Shown here: positions 1 through 64,000 of the stretch, in pieces
Numbering within the stretch: position 1 is the stretch's first letter
How the letters are laid out: every line of letters starts with the position of its first letter
Source: Chiloscyllium plagiosum
Taxonomy: Eukaryota
Length of the DNA: 64,000 nucleotides
NCBI RefSeq assembly: GCF_004010195.1
Contig: NC_057753.1
Coordinates: 13,443,979-13,507,978 of the forward strand
Direction: 5' to 3'
Made by a program: the position numbers and the translations under genes
Notes under the pieces: generated by a model
The model's input: the letters and a program-made list of their open reading frames with translations, nothing else
Databases searched by the model: none
What the model was told of the DNA's origin: nothing

Positions 1-771
1 CCCGTAACACAAATCTTCTGTGTGCCTGGTTTCCCTGCACTAAAGGAATACAGGGTGGTAGTTGTTCATGGCAGTAAGTCTTGCAACCGATTGAATTATA
101 TATCATTCGTTCATAATTTTTAACCTGCATCTAGAATATATTCATTTTTTATGAATACTAATTTATGTTAAGTACAGAAATATATTCATTTTTTATGAAT
201 AGTAATTTATGTTAAGTACAGAAATTCGCCGGGCTCTCTGTTAATTTGGGAATAAAGGACAGGTAAATCCGGAAGTTTGTGAACTTTGTTACACTACTGA
301 ACTTTTGGGATACCTCCAGGAACTGTAGGTCATACAGCTGTGCAGGGATTCCAATCATCCAGCTGTATTCAGAAATGTAAATATTTAAATTTCTTCTGTC
401 CTGGGAAATCCTTCTAAATTAGATCATTGAGTCCAGGCAACATGCGTGCAAATTTCTTCTTCACTGTTCCATTTTAATAAATCTGTATTTGCATCAATAT
501 CCATAACAATTAAATGAGATTCCCGATTTCCTAAATATACTGACTACGCTTCAAAAAGTCAGTTTTTGAGCGACACTCCGGCGCCTGGAATGTGTTATCC
601 TTCTGCCTGAAAAGTATTTCGGATGTATCCATCCCTCAGTTACGGTGAAGACATTCAGAATCAGTTCGAGACATCTCTCAAGTGAAGATCACTGCATTTT
701 GAGGAACGACATTCCCACGACTCACAATGCTCTGACAGACAACTTTTCCCTCGTCTCTGATTGAGAAATGG

Positions 772-1725
772 AGAGAGTCATAGAGTCCTACAGCACGGAA
801 ACATGTCCTCTGACTGAAATGGTCCATGACGTCTGTCCATGCTAGCATCATTTTCCTGCACTTGGCCCATATCCTTCTAATCCGTTCCTATCCATGTACC
901 TACTGAAATTCCCTTTAAATATTGTGAATGTACTTGCCTCAATCGCTTCCACTGGCACGTCATTCCACATGCGTACCACCATCTGTGTTAAAAATGTTGC
1001 CCTTAGGTTTCCCTTTTATTCATTCTGCTTAGACTGACGCCCTCTAATTCTTGATTCCCCAAACCTGGGGAAAAGATTGAGTTCATTCACACTGTTCATG
1101 CCTCTCATGGTCTTATACACCTCGATAAGATCCACACGCTCATCCCCGTTCCCCTCAGTCTCCTACACACTTAAAGATATAAGTCCTAGTTTGTCCAACC
1201 AGTCCTTCGAAATTGACCATTGAGTGCAGGAAACATGCTAGTAACTTCCTTCTGCACTCTTTCCATTTTAATAAATCCTTCACATAGCAAGGTGACCATA
1301 CTGAGCACAATACCCGAAGTACGGCCTCACCATCTCCTGTACAATTGCAATGTAACTTCGCAATTTCTATACTCAATTCCCTGACTGATGAAGGCTTGTG
1401 TGCCAAACGCTATTTCACTGTCCTGTCTAACTGGGAGTTTCAGACAACCGTGCACTGGAACACAAATGTCTGTCTGTTGCACTACACTCCTTAAGGCACT
1501 ACTATCCATCACGAAGCTCTTGCTTTTAACCAGCTTTCCAAAATGCAAGGCCTCATACTTACATGCACCAAATTCCATTTGCCATTTCGGGCCCAGGTCC
1601 CCAGCTGATCAAGGTTCTGCTGTAATTTCTTACAACCTTCCTCACTGTCCACGATGCCTCCAATTTTAGTGTCATCTACAAACTTACTGTTCATACCTTG
1701 TACATTCTCATTCAAATCATTGATA
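772..1725 (-). mobile_element. Degenerate CR1-clade LINE 3' fragment; cassette paralogs at ~14297-15225, ~30915-31725, ~49720-50790 and truncated ~11690-11905
   Basis: Minus-strand remnants SKFVDDTKIGG, GIEYRN.EV.LQL and (paralog) LVRPHLEYCVQF, typical of the CR1 ORF2 RT C-terminus; CTCTATGACTCT-type 3' tail at ~775. Confidence 0.85.
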
Positions 1726-2302
1726 TCAGAACATTGATATCAGAACATGAGCTGCTTATAAATGAATGTGATTAAACTATAGCCCCTCGTTCTAGTACTT
1801 CATGAATATGAGAAAGTAGCCCTTGAAAAACTCCCAATCGGAGCCCTCTTTATAAAATATGATGCTTTCTGAAATGCCTGCTGCTTTGATTCGAGAGCAG
1901 GTGGTGGAAATATATGATCTTATTCAGAAGTCAGCAACAAGCAGAGAGGTTTGACACTGTACTTCTTTCAACATCTAACCAGAAATAATTTCTGTTGCAC
2001 GCGGAGATGGACACATACATTCACATGCATGTACACACAAACACACGCACGCACACACGCGTAAACACACAAAAAGACATGCACATGTACACACAGAAAT
2101 GCACGTTGGTCACCTCATAAAAGTGCACATCTACACGGAGACACATAAATAGGTGTGCAAAGAGTGATACAAATATAAAGAGACACATAGACACTCAGAA
2201 ACATGCATGCACACACAGAAGCACAAACCTGAAATTTAGTAAGTCCCCTGGTCGCTATCATTTTGCATGTTATCTGTTGCTCCCCTTCTGTCCAAATTTA
2301 GA

Positions 2303-2815
2303 TCATAGAACATTATAGCGCAGTTCAGGCCTTCGGTTCTCAATGTTGCGACGACCTGTGGAACCAACCTGAAGCCCGCGTAATCTCCACTATTCTGTTC
2401 TCATCCATATGACTACCAAATGACCATTTAAATGACCTTGAAGTTGGCGATTCTACTACTGTCGCAGGAAGTGTGTTCCAGGCCCCATCTACTCTCTGAG
2501 TAAAGAAACTACCTCTGATATCGGTCCTATATCTATCACTCCTCTCTTTCAGGACATGTCCTATCATGCTAGCCATCGCCATCTGAGGGAAGCAGCTCGC
2601 AGTGCTCACCCAAACTTACCCTCTAATTATCTTCTCTGTCTCAATTAAGTCAGCTTTCGACCTTCTTCTTTCGAACAAAAACAGCATCAAGTCCCTCAAA
2701 CAATCTTCGTAACGTCTTCACTCCATGCCAGGCAACATCCTCGTAAATCTCGTATAAACCCTTTCCAAAGCTTCCGCATCCTTCCTGTAATGTGGTGACC
2801 AGAACTGTACGCAAA
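2303..2815 (-). mobile_element. CR1-clade LINE 3' fragment (second family); paralogs ~15845-16365 and ~51512-52010
   Basis: Minus-strand DRYRTDIRGSFFTQRV..AWN.LP motif; TGTTCTATG-type tail. Confidence 0.8.
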
Positions 2816-2929
2816 GCTTACAATTTCTGAACCATCAGTATAATGATTGCACAGCATCTTTCAATAGAAGGAGATTTCAGAGGCGTTTCCATAGTTATGG
2901 GCACGTGCATCAGAGAAAGGTGGGTGAAG

Positions 2930-3062
2930 GTATGTGTTTTTGTGTGTTCGTGTTTGTGTTTGTGTTTGTGTGTGTGCGTGTGTATGTGTGTGTGTGTCTG
3001 TGTGTATGTGTGTGTGTGTGTCTGTGTGCGTGCGTACATGTGCATGCATGTGCATGAGTATG
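2930..3062. repeat. Imperfect (TG)n microsatellite; other CA/TG tracts at ~15515-15547 and ~26495-26546
   Basis: Direct dinucleotide repeats. Confidence 0.95.
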
Positions 3063-3710
3063 CAAGTGAGAGAGCGGGTTGATTTCAAGAAGATCACCAT
3101 TGAGGGTCATGACATGATGAGTCACCAATGTTGCTTTCCCTGTTAGTATAGTGCACAGAATGGAAATAAATTTTCACATCGAATCGTGCTGATGTGACAG
3201 GCCGCTTCAAATCACAGACGAAAAGTATAGGATTAATATTGAGAAATTTTGCTTGTTTCAATAAGGCTGCCAAAGTGTGGAATACAGTTTCAGTTGCAAT
3301 GCGTGAAGAAAATACCCCGAACTCGTTGGCTGCTGCATTTGAAATAAAAAGTGCAGAGTAAACTAGTGGTTTGTTAGGGGGAGGAGAGTATTTTTATTTT
3401 CGTTGATCATGATTCGTCCGAGTTCAATTGTTTCGAGAAAATTTACGTCTCAATTTCTGGACATAACCGCTAGAGGGCAGGGTGAATCTGTGACATTTAT
3501 TGAATGTGTGAGCGGAGTGACATTTCACATCGTGTGAGCAGCCGTCAGTGTGAAAGACTTGGTACCGGAAGATAAACTCCAAGATACAAAATATTCCACA
3601 ACTTCGAAAGAAGGCAGCACTGTGTTCGACACGAAAAGAGTGTTTTTCTACTTATTAACTCCTTTTTTTCAACAAAACTCTGTCGACCTAACGCTACATG
3701 TGACTTGAAG

Positions 3711-4045
3711 ATGTCTAAAAATTACAGAGTTCTTTTCCTGCTTTCCTCTCTGATCTACACGGTAGAAACTGGAGAAGGCGAAGTTACGCAACTTGCTCAG
3801 TGGACAGTTGTTAAGGAGGCAGAAAACACTTCCATGGAGTGCCCCATAGCAACGGGATCGAGCACAGTGCATTGGTACAGACAGTTCCCGAACCAGCCGC
3901 CCCAGTATCTGGTGATGGCCAAAAGAGAAGCTGATCTACATGAGAGGATCTCCGCTTCAGTCAGTACAGACTACAAACACACTGTCCTAAGTGTGAGAGA
4001 CGCCAGACTTAACGACACCGCCATCTATCTCTGTGCCAACAGGGG
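3711..4045 (+). CDS. TCR V segment family A copy 1 (leader and V in one open frame; alpha/delta-like)
   Basis: ATG 3711, MSKNYRVLFLLSSLIYTVETG then EVTQ..MEC..WYRQFPNQPPQYL..DTAIYLCA, ending at a perfect 23-RSS. Confidence 0.9.
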
Positions 4046-4084
4046 CACAGTGGTATAAACAGAGGGAGAGTCTGAACAAAAACC
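4046..4084 (+). other. 23-bp-spacer RSS of V-A1
   Basis: CACAGTG-23nt-ACAAAAACC (consensus). Confidence 0.97.
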
Positions 4085-5368
4085 TACACAGAGTGGGTGG
4101 ATTGTAGTGTTGAGTATCAAAGTTGTTATTTCAGTGCTCTAAAACTCGATGTTAATAGGAATTCAGTCACAAAAAAAGATACTTTTGCTCAGCAAGCTGT
4201 CAAGTGTGCAATTGGAAATCTGGGCGGAGACAAAGCAAGCAGATACACGTATGCCTCCATCAGTGAAAGATGAGAGAAAGAGCAGAAATAAAGTAACAAT
4301 ACATGTAGAAGATAAAATGGTCATAAACTGTTGAAAGATAAGTGGAAAACTAACGAGTGTGATGCATAGCCATGAAATATTAAATCAATTTAAGTCATAA
4401 ATCAACCGTGAAGAAAAGTAAAGCGGCATTTATTTTAATATCATTCACATTTCATTAACAAGCACACAATCCTGTCGTCTCAAAAATGATTCCAAAAACC
4501 TAATCATTCAATATCATCCCATTTGACTCAATTGTTCATTTCCTGGTGGTGTAATATTCCGACATAATCTGCGAGAGGAAGCGGCAGTCCCACTCAGTGA
4601 AACTCTTTATGTCCTCTCGCAGACACTTTGAGCTATCCTCATCATTGCCTTGCCATTTAGTTTTGTGTTTTTGGCAAAATACATTGCCTTCTGTGAAGAT
4701 TTACAGAATCTGCTCTCTTGCCGTTCCCATTCAGTCTCTCAGAGAAACTGCATCATCATGTCTTTCTTCAAAAAATATGTAGTATTTGGGAGCTGCAGGA
4801 AATTCTGGCACGCATCACTAATATACCTTGATAATGTGGCATTGCGCCATTTTGTCCGGATGCTGCAAAGTATCCGGTATCGATACCGTAGATACATTTG
4901 CTTTGGCACAATGCAAAATTCAAGAAATGTCGACAGCTATGAATATTTTCAGAAAATGCAGCAAAGTCAACATTCCACTCTACCATTTCTTTAATTGAAA
5001 ATCTGTTTTTTCTTTAACTTGATATCACTGAGTGCAAAAGCCTCAAACACACTGTCCCTCAGGCTGGGCTAATGGAAGTTCTCAAAACATCAGAGAATAA
5101 TTCTCCAAACTGGAGAAATCCAGGTTCTGATGCAAACAACGTGGACTGTGTTCCTTCTCTGACTTCGCTTGCAGACAAGCAAAAAGGCCAAATGTCAAAA
5201 TTGCTTTCAAGTCATTGTAAAACCCTGTGGTCTGGGTTTTACAATCACCTAATGCTTTTGTCAGCAATGAACCAATGGGCAGAGATCCGGAAGTGCGAGC
5301 AATTCCTGTCTAAAAATATTTTAGTTTCGACCAGTTCTGCTCACATTCACTGCGATCCGTCTGTAACA

Positions 5369-7176
5369 ATGTCGCCTGGAGCATTGTGGTTATACCTCAC
5401 AACTGCAACTGTTCTAACGGGAAGGTTGATAAACTTGAGGATCTCTCTGTTCCAGATGAGCAGCGGCAATTGCAGTTACCCAAACAGTTCCATCAATACA
5501 GAGGCAGCGATACATTCTCTCCAAATGGAAATACACGTGTGGAGTCAAAGTTTTCCAACACCAGCACTGTTTGGGATGAGTTAGCAAATGACCGCGACTG
5601 AAAGGCTGAGAGGTAAGCAGGATTGGGTCCGTTCAAATACTTTTACAGAGGTGTGCAATTTAAGCTCATGTGCCGTCTGCAGTTTTCCCTTTAGGATCGG
5701 GAACAAAATGGAAAATGACCTTGTTAGATGGTGTGACCTGTTTATGAAGGAGATTTTATTTAATCTTTCAAAACCCTTTGTCAATGCATCTGGTGAGTTC
5801 CATGAAGTAAATTCTTTATTATCTTCCCGAACTTATTTCTCAGATTATTGTTCAAGATGACAGGATGACTGTGGCCTCAGAATAATGAGGTGTTTTCTGT
5901 AATTTCCGGATTCTCCTGAAGTCTCTAACTTCAAGTTCTGATCTTCTTAATGTTGACCTTTGCAACAAAACTGTATGCATCTGTCTAAGTCTGTTCTTTC
6001 GTCCTATGATCTGTACTGTATGTCCTTCTTTACTATGATCTGTCTATACTACTCGTAAATAAAGCTTTTCACTGCACTGAGGTACACATGACAAATTGTC
6101 CATCAATTAACCAATAAAATACGTCGATCAATCAATTTTACAGGACCTTGTCGAGGAGATTCTGTCTCACAGACGCCGGCTTCGGTCGCAGTGATTGAGG
6201 AGGACAGTATCCAGTTCTTCTGTAATTATACTACAACAAGAAACACTCGGGGCCTTTACTGGTACCGTCAATATTCCAGTTTTCCAACACCAGCACTGTT
6301 TGGGATGAGTTAGCAAATGACCGCGACTGAAAGGCTGAGAGGTAAGCAGGATTGGGTCCGTTCAGATACTTTGACAGAGGTGTGCAATTTAAGCTCATGT
6401 GCCGTCTGCAGTTTTCCCTTCAGGATCGGGAACAAAATGGAAAATGACCTTGTTAGATGGTGTGACCTGTTTATGAAGGAGATTTTATTTAATCTTTCAA
6501 AACCCTTTGTCAATGCATCTGCTGAGTTCCATGAAGTAAATTCTTTGTTATCTTCCCGAACTTATTTTTCAGATTATTGTTCAAGATGACAGGATGACTG
6601 TGGCCTCAGAATAATGAGGTGTTTTTTGTAATTTCCGGACTCTCCTGGAGTCTCTAACTTCAAGTTCTGATCTTCTTAATGTTGACCTTTGCAACAAAAC
6701 TGTATGCATCTGTCTAAGTCTGTTCTTTCGTCCTATGATCTGTACTGTATGTCCTTCTTTACTATGATCTGTCTATACTACTCGTAAATAAAGCTTTTCA
6801 CTGCACTGAGGTACACATGACAAATTGTCCACCAATTAACCAATCAAATACGTCGATCAATCAATTTTACAGGACCTTGTCGAGGCGATTCTGTCTCACA
6901 GACGCCGGCTTCGGTCGCAGTGAATGAGGAGGACAGTATCCAGTTCTTCTGTAATTATACTACAACAAGAAACACTCGGGGCCTTTACTGGTACCGTCAA
7001 TATTCCAGTGGTCCCATAGAGCTGCTGCTGTGGAGAAGCAAATTTAGCGGGAACACAGAGAAGTTTCACAGAGACTGGCTATCCCCAGAGCTCGATCATA
7101 TGAACCACACCATCAACATGAAAGTGGTCAAAATAGAACTGGCAGACTCTGTAGTGTACTACTGCGCACTGAGACC
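5369..7176 (+). pseudogene. TRAV: TCR V segment family B copy 1, probable pseudogene (leader 5369-5420; truncated V 6144-6280; complete V exon 6873-7176)
   Basis: Leader MSPGALWLYLTTATVLT with donor GA instead of GT at 5421; V exon open (DSVSQ..FCNY..WYRQ..DSVVYYCALRP); RSS 7177-7215 is CATGGAG-23-GCAAAAACA (CAC lost). Confidence 0.85.
5552..7009. repeat. 729-bp tandem duplication (5552-6280, 6281-7009)
   Basis: Near-identical blocks; duplicated ORFs 5581/6310 and 5588/6317 are offset by 729; AGT microhomology at the junction. Confidence 0.93.
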
Positions 7177-7949
7177 CATGGAGTCTCAGAATTGGGTTGA
7201 CCCTGTGCAAAAACATGACATTGTGTGTGCCAGGCAATCGATGAGATCAAGAGTGGATCTGAAAGGGTTCCCGAAATCACGGTGATAGCTGATATTTTTC
7301 ATTTGAATGTAAAACTTTATTCGTTATAAATATATTATTGAAATAAACTAAAGCTGTCTGTTTAGTGAATGAAAAGTGAGCACATGATTTCAAGCCTTTT
7401 CTAAAGTCACAAAGTATGCCACGTTTACAGCAATGTGCGATGTAGAAAATGCAGCAACCATTTGCATCTAACAAAATATAAATCATTTGTTTGGAGAAAC
7501 AATGATCGATCACGTGATTCTGATCGGTCACGCGAATCGCTGGAGCAACCTGAGCACCATAAAACATTTTGTTCGATGATGAGTAATGCCCCTAAAGCTG
7601 AATGTTAACAGTTTCAAAATAACAGCGGATGGATTCGTTGGTCCAGGATAATGCAGGCTTGCTTTCAAATACCGATTAGAAAGTGGGATGTAACTCAGAT
7701 CTGAACAACATTAACCAGTTAAGCAAACCCAATCATGGCTGATTAATGAGTCAAAGTCATCAGTGAAATTCTCAGTCGCCAAAATTATCCATAGCGCTCA
7801 GTGCTGCGTCAGGGGCCGTGTAGAGTTATTGAGTTGAGTCTGGGTCGGTTACTTTTCAGAGGGTGGTGTGGATTTGTTGAGACAAATGGCTTCTTTTCAC
7901 ACTGCAGGGATTCCGTGACTTTTGTAAAAAGAGTAACTTTCTCGACCAG

Positions 7950-8200
7950 TGCTGTGGATATGTAAGTCACATATGGGCCAGACCAGGTGAGGACAGAGGA
8001 TTTTACAAAGTACATCATTGAATCAAGTCAATCAATTGACAATGTTATCATGGTCATTGTTAGACTCTCACATCCAGATGCTTAATTTTATTCAATTTAG
8101 TTTTCATCATCTGCTTTGGTGAGATTCGAATCCCGCTTCTCAGAACGTTAACTGACTCTCTGCAATAATCATCGAGCGATAATACTTATCGGTTATCTAC
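7950..8200 (-). mobile_element. Old tRNA-derived SINE resembling elasmobranch SacSINE1; paralogs ~26800-27055, ~46070-46325
   Basis: Minus-strand B-box-like GGGATTCGAATC followed by GCAGATG..AA.T.AATTGAAT; recognised by eye as the SacSINE1-type body. Confidence 0.55.
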
Positions 8201-9300
8201 TCCCACTTTTGCGAACTTTCTCCAAAACTTTCCTTTTCAAACATGTTTTCTGTTTCCTTTTGAAAGTTCCCATTGAAGGTTTATTGATCATCATTTCAGG
8301 TAATGCATTCTTGTACATTTTAAATCGATACGAGGAATGAGGCATATCTCAAAAGCCAGTGTGTGGGATGCACATATCACGACAAGTGGAAATTCTTAGG
8401 CACAATACAGGTCCTTCTTTATCTAGTATTCAAAGTATTATCATTATGAAGAATCTTTACCGATCCATTTCACTTCCACTTCCACTTGCAATTTTAGTAC
8501 AGATTTTAACTAATTACTTTCAAATGTGCGTTTGCCCATAAATCAGAATGGTACCGCAAACAGATTCAGATGTTGGAGAATTATCAAGTGCTATTTTCAA
8601 ACTGGAAAGTTAAACCTATCACTTTACTTTCAGTCAGGAACAAATCATAAACACAACCGTCTGTATGTTTCAGAGCTCCAACATTCACATTATGAATGTG
8701 ATCATAGCCTTCCTGAGAAAGGAATTTTAACTCATCAAGATGTTCGACAAACATTCACAGCAGGGCTCAGCATGTGCACGGTCATGGATTCAATTGAGCA
8801 CCTCCTAGATAGAAACAAAGACAATGTTGTCAAGGAGGAATCATGAAGATGTGACGACTATGTCAAGGGATTTAATTCCCCATTCTGGCTGGAAATCCAT
8901 TGACGAATGCCGGGGGTGGAGGGTGGGGGGATGAATTTTTGAAGTTCGTTGTGAACTTTTCTGAAGCAAAACGTTGAAGGACCAAATTAAAATCAGCTAA
9001 TTTTAGGTTTAGCGTTGGTCAACGAGAGAGGGCAATTAGTAATGGTGTACTTGACAGAAATGTCCTTGTATACTTACATACCGCATAAGAACAATGAGTT
9101 GACTCTTATAGAGAATAATACTCGTTTATTGGACACAATTAATATAAGAACTATAAACTAACTAAACAAACACTGCGAACTATCTTAATTTAACTTTGTG
9201 TGTGTGTATATATATATATACCATCACACTCGAATTTGGCCAGGCTGTATGTGTTGACATTTTAGTTTTCTTCCGATGGTCTGAAGGTGTGTTCTCCTAT

Positions 9301-12300
9301 GGTGGATATTCCTGAGTTGCCATCTGACTGGGACTGTGCGTTGACTTTTATCCATTTGGGTCCTCGCGCTTTTTTGGAGAGTTTTGAGGATCTGCCAACG
9401 GATTGATTACGTTTTATTACCCTGACCATTCAGACCCAATCATGTGTTGGCACGTCGATGGCAAGGTGGCCCTTAGGCTTATAATAGGGTGGGTGCTGGG
9501 TACGCGTACCCTCCTCCAAATAAGAGTGTAAGGCGCCTCTCTGTCTCACGAATAAGTCACTGTTCCCAATTGTCCAGAGGGCGACATTCCATGGTGCCAT
9601 TCAGATCCAACTTCAGGTGTGTATTGCAGGGTCTGCAGCTGTCAGGTTTGTTTACAAACTGTCTGTGGGCAGCTGCAACTTGTCTGGATTCTGCCGCATG
9701 TGGATTAGCGCAATCAATTTGGTCATGGCGAAGTTCGATTTCTCAGCATGCTTTAATCATTGTTCATCCTTTCTAATTCAATGGTAAGTTTATTAGTGCC
9801 CATCTTAAGTTCATTATTTCAGCTGACGCTTCAGGCCATAGTAACCTTCCTCTGCAGAAGTCCTGTTGAGTAGAGAATATAATGTTGTGCAATTTTTAAT
9901 CAAGATTCAAAGCGACATAATTCATACTGGAAATAGAGTCTGAAACCTGAACAATGTAACGTCTGAAAACTGGAATCGCAAATTGATTATGAAGGATTGG
10001 CAAAATGAACAAAATGATTTGGTAGCACACAGGTGTTACTGAGTGGTTGGAGAGTTACTTTATGGTCTGTAATTTTTGCTTGTTCCTCGAAAACAGAAGC
10101 ATGTAACTGGCAATATAATTCAACTGGCTAACGAAAGTTTGAAGATGCCTATGTTGCATGGTTTGAAAGGCTGCAAGAAAGAGTGAGAAGCGAAAGCATT
10201 GAAAGCAATTTAAAATTCTATAATGGATAACCAAAAGAGCGATTAAAGGGGGAAAGAGAAGATGAATGGCATCTCAGACGAATCATAAATGTGGACTGTA
10301 GAAAATGCTTACATAGATGAAATGAAGAAAAGCACAAAAACATACTGGATTGATACCTATGCCATCAGCTCCAATAATTACAGCCTTATCACTAATGTCC
10401 AGTTGCAGAAGCGTGGCCGTAATATGCATTGCACAACTTCGCCGAGTGTCCTGCAACAGAACATTTTCATTACCTCTACCACGTATATAGTAGTTGAATG
10501 GGAACACTTCACTCACAGGCCATATTCGGCTGTGTCTTGGACCTACATCGCATTCTTTCATGTTCACTTGGTCAAGACTCTAGAACTCTCTTGCTAACAA
10601 CAATCTGCGTGCCCCAACTCATCAAGAGTTGCAGACATTCAAGAAATCAGGTCACTACCACGTTCTCCCAGACAGTTAGGTTTGGTCAAAGCTGCTCTCC
10701 CTGGTTCTCTGTGCTGAAAGTGATACAATGCCACCTTCTGCTGGTGGCTGCACAGGCGATGTGTAATAATCTTTGGGGATTATGTCAGAGGAATGGCAGC
10801 AACGCACTGCATTGTACAAACGTACGACAGCATCTGCTTTCACACGTAATCAGTATGGGAATGATAGAGTTGAGGAGTGTGAAACATTGTGTGCCATCTC
10901 CAGCAAATGAATGTGTCTCGAAAAGGCAGATTAAGAAACAGGAAGTCGTATAACCAGAAGCGTCAACACAGCAAACACTATGAACAGGCGACATTGAAAT
11001 GCCAGCCCAGTTTTCTCTGTCACCCGTAATACAAAGGTTTTGTATGTCTGGTTTCTCGGCATTCAAGGAATACAGGTGGTAGTTGTTCATCACAGCAAGA
11101 GTTGCAATCGATTGAGTTATATAACATCAGTTCACAATTGTTAACCTGCATCTCGAATATATTCATTTGCAGTGAATGCTAATTTATGTTAAGTACAAAA
11201 GCCTGACGCGGCCTCTATGCGAATTTTGGGACTAAAGGGCATGTAAATCCGGAATTTTGTGAACTTTGATAAATTCTTTAACGTTTCGGATACCTATATG
11301 AACAGATGTTGCGACTATCCAGGCATTCCAATCATCCAGCTGTATTCGGAAGCGTAAATACTTAAATTTCTTCTGTCATGGGAGATTTGTCTCGAGCTCT
11401 GTATTTGCATCATTATCGCTGGCAATTAAGTTAGATTACCTGTTTCCAAAATACACTGACTTCGCTTCAAAAAGTCGGGTTTTGAAAGATGCTCCAGCGC
11501 CTAGATCATATTATCCTGCTGCATGAAAAGTAGTTTGAAATGTCCATCCCTCAGTTCCGGTGAAGACATTCTAAATCAGTTGGAGATATCTCTCAATAAA
11601 GACTACTGCCTTTTGAGGAAGGACATTCCAAGTCTCACAATATTCTGTCAGATTAGTTATCCCTCATCGCTGATTAAATGGATAGATATATAGAGTCCTA
11701 CAGCACGGAGTAGGCTCTGTCTCAAATGGCACACGCTGTCCGTCAACACTAACACAAGTTTCATGCACTTAGTCCACATCTTTCTAAACCTTTCCTATCC
11801 ATGAAATTGTCTAAATGATTTTAAATGTTGCTAATGTACCCACCCACCATCTACGTTGGCAGTTCATTCCACATGAGTACTCCCCTCTGTGTTAAAAAGG
11901 TGGCCGGTGGATATTCCCGAGTTACCATCTGACTGGGACGGTGCGTTGACTTTTATCCATTTGGGTCCTCGCGCTTTTTTGGGAGAGTTTTGAGGATCTG
12001 CCAACGGATTGATTAAGTTTTATTACCCTGACCATTCAGACCCAATCATGTGTTGGCACGTCGATGGCAAGGTGGCCTTTAGGCTTATAATAGGGTGGGT
12101 GCGGGGTACGCGTAAACTCCTCCAAATAAGAGTGTAAGGCGCTTCTCTGTCTCACGAATAAGTCACTGCTCCCAATTGTCCAGAGGGCGACATTCCATGG
12201 CGCCATTCAAATCCAACTTCAGGTGTGTATTGCAGGGTCTGCAGCTGTCAAGTTTGTTTCCAAACTGTCTGTGGGCAGCTGCAACTTGTTTGGATTCTGC

Positions 12301-14512
12301 CGCATGTGGATTAGCGCAATCAATTTGGTCATGGCTAAGTTCGATTTCTCAGCATGCTTTAATCATTGTTCATCTTTTCTAATTCAATGGTAAGTTTATT
12401 AGTGCCCATCTTAAGTTCATTATTTCAGCTGACGCTTCTGGCCATAGTAACCTTCCTCTGCAGAAGTCCTGTTGAGTAGAGAATATAATGTTGTGCAATT
12501 TTTATTCAAGATTCAAAGCGACATAATTCATACTGGAAATAGAGTCTGAAACCTGAACAATGTAATGTATGAAAATTGGAATCGCAAATTGATTATGAAG
12601 GATTGGCAAAATGACAAAATGATTTGGTAGCACACAGGTGTTACTGAGTGGTTGAAGAGGTACTTTATGGTCTGTAATTTTTGCTTGTTCCTCGAAAACA
12701 GAAGCATGTAACTGGCAATATAATTCAACTGGCTAACGAAAGTTTGAAGATGCCTATGTTGCATGGTTTGAAAGGCTGCGAGAAAGAGTGAGAAGCGAAA
12801 GCATTGAAAGCAATTTAAAATTCAACAAAGGATAACCAAAAGACCGATTAAAGGGGGAGAGAGAAGATGAAAGGCATCTCAAACGAATCATAAATGTGGA
12901 CTGTAGAAAATGCTTACATAGATGAAATGAAGAAAAGCACAAAAACATACTGGATTGATACCTATGCCATCAGCTCCAATAATCACAGCCTTATCACTAA
13001 TGTCCAGTTGCAGAAGCGTGGCCGTAATATGCATTGCACAACTTCGCCAAGTGTCCTGCAACAGAACATTTTCATTCCCTCTACCACATATATAGTAGTT
13101 GAATGGGAACACTTCACTCACAGGCCATATTCGGCTGTATCTTGGACCTACATCGCATTCTTTCATGTTCACTTGGTCAAGACCCTATAACTCTCTTGCT
13201 AACAACAATCTGCGTGCCCCAACTCATCAAGAGTTGCAGATATTCAAGAAAGCAGGTCACCAACACGTTCTACCAGACAGTTAGGTTTGGTCAAAGCTGC
13301 TCTCCCTGGTTCTCTGTGCTGGAAGTGATACAATGCCACCTTCTGCTGGTGGCTGCACAGGCGATGTGTAATAATCTTTGGGGATTATGTCAGAGGAATG
13401 GCAGCAACGCACTGCATTGTACAAACGTACGACAGCATCTGCTTTCACACTTAATCAGTATGGGAATGATAGAGTTGAGGAGTGTGAAACATTGTGTGCC
13501 ATCTCCAGCAAATGAATGTGCCTCGAAAAGGCAGATTAAGAAACAGGAAGTCGTATAACCAGAAGCGTCAACACAGCAAACACTATGAACAGGCGACATT
13601 GAAATCTCAGCCCAGTTTTCTCTGTCACCCATTATACAAAGGTTTTGTATGTCTGGTTTCTCGGCATTCAAGGAATACAGGTGGTAGTTGTTCATCACAG
13701 TAAGAGTTGCAATCGATTGAGTTATATAACATCAGTTCATAATTGTTAACCTGCATCTCGAATATATTCATTTGCAGTGAATGCTAATTTATATTAAGTA
13801 CAAAAGCCTGAGGCGGTCTCTTTGCGAATTTGGGACTAACGGGCATGTAAATCCGGAATTTTGTGAACTTTGATAAATTCTTTAACGTTTCGGATACCTA
13901 TATGAACTACAGATGTTGCGGCTATCCAGGCATTCCAATCATCCAGCTGTATTCGGAAGCGTAAATACTTAAATTTCTTCTGTCATGGGAGATTTGTCTC
14001 GAGCTCTGTATTTGCATCATTATCGCTGGCAATTAAGTTAGATTACCTGTTTCCAAAATACACTGACTTCGCTTCAAAAAGTCGGGTTTTGAAAGATGCT
14101 CCAGCGCCTAGATCATATTATCCTGCTGCATGAAAAGTAGTTTGAAATGTCCATCCCTCCGTTCCGGTGAAGACATTCTAAATCAGTTGGAGATATCTCT
14201 CAATAAAGACTACTGCCTTTTGAGGAAGGACATTCCAAGTCTCACAATATTCTGTCAGATTAGTTATCCCTCATCGCTGATTAAATGGATAGATATATAG
14301 AGTCCTACAGCACGGAGTAGGCTCTGTCTCAAATGGCACACGCTGTCCGTCAACACTAACACAAGTTTCATGCACTTAGTCCACATCTTTCTAAACTTTT
14401 CCTATCCATGAAATTGTCTAAATGATTTTAAATGTTGCTAATGTACCCACCCACCATCTACGTTGGCAGTTCATTCCACATGAGTACTCCCCTCTGTGTT
14501 AAAAAGGTGGCC
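9301..14512. repeat. ~2605-bp tandem duplication (9301-11905, 11906-14512)
   Basis: Duplicated ORFs offset by 2605 (10283/12888, 10498/13103, 10785/13390); junction AAGGTGGCC|GGTGGATATT. Confidence 0.95.
10330..10670 (+). mobile_element. Ancient CR1/L2-like LINE 3' relic; paralogs ~12940-13275, ~29550-29890, ~48390-48735
   Basis: Resembles the shark LINE 3' segment ending AACAGCATTGTGGG..TTCAAGAAGGCAGCTCACCACCAC (here AACAACAATGTGGG..TTCAAGGAGGCAGGTCACCACCAC in the 48660-48727 copy); recognised by eye. Confidence 0.5.
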
Positions 14513-15511
14513 CTTCTGTTCATTTTTATTATTTCCCCTTTTAACTAATATCCTCTAGTTCTTGATTCCCCAACCCTGGGAAAAAGACTGAGTGAATTCA
14601 CACTATCCACGCCTCTCATGGTCTTACGCACCTCCATAAGATCCACCCACGCTCCCCTCAGTCTCCTACAATTTAAAGTTCTAGTTTGTCAAACCTCTCA
14701 TCATAAACAAACCATTGAGTCCAGAAAATATGCTTGTAAATTTCTTCTGCATTCTCTCCATTTTAATAAATCATTCATATAGCAAGGTGACCAAACTGAA
14801 CACAATACTCCAAGTGTGGCCTCACCAACGTCCTGCACAATTGCAACATAAATTCCCAATTTCCACACTCAGTTCCCTGACTGATGGAGGCTAGTGTGCC
14901 AAAAGCCATTTTTACACTGTCCTGTCTAATTGTGACTTTCAGAGAACCATGCATCTGAACACCAAACTCCGTCGGTTGCACAACCCCCATTAAGGCCCTA
15001 CCATCCATCATGAAGCTCTTGCATTGAATTGACTTTCCAAAATGCAAGACGTCACACATATGTGTATCAAATTCCATTTGCCATTTCTGGCCCAATTCTC
15101 CAGCTGATCAAGGTCCTGCTGCAATTTCTGATAACCTCCTTCAATGTCCATGATACTTCCGATTTTAGTGTCATCTACAAACGTAGTGTTCATGCCTTGT
15201 ATATTCTCATTCAAATCATTGATTATAGGAATATTGCATTTTCAAAATGGATGCATTTAAACGAAACCCTCTTATTACGTCCTGAGTATTGGAAAGTAGC
15301 CCTTGAGGAATTCCCAATCTGAGACCTCTTAAGAAAATATGATGCTTTCTGAAATGCCTACCGCTTCAATTTGACAGCAGGTGGTGGAACTGTATGATCT
15401 TCTTCAGAAGACAGGAGCAAGCAGACAACTTTGACACTGCAATTCTTTCAACATCAAGCCAGACGTAATTTCCATTGCACACGGGGATGGACACATACAT
15501 CCACTTGCACG

Positions 15512-15548
<37 letters not shown>

Positions 15549-16980
15549 GTGCACACCAACAGACAAAGACAAACACAGACACATACACACACATGTAAAA
15601 CACACACAAAGACATGCACATGAACACACAGAAATGCACTTTGGTAGCCACCTAATAGTACACATTTCCACAGACAGCAACGAACATAAATAGATGTGCA
15701 GACAGAAATATACATGGAAAGAGACACACAGACACCCAGAGGCATGCACGCACACACAAAAATGCACAAACCTGAAGTATAGTACGACCCCTGCTCACTT
15801 TCATTTTTCCCGCTATCTGTTGATCCACCTCTGTCAGCATTTAGAACAGAGAACATAGAACATTGCAGCGCAGTACAAGCCCTTCGGCCCTCGATGTTGC
15901 GCCGACCTGTGAAAACAATCTGAAGCCCATATAACCTATACTATTCCGTTCTCATCCATATGCCTATCCAATTACCATTTATATGCCTTAAGGTTGGCAA
16001 GTCTTCTACTGTTGCCAACAGTGCATTCCACGCACCTTCTACTCTCTTAGTGAAGAAACTACCTCTGATATCTGTTCTTTATCAATCATTCCTCAGTTTG
16101 AATCCACGTTCCGTCGTGCTATCTATACGGATCCGAGGAAAAAGCTCTCACTGTCCACCCGATCTAACCATCTACTTATCTTCTATGTCTCAATTAAGTC
16201 ACCCCTCAACCTTCTTCTTTCTAACGAAAACAGCCTCACGTCTCCCAGGTCTGTACTCGTAAAACATCCCAATAAATGTTGTCTGATCTCTTTCCAAAGC
16301 TTCCACATCCTTCCTACAATATGGTGACCAGAAGAACACGCATTGCTCCAAGTGCAGCCGTACCATTCAGGTTCCATTTCTGAAGCACCAGCATAATAAA
16401 TGTACAGCATCTTCCAATAGAAGGCGATTTCAGAGATGCTTGCGTGGTTTTGGGCAGACCCCATTAGAGACAGGTGGGTGCGTTTGTGTGTGTGTGTATA
16501 TAAGCATGTGTATGTGTATGCACGTGAGGGAGCTGTTGATTTCAGAAAGATCACCCTTGAGGGCCATCATACAATGAGTTACTAATGTTGCTTTTCCAGT
16601 AAGTACAGTACCCAGAACGGAAATGCACGTTCTCATCGCATCACGCAGAAGTGACACGCCGCTTCAAATCGCAGGCCAAGGTTTTAGGTTTAATATTGAG
16701 ATATTTTGCTTGCTTCAATAAGGCTGATCAAAGTTTGGAATACAGTTTCAGTTGCAATGAGTGAAGATATTACCCTGAAATCGTTGGGTGCTGCCTTTGA
16801 AATAAAAACGTGCAGAGTATCACAGGCAACAGGTTTTTTGGGGGTTGGAGGCGATTCCGCAACTCATTCCGCAACTTTGAAAGAAAGCAGCACTGTGGTT
16901 GACACGAAAACACCGCTTTTCTTGTCGTTAACTCCTTTTTTTCAACAAAACTCTGCGGACCTTATATTTCATGTGGCTTG

Positions 16981-17318
16981 ATGATGCCTGAAATTTACCG
17001 AGTTCTTTTCTTGCTTTCCTCTCTGATCCATATTGTAGAAACTCGAGAAGATGAAGTAAGGCAACTTGCACAGTGGACAATTGTTAAGGAGGCAGAAAAC
17101 GCTTCCATGGAGTGCTCCAAAACACTGACATCTGGCATAGTGCATTGGTACAGACAGTTCCCGAACCAGCCACCCCAGCATCTGGTCATAGCCAAAACAG
17201 AAGCTAATCAACGTGAGAGCATCTCCGCGTCAAGCAGTACAGACTACAAACACAGTGTCCTCAGTGTGAGAGACACCAGACTTAATGACACCGCCATCTA
17301 TTTCTGCGCCAATGGGGA
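16981..17318 (+). CDS. TCR V segment family A copy 2
   Basis: Open leader+V frame with C, W and C conserved (MEC..WYRQ..DTAIYFCA); RSS 17319-17357 CACAGTG-23-ACAAAACGG. Confidence 0.88.
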
Positions 17319-18570
17319 CACAGTGTTACAAACTGAGGGCGAGTCTGAACAAAACGGTACACCGCGTGGGAAGGCCGCAGTGCTGAGTATTAATGATATT
17401 ATTTCGAGTCTCTATCATTCGATGTTAAGGGGAATCCAGTAACAAAACAAAAATACAGCTGAGCAAGATGCAAAGAGTGCAAGAAGTGAAGAGAATTGGA
17501 AATCTGGGCGGCGACAAAGCATGCCTATACACGTGTGCGTATATTCGTGAAATATGACAGAAAGAGCAGAAATAAAGGAATAACACATGTAGTAGATAGA
17601 ATAGTGACAAACCATTGAAAGATAAATGGAAAAATAAGAAGTGTCATGTTAAGATGATAAATATTACATCATTTTAAGTCATAAATCAACCGCGAAGGAA
17701 AGTAAAGAGGCCTTTCTTTTAATATCATTCACATTTTAATGACAGTTACATAATACAGTCGTCTAAAAAGCTAATCTTACGGTATTACCCCATCAAAACA
17801 ATTGTTCATTTCCGTGTGGTGCAACGTTCTTAGATGTCTCCTGCAGTCAAAATGTAGTCATCATGTCTTCCTTCCAAAAATATTATAGTATTTGTGTGCT
17901 GCAGGCAACTCTGGCATGCATCAATAATACACCTTGAAAATATGGCAGTGAACCATTTTGTCCAGGTGCTGCAATGTATCCAGTGTAGATACCGTGGATA
18001 CGTTTGCTATGGGACAATGGAAAATTAAAGAAATGTCGATAACTATGAAACTTACCACAAAATACAGCCAAATCGACATTCCACTTAACTATTTAAGTAA
18101 TTGAAATGTACATTTTTTAAATGGACATCATCACTGTGTTCAAAACACTTAAAGACACTGACCCTCAGCCTGGGCTTGAAAGTTCTCAAAACGCCAGCGA
18201 GTAGTCCTCTTAACTGCAGGACTCCCGTTTCTGACACTCGAACAATGTGGTCTGTGTTCCTTCTCTGACTTCGCCTAATGACAAATAAAACTGCCAAATG
18301 TCATTATTGGTTCAAAGCCTATGCAAGACCCCGTTGTCTGGCTAATACATTCACCGATTTCCTTTCTTTTGTGGCCCTCTGAAATGAAGTTCAAGGAGCT
18401 GAAGCAGATTGGTTGAATTGATGAACAATGGCGTTTGACAATCATGGATTCGCACCGGATGCCTTTGTCAACAATGAACCAATGGGCAGAGATCCGGAAA
18501 TGTTAGCAATCCTTGACGAAAATTATTTCAGCTTCGATCTGCTCACATTCACTCTAATCTCTCGTCAACA

Positions 18571-19660
18571 ATGACGCCTGGAGCAATGTGTTTATTCATC
18601 TCAGCTGCAGCTGTTCTAACGGGTAGGTTGATAAATTGAGGATCCTTTTCTTTCAGATCCGCAGCGGCAATTAAATTTAACCCAGCAGTTCCATCACGTA
18701 GAGGCAGCGATACATTGTCTCCAAATGAAAATAATTGTAAGGAGCCAAACTTTTCCAGCACCAGCACTATTTAGGATGAGTTAGCAAACGACCCAATTGA
18801 AAGACAGTGGAAGATTTAGGCTGGGAATTAAGAAGGGCTGGGTCCGTTTGGATATTTTCACAGAAGCGAGAGCTATAAGCTCACATACCGTCTGCAGTTT
18901 TCCCTTCAGGATCGGGAACGAAATGGACAATGACCTTGTTAGACTATGTGAGCTGTGTACTGAAGGAAGTTTTGTTTAATCTGGCAAAGCCCTTTACCAA
19001 TACAGACCCCAAAGTTAGCGGGAAATTAATTTTTGTTTATCTTCCCTAACTTATTTCGCAGACTATTGTTCAAGGTGACAGGATGACTGTGGCATGAGAA
19101 CAATGAAGTTTTTTTCGTAATTTCCGAATTTTCGTGGAGTCTCTAACTTCCAAGTGCTGATCTTGCTCATGTTGACTTTTGCGACATAACCTGTATGCCT
19201 CTGTCTAAGTTTGTTCTTCTCATTCTATGATCTGCATATACTTCTTTACTGCGATCTGCCTACACCGCTGGTAAAGAAAGCTTTTCTGTGCACTGAGGTA
19301 CACATGACACATAGTCCATCAATTAAGCAATCAAGTAAATCGATTAATTGATTTTGCAGGACTTTGTCGAGGTGATTCTGTCTCACAGACACCGGTTTCG
19401 ATCGCAGTGAATGACGGGGACAGTGTCCAGTTGTTCTGTAATTATACTACAACAGGCACTCCTTACCTTTTCTGGTACCTTCAACATTCCAGTGGTTCCA
19501 TGGAGTTTCTGCTCCGGAGAAGCAAATTTGGAGCGAACGTAGAAAGGTTTCAAGGAGACCGGTTTTCCTCAGAGCTCGATCATGTGAACCGCACCATCAA
19601 CCTGAAAGTCGTGAAAACAGAACTGGCAGATTCTGCAATGTATTACTGCGCACTGAGCCC
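18571..19660 (+). CDS. TRAV: TCR V segment family B copy 2 (leader 18571-18622, V exon 19360-19660), potentially functional
   Basis: MTPGAMCLFISAAAVLT, phase-1 GT..AG intron, GLCRG-DSVSQTP..FCNY..FWYLQ..DSAMYYCALSP. Confidence 0.9.
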
Positions 19661-19699
19661 CACGGAGACTCAGAACTGGGCTCACCCTGAACAAAAACT
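19661..19699 (+). other. 23-RSS of V-B2
   Basis: CACGGAG-23nt-ACAAAAACT. Confidence 0.9.
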
Positions 19700-20664
19700 G
19701 TCAGGAAGTCACTGAACATGATAGTGTGTCAGGCAAACGGTTACGTCCAACAAAATCCAAAGCATTTGGTTAGGGAACCAATGATCGGTCACGCGATTCT
19801 GACCGGCCACGTGCATCGCTGGAGCAACCTGAATAACATTAAACATTTTGTGCTGTATTGAGTACTGTCTCTGCAGCTGCATGTTCGGACTTTCAAAATG
19901 GGGCAGAGACCGATTCGTAAGGTCCAGGATAACGCAGGCTTGCTTTCAAGCACCAAGAAAGTGGGATGTAACTCAGACCTGAACAACACTAACAAAATAA
20001 ACACACTCAATAAAGGCTGATTAATGAGTCAAAGCCGCCAGTGAAAGTCTCAGTCGCATGTGGTGTCTGCTTGCTGGGCTGTCTGGGAATGAACATTCTT
20101 CACCAAACACCTAAGTTTGCTGATTGTTCCCAATCGTTCACATCTCATTATGTCAATTGTATCAAGACGAGAGGATCCTATCCTCCCTCTGGCGACATTT
20201 AAGAGAAACCGAATCCTATTATGACTACAAATTTCATTGGAGAAGTTGAAGGTGATCTGCCTCTTGGACTGCTGAACGCCTTGGGATGGAAGGAAACTCA
20301 TAGTGCTGTTAGCAAGGGAGTTCAAGAATTTTGACTCAGCAACTGTGAAAGAATATATACTGCTCTGGGTAAGATGGTGACTTACTTTGAGAGAAAGTTA
20401 CAGGTGGTATTGTAATCCAAACGTTCGGAATTTTCGAATCGATTTAGTTTATTCTTGGACATATGCCTCGTCCGGGATTCTGTTCATCTCACAGTCTGGA
20501 CACTTATCAGTGACAGCAATGGGTTTCCCTTGGGAATCATTAAACTAACGGACTGATACTGATACAAAAACGGGATTTTCTGGAAAAGCTCAGCAGGACT
20601 GGTGGCATCTGTGAAGAGAAATTAAAATTTACATTTTGTGTCCTGTGCCCCTTCCTCAGAATTG

Positions 20665-21380
20665 AGACAACATTTTCCATACAACCCCGATTTGAAGACA
20701 TTGCTTGGTAGGTGGTGGGAAGGACAATACCATGCATGCATAGTCCGCGTTTGTTACCACACACTGCCCTTGAATTGGCTGCCGAGGATTTGAGACTGTC
20801 ACACATCTCCTGTTCGAATGTGCCTTTGCCAAGTCAGAGTGGAGGAAAATGCAATAGTTTTGTTGAGGTTCGTCCTGAGCGGTTCCGTGTGCACTACAGT
20901 CTATTCCCTCGAACGAACACCTTTTCATCAAAAACATCTTGAGGACCATCAAAACATTGAAAGACACGCTTTGGTGTGGCCAAACCTTGTTCGTCTTCCA
21001 GAACAAGGAATTGACCCCGATCGAGGGTTCCAAATTGTGATATTCCAATGACCAGGAGAACATGCTACGGTCCACATTAAAGCTTGGGGCAGCTACTGCC
21101 AAGACACAGTCGGGGAAAGACCAGCCTCTGAGGTCATCCTGCTGAAGGTAAATTAGGGTCCATTCAGTTATCGGACTCTCCTCGTGTGGCAACTATATAT
21201 AGATTGTACTGTTGGAAGTGCAAGAGAGGTCTTTGGTTTTGTATATAATCAAACTCGATTTTTCTGTGTATTTACTTGATATGCAACTGTGCAGAACTGA
21301 ACGGTTTTTTTTGGTTCAATGTATATACACAAAGAGATCTGTGTCATGAATAAACTATATTTTTGAAAGTAAAAGAAGTT
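20665..21380 (+). mobile_element. Tx1/L1-clade LINE 3' fragment; paralog split as ~36775-36891 + ~39608-40205
   Basis: Remnants AW.VVRR.LP, ETV.H....CAFAK and KDTLWSARALVIFQKKEL..CCRL..DY.LR..LKIG.A.AK; ends AATAAA plus A-rich tail. Confidence 0.6.
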
Positions 21381-21497
21381 CAATCAAAGCGTGATTATTG
21401 CTTATTGAGAAATTCACCCAATACCCTGCTGTGGCGACATGAATCAAAGTCAAAAGTGTGGCACTGGATAAGCACAGCAGGTCAGCCAGATCAGGAG

Positions 21498-21533
21498 AGT
21501 CAACGTTTCGAGCTTCAGCTCTTCATCAGGAAT
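21498..21533 (-). ncRNA. Minimal hammerhead ribozyme motif in a Penelope-like terminal repeat relic (~21450-21535)
   Basis: Minus strand ATTC-CTGATGA-A-GAGC TGAA GCTC-GAAA-CG-TT-GACT: intact core, 4-bp stem II, palindromic stem III. Confidence 0.7.
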
Positions 21534-22084
21534 GATGCCTTTCGCCCCTGACTTGAAGTGAAGTCAGTCATAGGTCTCTGCAAAGACTGCTTTGTATTCA
21601 CAAAACAACAAGTGAAGTTAAATCATAAAGTGCTACCACTGCGGAGGAATGGTACGATAATGAAATCGTTGAGAAATGCGAAATAAAATCAGAAACTGTA
21701 GAAGCTACAGAGCTTCAGCAAATCTTGTAAGATCTGTCAAAAGAAAGAAGTGTTAACGTTTTGAGTCTGATATGACTCCTCTTCAAAACGTTTCCTTCTC
21801 ACCTTTTGCGGCAATGGTTGAGAGAACGCATCGTTAACACCAATGTTCTCCATGCTACTGAGGTGCATTGGTGATAATTAATTCCGTATAATCTGATCTC
21901 CCAATCTTCACTATGTAGGTTCAAACTGAAAGCCAGACGCGTGACATTGACAATCTCAATTTTATTGTTCCTCTTATCATTCTAAACTGTTCGCTTCTGA
22001 ATTGGCTGCATTTTGCTCTTTCAAGTCTATCACCAACTTCGAACAGAATATATCCCAGTCCAACCGTTCCAGAAATATTTCAAA

Positions 22085-22692
22085 GTATTGAGTACAGGAG
22101 TTAGTGGGTAAAGTTGCGGCTTCACATGACGTTGGTTAGGCCACTGTTGGAATATTGCGTGCAATTCTGGTCTCCTTCCTATCGAAAAGACGTTGTGAAA
22201 CTTGAAAGGGTTCAGCAAAGATTTACAAGGATTTTGCCAGGGTTGGAGCATTTGAGCTACAGGGAGAGGCTGAACAGGTTGGGGCTGTTTTCCCTGGAGC
22301 GTCAGAGGCTGAGGGGTGACCTTATAGATGTCTACACAATTATGAAGGACGTGGATAGGTAAATAGGCAAAGTTTTTTTTCACTGGGGTCGGGGAGTCCA
22401 GAGCTAGAGGGCATAGGTTTAGGGTGAGAGGGGAAAGATATAAAAAAGACCTAAAGGGCAACTTTTTCACACAGAGGGTGGTACGTGTATGGAATGAGCT
22501 GCCAGAGGAAGTGGTGGAGGCTGGTACAATTGCAACATTTAAGAGGCATTTTGATGGGTATATGAATAGGAAGGGTTGGAAGGATATGGGCTGGGTGCTG
22601 GCAGATGGGGCTAGATTGGGTTGGGATATCTGGTCAGTATGGACGGTTCGGACCGAAGGGTCTGTTTCCATGCTGTACATCTCTATGACTCT
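22085..22692 (+). mobile_element. Young 5'-truncated CR1 LINE insertion specific to cassette II
   Basis: LVRPLLEYCVQFWSP..RLRGDLI, NFFTQRVVRVWNELP; CTCTATGACTCT tail; absent at the paralogous site ~40920. Confidence 0.92.
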
Positions 22693-23413
22693 AAATAGTT
22701 TCAATGTGTAATAGCAATTTACACTGGGCACTGAAGCATGTCCAATGACAGTCCAAACAATTGTAGTAACCAGAGTGTACATCTCTCAATGTTAAAGACA
22801 TTTATATACATTAGGATCAAGGATCGACAATATTAAATGGTGCCGTGACATTATTATCAAGACAGGAAGCGAATGAACAAACATTAGTTCAGCAATAATC
22901 TATTGCCCAGGAAAACTGAGTTGCAGGTTCCTGGAATAGCTAATGGATGTTCAAAAACCAGACCGAGGACAAAAGCCAAGTTGAAACATATTAGGAAGAA
23001 TGATAGGATTGCTTTTGGACATTGGACGCATCACACAACATTGATCGAAGTCAAGTTTCTGTTGTCATTTTATTCTGTGCCGCAAATAGTTCAGAATGTG
23101 ATCTTTCATGATTTCTTGTGTGCACCTCCGTCACTGGCGGGAGCACAATGCCAGATATTTCTAACAGTAATTCTATTGCAATCACTTTCATTTGCGCAAT
23201 GGCATAAATTCTCTGAAGGCATGTTGGCTTTTTACTCAAATGTATTCAGCATAAATTGAGGAGAGAGATCCTTCACGGATGCTGCACCCATTGACTACTC
23301 TGTGTTAATTATTTCGTTTTATATTAACTTGGCTCATTCTGGTATAAAGGTAGGAAGTAAATGTTACACTCGACTCGACTAGCCACACTTTGCACTTTGT
23401 TCCATTAGGGCGC

Positions 23414-23452
23414 TGTTATTGTACGAGGCTCAGCCTGGTTCCTGTCACTGTG
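23414..23452 (-). other. 23-RSS of V-C2
   Basis: CACAGTG-23nt-ACAATAACA on minus strand. Confidence 0.9.
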
Positions 23453-23967
23453 TGTCTCAGTCCACAGGAATATACTGCGCTGTCAGACACCTGCAGCTCA
23501 TAGATGGTGAAATTCCCCTCATTTTGTGACTTGTCCAAAGATGCAGAAAATCGATCGGACACCCCCTCTCCTCTGATGATATTGCCATAGTTGTCAACGT
23601 AGATTAAGAATGTTGGACATTCCCCTGTGTCCTGACGGTACAGTTGCAAAGTATATGTGTTATCTGTGGTCGAATATCTGAAATGAATGGTTACTGAATC
23701 TCTTTCAAATTGTATCGTTGAAACTGGCTTCTGTGAGATCGAATCGGCACAATTAACACCTGTTCAAATATAGAAAGAAAGTGACATTAAAATGACGATC
23801 ACTATGAATGTTAACGAGTCAACGCCTATACTGTAATAGAGGGAAACACAGATAAATCGAAGATTGCTATATACATTTTAACAGGAAGGGAATACTTTAC
23901 AACTCAGAAACTTGCCTGTTAAGAGCGTTGCAGTAGTGAGAAATGAGTAAATAGTAAGAGTCGACAT
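23453..23967 (-). CDS. TCR V segment family C copy 2 (leader 23967-23916, V exon 23759-23453); open frame but no Cys23 or Trp41
   Basis: MSTLTIYSFLTTATLLT, GC-AG phase-1 intron, GVNCA-DSISQKP..VTIHFRY..LQLYRQ..DSAVYSCGLR. Confidence 0.85.
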
Positions 23968-24133
23968 GTTTGCGGAGCAGATGGCAGGTGAGCTCAAAGA
24001 GAATTGAAGTTGATTCTTTTGAGCTGGGAGTCACTGGTGTGTCATATCCGGTCTCGCTGCCGAATGGTTCACCTCTGTCAGAATCACCATGTAGCACCCA
24101 ATCGGCCAGCAGCCGCTGTACTCCTCCAGTGCA

Positions 24134-24141
24134 TGACGTCA
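24134..24141. promoter_or_regulatory. CRE (TGACGTCA) in V-C promoter; paralog 60827-60834, mutated at ~42365
   Basis: Palindromic CRE ~170 bp upstream of the leader ATG with a nearby CCAAT; CRE motifs are established in TCR V promoters. Confidence 0.7.
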
Positions 24142-24429
24142 ACGTGTTGACTGCATGAAATCCACTGGGAAATAGGGGACGCCTGTTGCTCCGTCCAACC
24201 TGCTCCACTAATGAACAATATGGTGTTTGATTCATATAATTTCCAAATTCTGGCAGCCTACTCAAATCTCATCTGTTTTTTTGATGCATCAATCTACCAA
24301 TATCGAACCAAAATGTCCTCCACCCCAGGGCAATAAATACTTGCTGATCACTGAATAAAGCTGATGGGAGCACGAACTTCAATTCTCCTCTTTAACAAAG
24401 TCCGTCCTTGTAACTAATGGTAAACATTT

Positions 24430-25030
24430 AATACTGATTGAATTCAAGAGCAGGGAGGTTCTGCTGCAATTGTGCAAGGTGTTGTTGAGTCCATACTGGG
24501 AGTATTGTGCGCAGTTCTGGACTCCTCACCTGGAGGATGAATTTACCGGTTTTGGAGGCGCTGCAGAGGATGTTCGTCAGAATGATTATACGGATGAGGA
24601 AGGTTACTGGAGGAGGAGACGTTGATCCGCCTGAGACTGCACTCGCTCGAATTTAGAAGAATGAGAAGCGACCTTGTGGAACGTATAAAATTATGAAAGG
24701 GATGCATAAGATAGATGGAGACAAGTTATGTCCACTGGTGGGTGAGACTAGGACTAGAGGACATGGCCTCAAGATTACTGGGAGTGGATATAGGGTAGTG
24801 TAAAGGGAGGAACTGCATTTCCTGGAGACAATGGGATTCCCTGCCAATGGAAACAGTACAAGAAGCTTCATTAAATTAATTCAAGACACGTTTGAATGAG
24901 TTTTTGCATGTTCATGAAAATAAGGGTTATGGGGACAGTGCAGGTCGGAGTAGCCAAGGCAATGGATAGATCGTAATGAATGGCGGAGCGGGTTCGACGG
25001 GAGAAATGGACATCTCCAGCTTCTATTACT
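24430..25030 (+). mobile_element. Old CR1 LINE 3' fragment between V-C and V-D; paralogs ~43255-43865, ~61120-61705
   Basis: Paralog ORFs KVLVRPHPKDCAQFW, LYSIEFRRMRSDLVETY and TRAHGLKVRGSRFRTE..RIVNLWNSL. Confidence 0.82.
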
Positions 25031-25266
25031 TTGTGCCATCGGCTCCAGAAAACAAGAGCTGCTTATTCATCACCAGCAACTGGCACAGCGAATAAGAAGT
25101 TATCATGTAGAAAAGCGCACAATGTGAATTGCAGAAAGAGAGATTTTGGGACCATTGATCTTTGTTGTCTCGCTTCCAATGTCTTATCAGTTGACAATCC
25201 AGCGACATATCAGAAATGTGGCTAAGGATGGAAGTAGGGAATGGAGCGTCATGTGTGTGTCTGGCT

Positions 25267-25305
25267 AGTTTTTGTACGGACTGAATGCAACTCTTTATCA
25301 GCGTG
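25267..25305 (-). other. 23-RSS of V-D2
   Basis: CACGCTG-23nt-ACAAAAACT on minus strand. Confidence 0.9.
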
Positions 25306-25740
25306 AGACTCAGCGCACAGTGGTAGACGGCAGAGTCAGATACATGAGCAACAGTGATATTTAAAGGAAATATTTTCTGCTTTTTGTCCAGAGAAGAAGA
25401 GAACCTGTCAGAGAAAGCTGGAGACGTTTGTCCTTCTTCCTTGTTGAATCTTTTCAGTAAATATGCCGGAGTCTCCCCGGGATACTGGACGTACCAAAAG
25501 AGCACTGCAGGAGTGGACTGTGCTGAGTAATTACAGTTGAGGATTGCAGTCTCTCCTTCCTGAACCAGTTTTTCAAGTGGATCCTGGGAAACTGAATCTT
25601 GGCCACTCGCACCTGCAATAAAAACAATGAAGTTGTCAAAAATTTGAAGGTCGAACTGGTGAAGCGCATCTTGACGATTTTAGATCAAACTTACCTGTCA
25701 CCACTGTCATAATTATCATTGAAGCACATAAAAAGCACAT
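25306..25740 (-). CDS. TRAV: TCR V segment family D copy 2 (leader 25740-25695, V exon 25612-25306), potentially functional
   Basis: MCFLCASMIIMTVVT, 82-nt GT-AG intron, QDSVSQDP..LNCNY..FWYVQYPG..DSAVYHCALS. Confidence 0.9.
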
Positions 25741-25878
25741 ATTTCAGGTTCGGCACTTTTCAGAATGTTTTGACCATCTGATCTTCCATGAGGGACTGAA
25801 CCCCGATCAGAATCAATCTTCACTTTTTGGACAAGTGAGACATTGGTTCCCTTGATCCAATTGGCTGGCTTCTAGATA

Positions 25879-25886
25879 TGACGTCA
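25879..25886. promoter_or_regulatory. CRE (TGACGTCA) in V-D promoter; paralogs 44707-44714 and 62563-62570 (TGACGTCC)
   Basis: About 140-150 bp upstream of the leader ATG, next to a CAATTGG/CCAAT element. Confidence 0.7.
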
Positions 25887-26499
25887 CCTGTCATATAATA
25901 AAGGACAGACGACAGGTGACTCTCTCTAATCTCTTCCCTGGCTGTCTTGCTCACCCTGATACTCTTTCCCATGCATTCAGCCATTAGATCTCCTTCCGTT
26001 ATTGCACTATACTTTCTGCAGCGGTCGATCGGCCACTCTTCAGAGAGATAGATCTTTCCCTGTAGCTAAGATAAAAGGTGAAATAATTCAAAGTTATTTT
26101 ATTACTCAGGTATCAATCAATGTGTACAGTCAAGATCCATAGTTAATTGTTACTGTGTGAAGCTCAGCGGGGAAATGACAAGCAGTTACCTTTTTCGAAA
26201 CTGAGTTGTGGTACCAGTGCGGCTCATTGTGTTTTGATAGTTTGCTGACTTTAAACAGAAACAATTTTCATCCCATGAATTTTAAAAGTTTCAACGCATC
26301 AAACACTCCACCAACCAGATTTCAGATTATATCAGTTTTCAAAGATACTTTGGCAGTCAATCTGGAAATTATAGAAGTGAGAATTGATTAAGTTACTTTC
26401 CGTAGACATCTTCACACGATCGTGATGAATTGTAACAGGATGACGGCATTTACCCTTTCGAACCGTTTTTGCAAAACAATTTGATGCATCCAAAACACG

Positions 26500-26539
<40 letters not shown>

Positions 26540-28884
26540 CACACACAGAGGCAATATGGAGAACGACAAATTCATCACAGAAGGTCGGACAGAATGCGTT
26601 GATCAGCAGGAGATGTACTTGGGCACCAATAACCTTAGGCCATGTGACTTCATAAGATGTGGAGACAATACCGAGGATTGTGAGAGGGGTTGAGTCTGGG
26701 TTGGTAACTTTTCAGAGGGTGGTGTGGATTTGTTGAGTCATATGGAGGGATTTGCACACTGCAGGGATTCCATGACATCTATAAAAAGAGTAGCTTCCTA
26801 GACCAGTGCTGTGGATCTGTAGTCACAGATGTGCCAGACCAGGTGAGGACAGAGGATGCTCTGAAGCACATTATTGAATTACATCTATGAATTGACAATA
26901 TTGGCATGGTCATTGTTAGACTCTCGCATGCAGATGTTCAATTTTACTCAATTCAAATTTTATCATCTGCTTTAGTGGGATACGAATCCCGTTTCCCAGA
27001 ACATTAACTGATTCTCTGCAATAATCATCTTGCTATAGTACTAATAGGTTAACTCGTCCCACGTTTGTGAACTTTCTCCAAAGCTTTCCTTTTCAAAGAT
27101 ACTTTCCATTTCCTTTTGAAAGTTCGCATTGAAGGTGTCTTGATCATCATTTCAGGTAATGCATTCCAGCTCATTTTAATTCGTTAGAAGGAATGAGGCA
27201 TATCTCAAACTTCAGTGTGTGGGATGCACATAGAACAAAAAGAGGAAGTTCTTGGGTACAATGCAGTCCTTCTTCACCTAGTATTCAAACAATTATCATT
27301 ATGAAGAAACTTGACAGATCCATTTCACTTACACTTCCACCTGCAATTTTACTACAGATTTTAAGCAATCACTTTCAGATGTGCTTTTGCACATAAAGCA
27401 GGAAGGTAATACAAACAGGTTCATATGTTGGAGAATTGTCAAGTGTCATTTTCAAACTGGAAAGTTAAAGCTGCCACTTTACTTTAAGTCAGGAACAAAT
27501 CACAAACACAACCGTCTATGTGTTTCAGATCTCCAGCATCCACAATTATGTTTCATATTATGAATGTGAACGCAGCCTTCCTGAGAAAGGAATTTTAACA
27601 CATCGGGAAGTTTGCCAAACATTCACAGCAGGGAGATACGATGGTCAACCTGTGCGTGGTCATGGATTCTATTGATCACCTCCTAGATAGACACAAAGAC
27701 GATGTTGTCAAGGAGGAACCATGAATATGTGAGGACTGTGGCAAGGGATTCAATTACCCATCCTAGCTGGGAAATCCATTGACGAAATCTATGGGAGATG
27801 AATTTCTGGAGTTCGCTCTGAGCCTTTCTGAAGCAAAACGTTGAAGCACCAATTACAATCAGCTTGTTTTAGGAATAGCATTGGTTGAAATCAGAGAAAA
27901 AATAATAAGGTTGTACCTGCCACACAGTGTGTTTGAGTTCACAGCAAAATAACTGTGAGTCGTCCCTTATAGAAAATGATATTCGTTTATTGTACAAAAT
28001 TAACATGAGAACTACAATCAAATGAAATAACACAACGACCTATCTTCTGCTTTAATTTAACTTTGTATGTTCGCAAACCACCGCACTCAAAGTTGGCCAG
28101 GCTCAATGTGGTGATGATTTCCTTTTCTTCAGATGGTCTTAAAGGTGCATTCCCTTTCGGTGGTTATTCTCGAGTTACCATCCTGAGTGGGGTTTTGTGG
28201 TGACTGCTCTCCTTCCGAGGATTCGCGCCCTTTTGGGCGGATTTTGAGGATCTGCCAACTGATTCATCAGGTTCGATTAGCCTGATTGGTCAGGACCAGG
28301 CACTTGTTTTCACGTTGTTGGCAGGATAGCCCTTAGGCGTCCAATACGGTAGTTGTTGGGTGCACGTAACCTCCATCCAAATAAGGGTGCGAGGTGCCTC
28401 TCTGTTTCGCGAAAGACTCACTGCTCCCAATTGTCCCGAGGGTGACATTCCATTATCCTATCCAAATCCAACTTCAGTTGTGTATTGCAGTGTCTGCAGC
28501 TGTCAGGTTTGTTTGCAAACCGGCTATGGGCAGCTGCAGCGTTTATAGATTCTGCATCATGTGGATTAGCACTGTCACTTTAGTCAAGGCTTACTTCGAT
28601 TTCCCAACACGCTTTAATCATTGTTAATCTTGTGTAACTCCATGTTAAGTGTATTAGTGTCATCATAAGTTCATTATTTCAGGTGGCGCTTCCGGCCGCA
28701 GTAACCTTGCTCATCAGACGTCCTGTTGAATAGAGTTCATAATGTCGTGCAATTTTTAATGAAGATTCAAAGTGATATCATTCATACTGGAAATAGAGTC
28801 TCAAACCTGAGAAATGGAAACTATGAAAATTGGAGTGGCAACTTGTTTATGATGGATTGCCAAAATACACAAAATAATTTGCAA

Positions 28885-29257
28885 GTTGTTGTGGTTCTGT
28901 TCGCCGAGCTGGAAGTTTTTGTTGTAGGAACTACTATCATAGCGCATGCCAGACAGAGAACAGCCAGGGAATTCCTAGAGGCATGGCATTCATCCACAAA
29001 CTCCATCAACAAACACGTCGACCTGGACACAATATACCAACCACTACAGCGGACTGCTGAAACTGACAACCGGAAGCGGCAGGGACAGACCACTATAAAC
29101 ACCGGAGGAAACATCAAAGAAAGCCTTTGCAGGAGGCTCCCAAGCACTGATGATGTCGCCTAGCCAGGGGACGAAACGTTTGCAACAAAAACTTCCAGCT
29201 CGGCGAACAGAACCACAACAACGAGCACCCGAGCTACAAATCTTCGCACAAACTTTG
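28885..29257 (+). mobile_element. Young truncated Penelope-like element with inverted 5' segment
   Basis: GIY-YIG C-terminal-like AREFLEAWHS.NSINKHVDLDTIYQPL; perfect 40-bp inverted repeat 28885-28924 / 29183-29222; flanking direct repeat AATTTGCAAGT (28876-28886, 29258-29268); absent from other cassettes. Confidence 0.8.
29144..29183 (+). ncRNA. Minimal (type I) hammerhead ribozyme motif
   Basis: GCA-CTGATGA-T-GTCGCCT AGCC AGGGGAC-GAAA-CG-TT-TGC: stem I GCA/TGC, stem II, both core boxes, GUU cleavage triplet. Confidence 0.8.
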
Positions 29258-32162
29258 AATTTGCAAGTGATTGAAGAGGTATTATATGGTCTGTAAGTAT
29301 TATTTGTTCCTCAGAAACAGCGATGTGCAGCTGGAAAAATAAATCAGATATGACTAGCAAAAGATTGAAGACATGTATGCTGTATGGCTTGCAAGGCTGC
29401 AAAAAAGTGAGAAGCCAAATGATTGAAAGCAATTTTGAATTCAATAAACGATTGACCAAAAGACTGATTAAATGGCAAAAGCGATGTGTGGAATCTCAGA
29501 AGAATCATAAATATGAACTGTATAAGTTGCTTACATAGATGAAATGCAGAAAAGCACTAAAACATGTTGGATTTCCACCGAAGCCATCAGGTCCAATATT
29601 CACTGCCTTATCACTAATGCACAGTTGTAGAAGTGTGGCCCCAGTATGCACTACAGTAAATCGCCAAGTGTCCTGCAAAAGAACATTCCCATGCCCTCAC
29701 CATCTGGAAAGACAAACACGTGGGATAGGAACACTTCAGGCCATAATCGGTCGTTACTTAGTCCTAAGTCACATGCTTTCTTGAATACTTGGTCAAGACC
29801 CTTGAACACTCTTGCTAACAACAATGTGGGTGCCCCAACTCAGCAAGCAATGCAAACATTGAAGAAGGCAGGTCACACCACCTCCTCCCCGGCAGACAGG
29901 ATTGGACAAAGCTTCTGTCCCTGCTCCTGTGCTGAAAGTGATAAAATGCTACCCCCTTCTGGCAGCTATATGCCATTGCACAGGCAGAGTGTAAAGCGTC
30001 TTTGGGGATTATGTTAGAGGAATGGAAGCAACGTCCTGCATTGTTCAAACGGACAACATCATCTGCTCACACACTCAGACAGTGTGGGAATGACAGAGTT
30101 GATCAGTGTGAATCATTGTGTGCCACCTTCAGCAAATGAATGTGCCTAGAAAAGACAGACTAAGAAGCAGCAAGTCCTCCAACCAGAAGTGTCAACACAG
30201 CGAACACTGTGAACAGGAGACATTAAAATGCCAGCCCAGTTTTCCCTGTCACCTGTAACACAAATGCTTTGTATGCTTGGTTTCTCTGCATTCAAGGAAT
30301 ACAGGGTAGTAGTTGTTCAAGACAGTAAGAGTTGCAACCGATTGAGTTATATATGATGAGTTCATAATTGTTAATCTGCATCTGGAATATATGTATTTGG
30401 AATAAATAGAAATTTATGTTAAGTATAGAAGCCTGGGCCTGGCTGTCTGCTATTTTGAGACTAAAGCACAGGTAAGTCCAGAATTTTGTGAACTTTGATA
30501 AATTCTTTAACTTTTGCGATACCTCCAAGAACTGCAGGTCTTGCTGTTATCCAGGCATTCCAATCATCAAACTGTACTGACAAATGTAATTACTGATGTT
30601 TCTTCTGCCATGGGAGATTTAGCTCTAGATCTGTATTTGCATCATTATCCCTAACAATTAAATTAGATTCCCAATTTCATAAATACACTGACTACGTTTC
30701 AAAACGTTGGATTTTGAACGATGCTCCAGCGCCAGAACATATTATCCTGCTGCATGAAAAGTATTTTGAAAGTTTACATCCCTCAGTTACGGTGAAGACA
30801 TTCAGAATCAGTTGGAGACATGTCTCGATAAAGACCACTGCCTTTTGAGGAAGGACATCCCTAAGTCTCACAATGCTCTGACAGATAAGTTATCCCTCGT
30901 CTCTGATTAAATGGATGGAGTCATAGAGTTCTACAATATGGAACAGGCTCTTTGTCTCAAATGCCAGAAGCCATCCGTCAACCCTAATACCATTTCCCTA
31001 CACTTGACCCATACCTTCCTAATCCTTTCCTATCCATGTACTTGTCTGAATGTCTTTTAAGTGCTGCTAACGTAGACGCCTCAACCACCTCCGCTTGCCG
31101 TTTATTCCACATGAGTACTACACTCTGTGTTAAAAAAATTGGCCCTTCGGTTCCTTTTCTTCTTTCCCCTTAAACTGATGCCCTCGAGCTCTTCATTCCC
31201 CAACTCTGGGAAAAAGACTGATTAAATTCACATTATCCATGCCTCTCATGGTCTTGTACACCTCCATACGTTCCACACTCCCCATCCCTGCTCTACTCAA
31301 TGTCCTACACTCGAAAGATAAACGTCATAGTTTGTCCAACCTCTCCTTGCAAATCAGACCTATTAGTCCAGGCAATATACTTGTAAATTTCTTCTGCACT
31401 CTTTCCATTTTAATAAATCTTTCATACAGCAAGGTGACCAGACTCAGCATAATACCCCAAGTGCAGCCTCACCAACGTCCTGTACAATTGTAACATTATT
31501 CCCAATTTCTATACTCAATTCCCTGCCTGATGAAGACTAGTGTGCCAAAACCTTTTTCACTGTCCTGTCTAACTGTGACTTTCAGAGAACCATGCACCTG
31601 AACACCAAGGTCTGTCTGTTGCACTACACTCCTTAAGGCCCTACCATACAGCATGAAGTTCTTGCTTTGAATTGACTTTCCTTCATGCAAGACGTCACAC
31701 TTGTCTATATCAAATTCCATTTGCTTGATTCAGTGAGGCTGCTCAAAGTGTGGAGTACAGTTTCAGTTGCAATGCGTGAAGAAAATGCCCTGAAATCATT
31801 GAATGCTGCATTTGAAATAAAATGTGCAGAGCAAATCAGGCAACGATTTTTTGGTTCGGCGTGGGGAGGGGGAGGAGGATATTTTCGTTTTCATTCGCCA
31901 CGATCGTGTGAACTCAATTGTGGTGAGAAAACTTACGTAGCAACTTCCGAAGATAACCACTGGAGGGCAGAGTGGATCTGTGACATATTAAATGAGAGGG
32001 CGAAGTGACATTACACACATTGTGAGCAGCTCTGTGTGCGAAAGATAAACTCGAAGACATAACTTATTTGACAACTTCGAAAGAAGACAGCACTGTGTTC
32101 GACACGAAAAGACTGTTTTTCTCATTGTTAACTTTTTTTTTCCAACAAAACTCTGTAACTTG

Positions 32163-32500
32163 ATGACGTCTCAAGTTTACCGAGTTCTTTTCCTGCTTTC
32201 CTCTCTGATCTACACGGCAGAAACTGGAGAAGATGAAGTCACGCAACTTGTTCAGTGGAAAGTTGTTAAGGAGGCAGAAAACGCTTCCATTGACTGCTCC
32301 ACAACAAAAACATTTGTCACAGTGCACTGGTACAGACAGTTCCCGAACCAGCCGCCCCAGCATCTGGTGATGGCCAAAAGAGAAGCTGATCAACATGAGA
32401 GGATCGCCGCTTCAATCAGTACAGACAACAAACACAGTGCCCTGAGTGTGAGAGACACCAGACTTAACGACACCGCCATCTATCTCTGTGCCAATGGGGG
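32163..32500 (+). CDS. TCR V segment family A copy 3
   Basis: Open leader+V frame (IDC..WYRQ..DTAIYLCA); RSS 32501-32539 CACAGTG-23-ACAAAAACC. Confidence 0.9.
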
Positions 32501-33874
32501 CACAGTGTTATAAACAGAGGGAGAGTCTAAACAAAAACCTATACTGCACTGCTGAGTATCAATGCTGTTACTTGACGGCTGTATAATGCGATGTTAAGGG
32601 GACCGTGGTAACAATAAAAGAGATAGTACAGCCGAGGAAGACCTAAAGAGTGCAGGAAGTGAAGAGAATTCGAAATCTGGGTGGAGACAAAGCAAGCATA
32701 TTCACATATGCTAACATCAGTGAAATAAAAGATGAGAGAAAGTGCGGAAATAAAGTAACAATACATGGAGAAGATCAAATGATGATAAACTATTGAAAAA
32801 TAACGAGTGTCATGCATAGACGTTAAATGTTAAATCAGTTTAAGTCATAAATCAACCGTGAAGGAAAGTAATATGGCCTTTCTTTTAACATCATTCACAT
32901 TTCATTAACACTTATACATTCCAGTTCTCTCAAAAATGATTCGAAAAATCTAATCATTCGACATCATCCCATCGACTCAAACGTTCATTTCCCTGTGGTG
33001 GAACGTTCTTAGATGTCCCCTCCAGCGGAAGCTGTAACCCCACTCACTTAAACTCTTTAGGTCCTTCTCGCAGACTCTTTGTGCCATCCTCATCACTTGC
33101 CTTGTCATTGAGTTTTGTGTTTTTGGCAAAATACATTCTCTTCTGTCAAGCTTTGTGTTAATATGTATCTCTGCTCTCTCGCCATTCCCATTCAGACTTT
33201 CAGAGAAACTGTATCATCCTGTCTTCCTTTAAAAAAATTATAGAATTTTCCTGCTGCAGGTAATTCTGGCATGCATCACGAACACGCTTTGAAAATACAG
33301 CAGTGCTGCAGGTGTTGCAATGTATCCGGTGTAGACACCATGGATACATTTGCTAAGGCACAATGTAAAATGAAAAGAAAATCTTACCAGAAAATGCAAC
33401 AAAATCCATATTGCATTCTACTATTTGAGTAAGTGAAATTGTATTTTTTAAATTGACATCATCACTGTGTCCAAAAACCTTAAGCACACTGAACTTCAGC
33501 CCGGGCTAAAGGAAGTTCTCAAAACGCCAGAGAGAAGTTCTCTTAACTGGGAGATTCAAGTTTCTGACACTCGAACAACATGGACTGTGTTTCTTCCCCG
33601 ACTTCGCCTACAGAATAATAAATGTCAATATTGGTTCAAAGTCTATGCAAGACCCCGTTGTCTGGTGAATAAATTCACTGTGTTCCTTTCAAGGAGCGTG
33701 AAGCTGATTGATTGAATTGAAGAATAAAGTCGTTTGAAACTCTTTGGTTGCCACCTAATGCCTTTGCCAACAATGAATCAATGGGCAGAGATCTGGAATT
33801 GTTCGCAATTCTTGACTAAAGTTATTTTAGCTTCGACTAGTTCTGCTCATATTCACTGTGATCTCTCTGCAACA

Positions 33875-34928
33875 ATGTCGCCTGGAGCACTGTGTTTATT
33901 CCTCACAACTGCAGCTGTTCTAATGGGTAGGTTGATAACTTGAGGATCTTTTGGTTTCAGATCCGCAGTGTCAATTACATTTAACCCAGGAGTCCCATCA
34001 ACACAGAGGCAGCGATACATTCTCTCCAAATGAAAATAATCAGGTTGAGCCCAACTTTTCCAACACCAGCTCTGTTTGGGATGAGTTAGCCAACGACCCC
34101 GAGTGAAAGACAGTGGAAGAGTTACGCTGGGAATTAAGAATGACTGTGTCCATTCAGATACTTTGACTCAGGCGAGACCTTTAATCTCACGTACTATCTG
34201 TAGTTGTCCCATCGGGATCGGGAACGAAACGGAAAATAACCTTGTTAGACAGTGTGAGCTGTTTATTTAAGAAGATTTTATTTAATCTGTCAAAGCCGAG
34301 TTGCGTGAAATGTATTCTTGTTTATCTTCCCTAACTTATTTCTCAGGTTGCTGTTCAAGGTGACAAGATTACTGTGGCATCAGAATAATGAAGTGTTTTC
34401 TGTAATTTCCGGATTCTCCTGGAGTGCAGATCTTGCTAATGTTGACCTTTGCGACATAACCTGTATGCCTCTGTCTAAGTTTGTTCTTCTCATTCTATGA
34501 TATGTTTATCCTTCTTTTCAATGATTGACCTAGACTGCTCTGAAACAAAGCTTTTCAGTGCACTGAGGTACACGTGTCAATAAGTCCAATAATTAACCAA
34601 TCAAATGAATCGATCAATAAATTTTACAGGACTTTGTCGAGGAGAGTCTGTCTCACAGTGAGGGGATCGCAGTGAATGAGGAGAACAGTGTCCAGTTCTT
34701 CTGTAATTAAACTACAACAAGCAGCACTCCTTACCTGTTCTGGTACATTCAACAGTCCAGTGGTTCCATGGAGTTTCTGCGACGGAGAAGCAAATTTGGT
34801 GGGAGCACGGAGAGGTTCCAAGGAGACAGGTTATCCTCAGAGTTCGATCATGTGAACCACACCATCAACCTGAAAGTGATGAAAACAGAACCGGTAGACT
34901 CTGCAATGTATTACTGCGTACTGAGCCC
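33875..34928 (+). pseudogene. TRAV: TCR V family B copy 3 pseudogene (leader 33875-33926, V 34630-34928)
   Basis: In-frame TGA at 34659 with frameshifting replacement in FR1; TAA after Cys23-Asn; RSS 34929-34967 CACAGAG-23-ACAAAAACT. Confidence 0.9.
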
Positions 34929-36049
34929 CACAGAGTCTCAGAACTGGGCTGACCCTGTACAAAAACTATCAGGGAGTCACTGAATATGACAGTGTGTCAG
35001 GCACACGGTGAGATCAGGAGTGGATCTGAAAGGGTTCCCGAATTCACGGTGATATCTGATGTTTTTCAATTGAATAGATAACTTTATTCGTTATAAATGT
35101 ATTATTGAAATAAACTGAAGCTGTCGGTTTAGTGAATAAGTGAATACGTGATTTCTTGCTTTTTGAAATGTCCCGAAGCATTTCACGTTTGTAGCGAAGA
35201 GCGATGTAGAAAATACAGCAACCTGTTATGTCCAACAAAGTCCAAAGCATTTTGGGAGTGAAACAATGATCGGTCACGTGATTCTGATGGGTCACGTGCA
35301 TCTCTGGAGCAACCTGAATAACATCAACCATTTTGTACTGTATTGAGTACTGCCCCTGCAGCTGCATGTTAACAGTTTCAAAATAGCGACGGACAGATTT
35401 GGTAGTCCAGGGTAGTGCAGACTTGCTTTCAAATACCAATCAGAAAGTGGGATGTGACTCAGATCTGAGCAACACTAACCAAATAAACACACTCAATAGG
35501 GCTGATTAATGAGGCAAAGTCACCAGTGAAAGATGCAGTCGCATGTGGTTTCTGCTTGCCGCCCTGTCTGAAAGTGAACATTCTTCACCCAACACCTAAA
35601 TTTGTTGATTGTGCCCCAATCGTTCACATCTGGTTATGTCAAATGTTTAAAGACGACAGGAGTCCTCTCCTCCCTCTGGCGACACATAAGAGAAACCAAA
35701 TATTATTGCGACCACAAATTGCATTCAAGAAGGTGAATGTGGTCTGCCTCTTGGACTGCTGAACTCATTGGGATGGAATGACACTCATCGTGCCGTTAGC
35801 AAGAGAGTTCCAGAATTTTGACTCAGCAGCACTGAAAGAATATTTACTGTTCAAGGTGAGATGGTGACTTACTTTGAGAGAAAGATACAGGTGGCATTGT
35901 AATCCAAACATTCGAAATTTTCGAATCAATTTACTTTGTTCTTGGATGTATGACTCTTCTAGGATTCTGTTCATCTAACAGTATGGACACTTAGCAATGA
36001 CTCCAGCGAGGTTTGTTCTGTGGGTGAGTAAACTATTGGACTGACACTT

Positions 36050-36671
36050 TTATTAATAGAGGGATCGAGTTCCAGAACCATGAGGTTATACTACAGCTGT
36101 ACAAATCTCTGGTGCGGCCGCACTTGGAGTATTGTGTACATTTCTGGTCACCACATTATAAGAAGGATGTGGAAGCTTTGGAAATGGTGCAGAGGAGATT
36201 CACTAGGATGTTGCCTGGTATGGAGAGGAGGTCTTACGACGAAAGACTGTGGGACTTGAGGCTGTTTTCGTTGGAGAGAAGAAGGTTGAGAGATGACTTA
36301 ATAGAGACATATAAGATAATCAGAGGGTTAGATAGGGTAGACAGGGAGAACCTTTTTCCAAGTATGGTGACGGCGAGTACGAGGGGGTGTAGCTTTAAAT
36401 TGAGGGGTGATAGATATAGGACAGATGTCAGAGGTAGTTTATTTACTCAGAGAGTAGGAAGGATATGGAATGCTTTGCCTGCAACGGCAGTAGATTCGCC
36501 AACTTTAAGTGTATTTAAGTCGTCATTGGACAAACATGTGGACGTAATTGGAATAGTGTAGGTTAGATGGGCTTCAGATTGGTATGACTGGTCGGCGCAA
36601 CATCGAGGGCCGAAGGGCCTGTACTGCGCTGTAATGTTCTATGTTCTCTGTTCTATGCTTTATGTTCTATG
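36050..36671 (+). mobile_element. Young 5'-truncated CR1 LINE insertion specific to cassette III
   Basis: ORF 36112-36561 RPHLEYCVHFWSP..RRRLRDDLIETYK..FTQRV; (TGTTCTA)n tail. Confidence 0.92.
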
Positions 36672-36891
36672 GATACAAAATCGTGGGTTGCTGGAAAAGC
36701 TCAGCAGGTCTGGTGGCAGCTGTGAGGAGCCATCAAACTTTCTGTTTTTGGTCGTGTGCCCCTTCCTCAGAATTGAAACATCATTTTCAATACAGCCCCT
36801 ATTTGAAGACATCGCTTGGCTGGTGGTGAGAAGGCCACTGCCATGCATGCACGGTCTGCCTGCATTGCCGCACTCTGCCCTTGAAGTGGCT

Positions 36892-39607
36892 CAGGGTCAA
36901 GCTTAGCTTGGTGCTGGAAAAGCACAGCATATCAGGTAGCATCCGAGGCGCAGGAAAATTGACGTTTCGGGCAAAAGCCCTTCATCAGCAATGAGGCAGG
37001 GAGCCTCCAGGGGGAGATATAAATCGGGGGGGCACGGTGCTGGGGAGAATGTAGCTAAGAGTGCACTAGGTGATGGAATTGGGGATGGAGTTGATAGGTC
37101 AGCGAGGAGGGTGGACCGGATATATGGAAAAGAAGATTGGCAGGTAGGAAAGGTCATGAGAATGGTGCTGAGCTGGCATATTGCAACTGGGATAAGGTGG
37201 GGTCGTAGAAATGAGGAAGCCGTTGAAGTCCACATGGATACCCTAGGGTTGAAGTGTTCTCAGGTGGAAGATGAGGCGTTCTTCCTCAAGGCATTCGGGT
37301 TTTGAAGGATTGGCGGTGGTGGAGCCCAGGACCTGCATGTCCTCGGCAGAGTGGGAGGGGGAGTTGAAATGTTTGGCCATGGGGTGGTGGGGTTGGAGTT
37401 GAAATGTTTGGCCATGGGGTGGTGGGGTTGATGAGTGCAGGTGTCCCGGAGATGTTCCCTAAAGCGCTCTATGAGAAGGCGTCCAGTCTCCCCACTTTAA
37501 AGGACACCTCATTGGGAGCAACGTATACAATAAATATCATTGGTGGATGTGCAGGTGAAACTTTGATGGATGTGAAAGTTCCCTTTGGAGCCTTGGATAG
37601 AGGTGAACAGGGAGGTGTGAGCGCAAGATTTGCAATTCCTGTGGTGGCGGCGGAAGGTGCCTGAAGGGGAGGGTGGGTTGTTGGGGGGTGGACTTGACCG
37701 GGTAGTCACGGATGGAAGGGTCTTTGGGGGAAGTAGATAGGGGTGGGGAGGGAAATATATCCCTGGTCGTGTGGTCCGTTTGTATGAACTGTCGGCAGAT
37801 TATGCTGTTTATGCGGAGGTTGGTGGGGTGGAAGGTGAGGACGGGGAGGTTTTGTCCTTGTTGTGGTTGGAGGGGTGGGGTTTGGGGCCGGGGTGCGGGA
37901 CCTGGATGAAATGCGCTTGACGGCATATTCAACCACGTGGGAATGGAAATAATAGTCTTTAAAGAAGGAGGCCATCTGATATATGAGAGCCCGAGGGTTT
38001 GTAAAAAATGTCAATGTTAAGTCGGTCGTCATTGATGGAGATGAAGAGATCCAGAAAGGGAAGGAGGTATCAGAGATATCCAAGGTAAATTTAAGGTCGG
38101 GGTGGAATGTGTGGGTGAAGTTGATGAACTGATCAATCTCCTCGCGGGAGCACGAGGTGACGCTGGTGCAGCCATCAATGTACCAGAAGAAGAGGTGGGG
38201 AGTGGAAGATGAACTGTTCTTCGTAGCCAACAAAGAGACAGGCATAGCTAGGACCCTTATGGGTGCCCATGGCTACTCCTTTTGGCTGGCGAACGTGGAA
38301 GGATTCGAAGGAGACATTGTTAAGGGTGAGAAGCAGTTCAGCATAACGAATGAGACTGCCAGTTGAAGGGAATCGGGGGAGGAAGAAACTGTGGGGTTGG
38401 AGGCCCTGGTCAGGGTGGATGGAGATGTAGAGGGATTGGATGTCCATGGTGAAGATGAGACGTTCGGAGCCGGGGAAACGGAAGTCTTCGAGGAGGTGGA
38501 GGACGTGGGTGGGGTCTCGAACGTATGTGTGGAGTTCCTAGACTGGGGAGGGGGCGGGAGCAGAATACTGAGGTAGGTGGAGTTGAGTTCGGTGGGGAGG
38601 AGCAGGCTGTGACAATGCGTCGTCCAGTGTGGTCAGGTTTGTCGATCTTGGGGAGGAGGTAGAATTGGGCGGTCCGTGTTTCCCAAACTATGAGTTTGGA
38701 AGCTGTGGGTGGGAGAACTCCTGAGGTGATGAGTTTGTGTATGGAATGGGAGACAATGGTTTGGTGATGAGGGTGGGATCATGTTTGAGGGGACGGTAGG
38801 AGAAAGTGTCTTTGAGTTGGCGCTTGGCTTCAGCAGTGTACAGGTCAGTGTACCAAACTACCACTGCATACGCTGTATTCACTGGTTTGACGGTGAGGTT
38901 GGGATTGGAGCAGAGGGAGTGGAGGGCTGCGTGTTCTGAGAGTGAGAGGTTGGAGTGGGGTCGGGGAGTCAACAGGTTAAAGTGGTTAATGACTCGGCAG
39001 TAGTTGGAAATGAAGAGATCGAGGGCTGGTAATCAGCCAGCACGGTGTGTCCAGGTGGATCGAGTGTGTTGGAGATGGGTGAAGGGGTCCTCGGAAGGTT
39101 GGGCGGGACACCTGATTAAAAAAGCAAGCCCGGAGGCGAAGTAGGCAGAAGAAGTGTTCGACGTCACGATGCGTATTGAATTCGTTGATGCATGGACGGA
39201 GGGGGATGAAGGTAAGGCCTTTGCTGAAGTATAATTGTTCTCAGTGAGGTGGAGGTCTGTGGGATGGTGAAAACCTGGAAGGGCTGGGAACTAGGGCCTG
39301 GCATAGATGTGGAGCTGGGAGTGGGGGCAGAGCCTGAACTGGAGTAGGAGTGGTGGTGTGGGAATAGGGTGGAATCATGATCAGAGGTGATATTCCCCTC
39401 GCAGTTCTGGGTTGGCGAGAATGGTGACTGTAGGATCTGCGGGGAGAGTGTTAGCAGTATGCTGGTCAGTTTGGTGGCATTGGTGGGGCAGAAGTGGTGG
39501 CAATGACGGAAATGGGGGGCGCAGACGTCACGGAACGTGTGATGTCAGGTATGACATGGGGAGAGCAAATGATGTCATGTGTGGTGCATGTGAAATCGTG
39601 TGGGGCG
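36892..39607 (-). mobile_element. Degenerate Penelope-like retroelement (RT + GIY-YIG) inserted into the Tx1-like relic
   Basis: Frameshifted motifs MDIQSLY, GVAMGT..PSYACLFVG, WYIDG (RYIDD-like) and FTCTSTNDIYCIRC; 6-bp TSD GTGGCT (36886-36891, 39608-39613). Confidence 0.85.
36957..36992 (-). ncRNA. Minimal hammerhead ribozyme motif at the 3' end of the Penelope-like element
   Basis: Minus strand CTGATGA-A-GGGC TTTT GCCC-GAAA-CG-TC; GUC cleavage triplet. Confidence 0.78.
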
Positions 39608-41699
39608 GTGGCTGCTGAGGGGTTGAGACTGTCACACATCTCCCTCTGGAATGTGCCTTTGCCAAGTGAGTCTGAAGGGAAATGAAATGGTCTTTGTTGG
39701 GGTTCGTCCTGAGCATCTCCATGAACTCTACAGTCCGTTCCCTAGGACACACACCTTTACAGGCAGCAACTGCATCTTGAGGACCACCAAACATTGAAAG
39801 ACACTCTCTGGTCTGCCCGAGCCTTGGTCATTTTCCAAAAAAAGGAATTGACCCAGATCGAGTGTTGCAGGTTGAAATACTCCAATGACCAGGACTACAT
39901 GCTGAGGTCCACGTTAAAGATTGGAACAGCTACTGCCAAGACACAAAGGAGAAGACCACCGTCTGAGGTCTTCCTGCTGAATGTAAATGGGGGAGCATTC
40001 AATTATTACACTCTCCAAGTGTGTCAAATATACATAAAGAGTAGTATTGTATGTGCAAGAGAGGTCTTTGGTTTTGTGTATAATCAAACTCGAACGTTCG
40101 GTGTGTTTACTTCACATGCAACTGTGCAGAACTGAACAATTTTTAGTTCAATGTATGTACGAAAGACATTTGTTTTATGAATAAACTATATTTTCAAATT
40201 AAAAGATTTTTAACTGCGGCGGGATTATTGTTTATTGAAAACCTAACCCTATACCCTGCTGTGGAGACTTGAAATAAAGTCGAACATGTAACACTGGAAA
40301 AACACAGCAGGTGAGGCAGATCAGGCGAGTCGACGTTTCGAGCGTAAGCATTTCATCCTGAATGATGCCACCTTCACGTTCTCCTCCGACTCGAAGGAAA
40401 GTAAATCAGAGCAGTTTTTGGAGGTCGCTGCAAAGACTGTTTTGTATTGACAACACAAAGTAATTGAAGTTAAATCACAAAGTGCTACCACTGCGTTGGA
40501 ATGCTACGATGATGTAATCGTTGAGAAATATGCAGTAAAATCAGAAACAGCGACAGAACTTCAACAGAGCTGGCAATATCTGTCAACAGAGAAACAGGGT
40601 TAACATTTCGAGTCTGATTGACTACCCCCCCAGAACATTTCGTTCAAGTGACGCGTTCTCCGATTTTGTGACAATGGTTGAGAGAACGCACTCTTAACAC
40701 CAATGTTCTCCATGCTACGAAGGTGCATTGGTGAAAAATGATTCTATATAATCTGATCTCCCAATACTCACTATGTAGGTGCAAATTGAAAGACAATGGC
40801 GTGACATTGATAATCTCAATTTTATTTTTCCTCTCACCACTCTAATCTGTCCGCTTCTGAAATGTTTGCATTTTGCTTTCAGGTCTATCCCCAACTTCGA
40901 ACCGTTCCAGAAATATTTCATTCAAAGGAACAAATAGTTGCGATATGAAATATCAATACTGTATACAGTGGGCACCAAAGCCTGTCCAGTGACAGTCCAA
41001 GCAATTGTAGTAACCTGATTAGAGATTTCTCAATGTTAAAGACGTTTACATATATTAGGATCAAGCATCTACATTATTAGCTGGTGCCATGACATTATTA
41101 TCATGGCAGGAAGCCAATGAACAAGCTATAGTACAACAATAATCTATAGCACAGGATTAGTGAGCTGCAGGTTCCTGGAATAGCTAATAGATGATCAAAA
41201 AAACCAGACCGAGGACAAAAGCCAAATTGAATTATATCAGGAAGAATGACGGAATTGCTTGTGGATATTGGACGCATCACGTAGCATTGCTCAAAGTCAA
41301 GTTTCTGTTGTCATTTTATTCTGTGTTGCACGGATTTCTGAAGCTGATGTTTCATGGTTTCTGTTGTGTACCTCCTTCACTGGCTGGAGCACAATGCCAG
41401 ACACTTCTGTAGTGATTCTATTGTTATCACCTTCATTTGCACAATGGCATAAATTATCTAATCGCATGTTTGCATTTTATTCAAATGTATTCAACATCAA
41501 TCGAGGACGGAGGTCGTTCTCGGATGCTGCACCCATTGATCTCTCTGCGTTAATTATTTTCTTATATTTGAACTTGGCTCATTCTGGTATAAGGGTAGGA
41601 AGTATATGTTACTCTCGACTCGTCCATCCACACTTTGCACTTTGTGTTTTTTCGGGGCAGTGCTTTTGTACGAGGTTCAGCCTGGTTCCTGTCACTGCG

Positions 41700-42201
41700 T
41701 CTCAGTCCGCAGTAATATACTGTGCTGTCAGACAGCTGCAAATCGTAGATGGTGAAATTCCCTTCATTTTTTGACTTGTCCAAAGATGCAGAAAATCGCT
41801 CTGACGCCCCCTCTTCTCTCATAGTTGCGAACGTACATTAAAAATGTTGGAGATTTCCCTGGGTCCTGACGGTACAGTTGCAACGCGTATGTGTCACCTG
41901 TGGTCGAATATCTGAAATGAATGGTTACTGAATCTCGTACAAATTGTATCACTGTAACCGGCCTCTGTGAGATCAAATCGGCACAATTAACACCTGTGAA
42001 AATATGGAAAGAAATCGACATTAAAATGACGACCATGATCAATGTTAGCAAGACAAAGCATGGATTGTGATAGAGAGAAACACAGACAAATCGAAGATTT
42101 CTACGTACATTTTAAATAGAAGAGAATATTTTACAACTCAGAAACTTACCTGTAAAGAGCGTTGCAACAGCGAGAAATGAATAAATATTAAGAATAGACA
42201 T
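41700..42201 (-). pseudogene. TCR V family C copy 3 pseudogene (leader 42201-42150, V 41993-41700)
   Basis: Frameshifting deletion in CDR2; heptamer CGCAGTG (RSS 41661-41699); same Phe23/Leu41 as the other C copies. Confidence 0.88.
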
Positions 42202-42632
42202 GTTTGCAGAGCAAATGCTGGGAAGAACAAAGAAAATTGAAGCTGATTCTTTTATGTTGGCAGTCAATGGTTGTGATATCCGGTTTCACTGTTGAATGGT
42301 TCAGTTCTGTCAGAGTCACCATGTATCACCCAATCGGCTAACAGCCACTTTGTACTCTAATCCACGACGCCAACGTGTTGACCACAGTAACTTCACTGGG
42401 AAACAGGGGAGTCCATTTCCTCCGGCCAACCTGCTCCACTTGTCCATAATGTAATGGTCGATCCACATCATTTCCAAATTCTGGCAGACTACTCAAATCA
42501 CATCTGTCCTTTTTTATCCATCAATCTGTCAATATCGGTCCAAAATATACTCCACGCCAGGGCAAGAAATACCTCTGATCACTGAATAAAGCTGATGGGA
42601 GCACTAACTTCAATTCTCCTCTTTAACAAAGT

Positions 42633-43235
42633 CATTCATAGAGTCATTGTCATAGAGATTTACAGCATGGGATCAGACCCTTCGGTCCAACCTGTCCACA
42701 CTGACTAGATATCCCAACCCAATCTAGTCCCACCTGCCAGCACCCGGCCCGTATCCCTACAAACCTTCCTATTCATATACCCATCCAAATGCCTTTTAAA
42801 TGTTGCAATTGCACCAGCCTCCACGACATCCTCTGGCAGCTCATTCCATACACGTACCACCCTCTGCGTGAAAACGTTGCCCCTTAGATCTCTTTTCTAT
42901 ATTTCCCCCTCACCCTAAACTTATGCCCTCTAGTTCTGGACTCCCTGATTCCAGCCAAAATACTTTGTCTATTTCTCCTATTCATGCCCCGCGTAATTTT
43001 GTAAATCTCTATAAGGTCACCCCTTAGCCTCCGACGCTCCAGGGAAAACAGCCTCAGCCTGTTCAGCCTCTCCCTATAGCTCAAATCCTCCAACCTTGGC
43101 AACAACCTTTTAAATCTTTTCTGAACCCTTTCAAGTTTCACAACATCTTTCCGATAGGAAGAAGACGAGAATTGCACGTAATATTCCAACAGTGGCCTAA
43201 CCAATATCCTGTACAGTCACAACATGACGTCCCAG
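42633..43235 (-). mobile_element. Young 5'-truncated CR1 LINE insertion
   Basis: ORF 42884-43204 VRPLLEYYVQF..RRRLRGDLIEIYK; absent at paralogous sites ~24400 and ~61095. Confidence 0.92.
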
Positions 43236-44141
43236 GTGACTAGTGGTTAATACTTAATTCTGATTGAATTTAAGAGTTGGAAGATTCTGCAGCAATTGCG
43301 CAAGGTGTTAGTGAGGCTGCACCCGGCGTATTGTGCACAGTTCTGATCTCCTTACTTGAGGAAGGATTGACTGTCTTTGGAGCCCGTGCAAAGGAGTTTC
43401 GCGAGATTAATTACAGGGATAAGCGGGTTTCCCTGTGAGGAGAGGCTGAATCGCCTGGGACTGAAGTGGCTAGAATTTTGAAGAATGAGAAGCCATCTTA
43501 TAGAAAAATATATAATTATGAAAGGGATGCATATGATAGAGTGAAGCAAGTTGTTTCCGCTCATGCATGAGACTAGGACTAGGGCACACGGCCTCAAGGT
43601 TAGGGGGAGTAGATTTAGGACAGAGATAAGGAGGAACAATTTTTCCAAGAGAATCGTGAATCTATGGAATTCACTGACCAAGGACGCAGGAGAGGCAGCT
43701 ACATTAAATTCATTCAAGACACATTTCAACGAGTTTTTGCATGTCCTGAAACATGAGGGTTGTGGGGATAACACAAGTTGGAGGAGCTGAGACATTAGGT
43801 AGATCTTAATGAGTTGTGCAGCGGACTCGACGTGCCAAATTGCCCACTCCTGCCTGTATTACTATGTGGCATCGGTGATACATTATGAGAGCTGTTGGGT
43901 CATCACGAACAACTGGCACAGCGATATAAATATAGTCTTTATTGAGAAAAGTGCACAATGTGAACAGCAGAATAGGATACCTTGGGAGTACTGTTCGTTG
44001 TCATTTCGTTTTCAATATCTTATCAGTTGACAATCCAGAGACATATCAGCAATATGGCTCAGGATGTAGATAGGGAACGCAGGGTCATGAGTGTGTCTAG
44101 CTAATTTGTGTACGGACTGACTGCAACTCTTTATCAGCTTG

Positions 44142-44556
44142 AGACTCAGCGCACAGTGGTAGACGGCAGAGTTGTTTAAAGGAAACACTTCCTTTTTTTG
44201 TCCAGAGTAGAAGAGAACCTGTCAGAGAAATCTGGAGACGTATGTCCTTCTTCCTTGTTGAATCTTCTCAGTAAATATCCGGGAGCTTTCCCAGGATATA
44301 GGATGTACCAAAAGAGCACTGGCGCAGTGAACTGTGCTGTCTAATTACAGTTGAGTATTACAGTGTCTCCTTCGTAAAACGTTTTTTTTCAAGTGGATTC
44401 TGGGAAACTGAACCTTGGCCACTCGAATCTGCAACAAACACAATGAAGTTGTCAATAAGCTGAAGGTCGAACTGGCGAAGCCCATCTTGACAATTTTAAG
44501 ACAGACATACCTGACACCACTGACATTAATATCAGTAAAGCGCATAAAAACCACAT
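44142..44556 (-). pseudogene. TRAV: TCR V family D copy 3 pseudogene (leader 44556-44511, V 44428-44142)
   Basis: Extra base in the FR1 A-run, TAG after Cys23-Asn, FR3 deletion; RSS 44103-44141 CAAGCTG..ACACAAATT. Confidence 0.9.
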
Positions 44557-45734
44557 GTTTCAGGTTAGCCAGTAAACAAAGCACTGCTGAAATATTTTGA
44601 CCTTCTGCTCTTACATGAGGGACTGAGCCCCGATCAGAAACAATCTTCACTTTCTGGATACGTGAGATATATGCTCTCTTAATCCAATTGGCTGGTTTCT
44701 CAGGTCTGACGTCAACAGTGGACCAATTACAGTAAATACAGGACCAAATACAGCTGACTCTCTCCAACCTCTTCCCTGGCTATCTTGCTCACCCTCTTGC
44801 TATTTCCCATACTTTCAGCCATTATGTCTCCTTCCCCCATTACACTATATTTTCTGTAGCGATCGATTGGCCAATCTTCCGAGAGGTAAATCTTTCTCTG
44901 TAGGTAAGATGAAATGTAAAATAATTCAAAATTAATTCATTACTCAGGTCTCAATCAATGTGTACATCAAGGTCCATAGTTAATTGTCACTGTGTGTAGT
45001 TCAGCGAGGAAATTACAAATTACTGGAACTGATTTGTGGTAGTAGTGGGGCTTCATCAGTCACCCAACAACCAGATTTCAGATTATAATCAGTTTTCAAA
45101 GATTGTTTGGCACCAGATCTGGATCATTTACTTGGGAAAATTGATTAAATTACTTACAGAGGACATCTTCAAACGACAGTGATGATTTGCAACAGAATGA
45201 CGTCATTCGCCCCTTAAAAAACAATTTGATGCAGCCATAAAAACAGTGACACACGCACACACACAGAGGAAATATGGAGGACGACTATGTCATTATTCCA
45301 GGGAGAATAGTACCTGTTAATCAGCAGGAGATTTACTTGGGCATGATTAACCTTCTGCCATGGAACTTCCTCACTTATGGAAACAATGCCAAGGATCATG
45401 TGGGTAACTCCCTCCCGATTGCATACAGTGGAGTGGCTACCTCTGCTCAATCTGTCCGGTAGGTGGGATGGGACATACCCAGGGAGGGTGATTGTTTTGT
45501 GTCTCGGATGTGCATCAGAGGTTCCATAGAAATGAGTATAACAAGCTGTTGCTTGACTAGTCTGTAAGACAGCTCTCCAACTTTGGCACTACTTACCCAG
45601 AAGTTCTTGAGGAAAACTTTGCACAGCCAACTTTACTCTTTCTGCTGTTTTTGTTTTCTAATGCATCATTCGATGCCATGTGCATCGTGCCGTTGCTTTC
45701 CTCTGTTGGCGCGTCAAAGACATTGATACACTTG

Positions 45735-46045
45735 GATAGTACGGTGCCTTAGTGGTTAGCACTGCTGCCTCGTAGCACCAGGGACCAGCCTTCAATTCTA
45801 GCCTCGGGTGACAGTCTGTGTAGAGTTTACACTTGCCCCCATGTTTGTGTGAGTTTCTTCCGGGTGCTCCGGTTTCCTCCCACTATCTAAATATGTGCAG
45901 GTTAGGCAAATTGGACACGCTAAAATTTTCCATAGTGCTCAAGGATATGTCAGGGGTGATGTTGAATCTGGGTGGGTTAAGTTTCGGAGGGTGGTGTGGA
46001 CTTGTTGGGACAAATGGCCTGTTTTCACACTGCAGGGATTCCATA
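45735..46045 (+). mobile_element. HE1/V-SINE-type tRNA-derived SINE; paralog 63688-64000, 3' parts at ~7780-7915 and ~26690-26775
   Basis: A-box TAGTGGTTAGCACTGCTGCCTC, B-box-like TTCAATTC, V-domain GGGTGCTCCGGTTTCCTCCCAC, CR1-like tail. Confidence 0.8.
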
Positions 46046-49000
46046 ATATCTACGAATACAGTATCTTGCTGGACCAGTGCTGCAGATCTGTAATCACACA
46101 TGGGCTAGACCAGATGAAGACAGCGGTTTTCCTGGAAGTACATTAGTGAATGAAATCAATCAATTTACAATGCTGTCTTGGCCATTATTAGATCCTTAAT
46201 TCTAGATGTTTAATTTTATTCAATTCAAATTTCACCATCTACTTTGTTGGGATTCGAATCCCGATTTCCTGAATATTATCTGACTCTCTGCAATAATAAT
46301 CTAGCGATAATACCAATAAGTTATCTCCTCTCACATTTGTGAACTTTCTCCAAAGCTTTCCTTTTCGAACATACTCCCCATTTCCTTTCGAAAGTTCCCA
46401 TTTAAGTTGTTTTGATCATCATTTCAGGTAATGCGTTCCACCTCAGTTTAATTCATTAGGAGGAATGAGGCATATCCCAAAGGCCAGTACGTGGGATGAA
46501 CATATCACTACAAGTGGAAATTCTTGGACACAATGCAGGTCCTTCCTTATCTAGTAATCAAACTCTTACCATTATTAACGAACAGATCCATTTCACTTCC
46601 ACTTCAACCTTCAATTTTACGACAGATTTTACCTAATTTCTTTCAAATGTGCTTTTGCTCATAAATCAGGACGGTAACACAAACAGGTTCAAATGTTGGA
46701 GAATTATCAAGTGCCCATTTTCAAATTGGAAACTTAAAACTGCCATTTTACTTTCAATCAGCATCAAGTCACAAACACAACCGTCTGTGTGCTTCAGATC
46801 GCCAGCAACCGCAGTCATGTTTCTTATTATGAATATGATCACAGCCTTCCAGAGAAAGGAATTTTAACTCATCAAGAAGTTTGACAAACATTTTCAGCAG
46901 GGAGATATGATGCTCAACCTATGTGTGGTCATGGACGACGCTGTCAAGGGCGAACCATGAAAATGTGAACACTGTGTCAAGGAATTTAATTACTCATCCT
47001 AGCTGGAAATCCATTGACGAATGCCATGGGGGATAAATTTCTGGAGTTCGTTGTGAACTTTTCTGAAGCAAACCGTTGAAGCACCAATTAAAATCAGCTT
47101 GTTTTAGGTCTATCATTGTTTAAAGAGAGAGGGCAATTAATAATGTTGTACCTGGCACAAGTGTTTTTGAAGTCTTATATTCAACAAAAAACGATGAGTT
47201 GACTCTTATCGACAGTAATACTCATTTATTGGACACACTTAATATGAGAACTATGAACTAACAAAAAAACACAACAAACTGTCTTAAGCTTTAATTTAAC
47301 TTTGTATATTCGTGTACCATCACACTCGAAACTGACCAGGCTCCAGGTGGTGACGTTTTACTTTTCTTCTGATGGTCTTAAGGGTGCCTTGTCTATCGTT
47401 GGTTATTCTCGAGTTATCTTCCTGAGTGGGGTTTTGCTGTGAATATCTGCCAACGAATTGACAGGTTCGATTACCCTGAACGATCAGAACCAACGAGGTG
47501 TTGACACGTTGCTGGCAGGGTGGCTGTTAGGCGTCCAATAGGGTAGGTGCTGGGTGAACATAACCTCCTCCAAATAGGGGTGCTAGGCACCTTACTGTCT
47601 AGCGCATAATTCAATACTCCCAATTGTCCCGAGGGCGTCATTCCATTGTTCTATTCAAGTCCAATTTTAGGTGTGCATTGCAGAGTCAGCAGCTGTCAAG
47701 TTAATTTGCAAACCGTCTGTGGGCAGCTGCAGCCTGTCTGGATTCTGCAACATATGGATGAGCACAGTCACTTTAGCCAAGGCTGAGTTCGATTTCCCAG
47801 CATGCTCTAATCATTGTTCATCTTTTCTAACTCCATGTTAAGTGTATTAGTGTCCATCGTAAATTCATTATTTCAAGTGATGCTTCCGGCCACAGCAACC
47901 TCGCTCTTCAGAAGTCCTTTTGCATAGAGAAAATAATATTGTGCAATTTTCAATCAAGATTCAAATTGACATAATTCATTCTGGAAATAAATTCTGAAAC
48001 ATGAATAATAGAAAGTATGAAAATTGGAGTGGCAAATTGGTTATGATGGATTGCCAAAATACACAAAATGATTTGGAAGTACATAGGCAGGACTGAGTTT
48101 TTGAAGAGGTATTATATGGTCTGTAATTATTATTTATTCCTCGAAAACAGAAACGTGTAGCTGGAAAAATAAATCAACCATGGCTAACGAAGGACCGAAG
48201 ATACCTATGTTGTATGGTTTGCAAGGCTGCAAGAAACATTTAGAAGCCAAAGGATTACAAGTAATTTAGAATTCGACAAAGGATGACCAAAAGACCAATT
48301 AAAGGGGAAACGAGAAGATGCATGGAGTCTCAGAGGAATCATAAATGTAAACTGAAGAAGTTGCTTACGTAGATGAAATGCAGAAAAACACAAAACATAC
48401 TGGATTGACACCTAGGCCATCAGCTCCAATACTCACTGCCTTATCACTAATACACAGTTGCAGAAGTGTTGCCGGAATATGCATTGCAGTAATTCGCCAA
48501 GTGTCCTGCAACAAAGCATTCTCATGTCCTCTACCACCTAGAAAGTCAAAGACATTAGATGCATGGGAACACTTCTCTCTCAGGCCATACTCGGCCGTGT
48601 CTTGGATCTACATCACATTCTTTCATGATCACTTGATCAAGGCCCTGGAACACTCTTGCTAACAACAATGTGGGTGCCCCAACTCAGCAAGAATTGCAGA
48701 CATTCAAGGAGGCAGGTCACCACCACGTTCTACCAGACAGTTCGGTTTGCTCGCTGTGCCGCCAGTGATACAATGCCACCCTCTGCTGGCAGCTACACGC
48801 CACTGCACAGTCAGAGTGTAAAAATCGTTGGGGATTATATCCGAGGAATGGCAGCAACGAACTGCATTCAAATGCACATCAGCATCTGTTCACACAATTA
48901 GTCAGTGTGGGAATGACAGAATTTATCGGTGGGAATCATTGTGCGCCACATCCAGCAATAGAATATGCCTAGAGAAGACAGATTAAGGAGCAGCCAGCAC

Positions 49001-52000
49001 CAGAAGAGACAACACAGCGAACAGGAGACATTGAAATGCCAGCCCAGTTTTCTCTGTCACCTGTAACACACATGTTTTGTATGCTTGGTTTCTCTGCATT
49101 CAAGGAATACAAGGTGGTAGATGGCAGTAAGAGTTGCGACCGATTAAATTATATAACAGTTGTTCACAATTGTTAATCTTCATCTGAAATATATTCATTT
49201 GTATAGAATACTAATTTATGTTCAGTACAGAAACCAGGGCCAGGCTCTCTGCTAGTTTGAGACTAAAGAAAAAGTAAATCTGGAATTTTGTGAACATTGA
49301 TAAATTCTTGTACTTTTTGGATACCTCCAGGAGCTGCAGGTCTTGCAGCTATTTGGGCATTCCAATCATCCAGCTGTATTCGTAAATGTAAATATTTCAA
49401 TTTCTTCTGTCATGGGACGTTTCGCTATAGCTCTGCATTTGCATCATTATCTCTGACAGTTAAATTAGATTTCCGTTTTCAAAAATACACTGACTATGCT
49501 TCAAAATGTCAGGTTTCGAAAGATACTCCAGCGCCTGAAGCGAATCATCCTGCTGCATGAAAAGTATTTTGAAAGTGCCCATCCCTCAGTGACGGAGAAG
49601 ACATTCAAAATGAGTTGGAGACATCTCTCAATTAAAGACCACTGCCTTTTGAGGAAGGGTGTTTCCAGGTTTCACAATGCTCTGACAGATAGGTTTTCCC
49701 TCGTCTCTGATTTAAACGGATAGAGTCATAGAGCCCTACAGCACATAGTCAGACACTCTGCCTCAAATGATCCATGCCATCCATCAACGCTAACAACACT
49801 TCCCTGCACTTGGCCCATATCCTTACATTCCTTTCCTATCCTTGTTTAAATCCCTTTTCTAAGAACCCTACCATTAACCCTGTATTCCGCATCAACGCTC
49901 ACAACACTTCCCTGCACTTGGCCCATATCCTTACATTCCTTTCCTATCCTTGTTTAAATCCCTTTTAAATGTTGGTAATATAACCGCCTCAACCATTTCC
50001 ACTCGCAGTTCATTCCACATGAGTACTACCGTCTCTGATAAAAAAAACAGTTGCCTTTTAGTTCACTTTTATTCTTTCCACTTAAACTGGTGTCCTCTAA
50101 TTCTTGATTCCCCAACCCTGGGAAAAGGACTGAGTGCATTCACATTGTCCATGCCAGTCATGATTGTATACACCTCTGTAAGATTCATGCCCCCACACCT
50201 CCCCCACCCCGCTCAGTCTCCAGCAGTCTAAAGATAGAAGTCCTAGTTTGTTTAATCTTTCCTTCTAAATTAGGCCATTCAGTGGAGGGAACAAGTTTGT
50301 AAATTTCTTCTGCACTTTTTCCAATTTAATAAATCCTTCATACACTAAGGTGCCCAAACTGAACACAATACTCCAAGTGCAGCCTCACCAACGTCCTGCA
50401 GAATTGCAACTTAACTTCCCAATTTCTGTACTCAGTTCCCTGACTGATGAACCTAGTGTGCCAACTACCTTTTCCACTGTCCTGTCTGTGACTATACTTA
50501 AAGTGAACCGTGCACCTGGACACCAAAGTCCGTCTGTTGCATTACATTCCTTAAGGCCCGACCATCCATCGTGAAGCCCTTGTTTTGAATTGACTTTCCA
50601 AAGTGTAAGAAAGACCTCACACTTCTCATATTAAATTCCATTTGGCATTTCTGGCCCAGTTCCCGAGCTGATCAAGCCCTGCTGCAATTTCTGATAACCT
50701 TCCTCGTGTCCACAATGCCTCCGATTTTATTGCCGTCTGCAAACGTACTGCTCATGCCTTGTATTTTCTCATCAAAACCATTGATGTCGGATCATTGGAT
50801 AGCTGTTTAAAAGTGGATATGTTTAAACTATAATCCCCCGTGCTCGCACGTCATGAAAATTATAAAGTAGCCCTTGAAAAATTCACAAGCTGAGCCCTCT
50901 TAAAATAATGTGTTGCTTTCTAAAATGCCTACCGTTTCGATTAAACAGCAGGTGGTAGAACTATGTGATATTAACCAGAAGACCGAAACAAGCAGAGAAC
51001 TTTGACACTTAATTCTTTCAACATGAAGTCAGAAGTAATTTCCATTGCTCACGGAGGTGGACACATGCATGTGCACACACACATAAACACATACACACAC
51101 AAACATAGAGAGCAACAAAGATAACACACACAGACACACGCACATGAAACAGACGCACAGGCATGTACATGAAAACAGAAATGCACATTGGTAGACACAT
51201 AAATATAGAAGAATACAGCGCAGTACAGGCCCTTTGGCCCTCGATGTTGCGCCGATCCAAGCCCACCTAACCTATACTACCCATCTATCTGCCATCTTTG
51301 GAGTTACTACTTCCCTATAACTCTGATCTACACATATACACAGACAGCAACACACATAAATAGATGCGCAGACAGAAATGCAAATAGAAAGACATTCACA
51401 GACACCCATAGACAACAATGCATACACAAAAGCACAAACCGGAAGTGTAGCAAGTCCCCTGCTCCCTTTCATTTTGCACGCTATCTGTCGCTCCGCTTCT
51501 CTCCACATTTAGAACTTAGAACATTACAGCGCAGGACAGGCCCTTCGGCCCTCGATGTTGCGCCGATCTAACCTGCACTGTTCTGTTCTTGTCCCAATAC
51601 CCATTCAATGACTAATTAAGTGCTCTTAAAGTTGGCGAGTTGCAGGCAGTGAGTTCACGTCCCTTCTCCTCTCTGAGTAAAGAAGCTACCTCTGATATGT
51701 GTCCTATATCTATCACTCCTCAGTTTAAAGACATGTTCCATCGTGGTAGCAATCGGCATCTGAGGAAAAAGGCTCTCAATGTCCAGCCTACCTAACCCAC
51801 TGATTATTTTCTTTGCCTCAGTGAGGTCACTTCTCAGCCTTCCTCTCTAAAACGAAAACGGCCTCAGGTCCCTCAGCATTTCCTCGCAAGACCTTCCCTC
51901 CATACCGGTCAACATTCTAGTAAAGCTTCTTTGAACACTTTTCAAAGCAACCGCATCCTTCTTATAATACGGTGAACAGAGATGTATGTAATATTCCAAG

Positions 52001-52831
52001 TGCGGCAGCAACATATGGATTCATTTTCTGACGCATCAGGATAATGAGTACGTAGATTCTTCCAATACAAGGAGAGTTCAGAGATGCTTGCGTGGTTTTA
52101 GGCCGAGCCCATCACAGAGAGGTGGGTGAAGGCGTGTGTTTGTGTGTGTGTGTGCGTGCATGCACGTCTAAGTATATGCCCGTGAAAGAGAGGTTGTTTT
52201 CAGAAAGATCACTCTTGAGGGCCACAATATATTGAGTTACAAATGTTGCTCTTCCAGTTAGTATAGTGCACGGAATGGAAATAAATGTTCACGTCACATC
52301 GTGCTGAGGTGACACGCCGCTTCAAATCATAGACCAAAATTGTAGGATAAATATTGAGTTCTTTTGCTTGTTTCAATGAGGCTGATCAAAGTGTGGAATA
52401 TAGTTTCAGTTGCAATGCGTGGCGACAATACTCCGAAATCGTTGGCTGCTGCGTTTGAAATAAAAAGTGCAGAGTAAACCAGGGAACGTTATTTGGGGGA
52501 GGGGGAGGAGGGTATTTTTTATTTTCATTGACCATGATTCGTGCGAACTCAATTGTGGGGAGAAAATTTACGTCACAATTTCGGGACATAACCACCAGAG
52601 GGCAGGGTGAATCTGTGACATATATTGCATGTGAGGGCGGAGTGACATTAAACACACTGGGAGCAGCTGTCAGTGTGAAAGACTTGGTACCAAACGATAA
52701 ACTCCAAGACACAAAATATTCCACAACTTCGGAAGAAGACGTCACTGTGTCCGACACGGAAAAAGTGTTTTTCTCATTGTTAACTTTTTTTTCCAACAAA
52801 ACTCTGTGGACATTACGTTTCATGTGACTTG

Positions 52832-53169
52832 ATGATGTCTCAAATTTATCGAGTTCTTTTCCTGCTTTCCTCCCTGATCTACACGGTAGAAACTGGAGAA
52901 GATGAAGTAACGCAACCTGCTCAGTGGACAGTTGTTAAGGAGGCAGAAAACGCTTCCATGGAGTGCTCCATAGCAACGGCAACTGGCACAGTGTATTGGT
53001 ACAGACAGTTCCCGAACCAGCCGCCCCAGTATCTGGTGATGGCCAAAAGAGAGGCTGATCAACATGAGAGGATCTCCGCTTCAGTTAGTACAGACTACAA
53101 ACACAGTGCCCTAAGTGTGAGAGACGCCAGACTTAATGACACCGCCATCTATCTCTGTGCTAATGGGGG
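52832..53169 (+). CDS. TCR V segment family A copy 4
   Basis: Open leader+V frame (MEC..WYRQ..DTAIYLCA); RSS 53170-53208 CACAGTG-23-ACAAAAACC. Confidence 0.9.
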
Positions 53170-54279
53170 CACAGTGTTATATACTGAGGGAGAGTCTGAA
53201 CAAAAACCTATACCGAGAGGAAGAGCCGTAGTGCTGAGTATCAACATTTTTATTTCAATGTCTATAATTCGACGTTAAGGGGAATGCGATCACAAAAACA
53301 AAGGTAATGTAGCTGAGCAAGATGTAAAGAGTGCAAGAAGTGAAGAGAATTGGAAATCTGGGCAGAGACAAAGCAAGCATATACATTTATGCTAACATCA
53401 GTGAAAGGAAAGATGACAGAAAGAGCAGAAATAACGTAACAATGCATGTAGAAGATAGAATGTTGATAAACTATTGAAAGATAAATAGGAAAATAACATA
53501 TGATGCACAGACGTGAAGTATTAAATCATTTTAAGTCATAAATCAATCGTGAAGGAAAGTAAAGCGGCCTTACTTTTAACATCATTCACATTTCATTAAC
53601 AGTTATACAATCCAGTCGTCTCAAAAATGATTCTACAAAGCTTATCATTCGATATCATCACATCCACAGAGTTGTTCATTTCTTTGTCACACAACGTTCC
53701 TCGATAACCCGCCAGAGGAAGCTGTAGCCTCTTTATACCCTTCTTGCAGACTCTTTGCGCCATCCTAATCACTTGCCTTGTCATTTGGTTTTGTGTGTTT
53801 GCAAAGTATACTCTCTTCTGTCAAGATTTGCATAAATGTGTACCTCTGCTCTCTCGCCATTCCCTTTCGGATCTTCAGAGAATCTATATCATCATGTCTT
53901 CCTTCAAAAAATATAGTATTTGGATTGCAAAGGCAATTCTGGCATGCATCACTAATACTCCCTGAAAATGTGGCATTGAGCCGATTTAATTGGGTGCTGC
54001 AATGTATCTGGTATAGATACCGTGGATGCATTTGCTATGGCACAATGTAAAATTCAGGAAATGTCGATAGCTATGAATCTTATCCGAAAATGCAGCAGAA
54101 TCAATATTCCACTCTATCGTTTAAGTAATTGAAATGTAGACTTCTTTTTAAATTGACATCGTCATTATGTGCAAAAACCTCAAACACATTGACTCTCAGG
54201 CTGGGCTAAAGGAAGTTCTCAAAACGTCAGAGAGCAGTTCTCTTTACTAGGTAACTCCAGTTCTGACACTCGAACAACA

Positions 54280-54925
54280 CGGTTAAAAGTCACACAACTC
54301 CAAGTTATCGACCAATAGGTTCATTTGTAAGCACTGGTTTCCTGAGTGCTGTCCCTCATTAGTTGCTTGTGGAGTATAAGTTCATAAAACACAGAATATA
54401 TAGCAAAACTTTACAGTGTGATGGAACTGAAATTATGCGCTGACTAAAAGATCTGGATTGCTTGTTAATTCTCTCATCTTTTAGAATGAAAATGTTGGTT
54501 TCAGTTCTGTCGTATGTAAATCGCAGAATTTGTTTCGACTTACATTCTCAAGCGAACTTTAACAATTGGTGTCATGTCGGCCCAGAAAATGCCGGCATGA
54601 CACCATTGGTAAAGTTCACTTGAGAATACAATTTTAAAAATAAATCTCCGATTTACACATGAAAGAACTGAAACTAAATGTTCATTCTAAAATCAAACTT
54701 AACAAACAATCCAGATCTTCTTTCAACAGATAATTTCAATTAAATCAAACTATAGACTTTTGTAATAAATTCTGTGTCTTCCGATCTTATACTGCACAAC
54801 CACCTGATGAAGAAGCAGAGCTCCAACAGTCAGTGCTTCCAAATAAACCTGTTGGACTATAACTTGTTGCAGTGTGATTTTTAACTTTGTACACCCCAGT
54901 CCTACAACGGCATCTCCAAATCGGT
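54280..54925. mobile_element. Fold-back (inverted dimer) of a Penelope-like terminal repeat with decayed hammerhead cores
   Basis: Arms ~54282-54580 and ~54591-54885 are imperfect reverse complements; CAC-CTGATGA..GTG at 54801-54835; absent at paralogous site ~33578. Confidence 0.7.
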
Positions 54926-55251
54926 AAACATGAACTGTGTGCCTTCTTTGACTTCGCCTATGGCCAAAGAAAACTGCCAAATTTCAATATTGGCTTAAAG
55001 TCTTTGTAAAAACCCCTTTTTCTGGTGAATAAATCCATCGTGTTCCTTTGTCATCTGAAATGAGGTCAAATATCTTGAAGCTGATTGGTTGAATCGAAGA
55101 ACAAAGGCGTTTGAAGCTCATTGGTTGGCGTCTGATGTATTTGTCAATAATGAACCAATGGGCAGAGATCCGGAAGGGTTTCCGATTCTTGAGGAAAAGT
55201 TTTTTAGCTTCAAACAGTTCTGCTCACATTCACTGTGATCTCTCTGCGATA

Positions 55252-56021
55252 ATGTCGACTGGGGCACTGTTCCTCACAGCTGCAGCTGTTCTAACAGGTT
55301 GGTTGGTAACTTGAGGATCTCTCTGTTTCAGATCCGCACCGGCAATTGCATTTATCCGAGCAGTGCCATCAACACAGATGCAGTGATATATTCTCTCCAA
55401 ATGAAAATAATCATGTGGAGCCAAACTTTTCCAACACCAGCACTGTTTATGCATAAGAATAATGAAGTGGTTTCTGTAATTTCTGGACTCTCCTGGAGTC
55501 TCTAACTTCAAGTGCTGATTTTGCTAACGTTGACCTTTGCAACATAACCTACATGCCTCTGTCTAAGTTTGTTCTTCCCATTCTATGATCTGCATCTCCT
55601 TCTTTGCTATGATCTGCCTATACCGCTCGTAAACAAAGCTTTTCACTGCGCTGAGGTTCACGTGTGCATACGTCCATCAATTAACCAGTCAAATAAATTG
55701 TTCAATCAATTTTACAGGACTTTGTCGAGGTGATTCTGTCTGGCAGACACCGGCTTTGATCGCAGTGAATGTGGGGGACAGTGTCCAGTTGTTCTGTAAT
55801 TATACTAAAACAAGCAACAATGTTTACCTGTTCTGGTACCGTCAACATTCTAGTGGTTCCATGGATTTTCTGCTAAAGAGAAACAAATTTGACGGGAACG
55901 CAGAGAAGTTTCACGGAGACCGGTTATCCTCAGAGCTCGATCATGTGAACAGCACCATCAAGTTGAAAGTGGTGATAACAGAACTGGCAGACTCTGCAGT
56001 GTATTACTGCGCACTGAGCCC
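55252..56021 (+). CDS. TRAV: TCR V segment family B copy 4 (leader 55252-55297, V exon 55718-56021), potentially functional
   Basis: MSTGALFLTAAAVLT, GT-AG intron, DSVWQTP..FCNY..FWYRQ..DSAVYYCALSP; RSS 56022-56060 CACGGAG-23-ACAAAAACT. Confidence 0.9.
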
Positions 56022-56321
56022 CACGGAGACTCAGAACTGGTCTGACCCTGTACAAAAACTGTCAGAGAGTCACTGATCATGGCAGTGTGTCCGGCAAACG
56101 TTCAGATCAGGAGTGGATCAGAATGGGTTCCCGAATTCACGGTGATATCTGATATTTTTCATTTGAGTACAAACCTTTATTCGTTACACGTGCATTATTC
56201 AACTAAACTCAACCTGTAAGTTTTGTGAAAGAAGAGTGAATACATGATTTCATGCCTTTTGAAACGTCAAAAAGTTTTCCACGTTGACAGCATTGAGCGA
56301 TGTGGAAAATGCAGCAACCAA

Positions 56322-59295
56322 TTATAGAGTCATAAGTTGTACAGCACAGAAACAGACCCTTCGGACCAACTTGTCCTTGCCGACCAGGTATCCCAACCCA
56401 ATATAGCTCACCAGCCAGCACGAGGCCAAATCCCTTCCAACCCTTCCTATTCATATACCCATCCAGATGCCTTTTAAATGTTGCAATTATACCAGCCTCC
56501 ACCACTTTCTCTGGCAGCCCATTCCATATACGTACCACCCTCTGCGTGAAAAAAGTTGCCCTTACGTCTCTTTTATATTTTTTCCACTCTCAACATATCC
56601 TGTGCCCTCTAGTTCTGGACATTCCGACCCCAGCGAAAAGAGTTTGTCCGTTTATCCTATCCATGCCCCGTATGATTTTATAAATATCTATATGGTCATC
56701 CCTCAGCCTCTGACGCTCCAGGGAAAACAGGCTTAGTCTATTCAACCTCCCTCTATAGATCAAATCCTCCAACCCTGGCAACATCCTTCCGATAGAAAGG
56801 AGACCAGAATTGCACGCAATATTCCAACAGTGGCCTAACCAATGTCCTCTACAGCCGCAACATGACCCCCAACTCCTGCATTCAATACTCTGACTGATAT
56901 AGGAAAGCATACCAAACGCCTTCTTCACTATCCTATCTACCTGCGACTCCACTTTCTAGGAGCTATGAACCTGCACTCAAAGGTCTCTTTGTTCAACAAC
57001 ACTCCCTGGGAACTTACCATTAAGTGTATAAGCCCTGCTAAGATTTCCTTTCCCAAAATGCAGAAATTCATGCTTATCTAAATTGAACGCCATCTGTCAT
57101 TTCTCAGCCCATTGGCCCATCTGATCAAGATCCCGTTGTAATCTGAGGTAACCTTCTTCGCTGTCCGCCTCACCTCCAATGTTGGTGTCATCAGCAAATT
57201 TACGAACTATATCTGTTATGCTCACATCCAAATCATTTATATAAATGAGAAAAAAACAGTGGACCAGCATCAATCCTTCTGGCACTCCACTGGTCACAGG
57301 CCTCCAGTCTGAAAAATAACCCTCCACCACCACCTTCTGTCTTATACCTCTGAGCCAGTTCTGTATCCGAATGGCTAGTTCTCCCTGTATTCCATGTGTT
57401 CTAACCTTACTCTCCAGTCTCCCACAGGGATCTTTGTTGAACGCGTGACTGAAATACATATAGAGCACATCTACCGCTCTGCCCTCATCAATCCTCTTTG
57501 TTACTTCTTCAAAAACATCTGTGAAGATTGTGAGACATGATTTCCCACGCAAAAAGCCATGTTGAATATCTCTAATCAGTCCATGCCTTTCCAAATACAT
57601 GCACATCCTGTCCCTCAGGATTCCCTCCAACAACTTGCCCACCACCGACGTCAGGCTCACTGGCCTATAGTTCCCTTACGCCCTTTCTTAAACAGTGGCA
57701 TCATGTTAGCCAATCTCCAGACTTCCAGCACCTCACCTGTGACTATTGATGATACAAATATCTCAGCCGGGGGCCCAGCAATTAATTCCCTACCTTTCCA
57801 CAGGACTGTTGGATACACCTGATCAGGTCTTGGAATTTATCCGCCTTTATGCATTTCAAGACATCCAACACTTCCTTCTCTGTAATATGGACATTTTTCA
57901 AGATGTCACTATCTGTATCCCTACATTCTATATCTTCCATGTCCTTTTCCACAATAAACACTGATAGAAAAATATTCGTTTAGATCTGCCCCATCTCCTG
58001 TGGTTCCACACAGAGGCCGCCTTGCTGATCTTTGAGGGGCCCTATTCTCTCCCTAGTTGCAATTTTTTCCTTAATAAATTTGTCCAACCCTCTGGATTCC
58101 CCTTAATTCTATTTACCAAAGCTATCTCATGTTCCCTTTTTTGCCCTCCTGATTTCTCTCTTAAGTATACTCCTACTGCCTTTGTACTATTCTAAGGTTT
58201 CACTCGATGTATCCTGTCTATACCTGCCATATGCTTCCTTCTTTTTCTTAGCCAAACCCTCGATTTATTTAGTCATCAAGCATTCTCTATACCTACCAGC
58301 CTTTCCTTTCACCCTAACAGGAATGTACTTTCTCTGGACTCTCGTTATCTCATTTCTGAAGGCTTCCCATTTTTCAGCTGTCTCTACCTGCGAACATCTG
58401 TGCCTAATCAGCTTTTGTAAGTTTTTGCCTGATACCGTCAAAATTGGTCTCCCTCCAATTTAGAACTGTAATTTTTAGATCTGGTCTATCCTTTTCCATC
58501 ACTATTTTAAAACTAATACAATTATGGTCGCTGGCCCCAAAGTACTCCTCTACTGTCACCTCAGTCACCTGCCCTGCCTTATTTCCCAAGAGTAGGTCAA
58601 GTTTTGCACTTTCTCGAGTAGGTACATCCGCATACTGAATTAGAACATTTACTTGAACAGACTTAACAAATTCCTCTCCATCTAACCCCTTAACTCTATG
58701 GCAGTCACAGTCTATGTTTGGTAAGTTAAAATCCCCTGGCATAACCACCCTAATATCGTTACAAATAACTGAGATCTCTTTACAAATCTGTTTCTCAATT
58801 TCCCTCAGACTATTAGAGGGTCTATAATCCAATCCCAATAAGGTGATCATCCTTTTCTTATTTCTCAGTTGCACCCAAATAACTTCCCTGGATGTACTAT
58901 CGGGAATATCCTCCCTTAGTACAGCTGTAATGCTATCCCTTATCAAAAACGCCACTCCCCCTCCTCTCTTGCCTCCCTTTCTGACCTTCCTGTAGTATTT
59001 GTACCCTGGAACATTAAGCTACCAGTCCTGTCCATTCTTGAACCACGTTTCTGTAATTTCTATGATATCTCAGTCCCATGTTCCTAACGATGCCCTGACT
59101 TCATCTACCTCCCTGTTAGGCCTCTTTCATTGAATAAATGCGGTTTTATTTATCAGTCCTACCTTGTTCTCTGCTTTGTCCCTGCCTACCCTGACTGGTT
59201 GACTCGCCTTTGTTCTCAACTGTACCAGTCTCGGATTGAAATCTTTCCTCACTATCTTCTTCGGTCCCACCTCCACTTCCTTCCCCCCCCCTCCC
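56322..59295 (-). mobile_element. ~3 kb CR1 LINE (APE endonuclease + RT, disrupted)
   Basis: GDFNLPNID, LDLLLGN and SDHN (endonuclease); SLTSVVGKLLE, QHGFLRGKSCLT, YINDL and KFADDT (RT). Confidence 0.95.
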
Positions 59296-60108
59296 CCCCG
59301 CTGAAGGTGATCTGCCTCTTGGACCCCTGAACTGCTTGAGATGGGAGGACACTAACAGTGCTGTTAGCAAGGAAGTTCAAGAATTTTGACTAAGCGGCCA
59401 TGAAAGGATATGTACTGTTCAGAGTGAGATGGTGACTTACTTTGAGAGAAATTTACAGGTGGTACTGTAATCCAAACGTTTGGAAGTTTCAATCAATTTA
59501 GTTTATTCTTGGATATTTAACTCCTCTAGGATTTTGCTCATCTAATATTCTAAACCTTATCAGTGGCTTCAGTGAGGTTTCCCTTGTGGGTCATTACACT
59601 AATGGCAGGCGCTGACACAAAAACGAGGGTTGCTGGGAAAGCTCAACGGGTCTGGTGGCAGCTGTGAAGAGAACTTAAAGTTTACGTTTTGTGCCCGGTG
59701 CCCCTTCCTCAGATGACAAAAGCTAAATTGAAATATATCAGGAAGAGTGACGGAATTGCTTTTGGATATTGGACGCATTATATAGCATTGATCTAAGTCA
59801 AGTTTCTGTTGTCATTTCGATCTGTGTCGCAATGAGTTCTGAAACTGATGTTTCATGGTTTCTGGTGTGTACCTCCTTCACTGGCTGGAGCACAATGCCA
59901 GATACTTCCGACAGTAATTCTATTGCAATCACTTTCATTTGCATAAATCTTTAATCGCACGTTTGTGCTTTATTCAAATGTATCCTTCTTGGATGCTGCA
60001 CCCATTGACCTACGTGCGTTAGTTATTTTCTTTTATTTGAACTTGGCTCATTCTGGAAGAAAGATAGGAAGTAAATTTTACTCTCGACTCAAGTAGCCAT
60101 TGGGACAG

Positions 60109-60147
60109 TGTTTTTGTACGAGGCCCAGCCTGGTTCCTGTCACCGTG
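60109..60147 (-). other. 23-RSS of V-C4
   Basis: CACGGTG-23nt-ACAAAAACA. Confidence 0.9.
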
Positions 60148-60662
60148 TCTCTCAGTCCGCAGTAATATACTGCGCTGTCAGACAGCTGCAGCTCATTGAT
60201 GGTGAAATTCCCTTCATTTTTCGACTTGTCCAAAGATGCAGAAAATCGATCGGACACGCCCACTCCTCTCCTGATACTGCCATACTTGGGAACGTAGATT
60301 AGGAATATTGGAGATTTCCCTGGGTCCTGACGGTACAGTTGTAACGTATGAGCGTTAGCTGTGCTCGAATAGGTGAAATGAATAGTCACTGAATCTCTTT
60401 CAAATTGTATTACTGTAACCGGCTTCTGTGAGATCGAGTCGGCACAATTTACACCTGTGCAAATATAGAAAGAAAGTGACATTAAAATGACGATCATGAT
60501 GAATGTTAGCAAGTCAAAACATTTACTGCAATCGAGGGAAACACAGACAAATCAAAGATTGTGATAGACATTTTACCTAGAAGAGAATATTTTACAACTT
60601 AGAAACTTACCTGTTAAAAGCGTTGCAGCAGTGAGAAATGAGCAAATAGGAAGAGTCAACAT
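60148..60662 (-). CDS. TCR V segment family C copy 4 (leader 60662-60611, V exon 60454-60148); open frame but no Cys23 or Trp41
   Basis: MLTLPICSFLTAATLLT, GT-AG intron, DSISQKP..VTIHFTY..LQLYRQDPG..DSAVYYCGLR. Confidence 0.88.
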
Positions 60663-61941
60663 GTTTACAGAGCAGATGCAGGGTTAGAACAAAGAATATT
60701 GAAGCTAATTCTTTTGAGTTGGCAGTCAATGTGTGTCATATCCGGTCTCGCTGCCGAATGGTTCAGTTCTGCCAGAGTCATCATATAGCACCCAATCGGC
60801 GAACAGCCACTTTGTTCTCCAGTCCATGACGTCAAAGTGTTGACCACATGAACTCCACTGGGAAATACGGGTGGCCGTTTGCCCCGTCCAAACTGCTCCA
60901 CTAGTGAATAATACGGTGGTTGATCCATATCCTTTCCAAATTCTGGCACACTACTCAAATCACATCTGTCCTTTTGATCCACCAATCTATCAATATCGGC
61001 CCAAATTATACTCCATAACAGGGCAAGAACTACTTGCTGATCACTGAATAAAGCTGATGGAAGCACTAACTTCAATTCTCCTCTTTAACAAAGTCAGTCC
61101 TGTACACTAATGGTTAATATTTAATGCTGATTGAATCTAAGAGCAGGAAGGTTCTACTGCAATTGCATAAGGTGTTGGTGAGGCCACACCCGAAGGATTG
61201 TGCGCAGTTCTGGTATCCTTACTTGTGGGAGAATTTTCTGGCTTTGGAGACAGTGAAGAGGCGGTTCGCCAGATTGATTGCAGGTATGAGGGGGGTTACC
61301 CTTTGAGGAGACGTTGAACTGCCTGAGACTGTACTCGATAGAATTTCGAAGAATGCGAAGCGATCTGGTTGAAACATATAACATTATGAAAGGGATGCAT
61401 AAGATAGATGGAGGCAAGTTTTTCCGCTGGCGGTTGAGACGAGAACTAAATGACATTGCATCAAGAATAGGGGGAGTGGATTTGGGATATTCTCTGCTTT
61501 TCCCAGAGAATATTGGAATTCCCTGCCAAAGGAAGCGATGGAGGCAGCTTCAATAAATTTATTCAAGATATATTTGATTGAGTTTTTGCATGTTCGGGAA
61601 AATAAGGGTTATAGGGATAATGCAGATTGGAGGAGCTCAGGCAATGGTAGATCTTGATGGATTGTGTTCGACGGGGCAAATGGCCCTCTCCTGCTTCTAT
61701 TACAATGTGGCTTCGGTGCCACGTAACAAGAGCTGTTTATTCATTATCATCAACTGGCAAAGCCATATAAGAGTTTTCTTTAACGTGGAAAAGTGCACGA
61801 ACTGCTAAAAGGGGTATTTTGGGAGGACTGACCGTTGTCGTTTCGTTTTCAATATCTTACCAGTTTACAATCCAGCGACATATCAGAAATGTGGCTTAGG
61901 ATGTAGGTAGGGAATGGAGCATAATGAGTGTGTGTGTGGTG

Positions 61942-61980
61942 AGTTTTTGTATGGACTGACTGCAACTCTTTATCAGCGTG
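61942..61980 (-). other. 23-RSS of V-D4
   Basis: CACGCTG-23nt-ACAAAAACT. Confidence 0.9.
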
Positions 61981-62415
61981 GGACTCAGCGCACAGTGATA
62001 GACGGCAGAGTCAGAGACAAGAGCAGCAGTGATATTTAAAGGAAATATTTTCTTTTCTTTGTCCAGAGTAGAAGAAAGCTTGTCAGAGAAATCTGGAAAG
62101 GTATGTCCTTCTTCCTTGTTGAATCTTCTCAGTAAATATCCGGGCGCTTTCCCGGGATACTGGATGTACCAAAAAAGCACTGGAGAAGTGGACTGTGCTG
62201 AGTAATTACAGTTGAATATTACAGTGTCTCCTTCCTGAACCGTTTTTTCAAGTGGATTCTGGGAAACTGAATCTTGGCCACGCGCACCTGCAACAAACAC
62301 AATGAAGTTGTCAATAAGTTGAAGGTCGAACTAGTGAAGCTTATCTTGACGATTTTAAGACAGACTTACCTGACACCACAGTCATTATAATCAGTAAAGC
62401 ACATAAAAAGCACAT
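61981..62415 (-). CDS. TRAV: TCR V segment family D copy 4 (leader 62415-62370, V exon 62287-61981), potentially functional
   Basis: MCFLCALLIIMTVVS, GT-AG intron, QDSVSQNP..FNCNY..FWYIQYPG..DSAVYHCALS. Confidence 0.9.
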
Positions 62416-64000
62416 GTTCCCGGTTCGACAGTGAACAACACAGTTTTTAAAATATTTTGACCTTCTGATCTTACACGAGGGACTGAACCCCGATCAGAAA
62501 CAATCTTCGCTTTCTGGGCAAGTGATACATTTGGTTTGATTCAATTGGCTGGTTTCTAGGTCTGACGTCCCCACTGGACCAATCACAGTTAATACAGGAC
62601 CGAATACAGCTGACGCTCTCCAATCTCTTCCCTGGCTCTCTTGCTCACCCTGTTGCTCTTTCTGATACTTTCAGCTATTCTGTCTCCTTTCCCCATTACA
62701 GTATATTTTCTGCAGCGATCGTTCGGTCACTCTTCCGAGAGGTAGATCTGTCTCTGTAGGTCAGATGAAATATGAAATAATTCAAAATTATTTTATTACT
62801 CAGGTCTCATCAAAGTGTACACTCAAGGTCCATAATTAATTGTCACTGTGTGAAGCTCAGCAAGGAAATGACAGGCAGTTATCCACTTCGAAACTGAATT
62901 GTGGTACTAGTGGGGCTGATCGTGTTTTGACAAATTGCTGACTTCAAATTTAAACTATTTTTATCCCACGAATTTTAACATTTTCACCGCATCAATCATT
63001 CCACCAACCAAATTACAGATTATGTCAGGTTTCAAATTTAGATCGGCACCAGATCTGGAACTTTTAGAAGTGAAATTAATTAAGTTACTTACCAAAGACA
63101 TCTTCAAAAGATCCTGATGAATTGTAAGGGAACGATGCCATTCGCCCTTTCGAACTGCTTCCGAAAAGCAGTTTCATGCAGACATAACAACAGTCACACA
63201 CATACACATATATACACACACACGCACACAATCAGAGGCAATATGGAGGGCGACTGATTCAAGGGACGAAAGTACACATTAATCACCAGGAAATTAACTT
63301 GTGCATGAATATCCTTTAGCCATGGGACTTCATGAGGTGTGGAGACAATGCCAAGGATTGTGAGGGCAACTCCCTCCTGATTGCATACTATGGAGTGGCT
63401 CCCTCTGCGCAATCTGTCCTGCGGGTGGGATGGAACATGCCTAGGGAGGGTGATCGTTGTCTCTCAGATGGTGTCTATCAGATATGATTCCATAGTTATG
63501 AGTATGTCAGGCTGTTGCTTGACTAGTCTGTAAGACAGCTCTCCAAATTTGGCACTACTTCCCCACATTTTCGTTAGGACAACTTTGCAGAGTCCACATT
63601 ATTCTTTCTGCTGTTATTTTTTCTGATACCTCGTTCGATGTCATGTAGATCATGCCTTTGTTGAGACTTCAAAGAACTTGATAGACTTGGGTGGCACGAT
63701 GGCCCAATGGTTAGCACTACTACCTCGGAGCACCAGGCACTGGCGCTCAATTCTAGCCTTGGGCAAAATGTCTGTGTTGCAAATTCTCCTGTGTTTGCGT
63801 GGGTTACATCTGGGTGCTCTGGTTTTCTCCTACTATCTAAATATGTGCTGGTTTGGTGAATTGGCCATGGTAAAATAATCCATACTGCTCAAGGATATGT
63901 CAGGGGAGATATAGAGTTATAGGATTGAGTCCGGGTTGGTTACTTTTTGGAGGATGGTTTGGACTTGTTAGGCCAAATAGCCTGTTTTCACACTGCAGGG

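Follow-up and report, generated by a model that had tools for sequence, protein, structure and literature searches.

A shark TCR V family that probably folds without the Cys23-Cys104 disulfide: a counterpart of nurse shark TRAV10 with a proposed repacked core

Introduction

Under IMGT-style rules, V genes that lack Cys23 or Trp41 are classed as ORFs of doubtful folding (PMC8559430, in the passages available). The window studied here is the whole 64-kb stretch of DNA that was analyzed (G000:C44:13443979-13507978, Chiloscyllium plagiosum), and it contains three V segments with neither of these residues. Do such segments encode a working V domain that manages without its disulfide and its tryptophan, or are they the remains of a pseudogene that was amplified together with its neighbors? 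A first, sequence-only reading of this DNA had raised both possibilities and had suggested that the two losses might compensate each other.

The locus

The window is part of a V array that exceeds 2 Mb. The V family described below shows the split leader, V-set exon and 3' 23-RSS of TCR alpha/delta V genes and is found in cis with a J cluster and a constant exon on a single contig (G000:C44). In the 200 kb scanned downstream, 123 J-like segments are located on one strand between 14.55 and 14.69 Mb. A C1-set exon at 14,569,270 divides them into 10 J-like segments before and 113 after it, a layout that suggests an alpha locus with a nested delta unit. A motif scan for a C-alpha exon over the same 200 kb (21.7 kb of which is N) gave no result.

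The window holds four V families, in both orientations, inside blocks that are duplicated at ~80% identity. C2 and C4, two of the three copies described below, each have a canonical V of family A ~2 kb upstream. Self-comparison also showed a self-inverted stretch of ~600 bp with 75% identity (window 54282-54885).

Three copies in the window

The three copies (C2, C3 and C4) are all located on the minus strand and carry TTC (Phe) at IMGT position 23, CTG (Leu) at position 41, and Cys104. The IMGT register was set by aligning the family to 10 V segments of canonical type from this locus, and the alignment puts the Phe precisely in the column of Cys23 and the Leu in that of Trp41. The earlier reading of these positions is confirmed.

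C4 is an intact copy (60109..60662, minus strand). It consists of a leader (60662-60611), a GT-AG intron (60610-60455), a V exon (60454-60148) with Phe23 at 60377-60375 and Leu41 at 60338-60336, and a CAC-type 23-RSS (60147-60109). The CRE-like element TGACGTCA is found upstream (60827..60834, minus strand). In all likelihood, C4 is a live copy of the family.

C2 (23967-23414, minus strand throughout; L005 in the genome copy list) starts with an ATG at 23967 and a leader exon of 17 codons plus 1 nt (23916..23967). The predicted GC-AG leader intron of 156 nt (23760..23915) begins with a non-canonical GC splice donor (23915-23914). The V exon (23453..23759) has an open frame and matches the Pfam V-set with 42 bits; the C2 and C4 proteins both score above the cut-off of this family. 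The exon contains Phe23 (23682-23680), Leu41 (23643-23641), an extra FR2 Cys that is private to C2 (23619-23617), the stretch Gly87-Asn88-Phe89-Thr90, and Cys104 (23466-23464) with Ser103 just before it. It is followed by a 23-RSS (23414..23452) composed of CACAGTG, a 23-nt spacer and the nonamer ACAATAACA. A CRE-like TGACGTCA is present at 24134..24141; in C2 as in C4, this element precedes the V exon by ~380 bp. Leader, open frame, CRE and CAC-type 23-RSS were thus all found in C2 and C4, as the sequence-only reading had reported, and so was the extra cysteine of C2. What it had missed are the blemishes of C2: next to the private FR2 Cys, this copy has the GC donor, a Tyr103 to Ser substitution and the weaker nonamer ACAATAACA. 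The GC donor (AG/GCAAG) is common to C2, L003 and L004, whereas the other two members of the C2/C4 clade have GT. C2 is probably usable, yet it is the most blemished of the intact copies.

C3 (41661..42201, minus strand; L077) has retained Phe23 and Leu41 but is dead: it carries a frameshifting 11-nt deletion in CDR2, a CGCAGTG heptamer and a broken CRE. This damage, too, had been missed by the sequence-only reading. The differences between C2 and C4 had been said to cluster in the CDRs. By hand count, 20 of 101 residues differ, 7 of 14 in CDR1 and CDR2 and 13 of 87 elsewhere, so that the changes are overrepresented in the CDRs without being restricted to these.

The family in the genome

Three genome searches yielded at least 11 intact copies, in which the V exon is open and followed by a CAC 23-RSS (genome copy counts are lower bounds). 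The leaders of these 11 copies were identified by script in nine cases and by reading the sequence in two. Leu41 and Cys104 are present in 11/11 and Phe23 in 10/11; the remaining copy, L012, has Cys23. A further 17 broken or partial family loci were examined as well. Trp41 occurs in 0 of the 16 that are readable there, and position 23 is occupied by Phe (10), Cys (2), Tyr (1), Val (1) or a stop (1). Of the residues that canonically define a functional V under IMGT, the family retains Cys104 and a hydrophobic residue at 89 (Phe rather than Leu), but departs from the rule at Cys23 and Trp41. Apart from Cys104, the mature domain has no conserved Cys, and the one in FR2 is found only in C2. The family forms a single clade (support 100/99), and the other V families of the locus share 20-39% identity with C4.

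The exceptional copy L012 (G000:C44:12767996-12768301) is intact and transcribed, combines Cys23 with Leu41 and has a CDR1 of 8 residues. Two near-identical broken copies with Cys23, Leu41 and an RSS (L086, G000:C45:13.59 Mb; L083, G000:C90161) lie outside the TCR alpha/delta contig and are orphons or assembly duplicates. Two other broken copies (L015 and L026, G000:C44:12.35 and 12.90 Mb) have an FR3 like that of nurse shark V10.1. Position 23 reads TAC in one of them and TAA in the other, and the Tyr23 lineage that is live in nurse shark appears to be dead in this genome.

Selection

For the frameworks of the 11 intact copies, a pS of 0.44 and a pN of 0.16 were obtained, corresponding to an omega of 0.28 (codon-bootstrap 95%: 0.19-0.41), compared to 0.61 for CDR1+2; these pairwise counts are non-independent and cover intact copies only. 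The five-member C2/C4 clade gave 0.34 for framework and 1.10 for CDR. In a codon model with free omega versus omega=1, 2dlnL amounted to ~71 for the frameworks and ~2 for the CDRs (best of five kappa values). A framework value near 1, which the sequence-only reading had named as a refutation of its proposal, was not observed. The codons for Leu41 vary (CTG, TTG, CTA) with zero replacements, and Leu itself is therefore under retention.

Transcripts and V-J joints

Family members were searched in the contig sets X1, X2, X3 and X8, which are presumed to be RNA. X1-X3 carry two other organism codes, while X8 has the same species label as the best-matching sets. Spliced leader-V joints were found in X1, X3 and X8. 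A 448-nt contig of X3 comprises the 5' UTR, the spliced leader, the whole V exon and an in-frame J; compared to L011, its codons 23 and 41 are free of listed differences. The contig reads as a spliced leader-V(F23, L41)-J in frame. A spliced X8 contig is identical to L011 across Phe23, and X8 also includes an L012-type contig. Among the contigs aligned to C4, none has a base change that would give Cys23 or Trp41, and their A>C differences are all accounted for at other places. In the transcribed L011, no CRE is present within 420 bp of the V exon, and the element is therefore not needed for expression of the family.

All five readable V-J joints among those listed are in frame, and they use five different J (one of the joints is a two-contig consensus with an agreement of 0.87). 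Four correspond to J segments that are located downstream of the delta-like C exon, at 14.629, 14.637, 14.652 and 14.657 Mb; for one X3 joint, the J motif was not recovered in the scanned J cluster. Family members are thus spliced, and their V segments undergo in-frame joining to the large J cluster of the locus. Judging from diagnostic bases, the V partners are probably of the C2/C4 clade (two joints) and of the L006, L007 and L011 types, and none of the contigs in the examined sets can be traced to C2 or C4 itself. In-frame joints are also enriched by nonsense-mediated decay. In addition, the joining of shark TRA is guided by microhomology (PMC10322711, accessible passages), because of which such joints weigh less than one-in-three odds would suggest. 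The in-frame ratio proposed earlier as a test came out as expected, but is weaker than had been assumed.

At L006:1495-1501, the splice acceptor apparently lies one codon upstream with the frame kept, and an L006-type V-J contig occurs in X8. Contigs of X3 that run through the unrearranged RSS at window position 60109 and at L011:1481 represent germline V transcripts or DNA carry-over. In the raw single-cell run X9, 0 matching reads were found in the 2% that was sampled, which is too little for a test. Run X11 gave 0 matching contigs, which is no proof of absence.

These results bear on the second explanation of the sequence-only reading, an old pseudogene that was passively amplified with the V cassette and whose transcripts are by-products. 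The window is indeed a mosaic of segmental duplications, and broken copies are at least as many as intact ones. However, a pseudogene is at odds with a framework omega of 0.28 reached over a pS of 0.44, with 11 copies that keep their open frames, leaders and RSS, and with the expression of the orthologues in nurse shark (PMC5931798, parts available). Overall, selection, spliced transcripts, in-frame joints and the TRAV10 cDNAs refute the pseudogene, to which hardly any credence is left, and support the functional, disulfide-free TCR V family that had been proposed alongside it.

A functional family could still serve a specialized, possibly semi-invariant T-cell lineage, or its free Cys104 could engage in an alternative bond or act as a redox switch. 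Cys104 is kept in 11/11 intact copies though it has no partner, and the first two joints were both on a J with the QLIFG motif. The restricted J usage suggested by these two joints was dropped as three more used other J, the five joints listed having five different J, and 27 unique CDR3-J are listed among the 45 clones of nurse shark V10 (PMC5931798, rows available). An alternative bond lacks a second conserved Cys in the mature domain, and the region of the Cys104 codon takes part in microhomology-guided joining, which may keep Cys104 in place (PMC10322711, in the passages available). A specialized lineage or a role for Cys104 is regarded as quite improbable. Because many J segments are used, the chain reads as an ordinary diversified V-alpha; it would pair with TCR-beta and act as such.

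Proposed core repacking

Next to Leu41, three more positions set the family apart. The 11 intact copies all have Phe89 (4/328 canonical domains), Gly87 (22/318) and an Asn88-x-Thr/Ser sequon (3/327), and the three changes sit on the E strand. Leu41 and Phe89 hold even in the Cys23 paralogue L012. Canonical V domains have a conserved hydrophobic residue at position 89, and it packs close to Trp41. Because of this location, Trp41Leu and Leu89Phe are the likeliest compensating swap as judged from the sequences. Phe89 would fill the cavity left by Trp41Leu, the packing contacts being predicted. Phe23 may pack in the place of the disulfide, with Gly87 making room for it, and Cys104 would become a buried free thiol. 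A glycan at Asn88 may add stability.

The volume of the seven-position core is compatible with this arrangement: the Phe23 copies have 1022-1048 cubic angstroms, within the canonical range (canonical domains: 1082 +/- 43). The core of L012 amounts to 967, which is below the canonical 5th percentile (1005). A structure prediction had been suggested as a check, and AlphaFold2 predicts a V-set fold with a pLDDT of 89.9 and a TM of ~0.8 to solved V domains. This model is without the J-encoded G strand, and its input alignment included canonical V domains.

The sequence-only reading had looked for compensation elsewhere. It is conceivable that the family is functional and that the pair Cys23Phe/Trp41Leu compensates alone. 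Positions 23 and 41 are established neighbors in the V core, and Phe or Tyr23 with Leu41 is the commonest combination (10/11 intact copies and 43/45 nurse shark clones). Against this, Cys23 and Leu41 occur together in the intact and transcribed L012, Tyr23 and Trp41 in 17 of 383 retrieved V domains (383 being those readable in all three columns), and Phe89 tracks Leu41 in 11/11 copies. The pair alone is thus an unlikely answer. The proposed pairing is thus borne out only in part: the tightest partner of Leu41 is Phe89, while the loss of Cys23 is looser.

The preferred reading is that the family is a functional counterpart of TRAV10 under purifying selection, whose V domain likely folds without the B-F disulfide through a repacked core. 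We hold this with good, though not complete, confidence.

Order of events

The trees nest L012 inside the family, and a basal Cys23 lineage is compatible with the data (p-AU values of 0.18 and 0.31). The nurse shark V10.2 clones, in the rows available, have a CDR1 like that of L012 and TTT at position 23, one base from the TGT of L012. On sequence grounds, the tree position and this TTT favor a regain of Cys23, and L012 may thus have recovered both the cysteine and the disulfide. A wider scenario can be put forward tentatively, with somewhat less than even confidence: a carpet-shark V family has long been without the disulfide and the Trp pin, its core has been rebuilt with the Trp41Leu/Leu89Phe swap, Gly87, Phe or Tyr23 and an Asn88 glycan, and L012 possibly returned to Cys23. 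If true, the family would be an undescribed natural series of an Ig domain losing, then regaining the canonical core.

Novelty and significance

The sequences of the family and their expression are already in print as nurse shark TRAV10, and the loss of Cys23 in teleost TRAV has been published as well. For the double loss of Cys23 and Trp41 and for the 41/89 swap, no statement was found in the shark and fish TCR V literature covered, outside of which lie two key nurse shark papers. The searched passages of PMC5931798 say nothing about the absence of Cys or Trp ('tryptophan' gave 0 matches), and those of PMC12227049 and PMC7677710 contain nothing on the family. The family motif is also absent from the supplementary files searched (11/19) of Giorgetti (PMC10322711).

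Because of the IMGT-style ORF rule, a selected and expressed family like this one would be filtered out or mislabeled in shark repertoire work. Disulfide-independent V domains are relevant to the engineering of intracellular binders, and the family offers a natural template for them. The paralogue set with Phe23, Tyr23 and Cys23, all with Leu41/Phe89, is ready for tests of epistasis in the Ig core. How TCRs work is unchanged by the family.

Comparison with known V domains

The nurse shark alpha-V10 numbering reportedly goes back to Criscitiello et al. 2010. The TRAV10 (alpha-V10) sequences compared here are those of Ott et al. 2018 (Table 1 source data/supplement 3, PMC5931798, as far as accessible). 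TRAV10 is represented there by 45 of 447 clones with 27 unique CDR3-J; as they were amplified with a V10 leader primer and a C-alpha primer, this count is no usage frequency. The clones are expressed V-J-C-alpha cDNAs, and those analyzed for mutation are stated to be in frame. In the available rows, codons 23/41 read TAC/CTA in 43/45 clones and TTT/TTC in 2/45, and Gly87-Asn88-Phe89-Thr90 is present in 45/45. The earlier proposal included the check whether expressed orthologues keep Cys and Trp; none of these 45 cDNAs has either. The two families are alike in being without Cys23 and Trp41, in keeping Cys104, and in sharing the LQLYRQ and GNFT motifs. V10.1 and L011 are identical at 61/96 residues (~64%, hand count), which is below the within-species family threshold of the authors (70% nt, 75% aa), as expected across genera. 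From the shared diagnostic residues and this identity, the Chiloscyllium family is taken to match nurse shark TRAV10. Nurse shark is reported to have two subfamilies, with Tyr23 in V10.1, whereas the 11 intact copies of Chiloscyllium mostly have Phe23 and in one case Cys23.

Two predicted proteins of Chiloscyllium punctatum, with F23/L41 and F23/V41, belong to the family as well; they reach 162 and 134 bits, compared to 83 for the domain ranked after them. No member was found among the bony fish or tetrapod matches of the alignment-based searches. A single-sequence homologue search gave no match where the alignment-based searches succeeded. Among the 383 retrieved V domains, both Cys23 and Trp41 are absent only in four family members and in one visibly decayed domain, and chance is therefore excluded. 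A chimaera V with Cys23 and Leu41 had first appeared as sister (87/83), but this link was driven by the trait and was gone once columns 23 and 41 were removed.

In salmonid TRAV1, Cys23 is replaced by Tyr and the gene is productively used; TRAV1-1 joins 72/118 J segments, and no further structural peculiarity is reported (PMC8559430, in the passages available). TRAV1 thus resembles the shark family in having an aromatic residue at the first Cys and in being rearranged with many J. However, teleost TRAV1 keeps Trp41, which the shark family is without. The same is seen in the 17 retrieved Tyr23 domains, which retain Trp41 and Leu/Met89, and those with source names are teleost. In the trees, the shark family is separate from two named teleost Tyr23 domains, with a joint clade still compatible with the data (p-AU of 0.17). 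Another natural V domain without one of the conserved Cys is the VH of antibody ABPC48 (PMC5734687, accessible part). ABPC48 is a single antibody, whereas the shark family is an old germline family of many copies.
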